Origin: Stegostoma tigrinum
Lineage: Eukaryota
Direction of reading: 5' to 3'
Assembly: GCF_030684315.1 (NCBI RefSeq)
Contig: NC_081359.1
Coordinates: 16,316,184-16,380,183 of the forward strand
DNA length: 64,000 bases
Made by a program: the position numbers and the translations under genes. Positions 1 to 64,000 of the stretch are shown here, in pieces. The notes beneath the pieces are model-generated. The model did not search any database and was not told the origin of the DNA. It saw only the letters and a list, made by a program, of their open reading frames with translations. Each line of letters begins with the position of its first letter. Positions within the stretch are counted from its first letter, which is position 1.

Positions 1-504
1 CCCAAGAATGGGACTTGAGTCCAGAATCTAGTGATTCAGAGACAGATTGAGCCACAGCTGACATTTAACTATTGGAGTGAGATCAGGTTTGCCTTGTCTC
101 ACTGCATCTCTTTTTGACTCTCAGCCCATTGTATCTGCCTGTGTGTATTGTCAGACAGCATACCTGGCATCAAGTAATGAATGAATCTTAATATCGTTAT
201 GTTAGATAACTAGAAAATCAGTCATTGAGGGTAGTTGGGACTCATGTTCAGTAGCGCCAAGCTGTCAAAATGGTTTATATCTCATTCTCCATTTGTATTT
301 TCATTCCCTTAATTTGCTTTTACCATGCCTTGAAAACTTGCTTTGGGAGCTCCAAAGATATTACTGCATCCAGTGTTTTGTTTTAGTTTAAATTGATATC
401 TTTCTGAATGATCTTCAGGTTTGCATGTGGAGATCTGAAAGCCAATGGAAAAACAATCCCAACGTCTCAGCCAGTTGCTCCTGGTTCTAAGGGCCAAAGA
501 AGGT

Positions 505-640
505 GTGTTGCAGTTTGAAAGAAATCAGACCGAACTTGAAACATTAATGCTGTTTCTCTCTCCAGAGGCCCTGCCAGACCCACTGAGTTTCCCATTCATT
601 CTGTTTGTTTCAGATTTCCAGCATCTGCAGCATTTTACAT
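505..640 (+). mobile_element. Old, degenerate Penelope-derived terminal fragment (family B)
   Basis: gaaacattaatgctgtttctctctccagaggccctgccagacccactgagttt...tcagatttccagcatctgcag aligns by eye with the younger copy at 42415-42540. Confidence 0.6.
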
Positions 641-1840
641 TTGTTCAAAATGTAGCATAACAAGTTAAATGTTAGCATTTGAGTACATCTTTCTAACATA
701 TGCCAATGGCAGATTGGAAGACAGAGGGAGATTCCCGGAAAGCCATACGATAGAAAGAACATTGGAGCCTCTACCATCACTATCTGTAACTCCTGACTAT
801 CATGTACATGCAAAAGTAATTGATTGATAGTGCAAAAGAGACCGAAAGGTATGAAAACATAGCGCCAACATTTGATGTGATGCTATTTGGACAACATTTA
901 CTAAATAATCCTCAACACTTACCCCAGAAACCAATTTATGGTAATCCTTCGAGCACAAGGTGCCGTTAAGTTGCTCATGTCAGAAGCTACTATTGTTCTC
1001 ACACTCAGCCCTTTTTCTTGCAAGCAGACCATTGCATCTTGCTGGCAATGACTTGCCTAATCAGAGTAAACTTTCTTGATCGAAATTTGATAAATTTGTT
1101 AACATACTTAACCATTTCTGATGCATTGCCATGCCTATTGACAGTCTCTTCTCAAGTTATACAAGTATTCTTTCCTCTCGAAAGTCGGTTTTCTTGCAAT
1201 TTCAGTGCTAACCTATGCAAGACAAAATCTTTGACTTCATGTCTCTTTTTTAGCAATGCATGTGAAAGTCTATGTTGCTTCAGAGACTCTGACTGTATGG
1301 GCAAATCAGGTGATTGATTTGCCTGAATGACTGATTGTTTTGGATCAGACTAGTGCCAAAAGCATGAGGTTTGATTTTTGTTTCAGTTTGGGTGGATTCC
1401 AGACCTTCCCTAGGGCAGACGTTGTGGTTTTATGGGTTGGACCCACATCGACTGGCAAACTGAGGAAGTCACTAGGTGTATGTACATTTAATGCTTTACC
1501 CCACAACAAAATCATGCGAATGCTGGAAATCTGACACTTTTATTCTCTCAATCTGCCTCGCACACAGTGACAGCCATCAACTGTCTTTGCCTCAGTGAGC
1601 TCCATTATGGAACATGGTTACTATAGTTACCTCGTGTTACCAAGGAGCTGTAAAATACATCTGTGAGAATTAATTCCCAATTATTGTGCTCCACATAAAC
1701 ACCTTGAATAAAAATATTAAACTATTGCCTTCTGTCTGAAGCCTCAATGCAGAGTTATTGCTTACATTCAGATTTCCAATAGTACTTTGCATCTTGGATG
1801 AAAAGTGAATGTAGACTTGTTTACAGTTACTTATACATTT

Positions 1841-2033
1841 CTGATAGAAGAGACATGTTGCCGACATTTCTTATCCTTCGCTCAACAGAATAAGCACAAG
1901 ATTGCTAAATTTCAAATTATCACAATTCATACAACAGGATAGAAGTTATAGTTTGTGTATGAAATTTTGCATTCTTTCATTTGTTCTGATGAGTGCAGGT
2001 TGAGAAACTTCAGCAACATCTCTCTCTTGCCAG
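1841..2033. repeat. Old imperfect inverted repeat with a decayed hammerhead-like core (family D)
   Basis: 1841-1916 is roughly the reverse complement of 1958-2033; the right arm reads TTGTT-CTGATGA-...-GAAA-CT-TC-AGCAA. Confidence 0.6.
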
Positions 2034-2945
2034 AGATGTGCAAGTAGAATTATTTCTTGTGTAGGTGGTTATACCTGCATTTAACAGCCCTTGCTGTTCT
2101 CGCCATGAGCAGCCATATGGCCGTGCACATCTGCTAGCTGCAGTATGCAAGATATGCCTTTAGCTTCGGAAATATTTTCACATGTCAGCAGCAGGTTTTA
2201 TGATTCAAGGGTTTTTGTGAAATGTGCGCGCCATTCTCAGAAATATTATTTTTTAATCGGAAATGGGCAGATGTTGAAAATACACAGTGCAACTCAAAGA
2301 ATGATTGAGGGAACTATAAAAATTTCAGCTTAAACATGAGATGTGTCCTCACTCTGAGGAAAAGACAATTAATAAAATCTCACTCAGAAGTTTCCTTTCC
2401 TATTTATGTATTTTATTGCATCCCAACTTTTGAAACACAAAGAAACATGGCCCCGTTTCTTAAGATTGATAACTTCAAAGGTTGATGATCTCACTAGCAG
2501 TTAACACCATTTTATTATTGATCTAGCACATTGGAGTACACATTGCTTGCAGTCTACCTCCAGGATGTGTGAAAAACAGCCCACATCTGAAGTTGGTTTA
2601 TGTAGGTTTCATCTGAAAGTGTTTCTTTAGAACTCCACAGGGCCTGAGCCAGTTAAGGTTTGCCATCAATTGGAAAAGCTGAGAATGTTTAGTGGAGCAT
2701 GCTGTAAGTTGGCCACAAAGTGTTTAGCTGGCACAGAGACGGGGGAGAAATTCTACTTTGGCACAACTATAAGTAAGGAAAACTAGGTGGAAAATACAGT
2801 GTGACCCTCATTCATTTTGGGCCATAACCAATATTTCTCCCCCATCAACCACTAACAACTCTTTCACTAGCAGGAACTAATTTCTTTCCAAAATTGAACT
2901 CTGTCAAGGTGTTATCCACTCTCCTATGTTTGACAGTGTGGAATA

Positions 2946-3545
2946 CAGTCATTGAGTCATAGAGTTAAACAGCACCGAAACAGACCGTTTGGTCCAGCTC
3001 ATTCATGTTGACCAGATATCCTAAATTGATCATTTGCCAGCATTTGGCCCATACCCCTCTAAACCCTTCCTTTTCATATACCCATCCAGATATCTTTTAA
3101 ATGTTATATTTGTAGCAGCATCCACCACTTCCTCTGGCAACTCATTCCATACACGCACCACCCTGTGTGTGAAACAATTACCCCTTAGATTAATTTTAAA
3201 TCTTTCCCATCTCAACTTAAACTGATGCCATCTAGTTTTGGACTTCCCCACCCTGGGACAAAGGCCTTGGCTATTCACCCTATCCATGCCCTGCATGGTT
3301 TTATAAAATCTCTGTAAGGTCACCCCTCAGCCTCGAATGCTCCTAGGAAAAAGCCCCAACCTATTCAGCTTCTCCCTACAGCTCAAACCTTCCAATCCCG
3401 GCAACATCGTTGTAAATCTTTTCTGAACCCTTTCAAGTTTAATATCTTTCCTATAGCAGGGAGACCAGAATTGAATGCAGTATTCTAAAAGTGGTCTAAC
3501 CAACATCCTGTACAGCCACAGCATGTCACTGCAATTTCTTGACAT
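2946..3545 (-). mobile_element. CR1/HER1-type LINE 3' fragment
   Basis: ORFs 3327..3545 (LVRPLLEYCIQFWSP..LERVQKRFT) and 3030..3323 (FTHRVVRVWNELPEEVV..GLEGYGPNAGK) are the CR1 ORF2 C-terminus. Confidence 0.92.
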
Positions 3546-3669
3546 GAAACAAAGGTTGGGTCAGGCAGTGTCTATAAATTGACTGAGAGAGCGAAAATTA
3601 AATTTGAGAAGTATTTGAAGTTTTGATAAGTATGAGCCTGAAAAATATTATTAACAAACGCGTGTTTGA

Positions 3670-4146
3670 AAAACACAGTAAATAGTAGAAGGAATAGGCC
3701 ATTCACCCCTTTAAACCTGCTCCGCTATTCAGATGATCATCCAACTCAGGACCCTGGTTCAGTTTTCCCTCCTTACTCTTCCATCCTTTTATCCCTCAGA
3801 ACTATATCTATCTTGTTCTTGTATGCATGCAATATTTTGCCAACAACCATTCCACAGGCTCACAATTCTCTGGGTGAATAAATTTCTCTTCGTCTCAGTG
3901 CTAACTATATTTCCTTAGTCTGTAACCCTGTACTCGCTGCCATCAGAAACAACCTTCCTTTGTTGAACCAGCCTACCTTATTTGTGTTTTATTGGTTTCT
4001 ATGATACCACTCCTCATTCTTCGAAACACCAGTGAATATAGTCCTAATTGAGCCAGTTTCTGCTCACACATCAATCCTGCCATCCCAGGAATCCGCCTGA
4101 TAAACCTTTGTCACAGTCCCTCCGTGACTGGATTGTCTTTCCTTAG
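3670..4146 (-). mobile_element. Older CR1 LINE 3' fragment
   Basis: ggaataggccattca tail and ctctgggtgaataaatttctc motif shared with other CR1 copies. Confidence 0.75.
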
Positions 4147-4227
4147 CTGTTAAGCATTTTAATAAAACTACTTACAATTGTATCAGTATTGTCAAATAGT
4201 ATCAACTAATATTGATTATGCAGAGCA

Positions 4228-4570
4228 GGTGCTGGCCTGCTGATATTATTGCAGGACTGTTAATCCAGAGATTCGGGTAATATTCTGGGGGGCCCCTGTT
4301 CGAATCCTGCCAGGGGAGATGTTGGAATTTGAACCCAGTCGAAATCTGGAATTAAGAGTCTATTGATTATCCTGAATCTATTGTCAATTATCGGGAAAAG
4401 CCCAAATGCTTCGCTCATATCCTTTCGGGAAGGAAACTGCCATCCTTACCTGGTCTGGCCTACATGTGACTCCAGACCTCCAACAATATGGGTGACTTTT
4501 AATTCCCCTCTGGGCAATTAGGGATGGCCATGCCAGTGACAGTCCTATCCTGCGAATGAATTTTAAAAAA
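4228..4570 (+). mobile_element. tRNA-derived SINE with an L2-like 3' tail (related copies at about 13314-13632, 29875-30105 and 50393-50690)
   Basis: B-box-like gttcgaatcc, shared body ggaaggaaactgccatccttacctggtctggcctacatgtgactccagac, and tail ggcaattagggatgg...gaatgaa. Confidence 0.8.
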
Positions 4571-5189
4571 GCACTTTGAATAAAAGCAGTGAAATTAATA
4601 AAGAGCTCACAAGGCAGTTTTAGTGAAGATACAAGAAATGTTGAAGACAAAGCCAGTGGTGTAGACACTCCAATACACATTAAGTTAAATGCGCTGAGAC
4701 ATCGGTCACATTTTTTATGCTGTTGGGATTATTTTAGCAATGGGAAATGTCCAAGAATTGTTTTTTTTCAGTTTTGTTATGCTGTTGAAATGATATTTGC
4801 TCTGACTGTGATGTTGCATTGCACATTGGAATCTTTGTTGTTTGACATCATTCATTTTCCATCGCTAAGGATTTAATTACCTAACATCATCTGCTCAAAA
4901 ATAGCTGCGTATTTGTGTAGAATCAGAATATCCATATCAGAGAAGGTGGCGGTTTAGCCCATCATGTCTATCCCCAACAAGGTGAAGAGATTCAGGGAAG
5001 GAATTAAAACGAAATTCAATCCGAGGCAACTGAAGACAGGTGGTGAGTCAAGGAAATTCAGTCACCTGAAAGCCAGAGAATTGGGAGAGCTTAGTGATCT
5101 TGGAAGATTGTTAGGTTGAGAGATGTTTTAGAATGAGGGAGCTGGCAATCCATGGAAGGACTTTCAGCGTTTAAGTTGATTTCATAATG

Positions 5190-5700
5190 TGGAATCATAG
5201 AATGATACAATGCAAAAGACGCCCTTCAACTATCATGGCTCCACTATGACTATAGTCATAGCATCACACAGCATGGAAATAGACCCTTTAGTCCAACCAG
5301 TCCATGCGGACCATTATCCCAAACTGAACTAGTTCCAGCTGCCTGCGCTTGGCCCGTATCCATCCAAACCTTTCCTATTCATGAAGTTATCGAAATGACT
5401 TTTAAATGTTGTACCCACCACTTTTTCTACAGTTCATTCCACACACAAAATATTCCTTGTAAAAAATTTGTCTCTCAAGTCCTTTATAAATCTTTCTCCT
5501 CTTACCTGAAAAATATTCTGCCTTGTTTTGAACTCCCCCACCCGAGGGAAAAAACTCCTTGTCATTCACCTTATCTATATACCCCTCATAAACCTTTATA
5601 CCCCTTTATAAACTGCTACAAGGTCACCCCCTCCCCACCAACCTCCTACACTCCAGTGAAATAAGTCCTAGCCTGTCCAGCCTATCTTTATATCACAGAC
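5190..5700 (-). mobile_element. CR1/HER1 LINE 3' fragment
   Basis: Same tail as 2946-3545 (cagcatggaaatagacccttt..ggcccgtatcc). Confidence 0.8.
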
Positions 5701-6064
5701 CTTTTCAAGTATTTCTGCAATTTCCTTTTGAAAGCTATAATGCTTCCATCGTTCCTTCAGGCAGTGTATTCTAGATCTCCACACGTCACTGCATTAAAAA
5801 ATAAATTGTCCGCTCACCCCTGAATCTTTAAAGATCAGATTAACGTACATCTAAAATGACAGTCATAGCTGTTTTCTACTTTCCGGCATCTGTAGTCTTT
5901 TGCTTTTACCTTTTATGTAAAACGACAATTCATTCTTTCAATATAAATTTTTGTTACCATACTTTATTACCTCCCTTAAGTAAGGAGACATGTCAATGCA
6001 GTGTGTAGGAAGAAGTAATGTGTAAACTTATTTCGTAATTTTGTATTTTACACAGTCATTATAA

Positions 6065-6313
<249 letters not shown>

Positions 6314-6529
6314 TGATACCAGTGCAGAAAACTAACGGCATCATTCATTAGATGCTTTTCCCTTTTCTCATATAAATGTAAGCAACACTATCGCAAGAAA
6401 GAGAAAGCTGAAGCAGTTTTCTTTTTAATCCACCGCATCCTTTAAAACAAAATATTGCAACAGCAAGAATTAAAGTTGTGGGTATTCAGTTGTTGAGAAG
6501 GGGAAGGAATCTACTGAGACCACCCTTTC

Positions 6530-7575
6530 AGGCGGGCCAGTATAGACACAATTCCACGTTGGACGAGATGATGGGCTTGTCACATGAATAGTTGAGGACT
6601 GTGGCCTCTACCTGATGGAGTTTAGAAGGATGTGAGAAGGGGGGTGTGGGGGTGGGATCTGATTGAAACTTACAGAATACTGAGTGGCCTAGACAAAGTG
6701 GACGTGGAGAAGGTCTTTCCACTAGTAGGTGAAACTAAATCACAAGGGCACACCTCAGAATGAAGGGATGGCCCTTTAGAACTGAGATGAAGAGAAATTT
6801 CTTCAACCAGAGGGTGGTGATTCTCAATAGACAATAGACAATAGGTGCAGGAGTAGGCCATTCGGCCCTTCGAGCCAGCACTGCCATTCATTATGATCAT
6901 GGCTGATCATCCACAATCAGAACCCTGTTCCTGCCTTATCCCCATAACCCTTGATTCCACTATCTTTAAGAGCTCTATCCATCTCTTTCTTGAAAGCATC
7001 CAGGAACTTGGCCTCCACTGCCTTCTGGGGCAGAGCATTCCATATATCCACCACTCTCTGGGTGAAGAACTTTTTCCTCAACTCTGTTCTAAATGGCCTA
7101 CCCCTTATTTTTAAACTCTGTCCTCTGTTCTGGACTCGCCCTCAGCGGAAACATTCTTCCTGCCTCCAGACTGTCCAATACCTTAATAATCTTATACGCC
7201 TCAATCAGATCCTCTCTCATCCTTCTAAACTCAAGTGTATACAAGCCCAGTAGCTCCAATCTTTCAACACATGATAGTCCCACTGCTGCAGGATTTGACC
7301 TCGTGAACCTATGCTGCACTCCCTCGAGCAAGAATGTCCTTCCTCAAATATGGAGACCATATCTGCACACAATATTCCAGGTGCGGTCTCACCAGGAGCT
7401 CATTGCCACAGAGGGCTGTAGAGGCCAAGTCATTGAATGTATTTTAGACTGGGACAGAGAGATCCTTGTTTGCAGGGGATCAAGGGCTATGGGGAGGATG
7501 CGGGGAAATGAGGTTGAGAAACATGTCAGCCATGATTGAATGGCAGAGCTGACTCCACGGGTTGAATGGTCTAAT
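6530..7575. mobile_element. Nested CR1 fragments: a + strand CR1 (6530-6825 and 7397-7575) interrupted by a - strand CR1 (6826-7395) with a (caataga)n tail
   Basis: ORF 7098..7331 LEGVQHRFTR..LGLYTLEFRRMREDLIEAYKI; the host CR1 motif gtggtgattct / ggagctcattgccacag is split by the insertion. Confidence 0.85.
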
Positions 7576-7988
7576 TCAGTTCGTATCTCTTATGGTGTAA
7601 CACTGTTTTATTCAAGAAAGGAGGCAGACAGAAAGCAGCAATAAAGATACTGAGTTGAATAATCAGCCATGAACATACTAAGGAGCTGAGTGGCCTACTC
7701 CTATTTTCTGAGCTTCTATGAGAATCACTATACCAAGCTGTTGATTGACTAATCTGTGGGACAGTTCTCCCAGTCTGGCACATTTCCCCCAGGTGTTAAT
7801 AAGGAAGGCTTTGCAGGGTTGATAGGACAGTGGGTGCCTTGTTTTTTTTTTGGTGTCTCGGTCAATGCTGGGTTGGCCCATCTAGTTTCATTTCTGTTAT
7901 CAGACTTTGTACTGGTTAGTTTAAACTGACTGGCTTGCCAGGCCATTTCAGAAGGCAGTTAAGAGTGAATCAGATTGCCAGCAACCAT

Positions 7989-8347
7989 GGATGGTACAGT
8001 GGCACAGTGGTTGGCACTGCTGCCTCTCAAAGACCTGGTTTGGATTCCAGCCTTGGGTGACTGTCTGTGTGGAGTTTGCACTTCCTCCCCGTGTCTGTGT
8101 GGGTTTCTGCTGGGTGCTCTGGGTTCCTCACACAGTCCAAGGATGTAAGGTACATTTGCCATGCTAAAAAAAATTGCCCTGTAATGTCCAGGGGTGTGCA
8201 GGTTTGGAGGATTAGCCATGGTTTAAAACCCCATGCAGTGTTAATGGGGATGAGGTGTTGGTTGTGTCTGAGTGGCATGTCCTTTGGAGGGTTGGTGCAG
8301 ACTCAATGGGCTGAATGGCCTCTTCCTGCACTGTAGGGCTCCTGTGG
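7989..8347 (+). mobile_element. HE1-type V-SINE
   Basis: tRNA-like head ggcacagtggttggcactgctgcctc, V-domain gtctgtgtggagtttgcac..gggtttc..gggtgctc, CR1-like tail. Confidence 0.9.
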
Positions 8348-8426
8348 TTGAAATTGCAATCTTTACATCCTTCTTCATCTCAAAATACTAGCACAACCTT
8401 TTTCTCATATGCTTATAAGTTTTTGA

Positions 8427-8582
<156 letters not shown>

Positions 8583-8735
8583 TGAAAAATCAAACAACAG
8601 CAGCTTCTATTTAGATTGCTTTAGCTATGGTAAATCTGCTATCACAAAGCTCTTCACAGGACCATTATAACAATATTACATTGACACCAAAGGACACAAA
8701 CTTTGTGACATAAGTTCGAGTTTAACAAGCATCTT

Positions 8736-9362
8736 AGATTCATAGAGGTCTACAGCATGGAAACAGTCCCTTCGGCCCAACTTCTCCATGCAGCCTAGTT
8801 TTCATAATTAAACTAGCCATATTTGTATGCGTTTGGACCATATCCCTCCATACTCACCCCATCCATGTACTTGTCTAAATGTTTCTTAGATGTCAAAATT
8901 GTACTCGCTTCCAACACTACCTCCAGCAATCCGTTCCAGACACTCGCCACCCTCTGTGTGAAAAAATGGCCCCTCTCAGTCCTTTTGATGTCTCTCCCCT
9001 CTCACCTTAAAGCTATGCCTGCTGGTTTTAGACACCCCTCCCATGAGGAATAGCTGTTAGCTATCTACTTACCTAAGCCTCCCATGATTGAATAGGCCTC
9101 TATAGGGGCACTCCTCAGTCTCCTATGCTCCACGAGAAAAAGGTCCCAGTCTATCCAACCTGCCCTTATAACTCAAACCTTCCAATCCAGGTAGCACCCT
9201 TGTAAATCTGTTCTGCATTCTCTCTAGTTTAATAATACCCTTTGTATAGTAGGGTGACCGGAACAGCACGCGTTAGTACTCCAAATATGGGCTCACCAAC
9301 ATTTTGTACCACTGCAACGAGGTGCCCCAGTTCTTATACTCAAATGCTCTGACTGATGAATA
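8736..9362 (-). mobile_element. CR1/HER1 LINE 3' fragment
   Basis: cagcatggaaacagtcccttcggccc tail followed by antisense ORF2 C-terminal sequence. Confidence 0.85.
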
Positions 9363-9604
9363 GGGGGAAGAGAGACACAATGAGGTTTAGTGAGGAGTTT
9401 CGGACTTTTGTATCCTGACAGCCAAAAGTGGGGTCTCCAGTGATTAAACAATTAAAAGTAGGAGCGCGAGTGAGAATTCGAAGGAACACATATCATGCAA
9501 GATAATTGGGCAGGAGGAGTTTACAGGGATAGGGAAGGACAAGACATTTCAAAAGATGGATGAGAAATCCAAGGTCGAGGTGATTCCAACCCAGGAGCCA
9601 ACAC

Positions 9605-9962
9605 TGGGGGGCACTGTGGCTTGGTGGTCAGAACTGCTGCCTCACAGCTCCAGGACCCGAGTTCGATTCCACCCTCGGGTGACTGTCTGTGTGGAGTTTG
9701 CACATTCTCTCCATGTCTGTGCGGGCTTTCTCCGGGTGCTCCAGTTTCCTCCCATAGTCCAAAGATGTGCAGGTTAGGTGGATTGGCCATTGCAAATTAC
9801 CCATAGTGTCCAGGGATGTACAGGTTAGTTGGATTAGTCATGGGAAATGCAGGGTTACAAGTCTAGGGCAGGGGAATGGGTCTGGATGGGATGCTGTTTG
9901 GAGAGTCAGTATGGACTTGATGGGCCACATGGCCTGCTTCCACACTGCAGGGATTCTATGAT
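9605..9962 (+). mobile_element. HE1-type V-SINE
   Basis: gacccgagttcgattcc B-box, V-domain, internal tandem gtgcaggttaggtggatt unit, tail cacactgcagggattctatga. Confidence 0.92.
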
Positions 9963-10671
9963 AGGTCAGTGAACATGATGATAGGTGAGTGGTGCCTGGG
10001 AAAGGTTAGGAAATGGACTGTTGAAAAAGTTCAAATTTATAGAAGGGATGAGGTGTGAGACCAGCTCAGAGAGCATTAGCATAGTTTGTGTCTAGAGTTA
10101 ACAAGAATGAATGAGGGTTTCAGCAGCTGATGAACAGAGAAATAGATGGGTATTGGAAATTGGTGAAGGACAACTCATGGGTTTGGCTGACATTCAGGCC
10201 CAATAAGTCAGCAAGGATCAAAATGGCCTGTCAACATTCAAAGCAGTTTCTCCAAATAAATTACTCCAAGGGTATATTGGAGCTAGTGCTTGTCATGTTG
10301 ATTTAATACCACACATAACCATAATGAAATTAAGCATGTTTTCTTACAAAGTTGTTATTGAGGTGGCGACATCACTGGCAAGGCCAGCATTTGTTGTCCA
10401 TCCCAAGTTACTCTTGAGCCAGAGCTGGTGGGTTACCACCTTGAACTGCAGTTCTTCATGTGGTCTGAGTGCAGACACAATGCTGTTAGAGAGGGAGTTC
10501 CAGGATTTTGACTCAGTGACCATGAAGAAACAGTAATTTAATTCCAGCTCAGGATGGTGAGTGGCATGGAAGGGAATTTACCAAGTATCCGATGCCCTTT
10601 TCCTTCCAGATGGTAGAGTTTATGGAGTTGAAAGGTACAGTTTTGAGAAAGACATTGCTCACACCTTTGAT

Positions 10672-11270
10672 GATTGGAGTTGGGACATCGTGTTGATGTT
10701 GCAGGGGACATTGGTGAGGCCTGTTCTGGAATATTGTGTCCAGTTCTGGTGGCAGTGTTATAGGAAGGATTTTATTAAGTTGGATAGGGTTCAGGAAAGA
10801 TTTACCAGGATGTTGCTGGGAATGGAGAGCTTGAGTTAGAAAGAAAGGCTGAATAGGCTGGGACATTTTTCACTAGAGCGTATGAGGCTGAAGGGTGACC
10901 TTATAGATGTTTATAAAATCATGAGAGGGATGAATAAGATGAATGGCAGGTGTCTTTTCCCGAGGATGGGGGATTTCAAGACTAGGGGGGCATGTTTTTA
11001 ACATGAGAGAAGAAAGATTTTAAAAAGACATGGGGGACAGTTTTTATTTATGTCGTGTGTGGTTCATGTGTTGATTGGACTTCCAGAGGAAGAGGTGGAT
11101 GTGCAGATACAGTTACAATGTTTAAATGACATTTAGATAAGTACATGAATAAGAAGTGTTTGGAGGGATATGGGCCAAGCACAGGTAAGTTGGACTGCTT
11201 TAGTTTGGGATAATGGACAGCACGGATTGGTTGGACCACAGTGTCTGTTTCCATGGTGTATGACTCTAAG
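10672..11270 (+). mobile_element. CR1/HER1 LINE 3' fragment, preceded by an L2-like 3' end on the - strand at about 10360-10650
   Basis: ORF 10561..10839 LVRPVLEYCVQFW..KLDRVQERFTRMLLG; tail ...gtgtatgactctaa. Confidence 0.88.
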
Positions 11271-12319
11271 TGTTAGTTCACCAATTGCAATGCCAGTGAA
11301 TGCCACTGGGAAGTAAAGACACATTCTTGTTGAGAACTGTCATTGCCTGTCTCCTGTGTGCTGTAACTTGTTACTTGTCACGTATCATCCCAAATGGTGA
11401 TAATGACAGTGTAAAATTCCCTGGATGCACAAGTGGAAAGATTTCATTTTTAGAAAGTGGGAATGAAATGCTGTTATCATTAAAAGTGACGTTGAACCAG
11501 TTAGATTGTTGTTTAGAGCACAACTGGTTCATCTGTGCTTTTTTGGTGGATGAAAACATGTCATTCTTACCTAGCCTAGGGCTCTAGTGTGACTCCAGTC
11601 CCACACCAGTGCAATTGACTATTAGCTGCACTTTGAAGTAATCTACTGCATCAGGGGAAACTAAAGATGGGCAATAAATGCCACCTTAGGCAGTAAAACT
11701 CTCATCCCAGAATGAATATCAAAACATCCAGTGTACAAATTTTCCTTCGCATGTCTCACTACTCCCTATTTGAGTAGTTCTCCCAGACTTCTTTCACAGC
11801 TGAATGTTTAGCAAGTGGTATTATAGATATTCAGAACTCAGTTTGAGGGTTTGTAAAAATGTTGGAATAATTACTTTTCTGGATCTCTACCACGGTCTCC
11901 CTCACTACATCTAGCAGGTACTCTCAGCAGTACAAGTGAGTCGGCTTTCACATAACTAGCGACTGTAAATTATAGTTTTTCACACTCTAATGGATAACTG
12001 TAATTTAGTTTCATTGGTCGTCAGTTACATTTTCATGTCATGGGTATGATATTGAATTTTACTGCCTAAAATCCTGCCACTGAGATGTCAAAAAAGAAAA
12101 GCATGTTGAAATTGCTTCGTATTCTGAAACACAAGAATATACTTACAAACCCAGTTTTTAAGTAGATTATCAAACTGTGGGGTGGTCATTTATATTTGAG
12201 AATGGTGTTCTTTTATTTACACAGAATCTTGAATATAATAAAATGTCCCGATAGGCTTAACATGAGCAATTATCAAATTAAGTGTGACACTGAACGACAA
12301 AGAGAGATTCTGGCGACCG

Positions 12320-13050
12320 TAAGACATCGGATCAAAAGAAGGCCATTTAGCCCTTCAAAACTGCTCCGCCGTTCAATGAGATCATGACTGACCTGATAAT
12401 CCTCAACGCTACATTTGTGTCGTTACCCCACATCCCTTGACTCCCTTGCTGATTTAAAAATTTCTCTGTCTCAGACTTATGTATTCTCATGGGCCCACCC
12501 TTGAGCCTTCTGCAGTCAAGAATTTCACAGATTTACTACCCACTGAGAGAAGGAATTGTTCTTCATCCCTCACCAATGGATGATCCTTTACTGTGAGATT
12601 ATGCCCTCTGGACATAGACACTCCCACAATCATAAACAGCTTCTCCATTTTCACCCTGTCAAGGTGCCTAAAAGTCATGTGTTTCCATAAGGCCTCTGCT
12701 CATTCTTCTAAACTTTAGTAAGTACAGGTCCAGCCTACTCAACCACTCCTCATAAAACCCATCCATACCCAGGTCCAAGATAATAAAATGTGAGGCTGGA
12801 TGAACACAGCAGGCCAAGCAGCATCCCTGAGATGCTGCTTGGCCTGCTGTGTTCATCCAGCCTCACATTTTATTATCTTGGAATCTCCAGCATCTGCAGT
12901 TCCCATTATCTCTCATACCCAGGTCCAACTTGGCGAACCTTCTCTGGACTGCGACCCGTGCCAGTGTATCTTTCTTTGCATAAGTGAACCAAAACTCTTC
13001 CTGGTATTTTAGGTGTGGTCTATCTAGTGCCTTGTATAATCTTAGGAAGA
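12320..13050 (-). mobile_element. CR1 LINE 3' fragment hosting a hairpin insertion
   Basis: ORF 12863..13093 LYKALDRPHLKY..VQRRFAKL. Confidence 0.85.
12779..12913. mobile_element. Penelope-derived hairpin element, family A (hammerhead region missing)
   Basis: Near-perfect inverted repeat flanked by the TSD catacccaggtccaa (12764-12778 and 12914-12928). Confidence 0.88.
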
Positions 13051-13833
13051 TTTCACTTTTTTTCTGTTTTCCTTTGATATTTCCAGCATGCACAGTTCTT
13101 TAACAGTTCTGTAGCAACACAAATGTTACATTTATGACATTTAAGTATAGTAGTTATGTCTGAATAGCTATCGTGTATGTTTTAGGTCTATTTTCCTATC
13201 TCCTTTGTGTGTGACTGACTTTGTCAGACATCTAGCAGGTAAGTCTGTCAACTGGCAAAGAATATATGGAACAGTAACCCCGAACTGCTAACTCTCAAAG
13301 TTCAAATTAGACGATGGCCTGGTGACATTACTACTAGACTGTTAATCCAGAGACACAGCTAATGTTCTGGGGATGTGGGTTCAAATCCCACCGTGGCGGC
13401 TGGTGGAATTTGAATTCATGACTGTGAATCCATTGTCAATTGTCAGGAAAAGTCCATCTGGTTGACTAATGTCCTTTAGGGAAGGACCTCACTTGGTCTT
13501 GCCAACATATGACTCCAGACCCCATACCAATGTGGTTCAGTCATAAATGCCCTCCAGGGCAATTAGCGATGGGCAATAAGTGCTGCCTAGCCAGTGATGC
13601 CCTCATCCCGTGTGTGAATAAAGAGGGGGAAAAAGAGTTGATCATGCCCCAAGAGCAAAAAGGCAAAATTGTAAAAATTCTCAAACTCATCCCTGAATCA
13701 CTCTACTTCTGGTTTTGACAAAATTGAGGAGGACACTTGTGCCCCACAGGCAAGTAAGACAATGAGCCGAAGAATTAATGGAAAGGACCAGGAATGCCTC
13801 TTTATTAGAGAATTGGTTATACAGTTTGAACAT

Positions 13834-13979
13834 CTGTCAAGGTGCCTAAAAATCATGTGTTTCCATAAGGCCTCTGCTCATGCTTCTAAACTTGAATAAG
13901 TACAGTTCTAGTCTACTCAACCATTCCTCATAAAACCCGTCCATACCCGGGTCCAACCTGGTGAACCTTCTCTGGACTG
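13834..13979 (+). repeat. Local direct duplicate of 12656-12950 lacking the hairpin insertion
   Basis: ctgtcaaggtgcctaaaa..tcatgtgtttccataaggcctctgctca...ccatacccgggtccaacctggtgaaccttctctggactg carries a single copy of the target site. Confidence 0.85.
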
Positions 13980-14729
13980 AGCTACCAAGCCTGAACTACC
14001 ACAGCCAGTACAGGGACTGACTGCACAGCAGTAGTATTGTGAAATGTCACACTGCAGCCATCAGGACAACTGAGCTAACTGACCCCCACAGCCCATAGGC
14101 AACTACCCTGTCAATGCAATTACCAGGTGGCAAATCTGTTGAAAGCATTTTGAGATATCCTGCAGATGGAGCCTGCAAAAAGCCTCGTCTGCTATTCATA
14201 AATTCCTTCACTCTGTTCCCGGCACTGAGTACGTATTGAGGCCAATCCTTTTTTATGTGTCAGGGCATTAACACTGTGGAACAATTGCTCAACCTACTTC
14301 GCTTATTCCACGAAAAGGGATTTTACCATGTAGTGTGAGGCCATTCAGCCCATTGTGTCTGTAGTAGCACTGTGAAATAGTCACCTAGTTAGTCCCATTT
14401 TCCTCACTTCTTTGCCCATAAGCCTTTTTTATTATGTTTTTAAATATTTACCTATCTTGCTTTTCAAATGTTGAAATGACTTCCACTGCCTTTTCAGAAT
14501 GCATACTCCAGATAAGAACAACTTGCTGTGTTTAAAAAAAAACAAAATTCTCCTCGTGTCTCCCTCTCATCCTTAATTGGAATTAAGGACCTATGTCCTC
14601 TGGTTACCACTCCTTTGTCACTGGAAACTTTTTTTTAAATTTACTCTATTAGAGCTCCTCATTGTTTTGGATGTCTCCATTAATTCTCAGCTAGAAGAAG
14701 AGCAATCCAGCTTCTTCAGCTCATAAAGC

Positions 14730-14975
14730 CCCTGAAGTGTGGAAGCAGGCCATTCAGGCCCTCCAAAGAGCATCCCACCAGACCCTATCCCTGTAACCCT
14801 GCATTTCTCATGGCTATTCCTCTTAGCCGACACATCCCTGGTCACTAGGGGTGATCCATGCAGACATGGGGAGAATGTGCAAACTGCACACAGACAGCCA
14901 CCCAAGGCTGGAGTTGAACTGGATCGTTGCCGCCGTGAGGCCTTAGACCTAACCGCTGAGCCACCGTGATGTCCA
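14730..14975 (-). mobile_element. HE1-type V-SINE (internally deleted)
   Basis: catggggagaatgtgcaaactgcacacagacag and ctaaccgctgagccaccgtg are the antisense V-domain and head. Confidence 0.85.
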
Positions 14976-15052
14976 AGCTACCACTGAAATAACTTCTACT
15001 GTCCTTTCAGACAGCACATCTAGACATTACACTTTCCAGATACTACATATAA

Positions 15053-15289
<237 letters not shown>

Positions 15290-16389
15290 TGACTGCAATT
15301 CCTGTTTAACAAATATGCAGTTCCTCTCAAATTAGGATTTTTGGAATAAAGTCTGCTACAAGCAACAACAGTTTGCATTTATTTCGTAACTTTAACAAAG
15401 CGAAACATCCCAAGATGCTTCACAGGAATGATTATGAAAGAAAATTTGGCACAGAACCACAGAAGGATCTATGAAGACAGGTGGTTAAAAGCTTGGGTCA
15501 AAAGTGTCCAGGAGGGACTTAAAGAAGGAAAGAGCAAAGTGGAGGGGCTTGAACGAAATCTGTGCTTGAAACATGCAGTAAGGCAAACAAATAATGTCTA
15601 TACCGTTGTGTTAGGTAAATAGTTTGAAACCAGTAGGAATGTATGTTGTGTAAATTTCTCCTCTGGGAGGAAATTTTGCTCTGTGAATTTCTCCAGATTG
15701 CTTCTCAGTACTCTCCCTGATCGCCAGTGGGAGTTGGGTCCTTGAAGAATGAACTGAATACTGCTAGTTTTTTGCTTTGATGAATAGAATTGTATAGCAC
15801 AAAAGGATGCCATTGGACCACCGTGTCTGTTCCAGCTCTGTGATCGAACTCACCAATTCATGTCTCCCTGCTTTTTCCCATATGGTGAAGCCCTGCAATG
15901 TTTCTCTTTAGCGAATAATTATCCAATTGTCTTTTGAATGTTCCATTTGAAATCTCCTTCTATCACCTCACCAGGCAGCCCATTCCAAATGACAACAGGC
16001 TCGAAGGAAGTGCTTTTTGTATCAATAAGTAGGTGGATTCAGGAAAATCCTCACTTTTAACAACTTGCTGTTAGTATGTTGTCCACCTGAATTTTTTTTC
16101 CTTTTTTTTTGATTTTAGGAATGTCATCCACTATCACCGGTTTTCCAATCTTTCCACAAGTGAACCTCCAGTGCTTTTAGGTTTGTAATACTTTTTTCAG
16201 GGCAGACATTTTAATACTATACCAAATACTATACAACACATCAAGTGGCCATTTGGCCCAGCTGGTCCCTGTCAGAATTCTGTACTTCAGATAAGCCTCT
16301 TGTACCACTGTTCATCTCACCCTATCAGCAAATTCATCCCTTTATTTTTCTTTCATGTTTATCCAGCTTTCCCTTAAATAGTTATATGT

Positions 16390-19300
16390 TATTCACATGA
16401 ATGTATGATTTAGGATCAGGATTAGGTTATTTTGTCCATTTGAGCTTGTACTACCAGTCAGCTGATCTGATTACTGCCAATCCTCCACATTCTGGCCTAC
16501 CACTGCTAATCTTCAGCTCCTTTGTAATTGAGAAGCTATCTATCTCTGCTTTGAAAATGTGCAGTGAATCTGGGACTATCACCCTCTGAATGAGAGACTT
16601 TCACTGACTCACTGGCCCACTGAGAGAAAAATGTCTCCTCATTTCTGCCTTAAATGAGAGGTACTTAATTTTTAAACCATGCTGCCTAGCTCCAGCTTCT
16701 CTGATAAGGGGAAACACCCTTTCTATCCACCTGGTTAAATCTCCTCAGGATCTTCTGTTTCGGTAAGATGATTAATCATGCTTTTAAACTCCAATGGATA
16801 TGGATCCAAAGTGTTCAGCCTTTCCTCCTATCATAATCCCTACCTCATCGCAATTGTCAATCAAGTGAACCTTTTCGAGATTGTTTCTAACAGATTTCTA
16901 TTCTTTCTTAAAGAGGAGACCAAAATTACACATGGTATACCAGATGTGATCTCCTAATGCTCTGTACAATTGTAGCAAAACTTTCCTACTTTTACATTTC
17001 ATTCCCCTTGAAATAAATGACAATTGCCTTCCTAATCACTTGCTGTACTTGCATCCTAACTTATGATTCCTGTGCCAGGATGCCCAATATAATGCTTTTC
17101 ATCCTACCAAAGTGGCCACGTTTGCACTTTCCCGTATTATACACCATCTGTCACACTTTTTCCCACCCACTTAAACTACTTGTATCACTTTGCAGACTGT
17201 TATGCCTTCTTCTAAACCTACTCTTCTTAACAATCTTTGTGCCATCAGCAAATTTATTTAGTGTACATTCAGTCCCTTCATTCAAGTTATTGACGTGATT
17301 TGTAAATATTTGAGGTCCCAATACTAATCCTTAGGGCAGTTTATTTGTCACATCACAACTTGAAAATGACTGATTTATACCTACTCTGTCTCTTGTTCAC
17401 TAACCAGACCTCTGTCTGTCTGTGCTAGCACTCTCTATTCATCCATTTTCTACAGTAACCTTTGATGTGACATCTTGGCAAGACCCTCTGGAAATCTACG
17501 TATAGCACATCCACAGGTTCCCAGTTATCCACATTGTTAGTTGCTTCTGCAAAGATCTCCAATAAATAAGTCAAGCATGATTTGCCTTTCCCAAAACCCA
17601 GGTTAACTCTGGATTGCATTAATGTTTTCGAAGTGCATTACTCTAATCACCTTGGCAATTTTTAGTGTTTTCCTGCTGTTAAGCTAAAAGACCTATAGTT
17701 GCATGCTTTCTATCTTTCTCCTTTCTTGAATACAGTGCTTCATTCATCAATTTGCAATCTAATGGGACCATTCTAAAAATCAGGGTATTTTGGAAAATTA
17801 AAGCCAATGTATTCATGATCTCCACCAACACCATAAAACACTAAGATGAAGTCCTTCAGAACCTGGGGACTTGTCAGAATTTAGTTCCAGTAATTTCCTT
17901 AGTACACTTTTTCTGGTGATTGTAATTATTTTAAGCTCCTTTCCCTTCATCATCCCCTAGACCCCTCCTCCTCAATTCATGATTAATTCTGCAATGTTAT
18001 TTGTTTCCTTTGGAAAGAAGACAGTGATAAGACATCTGTTAAATTCATCTGCTATTTTCTTATATTCTATTATTAATTACTTAGATACATTCTCTGGAGG
18101 ATGAACAGTAACTTGTTTTCTTAGATATATCACACCTCACTGGGTAGTTGGAAATCAAGCCCACTGTTCTCAGAATCAGCACATTGGTTAAAGATTTTAT
18201 AAAAATACACAAAGTTGCCCAATTTGCATATCATTTTGGACCAGTGTTAATAGAAAATCCAGCCCAGGTTTCCATACTTAGTAGAGATTACTATTTATTA
18301 TAAATAAAAAGATTCTAGCTACATGTAAGGAACTAAACTGTACTAGTTAAAACTCTAACCCTGTTATAAAACTCCTCCTACATGCACAGACAGGCAAAAC
18401 AAAATTGATGTTGCGGATGAAGGGCAAGATTAGGAAGGCAGATCAATGGTCCATACCCACAGGATTCACTGAGATGAAGCCTTAATTTATCAGGACTAGC
18501 TATTCATTGATCTCTCTCTTCCAGGTACTTTTCATTTGCAGTGTACCTGCATAATCACAAGATATCATAATCACAGTGCAACTGATGCACAACGCATAAA
18601 ATCTCTGACTTATTGGTCAAACGCAACAGCTTACTGCAACTAATGTGGGAAAATGAACAGGCTTTCTTCAGGCTTTAGGTATTGTTTACTGTCAAGAGAA
18701 AGACACACTCCCCCTTCCAAAGATCCAAAGGCTTCTGAACATATTGTTCAAACTCCCAAGCCATTCATGTCTTGGAGTGAATCACATAGTTGTTGATAGC
18801 AGAAGGCCTTTACTATTGACAACTGATCACCAAGCCACAGACCATTGAGTGACTTGTTGCCAGCAGAATCTCCCTCACACGCGCCCCCAATTACAGCCCA
18901 TTTGCAGAAACCATGCCCCTCCCCCACTGCTTGAACAAGCAATAATGTAAACAGCAATAACTATGAGTAACCAGATTTTAAGAAATGCAGCAATCCCCTC
19001 CACAATCCTTGGCTCTTACAACAGTCCTTTTCTATTTTAATCCACGATCAAAAATGCAGAAAGTTATAGATGTATATTCTTTACAAATAGCTGTACAAAC
19101 TCTTACTATCATTTTTTAAAATTTCCAGCTAGTTTTCTCTTCTACTGTACTTTATTCATTCCCATTAACCTTTGTAGTCATCCTTTACTGTTCTTTATAT
19201 TCTGCCAAATCTTCTGGCCTTTAAGACATCTCTGCAGAATTATATACTCTTTTATTCAGTTTGACGTTACTGTCTTTTACTTTTTTATTAAGCTACAGAT

Positions 19301-20100
19301 ACAATGTCTTAAACTCTTTCTTAATCACTGGAATGTATCTTCTGATATTCTGAAGTAGCTTCTTAAATGTCTGCTGCTGCATCTCAAACTTATTCCTTAG
19401 CCTACTTTCCTGGTTCACTTTAGCCAGTTTATACATTATGCCCTAATATTTGTCTTAAATTTAAACACTAGTCTTAAATTAACTTTTCCTTCCCTCAACC
19501 CAAAGATGAAATTCTCCATCAAGTTGTGATCACTGCTATTGAGCACTACACATGCTCTGAGTTCATTGCTGAGTCTTGTCTCATTCCACCTATCAGATCT
19601 AGAACAGTTGATTTTAAGAATATGCTGTTCTATAAAACTGATTTGACACCCAACCCTGAATTCCTCATCCAGGCCACCTTTGCTGTTCTGATTAGTCAAA
19701 ATTTTGTGTGTAAATTTGAGGTACCCATAACGATCACTGTGTCTTTCTCACAGGCCCTCATTATTTCTTCTTGTGTACCCCATCTATAAACCACATCCAT
19801 GAATACTCAACTTTTACTCTTATTCACCTCTTCGCAAATTGAATCTATGCATTGACCCCTAGAACCGAGGCCTAGAACTGTAGCAATGTCAGCTTTAATT
19901 AGAATTATCTCTCCACCTTTACCTAGCTTTTTGTCTTTCTCGAATACCATTTACCCTTGAATTATCAGGTCCACACACTTGTCATCTTGCAGCCATGACC
20001 CTAGAATGGCCATCAGATCCTATATATTTCTTTCTGTTTCTGCTGTCAGTTCATCTGCTGTGGTATCAATGCTTACATGCATTCAGATACAGAGCTTTTT
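16390..20100 (-). mobile_element. Long decayed CR1 LINE (ORF2 RT region), interrupted at about 18128-19020
   Basis: ORF 17425..17619 GFGKGKSCLTYLLEIF..VDVLYVDFQR matches the CR1 RT motif GF.KGKSCLTNL..F..VDVVY.DFQKAFD. Confidence 0.8.
18128..19020. mobile_element. Unclassified ~0.9 kb insertion, possibly a solo LTR
   Basis: Interrupts the CR1; begins tatcacacc (TG-like), ends cttaca, and contains tttattataaataaa. No clear TSD found. Confidence 0.35.
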
Positions 20101-21549
20101 ATTGTATTCGTTTCAACCAATTTTTGAGTAGGAAGTTCCACACTATTACCACTCTATGGGTAAAGAGAGCTCCCAGCCAGATTTATTAGTGTCTGTTTTA
20201 TGTTGATAGCCAAGAGTTTTGATATCCATGTGGAACTATCATCTCAATCTCTGCTTTATCAAAATACGGGTGCAGCATTGAGCAGACTGAGATGTGAGTT
20301 GCATTACATTTATCAAATGGAAACTTTCCACTGACATTGTTGGTTTAATTACAATAATGAGACACGGCTGGCAGGGGATGTTGAGGTAATATGAAGCCAA
20401 GCATATCAGCAAGGTCAAGAATAGAATAAAATGTATGTTGATGTTATGAAAGAATATTTTTCAAGGCATCTTCATTATTATATTCATTTGGATAGCTTTG
20501 GATTCTGAAAAATAGCCTGTGGTTACTTTTGCACAAGACAGTATGAATCTATCTAATTTATTCTTGTAAATGTAATTGTGCTGATGCAATTACACTCTGT
20601 CAGTTTATGTTGCAGTTCTATAAATTTAATCAACTTCAAAAAGAAAATCTTAAAAATAATTCTAAATAGGTGATTTGCTTTGATCTTCACTGTGTTCGCC
20701 ATCTATTCAATGCCCTCTCAATTTTACCTTAAGATATTGCCGTCACTGCCTGTTCAGTAAAGTATTCAAATGCAATAACCTTAGTCAGTCCTCACACTGG
20801 AGTTGCTGTCTGAGCCACTGCCTGTTTCCTGTATTTTCGGCTTTTAGTTCAGATCTCCAGCTCTTGCAAAGTTTTTTCTTAAATGCTAACAATAAAAGTT
20901 CATGCATTTCCTGTGCTAATTTGTTAACTGAAACAAGTATACCCAATGTCAACAATGATAAATTGAAAGTCTTCAGATTGAACCGAATTTACAGCAAAGA
21001 AAGGGTTGAATCGGCTCTTGTTGTTTACTCTTCACGCGTGCCCTCTTCCATCCACTTTATCTCACATACCTCGAGCAAATGCTTCTATTCCTTTCTCCAT
21101 TGTGTCTTGATCTCGATTCCCCATAAGTTTGACTAAGATATTCACTTTAATCATTCGGTGTGGTTGCAAGTTCCACATTATCACCACTCACAGAATCAAA
21201 GAATTGCTACATTGCATGAGGCCAGTCAGCCCCTTGTTTCTGCACTGGCTATCTGACTGAGCATTATGATTTTGTATCATTCTCTTGCCTTCCTGCTACA
21301 ATATTGCTTCTGTTCAAGTAATCATCATCTTATACCCTCTTGAATGCTCCAATTGAACCTGCCTCCTCTATACTCCCATCAGTGTATTCCAGTTCTGGTA
21401 TCCCTCACAAATGGAAGCACCATTTTCTCTATAAGAAGCCTGTTAACTCCTTTGTAGTTTTAAAGATCTCTGTCAGGTAATCTCCTCAATCTTCTCTTTT
21501 CCAGTCTGTTCAGTCTTTCTTTATAGTTATAACCTGTAAGTTCTTGAAT

Positions 21550-22290
21550 GTCATGACATTTTAAGCCCGCATCCAGGTATGTTTTAAAGGTTGTGAAGCT
21601 TCCCACCTCAATTACCGTCCAAGGCAGTGCATTCCAGATTCCCACCACCCTCAGGATATGAAGAAAATGTCCTCAAATCCCCTCTAAACCTCCTGCCGTT
21701 CACCGCAAACGTTTTCTCCTTTGTTATTGACCCTTCCGCCAAGAGGAACAGCTGTTTTCGGTCCACTCTATCCATGCCCTCCATAATCTTATGCCCTTCA
21801 ATCAGGACCCCTGTCCGATTTCTCTGCGCCATAGAGAGAAACCCAAATTTACCCAGCCTCTCTCCATAGCTAAACAGTGTTACCCCAAACAACTGCCCCA
21901 ATGTAACCTCCCTGCTCATATGCTCTATACCACAGCTGATAAAGACAAGTGTCCCTATGCCTTCTTAACTACCCTTTGACCTGTCCTGACACCTTCAGGA
22001 AAGTATAGACAAGCACTCCAAAATCCCTCTGCTCTTCTAAGCTTCCTAATCTCCTGCCATTGATTGAGTTTTCACTTGCCATGTTATTTCTTCCAAAATG
22101 CACCACTTCACACATATCAGTATTATATTCCATCTACCCACTTAACCAATCTGCCTGTAGCCTCCTGTAAATCCAAATCTTCTTCCTCACTGTCAACCAC
22201 CTGTCAGTCTTTGCGTCATCCACATATATCTTATCATCCTCCCCCATATTTGCTTCTATATCATTTATATATGTGTCACAAACAATTAGG
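21550..22290 (-). mobile_element. CR1 LINE 3' fragment
   Basis: ORFs 21608..21919 (SYGERLGKFGFLSM..LIEGHKIMEGMDRVDRKQLF) and 21460..21648 (VGIWNALP..FKTYLD). Confidence 0.85.
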
Positions 22291-24213
22291 GACGCACCTG
22301 GTTATGTTTGGTATACTTGAAAAGCGTGGCAAAGCAGGACTGTTCCCCTTTGGTAGATTAATGGGAGGTTTAATAGAGTTGCTCTAAATTAGGCCAGTTT
22401 TGATGGAGCAAATCTGAAGAAATGCTTTGTGTGAACAGCAGGGTCAGTAACCAGAGGGTCACAGATTTGAGGTGATCTGCAGAAGAATCTGTGGGGTGAT
22501 GGGAATTTATTTATCTCAATGAATTGTCATGATCTGGAACGTGCTGCTTAAAAAGGCAGTGGAAGCAGATTAAATAGGAATTTCAAAAGAGAATTGCATA
22601 AATATTCAAGAAGAAAACACTTGCGGGGGTATGGGAAAAGAGCAGGGGGAGTAGGGCTAACTGTTCAGCTCTCTCAGAGATCCAGAACAGGCTCAATGGG
22701 TCTGAATGGCTCCCTTCTGTATTGTATCAGTGTAAGGTTAGGGTAAAACACTCCAGGAGTTCTCCCAGGTACCTGACTACAATCAGTTGTTTTCTCGGAA
22801 TCAATGCATTTGGTTCACTGTTCCAAATGACTTGCTGACCAGTTTGAAAACAGTAATCTTCACAGATCTGACCCAGACCAATCTGCCTCTGTTTTATAAT
22901 CCAAATCCCAAAAATAACACTTTCCCTCACAATGTAAATGGATAAAATAAGAATATGAAAGAAATGTTGCATGAAACTTATGCTCTGTGTTCCAGGCCAC
23001 TGAAAAATGCCTAAAGCATAAGAATTAATCATATTCAATTACATCTTACAAAGAACTGAATATGGCATGACCGAATCTAAAGGCTGAGCAAAAACAATTG
23101 GGTTCCCAGTTATAACCAGAATAAAAACAATCTACAGAGCAAGATGCTTGATGTTGTTCTGATGACTTGATGACAGCCTCCCCATAAAAAAAATGTGAGA
23201 GTTACTTGTATTCCCATAGAATCTTTCATGACCTAGGATGTTCCAATTAAAGATGTTTTTTGAAGTTGCATCACACAACATACATGTAATGCATGAAGTA
23301 TTGCAGCCAATTTACATACTGCAAGCTCTCTCAGACAAAGATATGATGGTGATCAAATAAGCTGTTTGTGATGTTAATTGAAGTATACACATATGAGCCA
23401 GGGCACTAGGAAGAATTCCTCTGCAGTTCTTTGAAGTAATGGCCATACAATGTTTTCTCAAAGGCAAATCATGCAGATGAGATACTTGCCCCAATCAGTC
23501 AAGGCATTGAATACAGGAACAAGGAGGTTATCATAAGCTGTTAATTCAGCCACAGCCGGATTTCTGTGTGCAGTTCTGGTCACCGCACTATCAGACAGAT
23601 GTGATTGCACTGGAGACGATGCAGAGGAGATTCACCAGGATATCGCAATTCAGCTGTCAAGAGAGACTGGCTAGGCGAGGATTATTTTCCTTAAAGCAGA
23701 GAAGGCTCAGAAGGTACATGATTGAGATGTGAAATGTTCTGGGGGATATTGACAGGGTAAATAGGGAGAAGCTTCTCCCCTCAGCAGAGAGGTCAATAAC
23801 CAGGGGGCACAGTTTTAATGGGCATTTGAGGGAAATGGTTTTCACCCAGAAGATGGGGGTTGTCTGGAGCTCGCTGCCTGAAAGGGTATTAGAGATGGGA
23901 ACTCTGTGCTTGGCTGCAGGCCAGTACTGGAAAATGGGTTAGACTAGAAAGATGCTTAATGGCCAGTCTGGACACAACGAACAGAAGGGCCTTTTTGCAT
24001 TGCTGTAAAATCCTTGACTCTGTGACTCAGCTGGAGGGCTATTTAACAATCTGCACAGACCATGGACAAGTCTGCTCCTTTAAGGTACTGCCCCCGCATG
24101 CCCAAGTAAATACATTGAAAGAGGCCACTGGTAAAAGTGGAGGCAGCCTGCTGACACTGTTCGATGGTTACAGTTGCTGAGAACCTCTTTCACAGTTGGC
24201 TGCCCACTCCTAT

Positions 24214-24518
24214 GGGCAGCATGGTGGCTCAGTGACTAGCACTGCTGTCTCACAGCAACAGAGATCTGGGTTCGATTCGAGCCTCAGGTGACTGTCAATG
24301 TGGAGGTTGGACATTCTTCTTTTGTCTGCGTGGCTTTCTTCAGGGTGCTCCAGTGACCTCCCACAGTCCAAAGATGTGCAGGTTAGGTGGATTGGCCGTG
24401 GTGTAAATCCCCATGTGGGGATAGAGTGGGAGGTTGGGTCCAGGTAGAACCACTTTGGAGGGTCAGTGCACAACTGATGGACCGAATGGCCTCTTTCTAC
24501 ACTGTAGAAATTCGATGA
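24214..24518 (+). mobile_element. HE1-type V-SINE
   Basis: ggcagcatggtggctcagtgactagcactgctgtctcacagc..gggttcgattc, followed by the V-domain and tail. Confidence 0.9.
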
Positions 24519-27500
24519 TTCCTCAGCCTGACCTTAAAAAGGGAAACGAGGTCTCCAGCAGCAGGGCAGTCCTGGAATGTCAAGGGATGAATTCCTTGGA
24601 TGCCTCGCTGACACTCCACCCTTCCTGTTTTTGTCGATTCAAGCATCCCCAATTTCCAAAGAGGAAGGAACACTCAGTGGGAGGTCAGGATGCCTTGCCT
24701 TAATCTCAACTTGTCATTGTAGAGCTGTGCGCCCACAACTGGAGCAAGAGAGTGGAGGCCTGAGTGCATATCCAGGAGCCACTGAGCATTCTGCTGGGGC
24801 TGACACCCCAAGCCCATTGCTGCCCATTCTGTGCTGTTCTAATGTGAGCGCCGCAATAGAACTTGAACAATTGCTACCAACTTCTGCTATAGCCTGCGCG
24901 TGGCCTTTGGCAGCTCAGCCCGATGTTCCACTCCCTCTCTCTGCATCTCCAACTGGTCTCTTCTGGCCACATTCAAAAGCTGCACGGGGCTGAGCAAGCG
25001 CCTGGCCTATAGCAGCCCAGCTCAGGGTCAGGTTGTTAGCCTTTGGTCCTGAGCCTAATCTAAACCATATACCCACCAAGGCGATTCTGTATGTGTGCTG
25101 GTGGAGGGTGAAGGGATTGCTGCAATAGTACATCCTGAAGATCGGAAGGCATCACCCTTGGAGGCGGTGAAGATTGCGAAGGGTATGGGAAGATGAAGGG
25201 TGAGGCTCTCCTCCTTAGTCTCATGAGTATCTAGAGGGGGGAAGGGAAAGGGCTATTTGATTATTTATACAATAGAGCGCACACACCTCTCTCTCACTCT
25301 CTCAGTACTCCTTATACCAGCAGACTAAAGTCTTCCTCGCCGGCTTCCTCTGAGAGACCTATCTGGCCTTCCAGGCAGGCCCAGTTACCATTGTTTTTCC
25401 CAGTGGAGCGGCCACCACCTCCAAAGAGTGAAACTATGAAGATCTGGGTCACTCCCTCCTCTTATGGGTGATCTTATCCTCAAAGCAGAGAAGGCAAAGA
25501 AACAATTGTTATTACCCTACCGGTGTCTCCTCAGCAGTGACCTGCTGGTGCCACCTACCTTTGCAAGATCCTCAGGAGAGCATTCCCTATGTATGAGACA
25601 GGTTATTCTTTGGGCCTATGCGTGCAGGCCTCGGAGTTACCCCTCTCCAGGCTGCCTTGGTTTGCTAGGAGGCCATTACTGGGAAAAGCCTATCCAAGAC
25701 AGTTTGCAGTGAAGCCTTGCTGACTGTGGGACCATTCTGTTTATTTCTTAAATTGATTTACGGGATGTAGGTGTCAGTGGCTGGGCCAGAATGTGGTGCC
25801 TGTCTATAGTTCTGCCAGAGAAGATGGTAGTGAGCTGGGGAGAGAGTTCCAGTATTCTGACCCAATGAAACTGAAGGGTCAATGATATAATTTCATTTTA
25901 GGATGTGAGTGACCTGAAGGGGAGTTTGCAGGTGGTGATGTTTCCCATTAATCTGCCACCCTTGCTCTTTCAGATGGAAATGGTCAGAAGGTTTGGAAGG
26001 TGCTTTCTAAGGAGTCTTGGGAGTTTCAACCATGTATCTAATAGATGGTACACCGTGCTACTGCTGAGTGCTGGTTGTAGAGGGATTGAGTGTTTGAGGA
26101 CATGGTGCCAGTCAAGTTCAATGCATTGTATTGGCTGGTGCAAAGCTTCTCAAGTGCTGTGGGAGGTGGGCCATCCAAGCAAGTGGGGAACATTCCGTCT
26201 GTCTGTACCTTGTTGATGGTGGACGGGCTTTGGAGAGTCAGGAGATGCAGGATTTCTAGCCTCTGACCTGTGTTTTAGCCACATAGATATTGTGGAGGTA
26301 TCCAGTTCAGTTTCTGGTCAATGGTAACCCCCAGGATGATGAAAGCGGGAGATTCAGCGATGGTGACGCCATTGAGTATCAAGGGGCATTGAATGCTCAA
26401 ATGTTTAAACCAATTCCTTTTTGAAAGTTGCTTTTCAATCTCCTCATCTTCCCTCCCCCCCAACCATTTTCCGCACCACCTCACGCCCCCAACCACCACT
26501 TAGGCAGCGCGTTCCAGATCAGAACCAAAAGAATATATGGCTTTCTTATCCCTAGCAAACGGAACAGTCTTTCTCACTCAAAGAATAAGTGTTGTTGATA
26601 TTGTTTATTTATGATCAATAGTGATTTTACTTCAGAGTGTCTCTCAGTGATGTTATGTTTATTAACGTGAGTAACAGTAGTTTATCACTGTTGATTCTCT
26701 GGAAATGTAATATAGTTTACAGCCTCAGTTCAAGTTTTCAACCCTACATTTCCTCAAACTTGCTCATTAACAGTGTAAATGAAGTAGAATGAATGCTTGT
26801 TTATTTCCTGTGTAAACACCCGCTTGCAGTAAGGATTAATTCGGCAATATTAAAATCTGTTCTTCAATAATAAGTCAATAACTCATAGAACAGGAACATA
26901 AAATCCTGATGTAGTGGCAGTGATACAGAATATCTCAGCTCATTGATCTGCAAAAAAAATATAGTTTGGTCCTTTTTCATAAATTGTATTTGTCTATCAA
27001 TGAATTTTTATTACTACATGTTAAGTAGCATTAGAGAAACAGAAATCTTTTGAACTGAATATCCCAAAAGTTATTACTCTAAAAGCCAGGAGAGGCAGAA
27101 TGATTAATTGAGACTTGAGTCAGTGGGTGCGTAAACTACTCTGTGTGTTGAGTTGTGCTATAATTTTTGGATGATAGGTAAAGTATTATATTAGGGTGTC
27201 CAGCTGCCTTTGTTGGCCTCCTGAGTAGTCCCCCAAGGCAGTTCTTCATTGATTAGTTGTCATGATGTGTTCCATGATCTGGAAATGATAGCTACAATCT
27301 CACTTTAGCTTGTCCCTCACCTTCCTCATTGGAAGCAATCCGGTATATCATTTATATCCTGTGCGGATTGGTCGAGCACTGTCCATCATTGTCAGGGGTG
27401 GTCGAAGCCAGTGACCTCTGTTGGCTCAGCAACGTGACAAAGATTCTTTCTATGGTATTGTCCCACAAGCCTTCCCATTTGTGTTCAAATTCCTTGGTTG

Positions 27501-27893
27501 GCCACAATGGCATAAGTGTTTACCTTTCTCCATTTTTTTGTTTCGCTGTGAGGCACAAGGAGCCAATCTGCAAATTTTCCTTGAGCCGCAAGAAGTAGCA
27601 AATGTATTAATGATTAAACTTGGGGAAAATCAGAAAAATGCAGCAATCATGCATGCAGTCACTTTGGTGCACAAATGCATACGGGGATGGAACTAAAGAT
27701 AAATGATGCCCAATATAAAGGATCATCCTTTGGTTGCCTTTGGGGAGTAAGGTTTGAACAATGTTGTTTGGCTGCTTCCTTGAGTACAGTCATTCTCAGT
27801 CCTGTGTGATTTTCTCTCTAGCTGTTTCTGTGGGAACCAGGTACCTGCTTATTTTACAGAGAGAAAATGGGGATAGCAGATGCTGTTGTAGAT

Positions 27894-28134
27894 CATAGAA
27901 TTCCTACAGAACGTAAGTAAGCCATTCAGCCCATTGTGTCCACACTGACCCTCTGAAGAGCTTCCCACCCAGACCAACACCCTACTTTATCCCTATAACC
28001 TTTGAATTCTCATGGATAACCCACCTAACCTGCACATTCTTGGACACTATGGGCAGTTTAGCCCGGTTAATCCAGCTAACCTTCACAGCTGGCACAATGA
28101 GGCAACTGTGCTAACCATAGAGTCACCGTGCCAC
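27894..28134 (-). mobile_element. HE1-type SINE (V-domain deleted)
   Basis: catagaattcctacag tail; ccacctaacctgcaca; gtgctaacc..caccgtgccacc head. Confidence 0.75.
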
Positions 28135-29029
28135 CAAATTTTGCTCATTTATCTGCCAAAATGACCTCGGAACCACTTATAACTTACTGGTTCCGGTGTG
28201 TATTTTCAAGGGGCACTTTGTGAGGTCAGTGAGTGATGGCCATTGTGCCACTGTGCAGTACTGTACATGTGTGAGTGTACTCCTGAGTCCTTGGTGGGTT
28301 TTGATTGGTGAAAACCTGGCAGTTGGCCCGCATTGGGAAGAATCCATTTTTTTAAACAGAGTTTCAACAGTCCCATCTCAGAGTTCACCTGTTATCCTAC
28401 AATAGTGATATGGATTTATTTTTTAAACATTTGTTTTCCAGCTAACCTTTTGGAGATGTTATTACATGCCACTGGGGCTTGAACCCAGGCCTCCTGGTCC
28501 AGGGGTATGGACGCTACCACTGCGCCACAGAATTCGAATTTCACCATTTACTATAGTGGCTTTTGAACCCCTGTCCGTACAACATTAGTCAGGGTTAATT
28601 ACTGAATTAGCTGAATTACTAGTCCAACAATATCTTGCATAATGAGTTTTAGATGTAACCCTTTATTCCAGCAATACCTGTAACTGAGCAGTCTCATCTC
28701 ACCTCCTTGCAGAGTCTATTGAAAGTCTCATTGTGAGCCATTCATTCCAGATGATGAATTTTAATGTCTAGATAATTGCACCTTGGGTAGCCGTTAATAG
28801 ATGCAGCCAATAGTCCCAGCCACTAGACATTCCCTTGTATATTTCTGAGAGTTTTGTTACTTTCAGCTCAGGTACCTTTGGCAGTCATTTAAAGTGTCCC
28901 AGCTCATTTTAAAATATTTATCCCTCAATCCTGAAGTCCAAGACTTCTATCTTTAACCAATGAGATTTTAAGAATTAATGGTCTGTATTTTATCATCATG
29001 ACACTAGACAGTAGGTAGATACCAGTTGT

Positions 29030-29310
29030 AGGAAATGTGGCAACCAATTTGTGTACAGCAAGTTCCCATAAAACAGTAAGGCTATAATTGCCAGTTAATT
29101 TTTTTTTACAAATTTTATTGGTTAAGGGATGAATATCGGCCACATCACCAAAGAGAATTCCCCAGTTCCTATTCAAAATAGTGACATGGGATCTTTTATA
29201 GTCAGTTGAGAAGCAGAAGGATCTCACTTTAGCATCTGAGCCAAAAGATGACACATCTGACTGTGTGCAATATTGAGTGAGTGTTGCACAGAGAGTGTCG
29301 ACTTCAATTA
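29030..29310 (-). mobile_element. Decayed Deu-domain SINE (SacSINE1/AmnSINE1-like)
   Basis: gggatgaatatcggcc..caaaatagtgacatgggatctttta..gatgacacatctgac is the antisense Deu domain. Confidence 0.65.
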
Positions 29311-31939
29311 TGTGCCCCGAGACTCATTCTAAACATATTGCTCCTGTTTCTGCGCAGACAAGAAAATGCACTAAAGCATATTTTGCCACAATGAATCTTG
29401 TTAAATAAGTTGTTAACATTTACTCTGTCTTCAAGCATTCAGCTTCAAGTGAAGCAGTGAGCCATGATTCAATCAATGCACTTGAATTCACAATGAACGG
29501 CAGCTCATTAGAAAAGCAACTCCAAATTTTCATTAAAACATGCTTAGTTCAAAGTAAAGCATCTATCCAGTAAAAAATCATCTCTTTGAAATTACCTGAG
29601 GCATGTTGATGATTAAAAGAAGAAAGCTTTAGGCTTAGCTGATGCATTTTTTTTAACTGTTCTGATGTGCTGTATTTTGATGTGAAGGTTTGATTTGAAT
29701 CCTTGCAATCTGGGCTTCTTCATATCTTAATGACTTCAGAGATTGCAATCCAAAGAGGCCATTTGGTCCATTTTGTCTCTGCTGGCATTAGGAAGTAACT
29801 ATCTGATTAATCCTTTTCCCCTTCTCTCTACCTGTAGCCCCCTAATTTTTATTTATTTTTGAAGTAGGAGATAGTAGGCCATCGGTAATGTCAGTAGACA
29901 TTAATCTAAAGACTAAGAGTAGAGTTTTGGAGACAGGGATTCAAATACCATCACAGCGTCCATTGGATTTTAAATTAAATATTGAAATAAAATGGAATAA
30001 AAAGCTGGTCTCGGTAATGATGACTGACGCTATTATCAATTGTTGCAAAAATAAATCAATAATTTGATTCCCTAAACTCTTGAATGGAAGAAAATCTACA
30101 GTCACCCCGTTTTAAGGTTAGAAATGTAATTCCATTTGAATTATAGAATTCCGCTGATAAACTGCTGGATTTTAATGGAGGGAGGATGTTGCCAAAATAT
30201 TTCAGATACCCCTTTATTTTCTTATCAATGTTCAGCTTTGGGAACGGAAGCATCCTACCATCACTGTAAATGTTGGACGGTACATCGCATTTAATGTCAC
30301 CAAATATGAGACAAGTGCATCTTCGGCAACAGGAAGTAAATAAGATCTCAATGTAGCTTTTTCTACTAAGCTTGCCTTATGTTTAACTGTAAGAACTATC
30401 TGGAACATAAACCCTGTTAATTAAAATCTGTGCAAAAGGCATGAACATGGGGCTGTTTCTGTATCAGGTAAGCAATCTGCTTTGTCACATGCTGAAGGTG
30501 AAAATATAACCTGTGATTTTTTTTTAAATTGGCTGTAAAACTGACTCTAGTGGTCCTTAGTACTGATGTCAATTAAAAATGTGAAACTTGTATGTGCTTA
30601 ATATCCCAGGGGGTCCATGAGGTGAGCTTGCTATATTTCTGTTTGAAGGAGTAATTGAATTTGTGTAATGGTCCCATCCTATCCATTAGGCAAATCAGCA
30701 AGAGGAGGGAAGGCATTAATTAAAAATACATCGCCAAGTCTGCACACATCTAGACTAGCGTTGGAAATAATTTACGCGAGACCAATCTGCATTGCCAGCT
30801 TTATGTCTGAGGATGAATGGAGAACGAAAGCCAAGTGTTTTTATACATCATGGGTTGAATTTTATGCCTCTCTTCCCGATGTATTTTTGGCAGCAGGTTG
30901 TGGGTTTGGGACATAGATTATGTCAGGGGATTGCCCCCACTGTCTTCATACCCAAGTCCCCTACCCCCGTGATTGGTCTCCACAGTCCTGCAGACAGACA
31001 TTGAAATCGACAACCTGCCTGTCATCTTTCCAAAGAGATAATTATCGGTGCAATTGAGTTTGTTTAAAAGTCAGTTGACCCCAATGTTCTGATGCCTGCA
31101 CCGTAAAATAGTTGGTGGGCAAGGGAATGAAATCCAGAACGTTGTTACTTAAGGCAGTTTTGCGGAAAAGACCAGAAGGTAGGAGGCAGCTTTTTTTGGA
31201 GACTTTCCTTTAAGACATTGCCACTCACTTTGTTCCATTACCCTTCTCATATCCCCGCTTGGGCTCCACGATTGTTTCCCATCCCAGAATATACTGAAAT
31301 CCTCTGGCATCCATTGTACTGCTCTGAGGGTCTCTTTGGTTTTCCAGCAGTAACCACTGAGACCTTTCATGGCTGTCAGGCAGTCCTCAAGGGTGGAATG
31401 GCCTCCCACTGACTGTGGTCTTGTTGAGGGGCAGCATTGCTGGGCGTTGGTCATTGTCACACCAGCATTCCTTTTCAGGAAGATGCTCGTTTGAAACTCA
31501 GTCCCAGTGCCCCTCAGTTATTTCATCTGTCAAGCCACACAAAGAACAAAAACATCAAGTAACTGTTCTTATCTCATTTGTTATTTGTGGGATCTTCCTT
31601 TCTGCAAATTATCTGCCTTGCTTCCTACCTTTCAACAGCGACTGAACTGTCTAAGTGTTAACATGATATTAACTTGTTCACAGCCTGTCAAGTGCCTCCC
31701 TTAAATCTTGTAGCCCAGAAATGAATCCAGCTAATGCGTAACCATTAACCTGTAAAGGTTTAGTGTAACCTTATTGCTTTTGCACTAATAAAGCCAAGGG
31801 AGCTGTATTCTTCTTTCAAACAGATGCTTTTGGGTAAATGGTAGCTCATGGTCTAGAATTTAAAACCACTGTGTAGTTTTGAATGTTTTAATCTTGATCA
31901 ATAATGCTTAAAAACTTCATGATTATCATTTTTTTTTAG

Positions 31940-32092
<153 letters not shown>

Positions 32093-32494
32093 TGATTTCC
32101 AGAGAGAAATAGCTGATTCACTCTCTTGTCCAAAACTGTTAAATCACATGCCATTCTCTACTCCCTTATGCATTCCTGATAAACTTGAGCTGACTGTCTG
32201 CAGCTTGTCTGACGGAGTGTCAAAAACTGTCAGATTACTAGCCTGGATGTATTTTCTGATGAGAAATGCCAAGAGGTAATGAGCAGGCAAGAGACTGGAA
32301 CATATGTGGTCACTAGTTTGACTTGTTTCTTCCCAAGCAACATCAGTTACACAGCAGTTCCTAGGCACAAATGTACTTTACATTGAATCTGATTTCACAC
32401 AGAATGTACGGGTCATTTGGTCCAACTGATCTATGTGAGTGTCTATGTAAAGGAGGGTTTGGAGAGAAAGCAGGAACAAGGTATTGAGTTGCAT

Positions 32495-32686
32495 CAGAGA
32501 CAATGGGAACTGCAGATGCTGGAGAATCTGAGATAACAAAGTGTGGAGCTGGATAAACACAGCAGGCCAAGCAGCATCTCAGGAGCACAAAAGCTGACGT
32601 TTCGGCCTGACTGAAACGTCAGCTTTTGTGCTCCTAAGATGCTGTTTGGCCTGCTGTGTTCAGCCAGCTCCACACTTTGTTATCTC
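32495..32686. mobile_element. Penelope-derived hairpin element, family A
   Basis: Inverted repeat with TSD tattgagttgcat (32482-32494 and 32687-32699). Confidence 0.9.
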
Positions 32687-33604
32687 TATTGAGTTGCATG
32701 ATCACACTCAATGGGCAGAGCAGGCTCAAAGGACTAAAAGACATACTCCTGTGTCCCTATGTTTAAACAAAACCTGAAACTGAATTTGTGAGGGGACGAT
32801 ACTTAGCACAGCACTCAATCATTCATGTTGCTTGCAATTTGAATTTCACTTACATGCCTTTAGTTTATAAATTTGAAAAAAACTGAGTTTAAAAGAAAAT
32901 GGCTTGGAACATAGGAGTTTTTTTTAAGATTTGATTTTCACTGAATTGATGCAAGTACAATTTCAGTTTTTGAAAATGAGTATAAATGTTGGAAAAGCCG
33001 GAAATTTCTTTAAAAAGCAAAATTTTTCTGACATGCTCAGACACCAGCTGTCAAATGCTCTCTCTTCTTCCACTTGAAACCAGTTTTCAAATTTCCCAAT
33101 ATTACCCAAATGACAAAAGAGATGCTCTTCTTTTGATCTCTGAAGTTAAACAAATCTCTGCTCGGATGTCAAGCTGAGTTTTAACCAGACTGATTGGGAA
33201 TGAGCTGTTTTTCTGCACTGTTCATACAAAGTGCAAATATTTCAGTAATCTGCCAGTAGGGCACTGAATCTTATTGTTTTGACAGGAGGATTGTGAATGT
33301 GTTTGCTCAGCATGGAAAATGTGCTGACTGATTAATCATTGAATAAACAGGATGGTACTTTGGATAATTCCAAATGAACATTCAGTGCAGCTGTGATCAT
33401 TTTAAGTCTTTTAGTTTAGGTCAAAGAGTCATAGAGGTTATAGCAGGGAAAGTGGCCCTTCAGCCCAACTTGTCGATGCTGCCCCGTTTGGGTGAAGAAG
33501 TTATAAATTCTTAAAAGAAATAGATGCAATTAACAAATCTTTGTTTTACGTTTTAATTGTTCATTTGTGAACTGAGGGTGTCGCTGGTGAGGTATGCACA
33601 CATT

Positions 33605-33890
33605 GCCAGTTATGGCTGAGTAAATAGTACTTTCACCTTTGAATCAAAAGGCTATGGATTCACGAGAGACTTGATCACGATAACCAGGTTGACACTCCAG
33701 TGCAGTGCAATATTGACAATATGCTACACCATCAGAGCTACCATCTTTTGGATAAAATGTTAAACTGACGCCCATCTGCCCTCTTGAATGGACATAAAAA
33801 GTCCAATGATATTTCAAAGAAGAGGAGTTCTCACCAGAGTCCTGGTCAATGTTTACCCCTCATCCCCTCATTCAATGTCAAGCAAAAGAA
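33605..33890 (+). mobile_element. Decayed Deu-domain SINE
   Basis: gacactccagtgcagt..atgttaaactgacgccc..gaagaggagttctc..gtcctggtcaatgtttacccctca. Confidence 0.65.
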
Positions 33891-33907
33891 TCTCCTTGCT
33901 GTTTGTG

Positions 33908-34127
33908 ATCAGAGATAACGGGAACTGCAGATGCTGGAGAATCCAAGATAACAAGGTGTGGAGCTGGATGAACACAGCAGGCCAAGCAGCATCTCAGGAG
34001 CACGAAAGCTGATGTTTCGGGCCTAGACCCTTCATCAGAGAGCGGGTCTAGGCCCGAAACGTCAGCTTTTGTGCTCCTGAGATGCTGCATGGCCTGCTGT
34101 GTTCATCCAGCCTCACATTTTGTTATC
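33908..34127. mobile_element. Penelope-derived hairpin element, family A, with a hammerhead-like core on the - strand (34009-34041)
   Basis: TSD (tc)cttgctgtttgtg at 33893-33907 and 34126-34140; the - strand reads CTGATGA-A-GGGT-CTAG-GCCC-GAAA-CA-TC-AG. Confidence 0.9.
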
Positions 34128-34689
34128 CTTGCTGTTTGTGGGAGTTTACGTTGCTCAAATTAGCTATGATGTTGCATTCGTCACAGACTACGAATTAAAA
34201 ACAGCAATGATAGGTGCTACAAAAATGTAAGTTTTTTTTTTGTTTTGTCTCTCATCTGTCCCTAATTGCTCTTGAGAAGGTGTTAATGAGCTGCCACCTT
34301 GAGCCACTGCAAGCTGTAACGTCTGCAGCCAGATTGTGGGTGTGCCTGTGTCACTTTGGCGTGTCAGAGAGAAACTGAAGTAAGTGGAGCATGCAGTCCT
34401 TGTCCTTCAGGCTGGCAGTGGTTGTCGGTTTGGGAGATGCTGTACAAGAAGCCTTGGTGGTGGTGAGCAATTGGCTTACTACGTGCTGATAGTGGGTGGG
34501 TTTAAATGTTGGAGGTCGATACAAGGTGCCAGACAAGCAGATGGCTTTGTCCTGAATGGTGTAAAATGGATTTAAGTGTTGCTGGAATTGCACTCATCAG
34601 TGAAGTAGAGAGTATTCCATGATTCTTGACTTGGTTCCCAGTCGACAAGGGAAACTAATTCAACTGAAGCTGGATCCATCAGGTAATGG

Positions 34690-34906
34690 AGAGAGATAAT
34701 GGGAACTGCAGATGCTGGAGATTCCAAGATAATAAAATATGAGGCTGGATGAACACAGCAGGCCAAGCAGCATCTCAGGAGCACAAAAGCTGACGTTTCG
34801 GGCCTAGATCCTTCATCAGAGAGGGTCTAGGCCCGAAACGTCAGCTTTTGTGCTCCTGAGATGCTGCTTGGCCTGCTGTGTTCATCCAGCCTCACATTTT
34901 ATTATC
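34690..34906. mobile_element. Penelope-derived hairpin element, family A
   Basis: TSD (atc)catcaggtaatgg at 34674-34689 and 34904-34919; the - strand reads CTGATGA-A-GGATCTAGGCCC-GAAA-CG-TC-AG. Confidence 0.9.
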
Positions 34907-35133
34907 CATCAGGTAATGGTTTCGTTATTAGTGATGCACCCAGACAACGGGTTTGGTGGAATATTGGTAGATGAGTAATTTATTGTCTGATTCTTCAGTT
35001 AGGTGAACAAATTTAATCCTATCAGTACGATCAGGAAGAATTGGAATCCGAGCATGGTAGAGTAATCCTGCCAGGGAGAAAACATTTTTTTAGGATGCAC
35101 ATTTAAATTGGAAATGAAACAAACAGTTAAAAA

Positions 35134-35365
35134 GAACCAAAAGAACCGCGGATGCTGTAAATCAGGAGCAAAAACAAAGTTGCTGGAAAAGCTCAGCAGG
35201 TCTGGCAGCATCTGTGGAGGAGAAAACAGAGTTAACCTTTCGGGTCCGGTGACCCTTCCTCAGAACAGTTCTGAGGAAGGGTCAGCAGACAGAAGACATT
35301 AACTCTGTTTTCTCCTCCACAGATGCTGCCAGACCTGCTGAGCTTTTCCAGCAATTTTGTTTTTG
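35134..35365. mobile_element. Penelope-derived hairpin element, family B
   Basis: TSD aacagttaaaaa (35122-35133 and 35366-35377); the - strand at 35231-35266 reads GTT-CTGAGGA-A-GGGTC-ACCG-GACCC-GAAA-GG-TT-AAC. Confidence 0.88.
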
Positions 35366-36052
35366 AACAGTTAAAAAACTTCCCTATGATGACTGTGTGC
35401 AACATTTGGAATATCTGATTGTTGCTCATTCTATATTCTTAATAAGTGAGAGTTGCCTAATTTGCTAAGGATGGACTGCAGCTTGTTACTACCAGGCTTA
35501 TATAAAAGCAAGATCACAAACACTTTTTAAAAAAGTATGTATTTAGACCTTTTAATGAGATTTTTTATTATTCTGAATATGAGATGACATTGGCCATGTG
35601 TTCCTGCTTATTCTACTTGAATTGTGGTTTATTAATTGACCATGTGATACACTAATTCTTATAACGACATTCATTCGATTTTTAGAATAGAAACTAATAC
35701 AGAATAGAAGGAGACCGTTTGGTCCATTGTGCCTCTTCAAGCTTTTTGATCTCATCAATCCCTCTACCTAATCTCTTTTTCCCATGGCCCATATTATTAC
35801 AAAAGTGTGATATTTTCAGCCAGAATAACCACCACACAATCTATCTGAGTATAAATAATCCACCTTCACGTTGAGATGTGTTGCATAACACTACTACCAT
35901 GCTCAGTGGGATACACCTGGCAACTCAAGACTGGGCAACTGCGAGGAGCTGTGGACCATCAGCAACAACAAAACTGCACTCCCAACACAATCTGCAGTCT
36001 CATGACCCCAATATTCCCCCACTTTATCAATACCATCAAACTAGGGGATCTG

Positions 36053-36278
36053 AGATAACAAAGTGTGGAGCTGGATGAACACAGCAGGCCAAGCAGCAGC
36101 TCAGGAGCACAAAAGCTGATGTTTCGGGCCTGGATCCCTCATCAGAAGGTCTAGGGTCTAGGCCCGAAACGCCAGCTTTTGTGCTCCTGAGATGCTGCTT
36201 GGCCTGCTGTGTTCATCCAGCTCTACACTTTGTTATCTTGGATTCTCCAGCATCTGCAGTTCCCGTTATCTCTGATAA
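36053..36278. mobile_element. Penelope-derived hairpin element, family A
   Basis: TSD aaact(a/g)ggggatctg (36038-36052 and 36279-36293). Confidence 0.9.
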
Positions 36279-37586
36279 AAACTGGGGGATCTGCTCGGGT
36301 TCAATGGAGAATGCAGGCAGCCGTGCCAGGAACTCCAGTAGGCACACCTAACAACGAGGTGTCAAGCTAGTGAAACTACAAAAAGCTACTTGTCAAACAA
36401 TACACACAGCAATGATAGACAGAGCTAAGTGATTCCATGACCAACAGATCAGATCTAAGCTCTGCAGTCCTGTCACATTGCTGCCCTGGATGGCAGTGAA
36501 CAATTAAGCAATTCACTGGAGGATATAGCTGTACAAATAATCCCACCTTCAATAATAGGCGAGCCCATCACATTGTTGCACAAGATAAGGCTGAAGCATT
36601 TGCAACACTCTTCAGCCAGAGTGCTGAGTGGATGATCCGTCTCAGCCAACTTCAGAGATCCTCAGTGTCACAGGTGCCAATCTTCAGTGAATTCAGTTCA
36701 CTCCACGATATCAAGAAATGGATGGAGGCACCGGGCACTGTGATTCTGTGGGCCCTGTGAACAGTCTGGTAATAGTACTGAAGACTTGCAGCTGCCCCAG
36801 CCAAGCTGTTCCAGGCCACCTATAATACCTGCGTTTATCTGACTATATGGAAAATTGCCCAAGTTTATCCTGCTATATAAAACCCAGAACAAATGCAGTC
36901 CATTCAGTTACCACCCCATCAGTCTACTCTCAATTATCAGTAAAGTGATGGAAGGTTTCATCAACAGTACTATCAATGAATACCTGCTCAGCAATAACCT
37001 GCTTACTGATGCCCATTCTGAGTTTCACTAGGACCACTCGGTTCCTGACTCCACTACAGCCTTGATCTAAGCATGTTCAAAAGAGCTGAAATCCACAGGT
37101 GAGGTGAGAATTTGGCCTAAACATCAACATTGCATTTGACTGTGTGATCAAACAGCCGTAGCAAAAGTAATCAGCTGGAATCGGGAGGGAGGAAGGAAAT
37201 GTAAAAGGAGATGGTTGAGGTTGTTGAGCACTAATTTTCGCACCAGGGCTTCACTACAGGAGTCCCTCAGCTCAGTGATCTCTGATGAACTGTCCTCAGC
37301 TGTTTCAACAATGCCCATCCCTCCACTATGAAGCCAGAGGTGGAGATGTTCACCAATGACTGCAAAATATTCAGCATCATTTGCAGTTCCTCAGATACTA
37401 AAGTGGCCCACGTCCAAATTCGGCAAGTCCAAGGCAATGTCCAAGTTGGGCTGACAAGTGGCAAATGACATTCATGCCGCAGGAGGAGATTGACATTGGC
37501 CTTCATTGGCATTGCCGCTGTTGATTCTATACTATCCGTATCCTGAGAGTTTCCATTGGCCAGAAACTAAACATAGCTACATAAGT

Positions 37587-37806
37587 GATAGTAGGAACTG
37601 CAGATGCTGGAGAATCTGAGGTAACAAAGTGTAGAGCTGGACGAACACAGCAGGCCGAGTAGCATCAGAGGTGCAGGAAAGCTGACTTTTCGGGTCTAGA
37701 TCCTTCTTCAGAAATGCTGAAGAAGGATCTAGACCTGAAACGTCAGCCTTCTGCTTCTCTGATGCTGCTCGGCCTGCTGTGTTTGTCCAGACCTACACCT
37801 TGTTAT
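37587..37806. mobile_element. Penelope-derived hairpin element, family A, older subfamily (hammerhead-like core on both arms)
   Basis: TSD catagctac(a/g)taagt (37572-37586 and 37807-37821). Confidence 0.88.
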
Positions 37807-38466
37807 CATAGCTACGTAAGTACTGTCCCTACAAAAGCAGGACAGAGACTGGGAATCCCGCATCAACTAACGCACCTCCTGATTTCCCAAAACCTATTTG
37901 CCATCTCCATTACACAGAGCAGAAATTCACCAGGCTTTCTAATGGCTTTCTAATGGCATCTTCCAGACCGACAACTGCTACTGAGGTCAAGGGAACACCA
38001 CTACCTGCAAATTCTCCTCTAAAGCAGTTGCCACCCTGACTTTTAAATATGTCGTCAGTCTTTTAGTGGCACTGGGTCAGAATCCTGGAACTCCCTCCTT
38101 TACAGCATTGTGGGTCACCCTACACCAAATGAACTGCTGCAGTGAAAGGAAGGAGCTCACCTGCACATTCTGGAGGACAGCTGCGGTGGGTTCAATAAAT
38201 GCTGACCTAGCTAGCAACACTGACATTGTGTGAATCAATTTTACAAAAACATTACTATAGAAATGTGTATGGACTTTGAAGGTTGAATTAGATGCAATTG
38301 TTAATAATCAACAGCAGTAAACAGGTCATTGTTACAGAGTAATTATTAATTTATTCTTCTAAAGTTAACATTCAAACTTTGTCTGACATTTCTGAATCTG
38401 AATCTGTAGAAAATCTGTTCATTATGATTACTACTTAGAAGCACATTTTGATATTTATTTTTTTAA

Positions 38467-38652
<186 letters not shown>

Positions 38653-38893
38653 TAACAAATCGTTGTGAACTTGAATTAAAGAGACGTGTTAGTGTAGTTT
38701 GTCCTGGAGAAAGGCCATGCAGTAAGATCCACAGTAACCACTCCTGTGTGTCGTGCTTGGGACTAAGTTGTTTCTCAATCATTGAATAACATTTGAATGC
38801 CTGCCTTCAAGTACATGAACCGGAAAGCACCAAACAGTTGATATGAATATTTGTCTGATGCGTAAGTAAACAATGGTAAAAACATTATAAGGC

Positions 38894-39544
38894 TGAAATT
38901 ACAAAGGTTTTGGAGTAGATTTGTAGCTTGGGTCATGGATGTTGTGGTTGGTTGGCTCACCGAACTGGTTCGTGGTTGTTCCACAGATGTCTCATTACCC
39001 TGCTGGGTAACATCATCAATGCAGCCTCCGATGAAGCACCGTTGTGTTTTCCCGCCTGGTTTTTAAACTCAGGAGTTAGCTCGCTGGATTACCTCATTTC
39101 TGGTTTTTCCTTCGCATTGGAGTGTAAATGGGGTCGAGCTCTATGTGTTTGTTGATGGCTTTCTTCATGGAGTACCAGCCTTCTAGGAACTCCCGAGCCT
39201 GTCTCTGCTTTGCTTGTCTGAGCATCTTGGTGTAGTCCCAATCGAATTGGTAGTTGTCCCTGTCCATGTGGTAAGAGATGAGTGAGTCTTGGTCATGTCT
39301 TTTTGTAGCCACTTGGTGTTCATGTACCCTTGCACAGAGGTACTGAGTCACCCTTTATTTACATGTGCACTGTACATGGGCTGTGACCAGCCAGCTCCGA
39401 GCCAGTCCCGAGACTGAGGAGACTCTCTGAATCTCCTGTTTATATCCTGTCAGCCAAGGCACCCCTTTTGGGCCCGGTTAACAGATGGAATCAAGAATCT
39501 CGTAGTCAGCGAGAACCCACTTGGCCCTCATTCCAATCACTGCA
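38894..39544 (-). mobile_element. Solo Gypsy LTR (same family as the LTRs of 60053-61172), interrupted near its 3' end by a Penelope fragment
   Basis: The reverse complement starts tgcagtgattggaat and ends gtaatttca; 5-bp TSD aaggc at 38889-38893 and 39545-39549. Confidence 0.85.
38903..39330 (-). mobile_element. 5'-truncated Penelope-like element: GIY-YIG endonuclease C-terminus plus 3' pLTR with hammerhead-like motif (family C)
   Basis: ORF 39094..39351 RVHEHQ..SLISYHMD..FDWDYTKML..AREFLEGWYS..AINKH is typical of the distal half of the PLE GIY-YIG domain; hammerhead-like motif at 38983-39023. Confidence 0.85.
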
Positions 39545-40103
39545 AAGGCACGAATAAAAATAAAACCTTTTAAAACCTCAGAATATTGTATCTTCCACAT
39601 TTCTATTCCCAAAGTACTCACAAAAATGATGTTGACTACATCAAGGGTCTGCTTCAAGATTTTCTGGACCGTTGATATTTCTGAAAGTAGAATTCTAAAC
39701 TGGAGATGTTGAAGTGTATTTATCTGGTACACTGCAATGTGTCATCGTATGCTATAATTTATTTGGAAGCTTCTCAGCAGTTGGTGAATGAATGGAGGGC
39801 AGGCAGATGGTGCTCCTGATAGCCATCCCTAGGCAGCATCTTTCTGGGTGAGCTACCAGGAACAAATGAAATGATATGACGTGTATGTTTTTACAATCTC
39901 GGGTTATTTGAGCACAACAATATGAACAGAGATGATTTAGAAACCACGTAATACGAAATAAGGTAAGAGTGGCACCATAAGGTCTATATAAAGGTGTTCG
40001 AGAGAGTGCAGAGATGATTTACTAGAGTTGGACCAGAGATAGGGGATTTCAGTCAGGTGGAGAGATGAGAGAACTTGGGAGTGTGCTTCTTACAGTAGAT
40101 AGT

Positions 40104-40481
40104 TCATAGAATTGTAGAATCCCTACAGTGTAGATAGAGGCCATTCCACCCATCAAGTCTGCACCAAACCCCACACCCCCCCCTCTCCCCCACAAAGAGC
40201 ATCCCATCCAAACCGACACCCCACAATCCCTGTGACCAGGCTCTTAGCATGGCTAATCCACCAAGCCTGCACATCCTGGACACTATAGGCAATTTAGAAT
40301 GGTCGATCCAGCCTAACCTGCACATCTTTGAACTGTGGGAGGAAACCAGAGCACCTGGAGGTCACTCACGCAGGCATGGCGAGAACATGCAAACTCCACA
40401 CAGACACCCAAGATTAGAATTGAGCCCAGGTCCCCAGTGCTTTGAGGCAATAATGTGAACCACTGAGCCACCGTGCCACCC
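40104..40481 (-). mobile_element. HE1-type V-SINE
   Basis: Antisense tail catagaattgtagaatccctacagtg, V-domain, head cactgagccaccgtgccacc. Confidence 0.9.
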
Positions 40482-41081
40482 GAAAATGTTCAAAATTATG
40501 AAGGTTTTGATAGAGTGTCTGCGGAGAAACTCTTCCCAGTGGCTGGAGCATCAGCTACCAGTGGACACAGATCTCAAGTGATTAGCAAAACAAAAAAAGA
40601 GGGAAAACGATTTTCGTTCTGTGCAGCATGTTTTATGATCTAGAAAATGCCACGAAAATAATGGTGGGAGTGAATTCAGTAATAACTTTTGAAAGGAGAA
40701 TTTGTTAAATATTTAGAAAGGAAATTTGTAGGGCTGTGGGAAATGAGCAGGGAAAAGGGATAATTGGGTGATTTCTTAAAATACTAGCACAATTACAATA
40801 GACTTGTGCTAAGGGATTCTGTGAATGAATGTAACTTCATAATGGGATTTCCGATAGATTGAGTTTAAAATATAAGTGAATGCGTATGCACTTTCTAACT
40901 GAATTAGTATTTTAATATTATCACATTGCATTCTTAGTAATCACATTATTAAAAATTATTGTGACTATATCAATAAACATTGAAAATTTTGATTAACAGT
41001 TAACTTAAGACTTATTTGAGCACTGTTTAAATATTTCATTGAGATTGAGACTTTAGCTTGTGTTGAAATGTAATCATTTAA

Positions 41082-41548
<467 letters not shown>

Positions 41549-41729
41549 TTCCAATTTTATGGTGTGACTTCTAAGATAATAAAACTCAGTTTACCCATCC
41601 CGCCTCAATATCGTTCCCACTCCTCTCCAGTCAGAAGCTATTGATCTTGGATTTAAATTACTAATTCACCCAGCATCAAATATTTTTTGTGGGAAAGTGT
41701 TTCCACACTGCTATCACTTTATACAGTAA

Positions 41730-42235
41730 TAAAGTCATGAGTTATACAGCATGGAAACAGATCCTTCGGTCCAACTCGTCCATGCTGACCAGATCTCCTA
41801 AACTGATCTAGTCCCATTTGCCAGCATCTGGCCCATATCCCTCTAAACCCTTCCTATTCATATACCCATCCAGTTGCCTTTTAAATGTTGTCATTGTATC
41901 AGCCTCTACTGTTTCTTCTGGCAACTCATTCCACACACGCACCACCCCCTGTGTGAAAAAGTTGTCCATTAGGTCTCTTTAAATCATTCCCCTCTCATCT
42001 TAAAACTATATCCTGTAGTTTTGGACTCCCCTACCCTAGGGAAAACACCTTGCTTATTCACCTTATCCATGCCCCCCACGATTTTATAAACTTTTTTAAT
42101 GTCACCCCACAGCTTCTGACTATCCAGCAGAGATAAAACCACAGGTTGTTAACATGTCCCTATAGCTCAAACTCTCCAAGCCTGGTAACATTCTTGTAAA
42201 TCTTTTCTGAACCTTTTTAACCTTGTAAATCTTTT
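41730..42235 (-). mobile_element. CR1/HER1 LINE 3' fragment
   Basis: Closely resembles 2946-3430. Confidence 0.88.
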
Positions 42236-42414
42236 TGGAACTCCTTGCCACAGAAAGCTACAGGGGCAGAGTCCTAATGTATATTTAAGGCTGAGATAGA
42301 TTTTTGACCAGTAGGGGATTGAACTGTTACAGGAAAATGCAGAAAAATGGATGTGAGGAATGTCAGATCAGCCATGATCTTATTGAATGAATATGTGGGC
42401 TCAAGAGGGCGAAC

Positions 42415-42540
42415 AGTTCCGAGGAAGGGTCACCGGACCCGAAATGTTAACTCTGTTTTTTCCTTCACAGATGCTGAGCTTTTCCAGCAACTTTGTTTTC
42501 ATTCCCGATTTACAGCATCCGCAGTTCTTTCAGTTTTTAA
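42415..42540 (+). mobile_element. Single-arm family B Penelope terminal fragment with hammerhead-like core
   Basis: AGTT-CCGAGGA-A-GGGTC-ACCG-GACCC-GAAA-TG-TT-AACT, inserted into a CR1 tail. Confidence 0.82.
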
Positions 42541-43254
42541 CTTCTGTTCCTGTTTCACATGGCCTTGCTTCAGACAAGTGGAATCTGTCACAACAGTTTT
42601 ACTAATCTTGAAGGGGATATGTCTATGTAGATCCTAGGTCCAATTTTCCAGATCATATGCTCAGTATAAATTTTTTAGATTAATGATCTATCATAATGAT
42701 TAAACATCAGCCTCCATTTAATATCAGGCATTTAATACCCAATAGCCTAGTCATTTTAATTTCACAACAAACAGCGTGACTAGCAAATTCTCTTTCATTT
42801 TTCAAGTGAATTATTCAGTCCTCAATACAAGAAATTACATAGAATTATATAGAATGAATATCATTAGAACAGACCATTCAACTCAATTATTCCCTGTAGG
42901 TCCATATGAACTTCCCTCCTGTCCACCTTCATCCTATCCCTTTATTGTAACCAGTTTCCTCCCATCTCATGACTATCCAGCTTCCCCTTAAGTGCATCTG
43001 CCTTTAAGTATTGTAATTGTACAAGCCTTCTCCACTGCCTCTGGCAATTCATTCAATACAGGCACCACCCTGTGCGTGAAAACGTTGCACCTTAGATTGT
43101 GGTAGTGGTAGTGGGGATTAGTAGTGAGTTCTGTTTTCTCACCAATTTGCATTTCTAATAAAATTTGGAAATGACCGCTGCTGGTCTAGACAGCAGTTCT
43201 GTATTTAAGGGCATAGGAACGGTTTGAACCAGTACCAGTCATCTCTCTGTCTTT

Positions 43255-43478
43255 GAGATAGTAGGAACTGCCGATGCTGGAGTCTGAGACAACAAGGCAT
43301 AGAGCTGGATGAGTACAGCAAGCCAGACAGCATCAGAGGAGCGGGAAAGCTGACGTTCCAGGTCTGGGCCCTTAGTCAAGGAAAGAGTCCTGAGGAAGGG
43401 TCTAGACCTGAAATGTCAGCTTTCCTGCTCCTCTGATGCTGCCTACCCTGCTGTGTTCATCCAGCACTACACCTTATT
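43255..43478. mobile_element. Penelope-derived hairpin element, family A, older subfamily
   Basis: TSD atctctctgtcttt (43241-43254 and 43479-43492); the + strand at 43390 reads CTGAGGA-A-GGGT-CTAG-ACCT-GAAA-TG-TC-AG. Confidence 0.87.
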
Positions 43479-44029
43479 ATCTCTCTGTCTTTTACTGGTT
43501 TCTCCTCTCTGTGTAGAAGTTTCTTGTAATACCTGCATTAGTTTTATTAATGATTATCCTGTATTAATTGCCTTAGTTTTAGATTCTTTATTGAGTGGAA
43601 ACTTATTTTCCATGTCTTTTTTGAGGCAGGAAGCCCCAAATTGTTTAATTTTTCCAGTAAGTTTTAAGCTCTCAATCCTGCCATATCATTTCAATTTTTC
43701 TTTGCACCTTCTTGAATGTCTAAAACAGGGAGCAGAGCCGAGCGGAATTGTCTCCCTGCACAGATGGATTTAGTCACTTCCACTTCACTGAAACAGAAAC
43801 CTTTCAAATGCTGGCTAAGAATAAGTAACATTTTAAGAGCGATGAGAAGAAATTGCTGGACTTTGCCACAGCCTGCTTTGAGAGAATCCAGACTGCCCAA
43901 ACATGTCTTCGAGTTAAATCTGACAGAAGGTTCCCCAGTGTTCTTAATAATTACAGCAATTCTGCTCCATTCAGGACTATTTGAGAAAATTAGATAGACT
44001 GATAGATGATGCTTGAATAATGTTTATAA

Positions 44030-44224
<195 letters not shown>

Positions 44225-44557
44225 TAAAATTTGCCTTCATTTCCTCTTCAAAAAGAAATTGCACTTCTGCACTGTCTTTTGCAATCTCTGGTCATCCCAA
44301 ATTGCTTTCCATCTAAGGCTGGATACCTTGAAGTATGGTGACTTGCAATTTAGGAAAAGTGGTAGTCAATATGCACACAACAGACTGCTACAGATAGGTA
44401 AAGTGGTAATGACAAAGTAACCAATTTTTGATGCCGTTCCAGGGATTAGCCTTAGTTAAAAACGCTTGGATATGAGCCCTAATTCTTTAGATTGGAGCGG
44501 GTTAGATCTTTTACATCCATATGAGAGGGCCTTGGTTGAAGGATTCATCTTAAAGAT

Positions 44558-44653
44558 GAAACAAAAACAGAATTGCCAGAGAAGCTCAGCGGGTCTGGCA
44601 TCATCTGTGGAGAGAAAACAGAGTTTTGGGTCCGGTGACCCTTCTTCAGAACT
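44558..44653 (-). mobile_element. Single-arm family B fragment inserted in a decayed Deu-domain SINE (about 44330-44780, - strand)
   Basis: The - strand reads AGTT-CTGAAGA-A-GGGTC-ACCG-GACCC, then is degraded. Confidence 0.75.
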
Positions 44654-45799
44654 AAAAGGCACACTCTCTGACAGTGCGGCATTTTTCTGGAGGGGTGGTC
44701 TGGATCGCAGGCTCTGAAGTGGGACTTCAACACGCGCGTAACCGTTTCACACTGAGACGAAATGTTACCCCCGAGCCTCGGCTCACACTGCAGTTCATCA
44801 AAATTCTGCCCATTGACATGTTCTGCAAACTCATTCTGTAATTTCTGAGATACTCCTTCCCAATTCAAAAAGTCAGTTGCTGGGAAAACAGGATGCTGCA
44901 ATTACTATCATGTTTCAGGTTAAAAAAGACAAAGAAATGTAGAGAGTGTACTTCTTTAATTGTTCTTTGAAAATTCCCTTGGGAACTCATCTCATAAATT
45001 CCATAATTATTAAAAAGAGGAAAAAAAATCTTGCACCTTTTAAGCAATGTTGCTGACAAAGCCTTAAAAACAAAACAAGTTGTCAAGACTGGAAAATGCA
45101 AAGTTAAGAATTACTCATTCTTTTCCTGCCTCCTTCCCATGATAGTAATTTGCTTTCCAGAAATAATTTTCATAAGAACAACTCAGCATCTGTGGCCATA
45201 ATTAGAAGCCCCGTGTCAAGTATTTTGAGAGTGAAATCAAATTTCTAACTGGATATACTCCTCACGTAGAAAAGTAGCCATACTAATTCGAAACTGAAAC
45301 AAGGCTTCCAGGCAACCCACTTAATAACCTGCCTTAAATTAAAAACACAGAATATGCTGGAAATACTCAGCAGATCAGGCAACATTTGTGGACAGAGGAA
45401 AAATAAATTTGCCTTTCTAGAAACAGAAAGGGGAGAAAGAAACGAAAACAGATAATGTTTTCCATTTCTGTAACAACTTTTACAATCTCTACTCATCCAA
45501 AGATTTTTGCAAGTATCTTTTTTGTTGTTGCTGAATCAGCATTTATTGCAAATCCTTCGATATCCTTAAAAAGATGGCCATGAGCTGCCTTCAGGCGCTG
45601 CAGTCCATATGGTGGGACTTATCTATAATGGTTTGACGCAGTTGAGAAACTGGCTAGAACATTTCCAATGAGCACTTAAGATTTGGAATAATGTTTGGGC
45701 TGAGCTCAATAAGGGCCACAGATTTCCTATGTAATGGAAAGGAGCCAGATGGGATTTTACAACAAGCTGGTAGCTACACAATTTTAATCATTACTGAGA

Positions 45800-46840
45800 C
45801 TAGAAACATAGAATATAGGAACAGGAATAGGCCATTCCACCCCTTGAGTTTGCTGCACCATTCAATATAATCATGGCTGATCATCAGGCTCAACATGTTA
45901 ATCCCACCCTTCCCCATATCCCTTGATACCTTTAGCCACCTTTTGCCCCTTCTTGTAAACATATAATATTTTGGCCTCAGTTATTTTCTGTGGTGATGAA
46001 TTTCACAGGCTCACCACTCTCTGGGTGAAGAAATTTCTCCTCAGCTGAGTCCTAAAAGGTGTACCCCTTATCTTTAAACTATGACCATATTTCCAGACTT
46101 CCCCACCATTCGGAACATCCTTCCTACATCTAACCTGTCTATCCTGGTAGAACTATATAGGTTTCTATGAGACCCCCATCACTCTTCTAAACTCTGATGA
46201 ATACATCCTAACTGACTCAATCTTTCCCTATTCATTAGTATTGCAATCCAATTAATCAATTCAGTAAACCTTGACTGCACTCCCTCTGTAACAAGAACAC
46301 CCTTCCAAGACTGAATAAGACAAACAGCACACAATATTCCAGGTGTGGTCTCACCAATGCCCTGTATAACTGCAGCAAGACGTCCTCGATCCTCTCACTA
46401 TGAAGGCCAATATACCGCTCGCCTTTTTTACTGCCTGCTGCACCTTCATGCTTACTGCACCTGGTTTGCAAGAACACCCAGCCTCATTAAACATGCCCCT
46501 CCCCCAATTTACAGCCATCCAAATAATAATCTGCCTTCCCATTTCAGCAACCAAAGTGGGTAACCTCATATTTATCCTCAGTATACTGCATCTGCCATGC
46601 ATTTGCCCACTCACTCAACCTGTCCTAATCACACTGCAACATTTCTGCATCCTCCATACAGCTCACCCTTCCACCTAGCTTTGTGTCATCTGAAAATTTT
46701 GAGATATCATATTTAGTTCCGTCATCTAAATCAGTAACATATATACCCACTACAGCCCCACTAGTCACTGCCCAGCCATTCAGAATACAGGCCTCTGTTT
46801 CCCATCTGCAAACCAATTTTCTGACCATCTCAAATCTCAC
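45800..46840 (-). mobile_element. CR1 LINE 3' fragment
   Basis: ORFs with ISKFSDDTKLGG, VKKASGILAFI and LYRALVRPHLEYCV. Confidence 0.9.
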
Positions 46841-48269
46841 CTGGTAACCTTCATAAGAAGCACCTTGCAGCATTTAATTGCATTAAATTTTACTCCTAGA
46901 GATTGGCACAGCCAGCAGATCATTTCATCGACCTGAGAGGACAGATGGGGCCCTTTTAGCATTTCAGATGGCAGTGCACAACTCCCTTGTTACAGTGCTG
47001 GGTGTCAGCTTAGATTACACATTCTTAAATTGTTCCGCATGGGCCCGATCATGTCATTCCTGGGCCATCTGTGAGCAAGCATCTGGGACCAAGAGATGCC
47101 GGCACAGGAATTCCTCTGTCTCTCCAAACACAGTGCATCCATCGCCTGTCCCAGAGGGATACACGTGCTGAGCACAGCTTGCCTTTGTAAATGCACAGTG
47201 ATTAGTTAGTGAAGTGCTCCTCATGACAAACCACTAAAGTGCTTTTCAAACTGCGCAACCTTGAATTCTGCTCTGCCTGGGATTCCCATCAGCATTGTAG
47301 CTACTGAACAAACTATGTTCATTGAAATATCACTGGTTATTATGGTGCATACAATTCTTAAGTGAGTACTAGAAGCTTGTTACAGAAATAGTACATGGAT
47401 TTTGCAAGTGTTCTGTTGCATGCAATCAATACTGAAAGAAATTAGGTTAATTCCACATATAAATCATTGTACATTATGCATTAAACTACTCACCATTTAG
47501 GAACAATTTTGTACTTAATAAATACATATTTTTATGATCAATGGTTAATTAAGCAGATTTAAAGTATAAATATTTGATCAGTTGTTGAATTTCTTAATGT
47601 CCATCACCAATTTGGAAACACACTTGTTCCTCAACCACCATCACTAAGATACAAATGATCTGGTCATTATTGCCTTACTGTTTGTCGGACCTTACTGTGT
47701 GTACAATGGCTATGGTGTTTCCTAAATTTCAAAGTGGCTACTCTTGCAAAGTATTACAATAGCAGGGAATATAAATTAAAGCTACTGCCTTCAGGTGTAA
47801 ATTAGTAAATGTGAGATTCTGTGCAGACAGAAATGTTGCAATTTCCATTCAACCCATTATAGACCAGAGAAAGGTTTGGAACTGATGGTGAGAGTGCTGG
47901 CCGTTGTCATCAGCTGTTCCACTTTTCCATTTTTGACTAACCCTCTTGTGTGCCACACTCACACACAGAAATGCTGTCACCACTGACACAGTGGTGTCTA
48001 ATAGGCCGTCTTACAGTCTCCCCTGCTGCCTCGCCTTCCTGACTTCAATCCTCTCACCATCCTTTGTCAGACAATGATGCCTCTTAATGAGGCACTGCCC
48101 ATAAAATTACCCTGGCACGCTGCTGCTGCAAATGGGGCCAGTGCCCACAAATGGTCCCAAATGTTTTCAAAGCTCTGAAGTTTCAGCCAATGTAAGAAGA
48201 TTGGTAAAAACATCTCAGATTGTGGCATTAGTGGAGGGAGTTTATTCCTGCTGCTGTTTGTGTTGTGCA

Positions 48270-48640
48270 GATTATTACATGACCGAGAAAATAAAAACTT
48301 GTAATTTTGTGAGTATTCATGATGAATAAGATGAATTTACAGCTCACAGGAAGAAAGAATCAGTTGAGTTGAATTTAAGGATTCGAGAAGTGGGGTAAAC
48401 TTTCTAGATTTGACTGCAGAGCGATGGTGCTGAGGAATCGGTGAAGACTTCAGTTTTATTTTATTGTTTTTGTTTTATGTAACAAACTCATGTTTATTGT
48501 TGAAGAAAATCTGCAGCCCAGTGTGTTTGTGTTTCAGTGAATGACAATCACATTAAAACAAACAAAATATATAATCTGTCAACCCAGATTTCATTCTAGG
48601 ATCTAATGTGTCCATCAATAAAATAGCTGAGATTATAACA
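48270..48640 (+). mobile_element. LTR fragment related to the LTRs of the Gmr1-like element
   Basis: Shares gaatcagtt, tttcagtgaat, ccagatttca..ggatcta and the terminal gattataaca with 51465-51785 and 61300-61616. Confidence 0.55.
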
Positions 48641-49097
48641 TAACATCATAGGAACAAGTCCCACATTCTCATCACTCACTGTGTAATGAGGTTTCTCTTA
48701 AAATTTACATTAAAATTATTCTTCAGTTAATGAATTGATAAAGTCCCCTTTTTGTTTGCATAATTTATGTATGAAACTATTTATTTTTTGCTGACTCTGC
48801 CTCAATGAAGAATCTAGGCTTAATTCTTGGCTTTAAAATTCCCAAAAATCTTGCTAACAGGAGTATGTTTCATAAGTTTTAGGATATATGCTTGGTGATT
48901 TCCTTCCTGAAAATCGTATGAAGACAACTGTCCTGATTGTGAAACTGCAATTTTGAACCGTATTTAATCTGTAAAACCTTTCTCATATCAGCATTAAATT
49001 TAAGAACAGCTTCCCCAATCAGTCTCTCCTGCCCAGAAACAACAAGAGTGAAGTTCATTTATATTTTAACATGGTAAAATAGCTAGAATAATTAGAT

Positions 49098-49184
49098 CAG
49101 AGAGAGCTTTCTGAAGAAGGGCCCAGATCCTCTGATGCTGCTTGGCCTGCTGTGTTCATCCAGTTCTACACCTTGTTATCTCTG
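49098..49184 (+). mobile_element. Deleted single-arm family A remnant
   Basis: ctgaagaagggcccagatcc joined to tctgatgctgcttggcctgctgtgttcatccag; flanking repeat ataattagat. Confidence 0.75.
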
Positions 49185-49881
49185 GGATAATTAGATGCCT
49201 GTTTTTGACTGGGGTAGGCTTGATGAGCCAAAGGGTCTTTTTCTGTGCAACAGAAGACTCAGTGTATGATTAAAACATTCCAAAGCTTCAACGAGATTTG
49301 GGAGGTGGGTGTTCCCAAAGATTACTTGAAACCTGTCACATCAGAAGATATTTGGGCAGGTGACCTGGATCTTGTTAAGAGACGTAGGACTTGAGTAATG
49401 GCACAAAAGTGATTGGGAGGTTTAGAGAGGGGGCTCAAATGTGTTGGTTCAGACAGCTGAAGGCAGGGTTGCTAATAGTGGAGCAGTGAAAAATGGAGAT
49501 ACTCTGAGAGTTGTCAGACCAGAGGTGGTCACGGAGATGGCGATAGGAAGACTCTGAAGGAATACATTACAAAGATAAACATTATAAAATTAAGACGTGG
49601 CTGGACCAGTTTCAGTGTAGCTCAGTGAGCATGGGTGATAGGTGAATGTGATATGTTGTGAATTGATGACCTTAGACTTAGTACCAGTGGAGGGATGGAC
49701 AAGTGAATATTGAAATGGTAGTGTTTAGAGGGAACAAAACTGTGAGTTGGGGGGCAGGGGGTCTCAACAGCAGATCAGTTGAAGCGAGCACTGATGGGGG
49801 GATGTTACACAAGTGCGAACAATGTTCATAGGGAGCACCACCCTGGCCCAGTATTTCTCAGGCGGTGCCCACTGGACCATG

Positions 49882-50225
49882 GATAACAAAGTGTGAAGCT
49901 GGATGAACACAGCAGGCCAAGCAGCATCTTAGGAGCACAAAAGCTGACGTTTTGAGCCTAGACCCTTCATCAGAAATGGGGGATGGGGAGAGGATTCTGA
50001 AATAAATAGGGAGAGAGGGGAAGGCAGACCGAAGATGGATAGAGGAGAAGATAGGTGGTTGCAGTCGGAGAGAGATCCCCTGAGGTTGGTCCGGAGGGAG
50101 CAGGATAACTTCTTCAGGTTAGGCATCCTGGAAGAGGCTTCGCAGTGAGGTTAAAATTGTGACCAAAGATAATGGGAACTGCAGATGCTGGAGAATCCAA
50201 GATAACAAAGTGTGGAGCTGGATGA
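49882..50225 (-). mobile_element. Non-autonomous family A Penelope derivative: a 319-nt unit plus 25-nt terminal direct repeat (retrozyme-like)
   Basis: Direct repeat gataacaaagtgtg(a/g)agctggatga at 49882-49906 and 50201-50225; TSD tgcccactgga(c/t)catg at 49866-49881 and 50226-50241. Confidence 0.85.
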
Positions 50226-53200
50226 TGCCCACTGGATCATGCCACCCATTCCAAACACATCTGGTTGCTGGGAAGTCAATCCATTCACTTTTTGTGGGTG
50301 GATTAAAACAATAGAGAGATTGAAGTAAAATCATTCAATTTCTCCATTTTTCTAATTGATTTCAAGCAATAGACATAATCTGTGCACTGGGTGGCGGGAC
50401 GGGCATTGTGGTAAAATCACTGGACTACTCCAGAGGCCAAGGTTAATTCTCTGAGAACTTGAGTTCAAATCTCACCATGGCAGCTGATGAAATTTCAATT
50501 CAGTTAATTAAATCTGGAGTTGAAATTAGTCTCAGTCATAATGACCATGAAATTATTATCAATTGGTTTCAAGAACCAATTGATCACTAATGCTCTTTAG
50601 GAAAGGAAATCTGCTGTCATTACCTAGTGTGATTCATGTGTAGCTTTAGATCCACAGCAGTGTGGTAGACTATTAACTATCCTCTGAAATAGCTGAGACT
50701 CAACCAACTATAATTATGTAAAAAATTTATATAATTTATAAAAATAATAATTCCTATAATTTATAAAAAGGATAACTAAAGACTATTTCTCTGAATGCAA
50801 ATAGCATTTGAAACAAGACAGACAAACTGAGAACACAAATAGAAATGAATAAGTACAAACTGATAGCCATTTCACAGCCTTGGCTGCAAGATGACATGGG
50901 TTGGGACCAAAATTTTTGAAGGGTGCAAGAATATTTAGGAATAGGAAAGCCAGGATAATATGGAGAGGTGCCTTTGTTAGATAATGATGATCGTAGCACA
51001 AAACGAGAGAAGAAACAAAGTCTGGAGAGCAAATTCTGGAAACCATTTGGGTAGAAGTAAGAATAATAAAGGCAAGTAGACATTGGAGTGGTGTCCAGGC
51101 CCTGAACAGTAAATACACAGTAGGCTGGAGCATAAAGAAATAAATCATGAGATTTTAACAGAAAAGTATAGCCATAATCGTGAGACATATATCTACATAG
51201 ACTAGAAATGCCAGATGGGTAAAGTTTGCCTAGATGTGTTCATAGAATGCTTTCAGAATTTAGAGCATGACTTGGAACTAGAGAATAGGCAGTACTAGGC
51301 CTGATATTGTGCAGTGAGATAAGGTTAATTAATGAGCTCATGGTGAAGGCATAATAAGATTGAATTATACTTTCAGTTTGAAGGAGAGAGGAATGGATCC
51401 AAGACAATTTTGTAAATTTTAAATAAGTGACATTTGTGCAAAAATATTTCACAGCAAATAATCGCCTGGAATCAGTTAAGTGCTACTTACCTATTTGACG
51501 TAAAGGGTACGTTCTCTGGATTTAAGTCTCTGTAATGGATAGTGTCGTGAAAACGGGATGTGATATTGTTTCGATGTCTGTTTTAAGATCTTTCAAACTC
51601 TGCTGTAAATTTAGATAGATTTGTTTGTTTTGTTTTTGTTCAAGAATAAAAGCCTGTTAAACAGTTTAGGTTTTGTGATTGTTTCAGTGAATAACCACCT
51701 CATTAACTAAAATAAAGAAGACGCAATCTATGAGGCCAGATTTCAGGGTCTGACTTATGTAATAGTACAATTAGTAGTGATGATAGTGAGTGCTGTTGCC
51801 AGGATTGAAATTCATTGAAAAAGTAATAGATGTGTAGAGGAGCTGAATGTGTTTTGTGAATCCTTTTGAACGTATTGGGTTTTCAAGGTGGCTTTGAATG
51901 TTGCTAAGCATTTTATAGGAGCAGAAGACGCACTATAAATCATTTGAAATTTTTGATTAAGGCTAACTTGAAAGTTGAATCTTGTAAAGAAGGGATGCTG
52001 AAAGTGATTATCCAAAATTTGGAGTTAGAAGTTAAACCTGAAAATAAGATGTCACAGCTAGATCTAGCTAAAACATAGTTAGTAATGAAAGGACTTGAGT
52101 TGGAGGAAAAAGTGAGAGAAGGAGAAATGAGGAAAAAAGAGTTTCGAAATAACAAAGCTTGAACAGGAGTGGAGGTGGAATTGAAGTTTTGAACTGAAGA
52201 GACAGGCAAAATAGGTAACAGGATTTTGCCAGAGAAAAGCGTAGGGAAGAAGGAAAGCCGCGGTAGTAGCTAAGAAGATGATTCTTATGCCAATGACATT
52301 TTGCTTTAACTTAAAAGCTACATCAAGAGCCTAAATATACTGAGAATACAGTCAAACAGTATTTTACCACACTTGGACAGGTAGCTGTGACGTGCTCTGA
52401 AAGCTTGTGATTTCACATAAGCTTGTTGGAATATAACCTGGTGTCATGTGACTTCTGGAAAGGCAACTGAGCAGATAACGAGGCCAAAAAATCTTTGAAT
52501 CCCAGCCTCAATGTTAAGTGTGTTTTGACCGGTATAGCTGGCCGTGTACACTACTTTGTTTGAAGAACAATCTGTAGATTATGAAACTGTTACAAAAGCA
52601 ATCCTCAATCCATATGAGCTCACACCTGAAGGTTATCAATTAATATTTAGAACTACAAAAAAGAAATCTGATCTGACCTTTGTCAAATTTGCAAGAGAGA
52701 AAAAAATGCTGCAGGATCGGTAGTCTTAATCACCTGAAATTAGAGATAAAATTGAGAATATAAAGGAAATTATGATTATGATAGAATTCAAAAATGGCAT
52801 TCCTGAAAATCTAAATATGTATTGAGAGGTGATTTAAGCATCAAAGATCAGAGAAGCAGCGTTTCAGGCAGATAACTATGATATCTCTCACAGACAGTTA
52901 CGAGTGGGGAGATGACCATTGGAGAATTCACCAGGAAAGTGGAGGAATAAAAAGTCTGCAGATGGAAGAAATACTAGTTTTAGGGAACAAACAGAATAAT
53001 ACCAAAGTAACAAAGTAGAAACCAAAAAGTAATACAAAGAAAATAACATACTTGCATGGACATGCCAAAGCTAGTTGCTGGATATTAGAGATTGCAGTGG
53101 TAGGGATGCATTAAGGAATGCACAGAAAAGAGGGCATGCAGAAAAGAAATAAGCATTAAAACAGTGTAGTGGTACAAACAGAATGTGAACATATTAAGAA

Positions 53201-53749
53201 CGGAGAGGTGACTGAGGACAGTCATGAAACTGTTCTTTTAACATTGATAAAGGGAATGACCACTAGAGATTCTGAATATTTTATCGCAACAGGAAAGTTA
53301 TTTCATTATGCTCCAAATCAAAAAAGTAAACCAATAAAGATGTCATGACATACCGGAGCAAGTCAGTTATTGATGATACCATTTGTCTTCCACAGAAGTT
53401 AATGTAAGAGAAAATATTAATCAGACATAAGCAGGAAGGTCTCAAACCAGGTCCATTACATAGTTGTATTAAAAAGTGATTTAATGAATGGTGAATTTGT
53501 GGTTGGAATAATGAAACAAATCCCTAGGGCAGATATTGATTTTATCTTGGGAAATGGTTTGGCTGATTCAGAAATAATTGGCCTCACTGAGTGTGATAAA
53601 AGTACTTACAGTTGAAGTAAAAAGACTGAGATGCCACAGAAGGAATATCCTGGATTACTTCCTAACTGATGTAATGAGATCTTGAGGACAGTAAAATTAC
53701 ACAGGAAGAAGAGGAGCCTGTGAGAAGAGAGATGGCTTGGAACTTCAAT

Positions 53750-54130
53750 CATAGGAGGTTGAGGAGTGATCTTATTGAAGGTTATAAAATTATGAGGGGC
53801 ACAGATAAGGTGAATGAAAAGGCTGTTTTCCCTAGGGTGGGGAGTTCAAAACTTGGAGGTGTATTTTTAAGGTGAGAGGAGAAAGAACATGAGAGGGCAT
53901 TGTTTTTACGCAGAGAGTGGCTCTGTGGAATGAACTTCCAGAGGAAGTGGAAGATGCAGTTTCAGTTACAGGATTTAAAAGACATTTGGATAAGTACATG
54001 AATTGGAAAGGTTTGGAAGGATATGGGCCAAACGCAGGCAGGTGGGACAAGTTTAGTTTGGGAATATGGTCAGCATGGACTGGTTGGACCAAGGGGCCTA
54101 TTTCAATACTGTATAATTCTGTGGCTCTAA
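53750..54130 (+). mobile_element. CR1/HER1 3' fragment nested in the Gmr1-like element
   Basis: ORF 53917..54177 LWNELPEEVEDA..FKRHLDKYMNWKGLEGYGPNAGRWD. Confidence 0.9.
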
Positions 54131-55209
54131 AGGTGAAGAGAATGAGGTTGACATGTTTAACTCACCCTCTTGAATAGAAATACAACAAAGGGATCCTGAG
54201 TTGAACAATTATACCAGGCAACCTACTTCAAAATTGAACCGGAAACAATACCTGAATGTTTGCACTTCAAAGACAAATGCTAATGAGAAAATGGAGACCA
54301 CTTCAAATACCAGCTGATAAAGAAAAAGCAGTAGTCTATCAGGTGGTAGTTCCCTCTGAATATCTTAATGAAATCTTACAAGTAGATCACAAATCCCACA
54401 GCTGGTCACTCGGGTATTAGGAAAACGTAGGTTAAAATATTAAAATCTTTTTCATGTAGATGTTATATAATGTGATAACAATATTGCCTAATATGGCATA
54501 ATGGGGAAACCTCATCCATTAATTAAACCTGTGGCTTTAATCTCAGTACCTGCTTTTGAAGGATCAATTTAGCAGGGTCTTAACAGATTGTGTAGGTCCC
54601 CTACCTAAAACTAACAATGAACATCAGCATCTTCTAACAATTACAGATGTTTCAGCAAGATTTCCCAAAGCAATGCCTTTAGGAAAAATCAATGCAAACA
54701 ATAGTAGTGTTAAGGTTCTATCAGTTTTTTTTTAACAAGATATAGATTACCCAAAAAAATCAAAGTTCAAATTTTGTCACAAATATTCAAAGAAAAGATG
54801 GTTTGTTTAAGAATAAAGCAATTTCCATCCTTTGCTCATCACCGGTAATCTCAAGGTGCATTGGAAAAATGGCATCAAACTTTGAAGACCTAGATTTGAA
54901 CTTATTGTTGAGAATCCCCCGGTGATTACGATAAAAGAATTTGTTAGTTACTGTCTGCCATTAGGGTGCTCCTAATGCGTCCATAGGCTTCAGTAGTTTT
55001 ACGCTGATGCAGAACATGAGGTGATCTCTTAAAGATCACTTAAAGAAAAAACCGAAGCTCATAGACTGCATTTACAGCCTATGTTTTAAGCTACAGGGAG
55101 AAACCAAACAAAGTATGTAAGTTCGCCAAAAAGTAGTTTGAGTCCTCATGAACAGTGAGAAATACAGCAAATAAAAAGGCCTGAGTTTGAAATATTTCAT
55201 TTAAAATTG

Positions 55210-58200
55210 TTCAGCGGGCATTGCTGGTTTAGCCGGCGTTTACTGCCTGTCCCTAGTTGCCCTTGAGAAGGTCTTCTATAGTCTACTACTGTCCATGTGC
55301 TGTTGGCAGACCCCTAATGTCCCGAGGGAAGGAATTCCCAGTGACAGTGAAGGAACAGTGATATATTTCCAAGCCAAGATGGTGAATGGGGAAATTACAG
55401 GTGGTGGTGTTTTCATGTATCTGCTGCCCTTGTCCTCCAAGGTGGCAACAGCCATGGGTTCAGAAGTTGCTGTATAAGGAGCTTTGGTGAATTTCTGCAG
55501 TGGATCTTGTAGATAGTGTGCACTGCTGATACTGAACATCAGTGGTAGAGGAGGTGAATGGTTGTGCTGTGATACCATCCAAGAAGGTGCTTTGTCCTGG
55601 ATAATGCCATGCTTTTTGAGTGTTGTTGGAGCTGCACCCAATCGGCCTATAATTTTCCATGTTTTGCCTTGATCCTTTCTTAAGCAAGGGAGTTACAACA
55701 GCGATTTTCCAATCATCTGGGACTTTCCCTGACTCCAGTGACTTTTGAAAGATCACAACCAAAGCCTCTGCTATTTCCTCAGCCACCTCTCTCAGAACTT
55801 GAGGATGTAGCCCATCGGGGCCAGGAGATTTATCAATTTTTAGACCTTTTAGCGTTTCTAGCACTCTCTCTTTTGTAATGCCTACCATACTCAACTCTGC
55901 CCCCTGACTCTCCTTAATTGTTGGGATACTACTCGTGTCTTCCGCTGTGAAGACTGATGCAAAGTACTTATTAAGTTCTTCAGCTATTTCCTTATCTCCC
56001 ATCACTAGCCTTCCAGCATCAATTTGGAGAGGCCCAATGTCTATTTTGCCTCTTGTTTGTTTCTTATGTATTGAAAGAAACTTTTACTATCATATCATTT
56101 TACTGTCATGTGATAACATACATAGGACATAGATTTAAGGTGATTACCAAAAATGCTTGAGAGATGAGGAGAAATTTACTTTGGCTGTTAGTTGTTATGA
56201 TCCAGAGTTCACTGCCGGATAAATCCACAGAAGTACATCCAAGGAACTTTCAAAAACAGATTAGAAGACAGAAAGAGCAGCAGCAGTGAGAATACCTGGT
56301 TATCATTTTCAAACAGGCAACAGAGGCATGACGGGCTGAAAGGCCTCCGATTGGATGGATGAGCAGAATAGCCCATTCAGCCCATCGCGCCTATTCCACC
56401 ATTCACTAAGATCATGTCTAATATGATAACCCTCTATTCCACTTTTCTGCCTCTTTCCCCATAACTCTTAATTCAAACTCTGTCTATGCCTGCCTTGAAT
56501 ATGAAGTTATGGAGACAATGCTTAATGACCCAACCTCTGAAGTCCTCCGCAGTAAAGCATTTTACAGATTCACCACCCTCTGAAAGAAGAAATACCTTCA
56601 TATCTCTGTCTTGAATGGGCTACGTCTCATTCTGAGATGATGCCCCCGGACCTAGACTCTCCCTGCTACCTCCCTGCACCTACCCTGTCAAGTCTCCTCA
56701 GAGTCTTGTATGTTCAGCCAGTCATTCCTCATTCTTCTGAACTCCAGTGAGCACAGGGTCAACCAAATCAACCTCTCCTTATAGGACAGCCCTTCCATAC
56801 CCAGGATCAATATGGTGCAGCCTTCTCTGGACTGCCTTCAATGCCAGAATATCATTCCTTCAATAATGGGACCAAACTTGTTCACAGTATACCAGCTGTG
56901 GTCGGACGAATGCCTCGTATACTTGTAGCAAGACCTTTATTTTTATGCTCAATTCCATTTGAAATAAAAGTTGACATTCTATTTGCCTTCCCTATTACTG
57001 CTGAACTTGGATACCAGCTTTTTGTGATTTATACACAGGACTCCCAAATTCCTCTGTGTTGTAGCCTTCTGCTGTCTTTGTGCGTTTAACATAACATTCA
57101 GCTAAACTTTTCTTCCAGCCGAAGTCCATGTCCTCACATTTTCCCACATTATATAGGATTTACCAAGTTTTTGTTCACTTGCTTAATCTGTCTATACCCC
57201 TCTGCAAACTCTTTATGCCATCCTCAGCACCTGGCTTCCCACTTAGTCTTGTTGCATATGGATATGGACTGCTTCTGTATCTGAGGAGTCACAAATAGTT
57301 CTGAGCATTGTGCAGTCATCATTGAATATCCTCACTTCTGAGCTAATGTTGGGGGGAGGGTCATCATTGATGATGGTTGGGTACAGGAGACAAACCTGAT
57401 AAATTCCTGCTGAAATGATTGACCTTCAACAACTATGACCACTTTCCTTTGTGCTAGTTATGACTCCAACCAGCATAAAGTTTTCCCTGAACTTCCATTA
57501 ACTTCAATTTTATTTGGGCTCCTTGGTGTCACACTTAGTCAAATGTAGCCTTGTTACCAAGTTCAGTCACTCTCATTTTACCTCTTGCATTCAACTCTTT
57601 TATCTAAGTGTAAGGCTGTAATGATGCCAAGAGCTAAGTGACTTTGTGAAACATATTGAGCAGTTATTGCTGAGGAGTAGCTGCTTGATAACACCGTTAG
57701 TAACAACAGACTGACAGCGCAGTCTTTGGCTGAGTTGGATTTGTCCTGTTTCTTACAGGTTGTACCTGGGCAGTTTTCCACATTGTCAGGAAGATGCCAG
57801 TTTGTAGCTGTATTGGAACAGCTTTGCTAGAAACGTGGCAAGGTGCGGAGAACAAGTCTCAGTACTACTGCCAGAATGTTGTCGGGGTCCAGAGCTTTTG
57901 CAATGTAAAGCCTACATCATTAAAAATCATGAAGATTATGTCATTTGATATCATGTGGAGTAAATTACATGGCTGAAAATTGTGATGCTGTGGCTTTCTG
58001 GAGAAGTCGGGATGGATCATTGATTCAGCATTTCTGGCTGAAGATTGTTGCAGACGCTTTAGCCTTATCTTTTGCACTGATGTGCTGGGGTCCCGCATTT
58101 TTGAAGATGGGGATTTTTATGTTGTGGAGCCTCCTATTTTCGAGAGTTCTTTAATTGTCCTTCAGCATTCACAACAAAGTGTGGTAAGACTGCAGAGCTC

Positions 58201-58330
58201 TGTCTATCACTTGTTGCTCATGCTGTTTGACACAAAAAGTTGTCCAGTTTGACAGCTTCACCAGGTGGGCGCCTTATTTTTCAGTATGACTTATGCTGCC
58301 CCTGACACGCCCTCTTATACTCTTCATTGA
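55210..58330 (-). mobile_element. Cluster of L2-like and CR1 LINE fragments nested between IN and RT of the Gmr1-like element
   Basis: ORF 55460..56005 EIAEELNKYFASVFT..KSPGPDGLHPQVLRE..VPDDWKIAVVTPLLKKG..ENYRPI is CR1 ORF2, fused at about 55641 to L2-like sequence. Confidence 0.85.
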
Positions 58331-59335
58331 ACTTTCTTTGTTGCTGGAGTCAAGGTAATTGTATTCTTGCCAGTTTCTGGGGAACTATAAACAATAAGGT
58401 TTATTAGACCTGATTGAATTAAAAAAAAGAAACTCAATGATATAAATTATGTATTGAATACTTTTGACAGAAGTATGTCACATTAATATGTTAAAGAGAT
58501 ATTTTGACTTGCAGGATTGTGTATTTATGGCAGTGAAATTAAAATATCAGTCCAATTGGATAATGAATCAACAACTGAAAATTTAAAAGTTGATTTCCTA
58601 ATAATTTAGATTGATAATAATGAGGTACTTAAACAGTTAGATAATTTAATGGAAGATAAAGCATCTAAGTTACTTGTGGACGCTGTTACAGACTAATAAA
58701 TCAGTTTGTGTAAATAGGCCAGAAAAAGCATCTTTGGCTGATCATGATGTTAATGTGAAGGAAAGATTACTGGTAAATTAATATCCTTATAGACTAAGTT
58801 CTGCCAAATTAGCTGAAGTGACATTAGAGATTAATTTTATGATTGAATCTAATCCTAGTAGTAAGAGTTCGTCTATCACAGTTGACCTAAAATCAGATGA
58901 GTCACAAAGACTGCAAAGTTAACATTGTGGCCAGTCCCTATTCCAAGATTGGAAAGCTGTATTGAAAGAATTGGACACGCATGATTTGTCACCAATATCA
59001 GCCAACCAAAAGGCTAGTGGGAAGTCCTATTAAATGATGGAACCAGAGAAATATCAGCTTTAGTAATACCAGACAGACTTTATGAATACAAAGTCATACT
59101 TTTTGGCATGAAGAATGCACCAGCAATGTTCCAGTGATTAATCTATAAAGTTGTTTTAAAAGAAAGTAAAGGCATGACCTTAAGAATATTTAGAAATTGC
59201 AAAGGAGGCAACAGCCTTATATTAGCTCTGCATCAGTATAAAGCCTACACCATGAAAAATCATGGAGATTATGTCATTTGTACAGATCACAATCCTTTGA
59301 CTTTTTAAATAGAAAATTTGGGACAAGAAGTTAGA

Positions 59336-59364
59336 CCCTAACCCTAACCCTAACCCTAAACCTA
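59336..59364 (+). repeat. Short interstitial telomeric repeat (CCCTAA)4 plus a degenerate unit
   Basis: ccctaaccctaaccctaaccctaaaccta. Confidence 0.85.
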
Positions 59365-60052
59365 TCGCAGTTAGTGGAGTTTACTACTACAGCTATACAA
59401 TTTTAAAGTATTCATGTACCTGGAAAATACTGTACTCTGGCTGATGCTTTATTTAGAGTGCACATGAGCAAAAACAAACGCTGTGATCCAATTGTACCTA
59501 TGTGAGATATGGCTTCCAGGAAAGGTCTTGTGCATTCAGTCTCAATATGTTATTTCTATTAATCTAATATAGAAATTGTCTTTTGAAAAAGTAGTAACAG
59601 TGCCTGCTATGGAAACATTTACATCCTCCTCTGTAGAAGGTATAATGAGACATGTGTGATATGTATAAATATTAATAGTTTTTAGGCTTGGATTTTAAAA
59701 ATAGTGGCATATGAGATGGTTACTTTAGTGAAGTGTCTTGACAAAAATACAAGTTCATGCAGTCCTTCAGTAACACTGACTTAGTTTAATATGTGTTAGT
59801 GAGAAGGGTCCCTGAAATTTCAATGGAAGATTGTAAACCATCACAGCCAAAACAAACAGTGGGTGCCAGAATCATTGAAGGCCCTTTATCTGATTTGGTT
59901 CAGGGTAATTAAGGATTGATTTTATCGAGGAAAGCCCAAAGATTGAAAGCTTTGAGAGGAGTTTGGAAAAAAACTGACTGAGGTCAGAAGCAAATATAGT
60001 TTCTCTCCTAGAATGAAGTATGGAATGGTTCAGCAAAAAGCACTGCACTAGC

Positions 60053-61172
60053 TGTAGTGATTGGAATAAGGCTGGCCAGATGGACCTTGTTGAATATGAG
60101 ATCTCTTATTGGGGCTATTAACCTGGGCCAATCCGGGAGTCCTGCCTGACAGATATAAATTGAAGTCTCAGGGAATATCTGCATTCTAGGGACTGGCACT
60201 GAACTAGCTGGCCATAGCCCATGTACTGTGCTTGTGTAAATAAGGGGTGACGTGGTAACTGGATACCAGCCTCTATGCAGTTATTTCAGTGGGGACAAGA
60301 GAAAACAGTGCACTCCTAAAGAAAATTCACTTGCAACAATCATCATTGATTTGGTGTAAGCATTTCTGCCATCATGTGTTTAGTTGAGAAACTTGACTCA
60401 TTCAATCCTGCGGCTGAAGACTGTGCCCAGTATTTTCGGAGAAAATGACATTGGGGTAGAGGAAAAACAATGAGTAATTATTCTGACAGCATGGGGACCT
60501 GTAGGATTTTCAGTTATAAGGAGCCTATCCTTCTCAAAGACACCAGATAGTAAAACTTGTCAAGAATTGACTGTTTTAATTAAGAAATATCACAACGCCC
60601 AAACCTCCTGTAATTCTGAGACACTGTCAGTTTTATTCACCAGTCTGTAAACCAGGGGAATCTGTGTCAGGATTTTCGATGAGGAAAGGACTGGCAGAGA
60701 CACGTAATTTTGGGTTAACCCTGAATGAGATGCTGAGAGACCATTTGGGAAGTAGGATTATTGATGTAACCATGCAAAAGCACCTGAAGAAGAGAAGGAA
60801 TTTCTCCTGAGACACAAGATACAGGCTGCAGTCCAGTACATTGCTCCTGTGCCATAGTCAGATTCAGAAGAACTGGACCTGAGGGGAAAACCTCCCAGAA
60901 AATATTATAAGAAAAAGAATAGGTTTACATCCCAGGACTTAGTGAGGGAGGGGATGTAGTGATTGGAACAAGGTTTGCCAAGTGGATCCCTGACTGCGTC
61001 TGTTAACCTGGCCTATCAGGGAGTCTTGGCTGACCAATATAAACTGGAGTCTCAGAGAATCTCCTCATACTAGGAATTGACACGCATCTAACTGGTCAGA
61101 GTCCATGTACTATGCTCATATAAATACAGGGTGACTTGGTGATGGGATACTGACCTCTATGCAGTTATTTCA
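60053..61172 (+). mobile_element. Internally deleted Gypsy LTR element: LTR 60053-60288, gag remnant, PPT, LTR 60955-61172
   Basis: Both LTRs start tgtagtgattggaa and end cctctatgcagttatttca; PBS-like gtggggacaaga; purine tract gtgagggagggga; gag-like KLDSFNPAAEDCAQY. Confidence 0.88.
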
Positions 61173-62386
61173 CTCAAAGTTTAGTTTGTGTAACTTCCAA
61201 ACCAAGAGTGTTTGGTTAGAAATCTTCAGATTGTTAGAAGCTGTGAAAATCTCAGCTCTGTTCTGTAAGTATTCACTTAAGAAGAGTTTGCAGGAAAGAC
61301 TGGGGAGAATCAGTTAATTTGAAGTTAACAATTTGATGTAGACAGATAATTTATTCGGATCTGAGTTTCTAACTTATTATGTTGGAAAATCAGGATGAGA
61401 CTTTGTCGTGCTCTATGTTTCAAGATCTTTCAAACTGTGTTCTTTGTTTTTATTTTGATTTCATCTTTTGTGTAATAAACTTCTGTTCTGTTGTTAAAGA
61501 AACTCTTCAGCCTTGTGTGACTGCATTTCAGTGAATGATCACCATGCTTTCCAAAACAGAAAAACATGATCTCTCAGGCCAGAATTCATTATAGGATCTA
61601 CTTGATGGGATCATAAAAATGCATACACCAATCTAAGCTAATTTTACATTTCCTTTGTCAGATATAAGTAGTAATCTGTTTTTATAGCATCCTTAACATA
61701 CTCCAAGATGCTTTGCAAGGGGGATTATCCAACAAAATATAACACTGAAGCATATAAGATAATAGGAAAGGAGACTAAAGGCTTGGTCAAAAAGGAAAGC
61801 TTTAGAGGGCTTTCCTTTAAATAAAAGATGTTTTCTGGAGAGTGCAAAATCCAAGGTTTAAATTTAAGTAATCAATGATAAAACCATGAGGAAATTCGGA
61901 AGAAACCTCTTTATCCAGAGAATGCTGAGAATGTGTTATCCAGAGTGTGCTGACAAGGTAAAACCCACCACCACAGCAGCATCGAGGCTAATACTATGGA
62001 TGCATTTAAAGGAAGCTAGCTAAACATGAGAAAGATAGAAGGATATCTGGAAGCTATAAGGTGAACACTGGTGGGAGAAAACGTAAATGAAACAGAAACA
62101 CCAGCATAGATCAGGACAGCTGAATGGTCTGTCTTCAATCCTGTAAAATTCAATATAATACTATTTTTGTGTAGAATACTTGAACTTTATGCAAATTTCC
62201 TGTAGAAAAAATTGTTTTGTAAATTGAAAACACAACTGATTGTTCATATTGATACTTTTCCAGCTGTTGATTGCCATGAGATGCATCGGTTTTAAATGCT
62301 TTAAAAATTCAGAATTTTTTAAGCTGTATTTGTTTTTCCTGATACTGAGCCACAAAACGTTATCACATAAGGAAACTTCCTTCTGA

Positions 62387-62572
<186 letters not shown>

Positions 62573-62589
62573 TAAGTATTTTGTTCATT

Positions 62590-63207
62590 TGTCTTTATTG
62601 GTCACTGAGTGCATTGAGTACAGGAGTTGGGATGTCATGTTGCGGTTGTACAGGGCATTGATTAGGCCACTTTTGGAATGCTGCATTCAGTTCTGGTCCC
62701 ACCATTATAGGAAAGATGTTGTTAAACGTGAAAGGGTTCAGAAAGGATTTACAAGGATTGTGCCAGGGTTGGAAGTTTTGACCTACAGGAAGAGGCTGAA
62801 TAGGCTGGTGGCATTTTCGCTGGCATGTCACAGACTGAGGGGTGACCTTGTAGAGGTTTATAAAATCATGAGGGGCATTGGTAGGGCAAATAGCCAACAT
62901 TTTTCTTCCAGGGTAGAGGAGACCAAAACTAGAGGACATAGGTTGAAGGTGAGAGGGGAAAGATTTGAAAGGGAGCTCAGGAGCAAGTTTCTCTCGCAGG
63001 CGGTGTTGCATTTTTGGAATGAGTTACCTGAGGAAGTGGTGGAGGCTGGTACAATTATAACAGTTAAAAGGCATCTGGATGGGTACATGAATAGGAAGAG
63101 TTTAGAGGAATATGGGCCAAATAGGACTAAATTAATTAAGATATCTGTTCAGCATGGATGAGTTGGAGCAAAGGATCTATTTCTGTACTGTAAGATTCAA
63201 TGACTCT
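62590..63207 (+). mobile_element. CR1/HER1 LINE 3' fragment with an open 190-aa ORF2 C-terminus
   Basis: ORF 62589..63161 IEYRSWDVMLRLYRALIRPLLECCIQFWS..RLRGDLVEVYKIMRG..TRGHRLKVRGERF. Confidence 0.92.
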
Positions 63208-63407
63208 CTGTAAAGTTTATGGAGTTTTAAACTTACTCAAAAAGATGTTGACGAAGACAGGTAGGGATTGTGATGATTTTGACTTATTTTCCCAAAGCTT
63301 TACTATCGTAGAAACGAGATCAACTTCCATGCATTTTCTTTTCAGTGAGCCTAGTGAAAAAGGTGAACTAAAAAGTGGAAAGCTCACTGATTTTTAGCAA
63401 TGTCAGC

Positions 63408-63750
63408 CGAGGCTCAGTGGATTGCTGTTTCTCTCTGAATCAGTGGGTTCCAGTTTCCAATCCCACTTCCAGGACTTGGGCACAAGAGAATCAAAACTGA
63501 TATTCAAATGCAGTTCCAAAGGAGTGTTGGAGGCAGTGTCTTTTGAATGAGACATTAAAACCGAGTTCCATTTCCTAGTTTGAATGGATAGAATAGGTCC
63601 AAAGGCACTATTTCACAGCTGAACGGGGAAATCATCCTTGCTGCCCTGAGCTCATAACTCCTCCTCCATTAATAAAAACGGATGACCTGGTCACGACCTG
63701 TTCGTTCACGTATTGTTATGTGTGGCATGTTGCTGTGTGTATAATGGATA
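63408..63750 (+). mobile_element. Decayed Deu-domain SINE
   Basis: ggctcagtgg head; ggaggcagtgtcttttgaatgagacattaaaaccgag..ggcactatttc. Confidence 0.7.
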
Positions 63751-64000
63751 CTAAGAACAAAGAATAAAAAAAGGCACAGAAACAGGCCCTTTCAGCACTT
63801 CAAGCCTGCACCAATGCATTTTGCCCTTCCATCCATGTCTTCACTTATAGGATCTGTATCCCTCTATTCCCTTCCTGTTCATCTATTCGTCCAGGTACTA
63901 CTAGAATGCTGCTATTGTCTCCTCTATCAGCGCGTTCTAGGCACTCACCACCCTTTGTGTGTAAAACCTGCCTCACACATCTCTTTTAAACTCCCCCTTC
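63751..64000 (-). mobile_element. CR1 LINE 3' end (continues past the window)
   Basis: aagaacaaagaa tail; gcacagaaacaggcccttt; cactcaccaccctttgtgtgtaaaac. Confidence 0.8.

Follow-up and report, generated by a model that had tools for sequence, protein, structure and literature searches.

For PLEs, partial tandem insertions, tails, TSDs and an internally deleted copy in Adineta vaga have been described (PMC3846280, PMC8557442, PMC11167929), the tail being the segment bounded by two internal RT start sites (PMC11167929). A minimal hammerhead descriptor for metazoan PLEs is given in PMC4209133, in which ribozymes of this minimal type I are reported to be weak, with cleavage confined to dimers or to constructs given an extra helix III. 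According to PMC11167929, the uncut RNA is the main substrate of the Anolis element in vitro. The derivation of animal retrozymes from PLE ends is already in print (bioRxiv 10.64898/2026.07.22.740005, with one chondrichthyan sampled); the same account accepts minimal hammerhead motifs as well, and retrozyme monomers are regarded as inactive offspring (PMC7229834; bioRxiv 10.64898/2026.07.22.740005).

The locus analysed here is probably a low-copy, short, non-autonomous and internally deleted PLE derivative that was mobilised in trans. It lies in a window of 64 kb, by which the whole stretch of analysed DNA is meant, and the genome-wide evidence comes from four of 23 listed sequencing runs, aligned to the locus: X1 and X14 are contigs of organism A (this species), X12 contigs of organism B (a related species), and X21 raw bisulfite reads of organism A, about 1% of which were used. 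The host is a vertebrate, probably a shark, and the window carries NALCN (sodium leak channel) on the + strand. The insertion is intronic, bracketed by the exons at ~44.1 and ~62.4 kb, and antisense to NALCN; as the ribozyme strand is the antisense one, host transcription of NALCN would not yield it. A telomere-type hexamer repeated five times was also observed in this intron, at 59335-59364.

The insertion spans 344 nt at 49882..50225 on the minus strand and, exactly as the initial annotation had described, comprises one 319-nt unit plus a 25-nt repeat of its own start between 16-bp TSDs. The two TSD copies differ at one position, whereas the first and last 25 nt of the insertion form a direct repeat with 24/25 identical letters at a spacing of 319 nt. 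Along the minus strand, the remnant of 25 nt is followed by the 34-nt tail, a 40-nt leader, an ATG at 50126, the junction, the pyrimidine tract, the hammerhead and the 3′ end at 49882 (Table 1); the short ORF, the pyrimidine-rich tract, the hammerhead letters and the G12 mutation reported from the first reading are all as written. In control draws from the window, among which the focal locus itself was left, a 16-mer with at most one mismatch occurred at the TSD spacing in 6 of 200,000 fixed-position draws, and a 16-mer pair of the same stringency in 1 of 3,000 draws when slack was allowed. A chance origin of the TSD pair is excluded. With a unit length of 319 nt, a GC content of 0.49 and a TSD of 16 bp, the insertion falls inside the retrozyme range (170-400 nt, GC <50%, TSD >4 bp).

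Table 1. Coordinates, in the window, of the features of the insertion, of the neighbouring insertions of its tail family and of the NALCN exons.
Feature	Position	Strand	Remarks
Left TSD	49866..49881		16 bp; holds the lone mismatch between the TSD copies
Right TSD	50226..50241		16 bp
25-nt terminal redundancy	50201..50225	-	remnant of the upstream pseudo-LTR; 5′-truncated 39 nt downstream of the upstream unit's predicted cut site
34-nt tail	50167..50200	-	separates the short from the long 3′ end of the family, the two presumed RT start sites
40-nt leader	50127..50166	-	from tail to ATG; genome-repeated (read depth), single in the window
Putative PLE ORF start	50059..50126	-	68 nt, ~22 codons; assigned by position
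Internal deletion junction	50058..50059	-	ORF start fused to 3′ UTR; ~1 nt common to both sides; single in the window
Pyrimidine-rich terminal part of the putative 3′ UTR of the family	49975..50058	-	84 nt, 82% C+T
Minimal type-I hammerhead motif	49944..49975	-	core 49973-49946; cleavage predicted at 49946/49945
Segment from the predicted cut to the short 3′ end of the family	49882..49945	-	64 nt; most hairpin arms of the window end alike
Chimeric reading frame	49929..50126	-	65 codons, formed by the junction; only ~22 codons before it
Tail-family insertions	12779-12914, 32493-32686, 33903-34127, 34690-34906, 36050-36277		10-16 bp TSD each
Tail-family insertions, continued	37585-37807, 41346-41548, 43255-43481, 49096-49185		10-16 bp TSD each
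NALCN exons	~6090-6240, ~41090-41290, ~44050-44190, ~62410-62480	+	window coordinates

Organism B appears to have an empty site with a single copy of the 16-mer, as indicated by the lengths and depths of its contigs. A 361-nt X12 contig of depth 14.9 is aligned at 49700-49865 (record 118-281, differing in 9 letters and with 2 gap letters), and its leftover 80 nt fit a piece of equal depth at 50226-50305. This is consistent with the depths of the X12 bins, namely 14.9 over 50228-50275 and 8.71 over 50300-50323 (= 4.98 + 14.9 x 6/24), and with a variant at 50265 that sits 40 from the end of its piece; the empty-site joint is absent among the 15 X12 matches listed (815 further). The alignment of the contig to 49865 and its resumption at 50226 suggest that the right TSD copy is the ancestral version. 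The apparent empty site in organism B supports the insertion as a real, lineage-specific event.

The hammerhead belongs to the minimal type-I class, its stem I having only 2 bp, and its core letters match the minimal descriptor, including the extra base after A9, the G10.1-C11.1 pair and the palindromic 15.2-16.2. The canonical helix I of the PMC7229834 definition, of ~6 bp with a loop-loop contact, differs from the 2-bp stem found here. Rfam gave no match at gathering in the window, to hammerheads or to any other family, and no hammerhead among 48 weak matches in 32-51 kb, which are mostly microRNA hairpin models placed on palindromes. Furthermore, no compensatory change was observed in 7 pairs across 10 aligned arms. 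Consequently, the hammerhead assignment rests on the core letters. In the focal copy, G12 has been lost at 49953 through a CpG transition, and a stem II G-C pair has become G-U at 49955. G12 is intact in 14/14 neighbouring arms and in 75%, 73% and 97% of the depth in X1, X12 and X14, respectively. At 49953, the family's cytosine in the G12 CpG remains unconverted in 888/1,233 X21 reads while non-CpG Cs convert (57/57 at 50127; 306/314 at 50138), which places G12 in a methylated CpG, a mutation hotspot. The simple reading is that G12 was lost by CpG decay after insertion, and the mutation would therefore be no argument against an intact template.

The boundaries of the family are evident from the loose ends in the aligned runs. 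The one before 49882 is the commonest listed (3,971 contigs in X1 and 782 in X12), and a second, before 50167, lies 34 nt further along the unit (1,215 contigs in X1); both ends are also present in X14, and joints of 49882 and 50167 on opposite strands are seen in the aligned runs. Two 3′ ends 34 nt apart agree with the 30-40 nt tail expected of a PLE, as do the partial tandem and inverted structures with TSDs that are present in the family. Neighbouring family insertions carry TSDs of 10-16 bp in 10/10 surveyed, sharing both the 3′ end and the TSD class of the focal copy. Since this 3′ end is the family's usual copying start, random permutation of the unit does not apply, and variation is confined to its 5′ end; with the 3′ ends fixed at two sites, a search for "different permutation points" constitutes a weak test. 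Of 17 family arms in the window, 14 likewise continue past the predicted cut site, which agrees with uncut RNA as the main in vitro substrate.

The nine tail-family insertions in the window include eight clear hairpins; as a rule, the two arms differ in their 3′ end, one having the short and the other the long form. The hairpin insertion at 41346-41548 starts ~55 nt downstream of the 5′ splice site of a NALCN exon. A second, related hammerhead family is found at 35135-35365, 44551-44660 and 45332-45393, its first copy being a hairpin with a 12-bp TSD.

An RT or GIY-YIG frame, as expected of the autonomous partner, was absent among 160 frames of at least 72 aa in the window, and the family motifs had 0 matches in metagenome, viral and prokaryote contigs. 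The 65-codon chimeric frame is probably not a gene: the protein comparisons yielded no relative among 22 and among 529 candidates, the frame had no Atlas match, and its sole match in a library of 1.84 billion, a HAMP-repeat chemoreceptor, was judged to be due to chance. Two other frames of the window, 55463-56083 (-) and 62565-63158 (+), gave no Pfam match at E 0.001; they resemble decayed CR1-type LINE reverse-transcriptase pieces.

The junction at 50058/50059 is where the unit departs from the rest of its family. The X21 depth is ~23,300 over 49988-50035, 16,334 over 50036-50059 and 16.9 over 50060-50083, with flanks at 1 or less. Behind 50058, 12,078 X21 reads depart from the reference and at most 12 cover 50066, 8 nt beyond; the latter figure may be low because bisulfite conversion penalises the C-richer side, the count of loose ends being direct. 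Approached from the opposite side, 4/4 X14 contigs covering 50066 leave the unit at 50058 for other sequence, and 0/4 cross the junction. Both halves normally continue elsewhere, which identifies 50058/50059 as a deletion joint. The two X21 counts also run against the initial annotation where it had proposed the unit as a possible template of the hairpins, and they rule the unit out as the main template of these thousands of copies. Judging from position, by analogy with the Adineta and Anolis elements, the two sides of the junction would correspond to two parts of a single autonomous PLE, namely its ORF start and its 3′ UTR. Splicing was ruled out as the origin of the junction, as the loose ends, inspected by eye, show no GT-AG ends on either strand.

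The junction is encountered beyond the focal copy. In organism B, X12 record 15 (124 nt, depth 128.8, aligned at 49997-50118, where 17 letters differ and 1 gap letter occurs) spans it, reaching 62 nt to one side and 60 nt to the other. Its depth is ~9 times that of the single-copy flank contig (128.8 vs 14.9; a rough figure), which points to several near-identical copies and suggests amplification. The usual continuations beyond the junction are unlike the unit (6/30 and 2/13 letters agree, by eye), and the 17 differences in 122 nt therefore cannot stem from forced alignment. For organism A, the evidence comes from the "from_end" column. A calibration with five variants in the flank contig of X12 indicates that this column states how far a variant lies from whichever end of the aligned piece is closer. 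On this reading, the X1 pieces with non-focal letters at 50066, 50088 and 50101 extend 46, 57 and 59 nt both ways; they would cover at least 50021-50111, 50032-50144 and 50043-50159, and hence the junction, although one junction-crossing piece could be a second allele, as X1 appears to be heterozygous at 49785. Uniqueness of the junction to this locus had been named beforehand as the observation that would count against the initial annotation; the one listed organism B contig, and probably the organism A pieces, point instead to a multi-copy junction, although no further copy of it appears together with its own flanks in the aligned runs.

These data bear directly on the view that a longer partial-tandem PLE was inserted at this locus and its middle was then deleted here, with the signals from elsewhere being misread. 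The middle part of the unit has no second copy in the 64-kb window, and no record spanning the junction is found among the 8 X1 records listed of 162,973 aligned; internally deleted single PLE copies are, moreover, described in the literature. However, organism B seems to be without the insertion here and yet has a junction-spanning contig for which forced alignment offers no explanation. Such a one-off loss is thus very improbable.

A different question is whether all junction copies descend from one event. At 50088, the focal copy carries the majority letter of organism A (91% of the X1 depth), whereas the other letter, which makes up 9% of the X1 depth and 98% of the X12 depth, is carried by the junction-crossing pieces in organism B and by at least one in organism A. 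Separate origins or mosaicism would account for this pattern more readily than simple descent. The junction is also rare in the genome, its copies amounting to ~0.1% or less of the 3′ UTR copies. Both observations suit a recurrent template jump, in which the enzyme on a full-length PLE RNA leaves the 3′ UTR and resumes in the ORF start, always at one base, and each insertion is new: the focal letter would be that of the majority ORF-start type of organism A, unlike the junction-crossing pieces, and the frequency is of the order of a rare error. On the other hand, the organism B contig has the junction within 1 nt, despite the sharing of ~1 nt and the lack of splice ends, and its depth suggests amplified, near-identical copies. 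Repeated jumping to the same position is consequently considered quite unlikely.

The length of the insertion constrains the form of the template. A linear partial-tandem RNA could yield at most 383 nt if it was not cleaved or was cleaved at the upstream site alone, and 344 nt are observed. Since no more than 64 nt could come from a doubly cut linear monomer, this hammerhead in the template had either stayed uncut or been religated. The latter possibility corresponds to a retrozyme-like circle, in which a source cut at two hammerheads 319 nt apart would provide a monomer that is ligated and then copied by the PLE reverse transcriptase for 1.08 turns from a fixed start. This accounts for the 344 nt equally well and draws on further observations: the unit is within the size range of animal retrozymes (~300 nt, PMC7229834; mean 363 bp in one chondrichthyan, bioRxiv 10.64898/2026.07.22.740005), the junction recurs at other loci, the hammerhead core of the family is mostly intact, and more-than-unit copying of a circle has already been proposed for PLEs (PMC4209133). 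Set against this, the 25-nt redundancy is within the 64 nt that a linear, once-cut RNA allows, only a single hammerhead is present, and it is of the minimal type with weak cleavage, and no tandem array of the unit is found in the window. The unit also folds no better than its shuffles (linear z -0.19; circular z -0.25, with 40/100 shuffles as good), and for the Anolis element PMC11167929 reports insertion in vitro independent of cleavage and no reads ending at the cut site. Joints that "go back 317/320", tried as a sign of circles or tandems, were dropped, since ordinary pseudo-LTR sequence gives an identical joint on this reference. Collectively, a circular template is regarded as unlikely. 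The same low confidence applies to the broader proposal of a nascent retrozyme family that originated in one PLE internal deletion older than the split of the two fish species and spreads via a 319-nt circular RNA, a scenario to be viewed with considerable doubt. With the usual 3′ end, and a 5′ end 39 nt short of the upstream cut site, a linear partial-tandem RNA suffices and the circle is not needed. The other option of the initial annotation, an internally deleted PLE with partial tandem pLTRs, fits these ends, as the 3′ end is the family's usual one and the 5′ end is within the linear-RNA limit.

The best explanation of the focal locus is that it is a dead, 5′-truncated daughter copy of a 319-nt mini-PLE. 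In the sequence of events proposed for this mini-PLE, a deletion would have joined approximately codon 22 of the ORF to the last 84 nt of the 3′ UTR, the assignment of both parts to one PLE being presumptive, and would have left a 319-nt unit that keeps the pseudo-LTR, the hammerhead and the tail. The junction would predate the divergence of organisms A and B, or would have arisen alike in both, and would have spread to a few loci, as shown by one contig in organism B and suggested by the from_end pieces in organism A. A source locus with an upstream pseudo-LTR may then have been transcribed, and a PLE protein acting in trans would have nicked the target with a 16-nt stagger; reverse transcription would have begun at the family's short start site, in agreement with the observed ends and TSD and with the enzymology of other PLEs. 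Copying would have passed the uncut hammerhead and the whole unit and halted 25 nt into the upstream pseudo-LTR, which would generate the terminal redundancy from a linear RNA. After entry into the NALCN intron, CpG decay would have removed G12.

Taken alone, the locus is a dead intronic insertion, and its value lies in marking a low-copy mini-PLE whose deletion junction can be traced. It illustrates a specific way in which an autonomous PLE can give rise to a unit of retrozyme size, a link otherwise argued mainly from the similarity of pseudo-LTR sequences. Because the 3′ ends are fixed, a circular and a linear template would be told apart by how 5′ ends scatter about 383 nt, the position of the upstream cut site, and by the presence of exact multimers. 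If the circle were true, the small unit would allow the turns of the PLE enzyme to be counted, a direct test of how tandem ends are rebuilt.

In the literature, the supplementary lists of retrozymes apart, no description of this unit or of an ORF-start-to-3′-UTR junction in two species was found; an equal chondrichthyan family may be among those listed. Compared with the partial-tandem insertions of EN+ PLEs (PMC3846280, PMC8557442, PMC11167929), the locus has, as in those accounts, a terminal repeat that derives from a 5′-truncated upstream unit, two 3′ ends 34 nt apart, a minimal hammerhead in the pseudo-LTR, a TSD and inverted copies nearby. In contrast to them, the 319-nt unit is devoid of almost the entire ORF, and its junction is common to two species. 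Short, internally deleted elements with preserved ends that form pseudo-LTRs or keep the ribozyme, and that depend on protein in trans, are exemplified by the R2 SIDEs (PMC6765202), and short non-autonomous Chlamys PLEs such as MRC1 (PMC8557442) share the preserved ends, the pseudo-LTRs or ribozyme and the supply of protein in trans. Both belong to other hosts and other element clades; Chlamys elements are described as lacking canonical hammerheads (PMC8557442), and R2 has an HDV-like ribozyme and a fixed rDNA target (PMC6765202). With the animal non-LTR retrozymes (PMC7229834; bioRxiv 10.64898/2026.07.22.740005), the unit has in common a length of ~300 nt, a type-I hammerhead, GC <50% and a TSD >4 bp, together with a PLE-derived, non-autonomous character. 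It departs from their form of at least two consecutive units, each with a complete hammerhead, in having 1.08 units and one mutated minimal hammerhead, and from their described origin in that a putative ORF start and 3′ UTR are joined by deletion, a route absent from the main text of bioRxiv 10.64898/2026.07.22.740005. The unit would act like a non-autonomous PLE derivative, and it resembles a retrozyme monomer in size, GC content and TSD.
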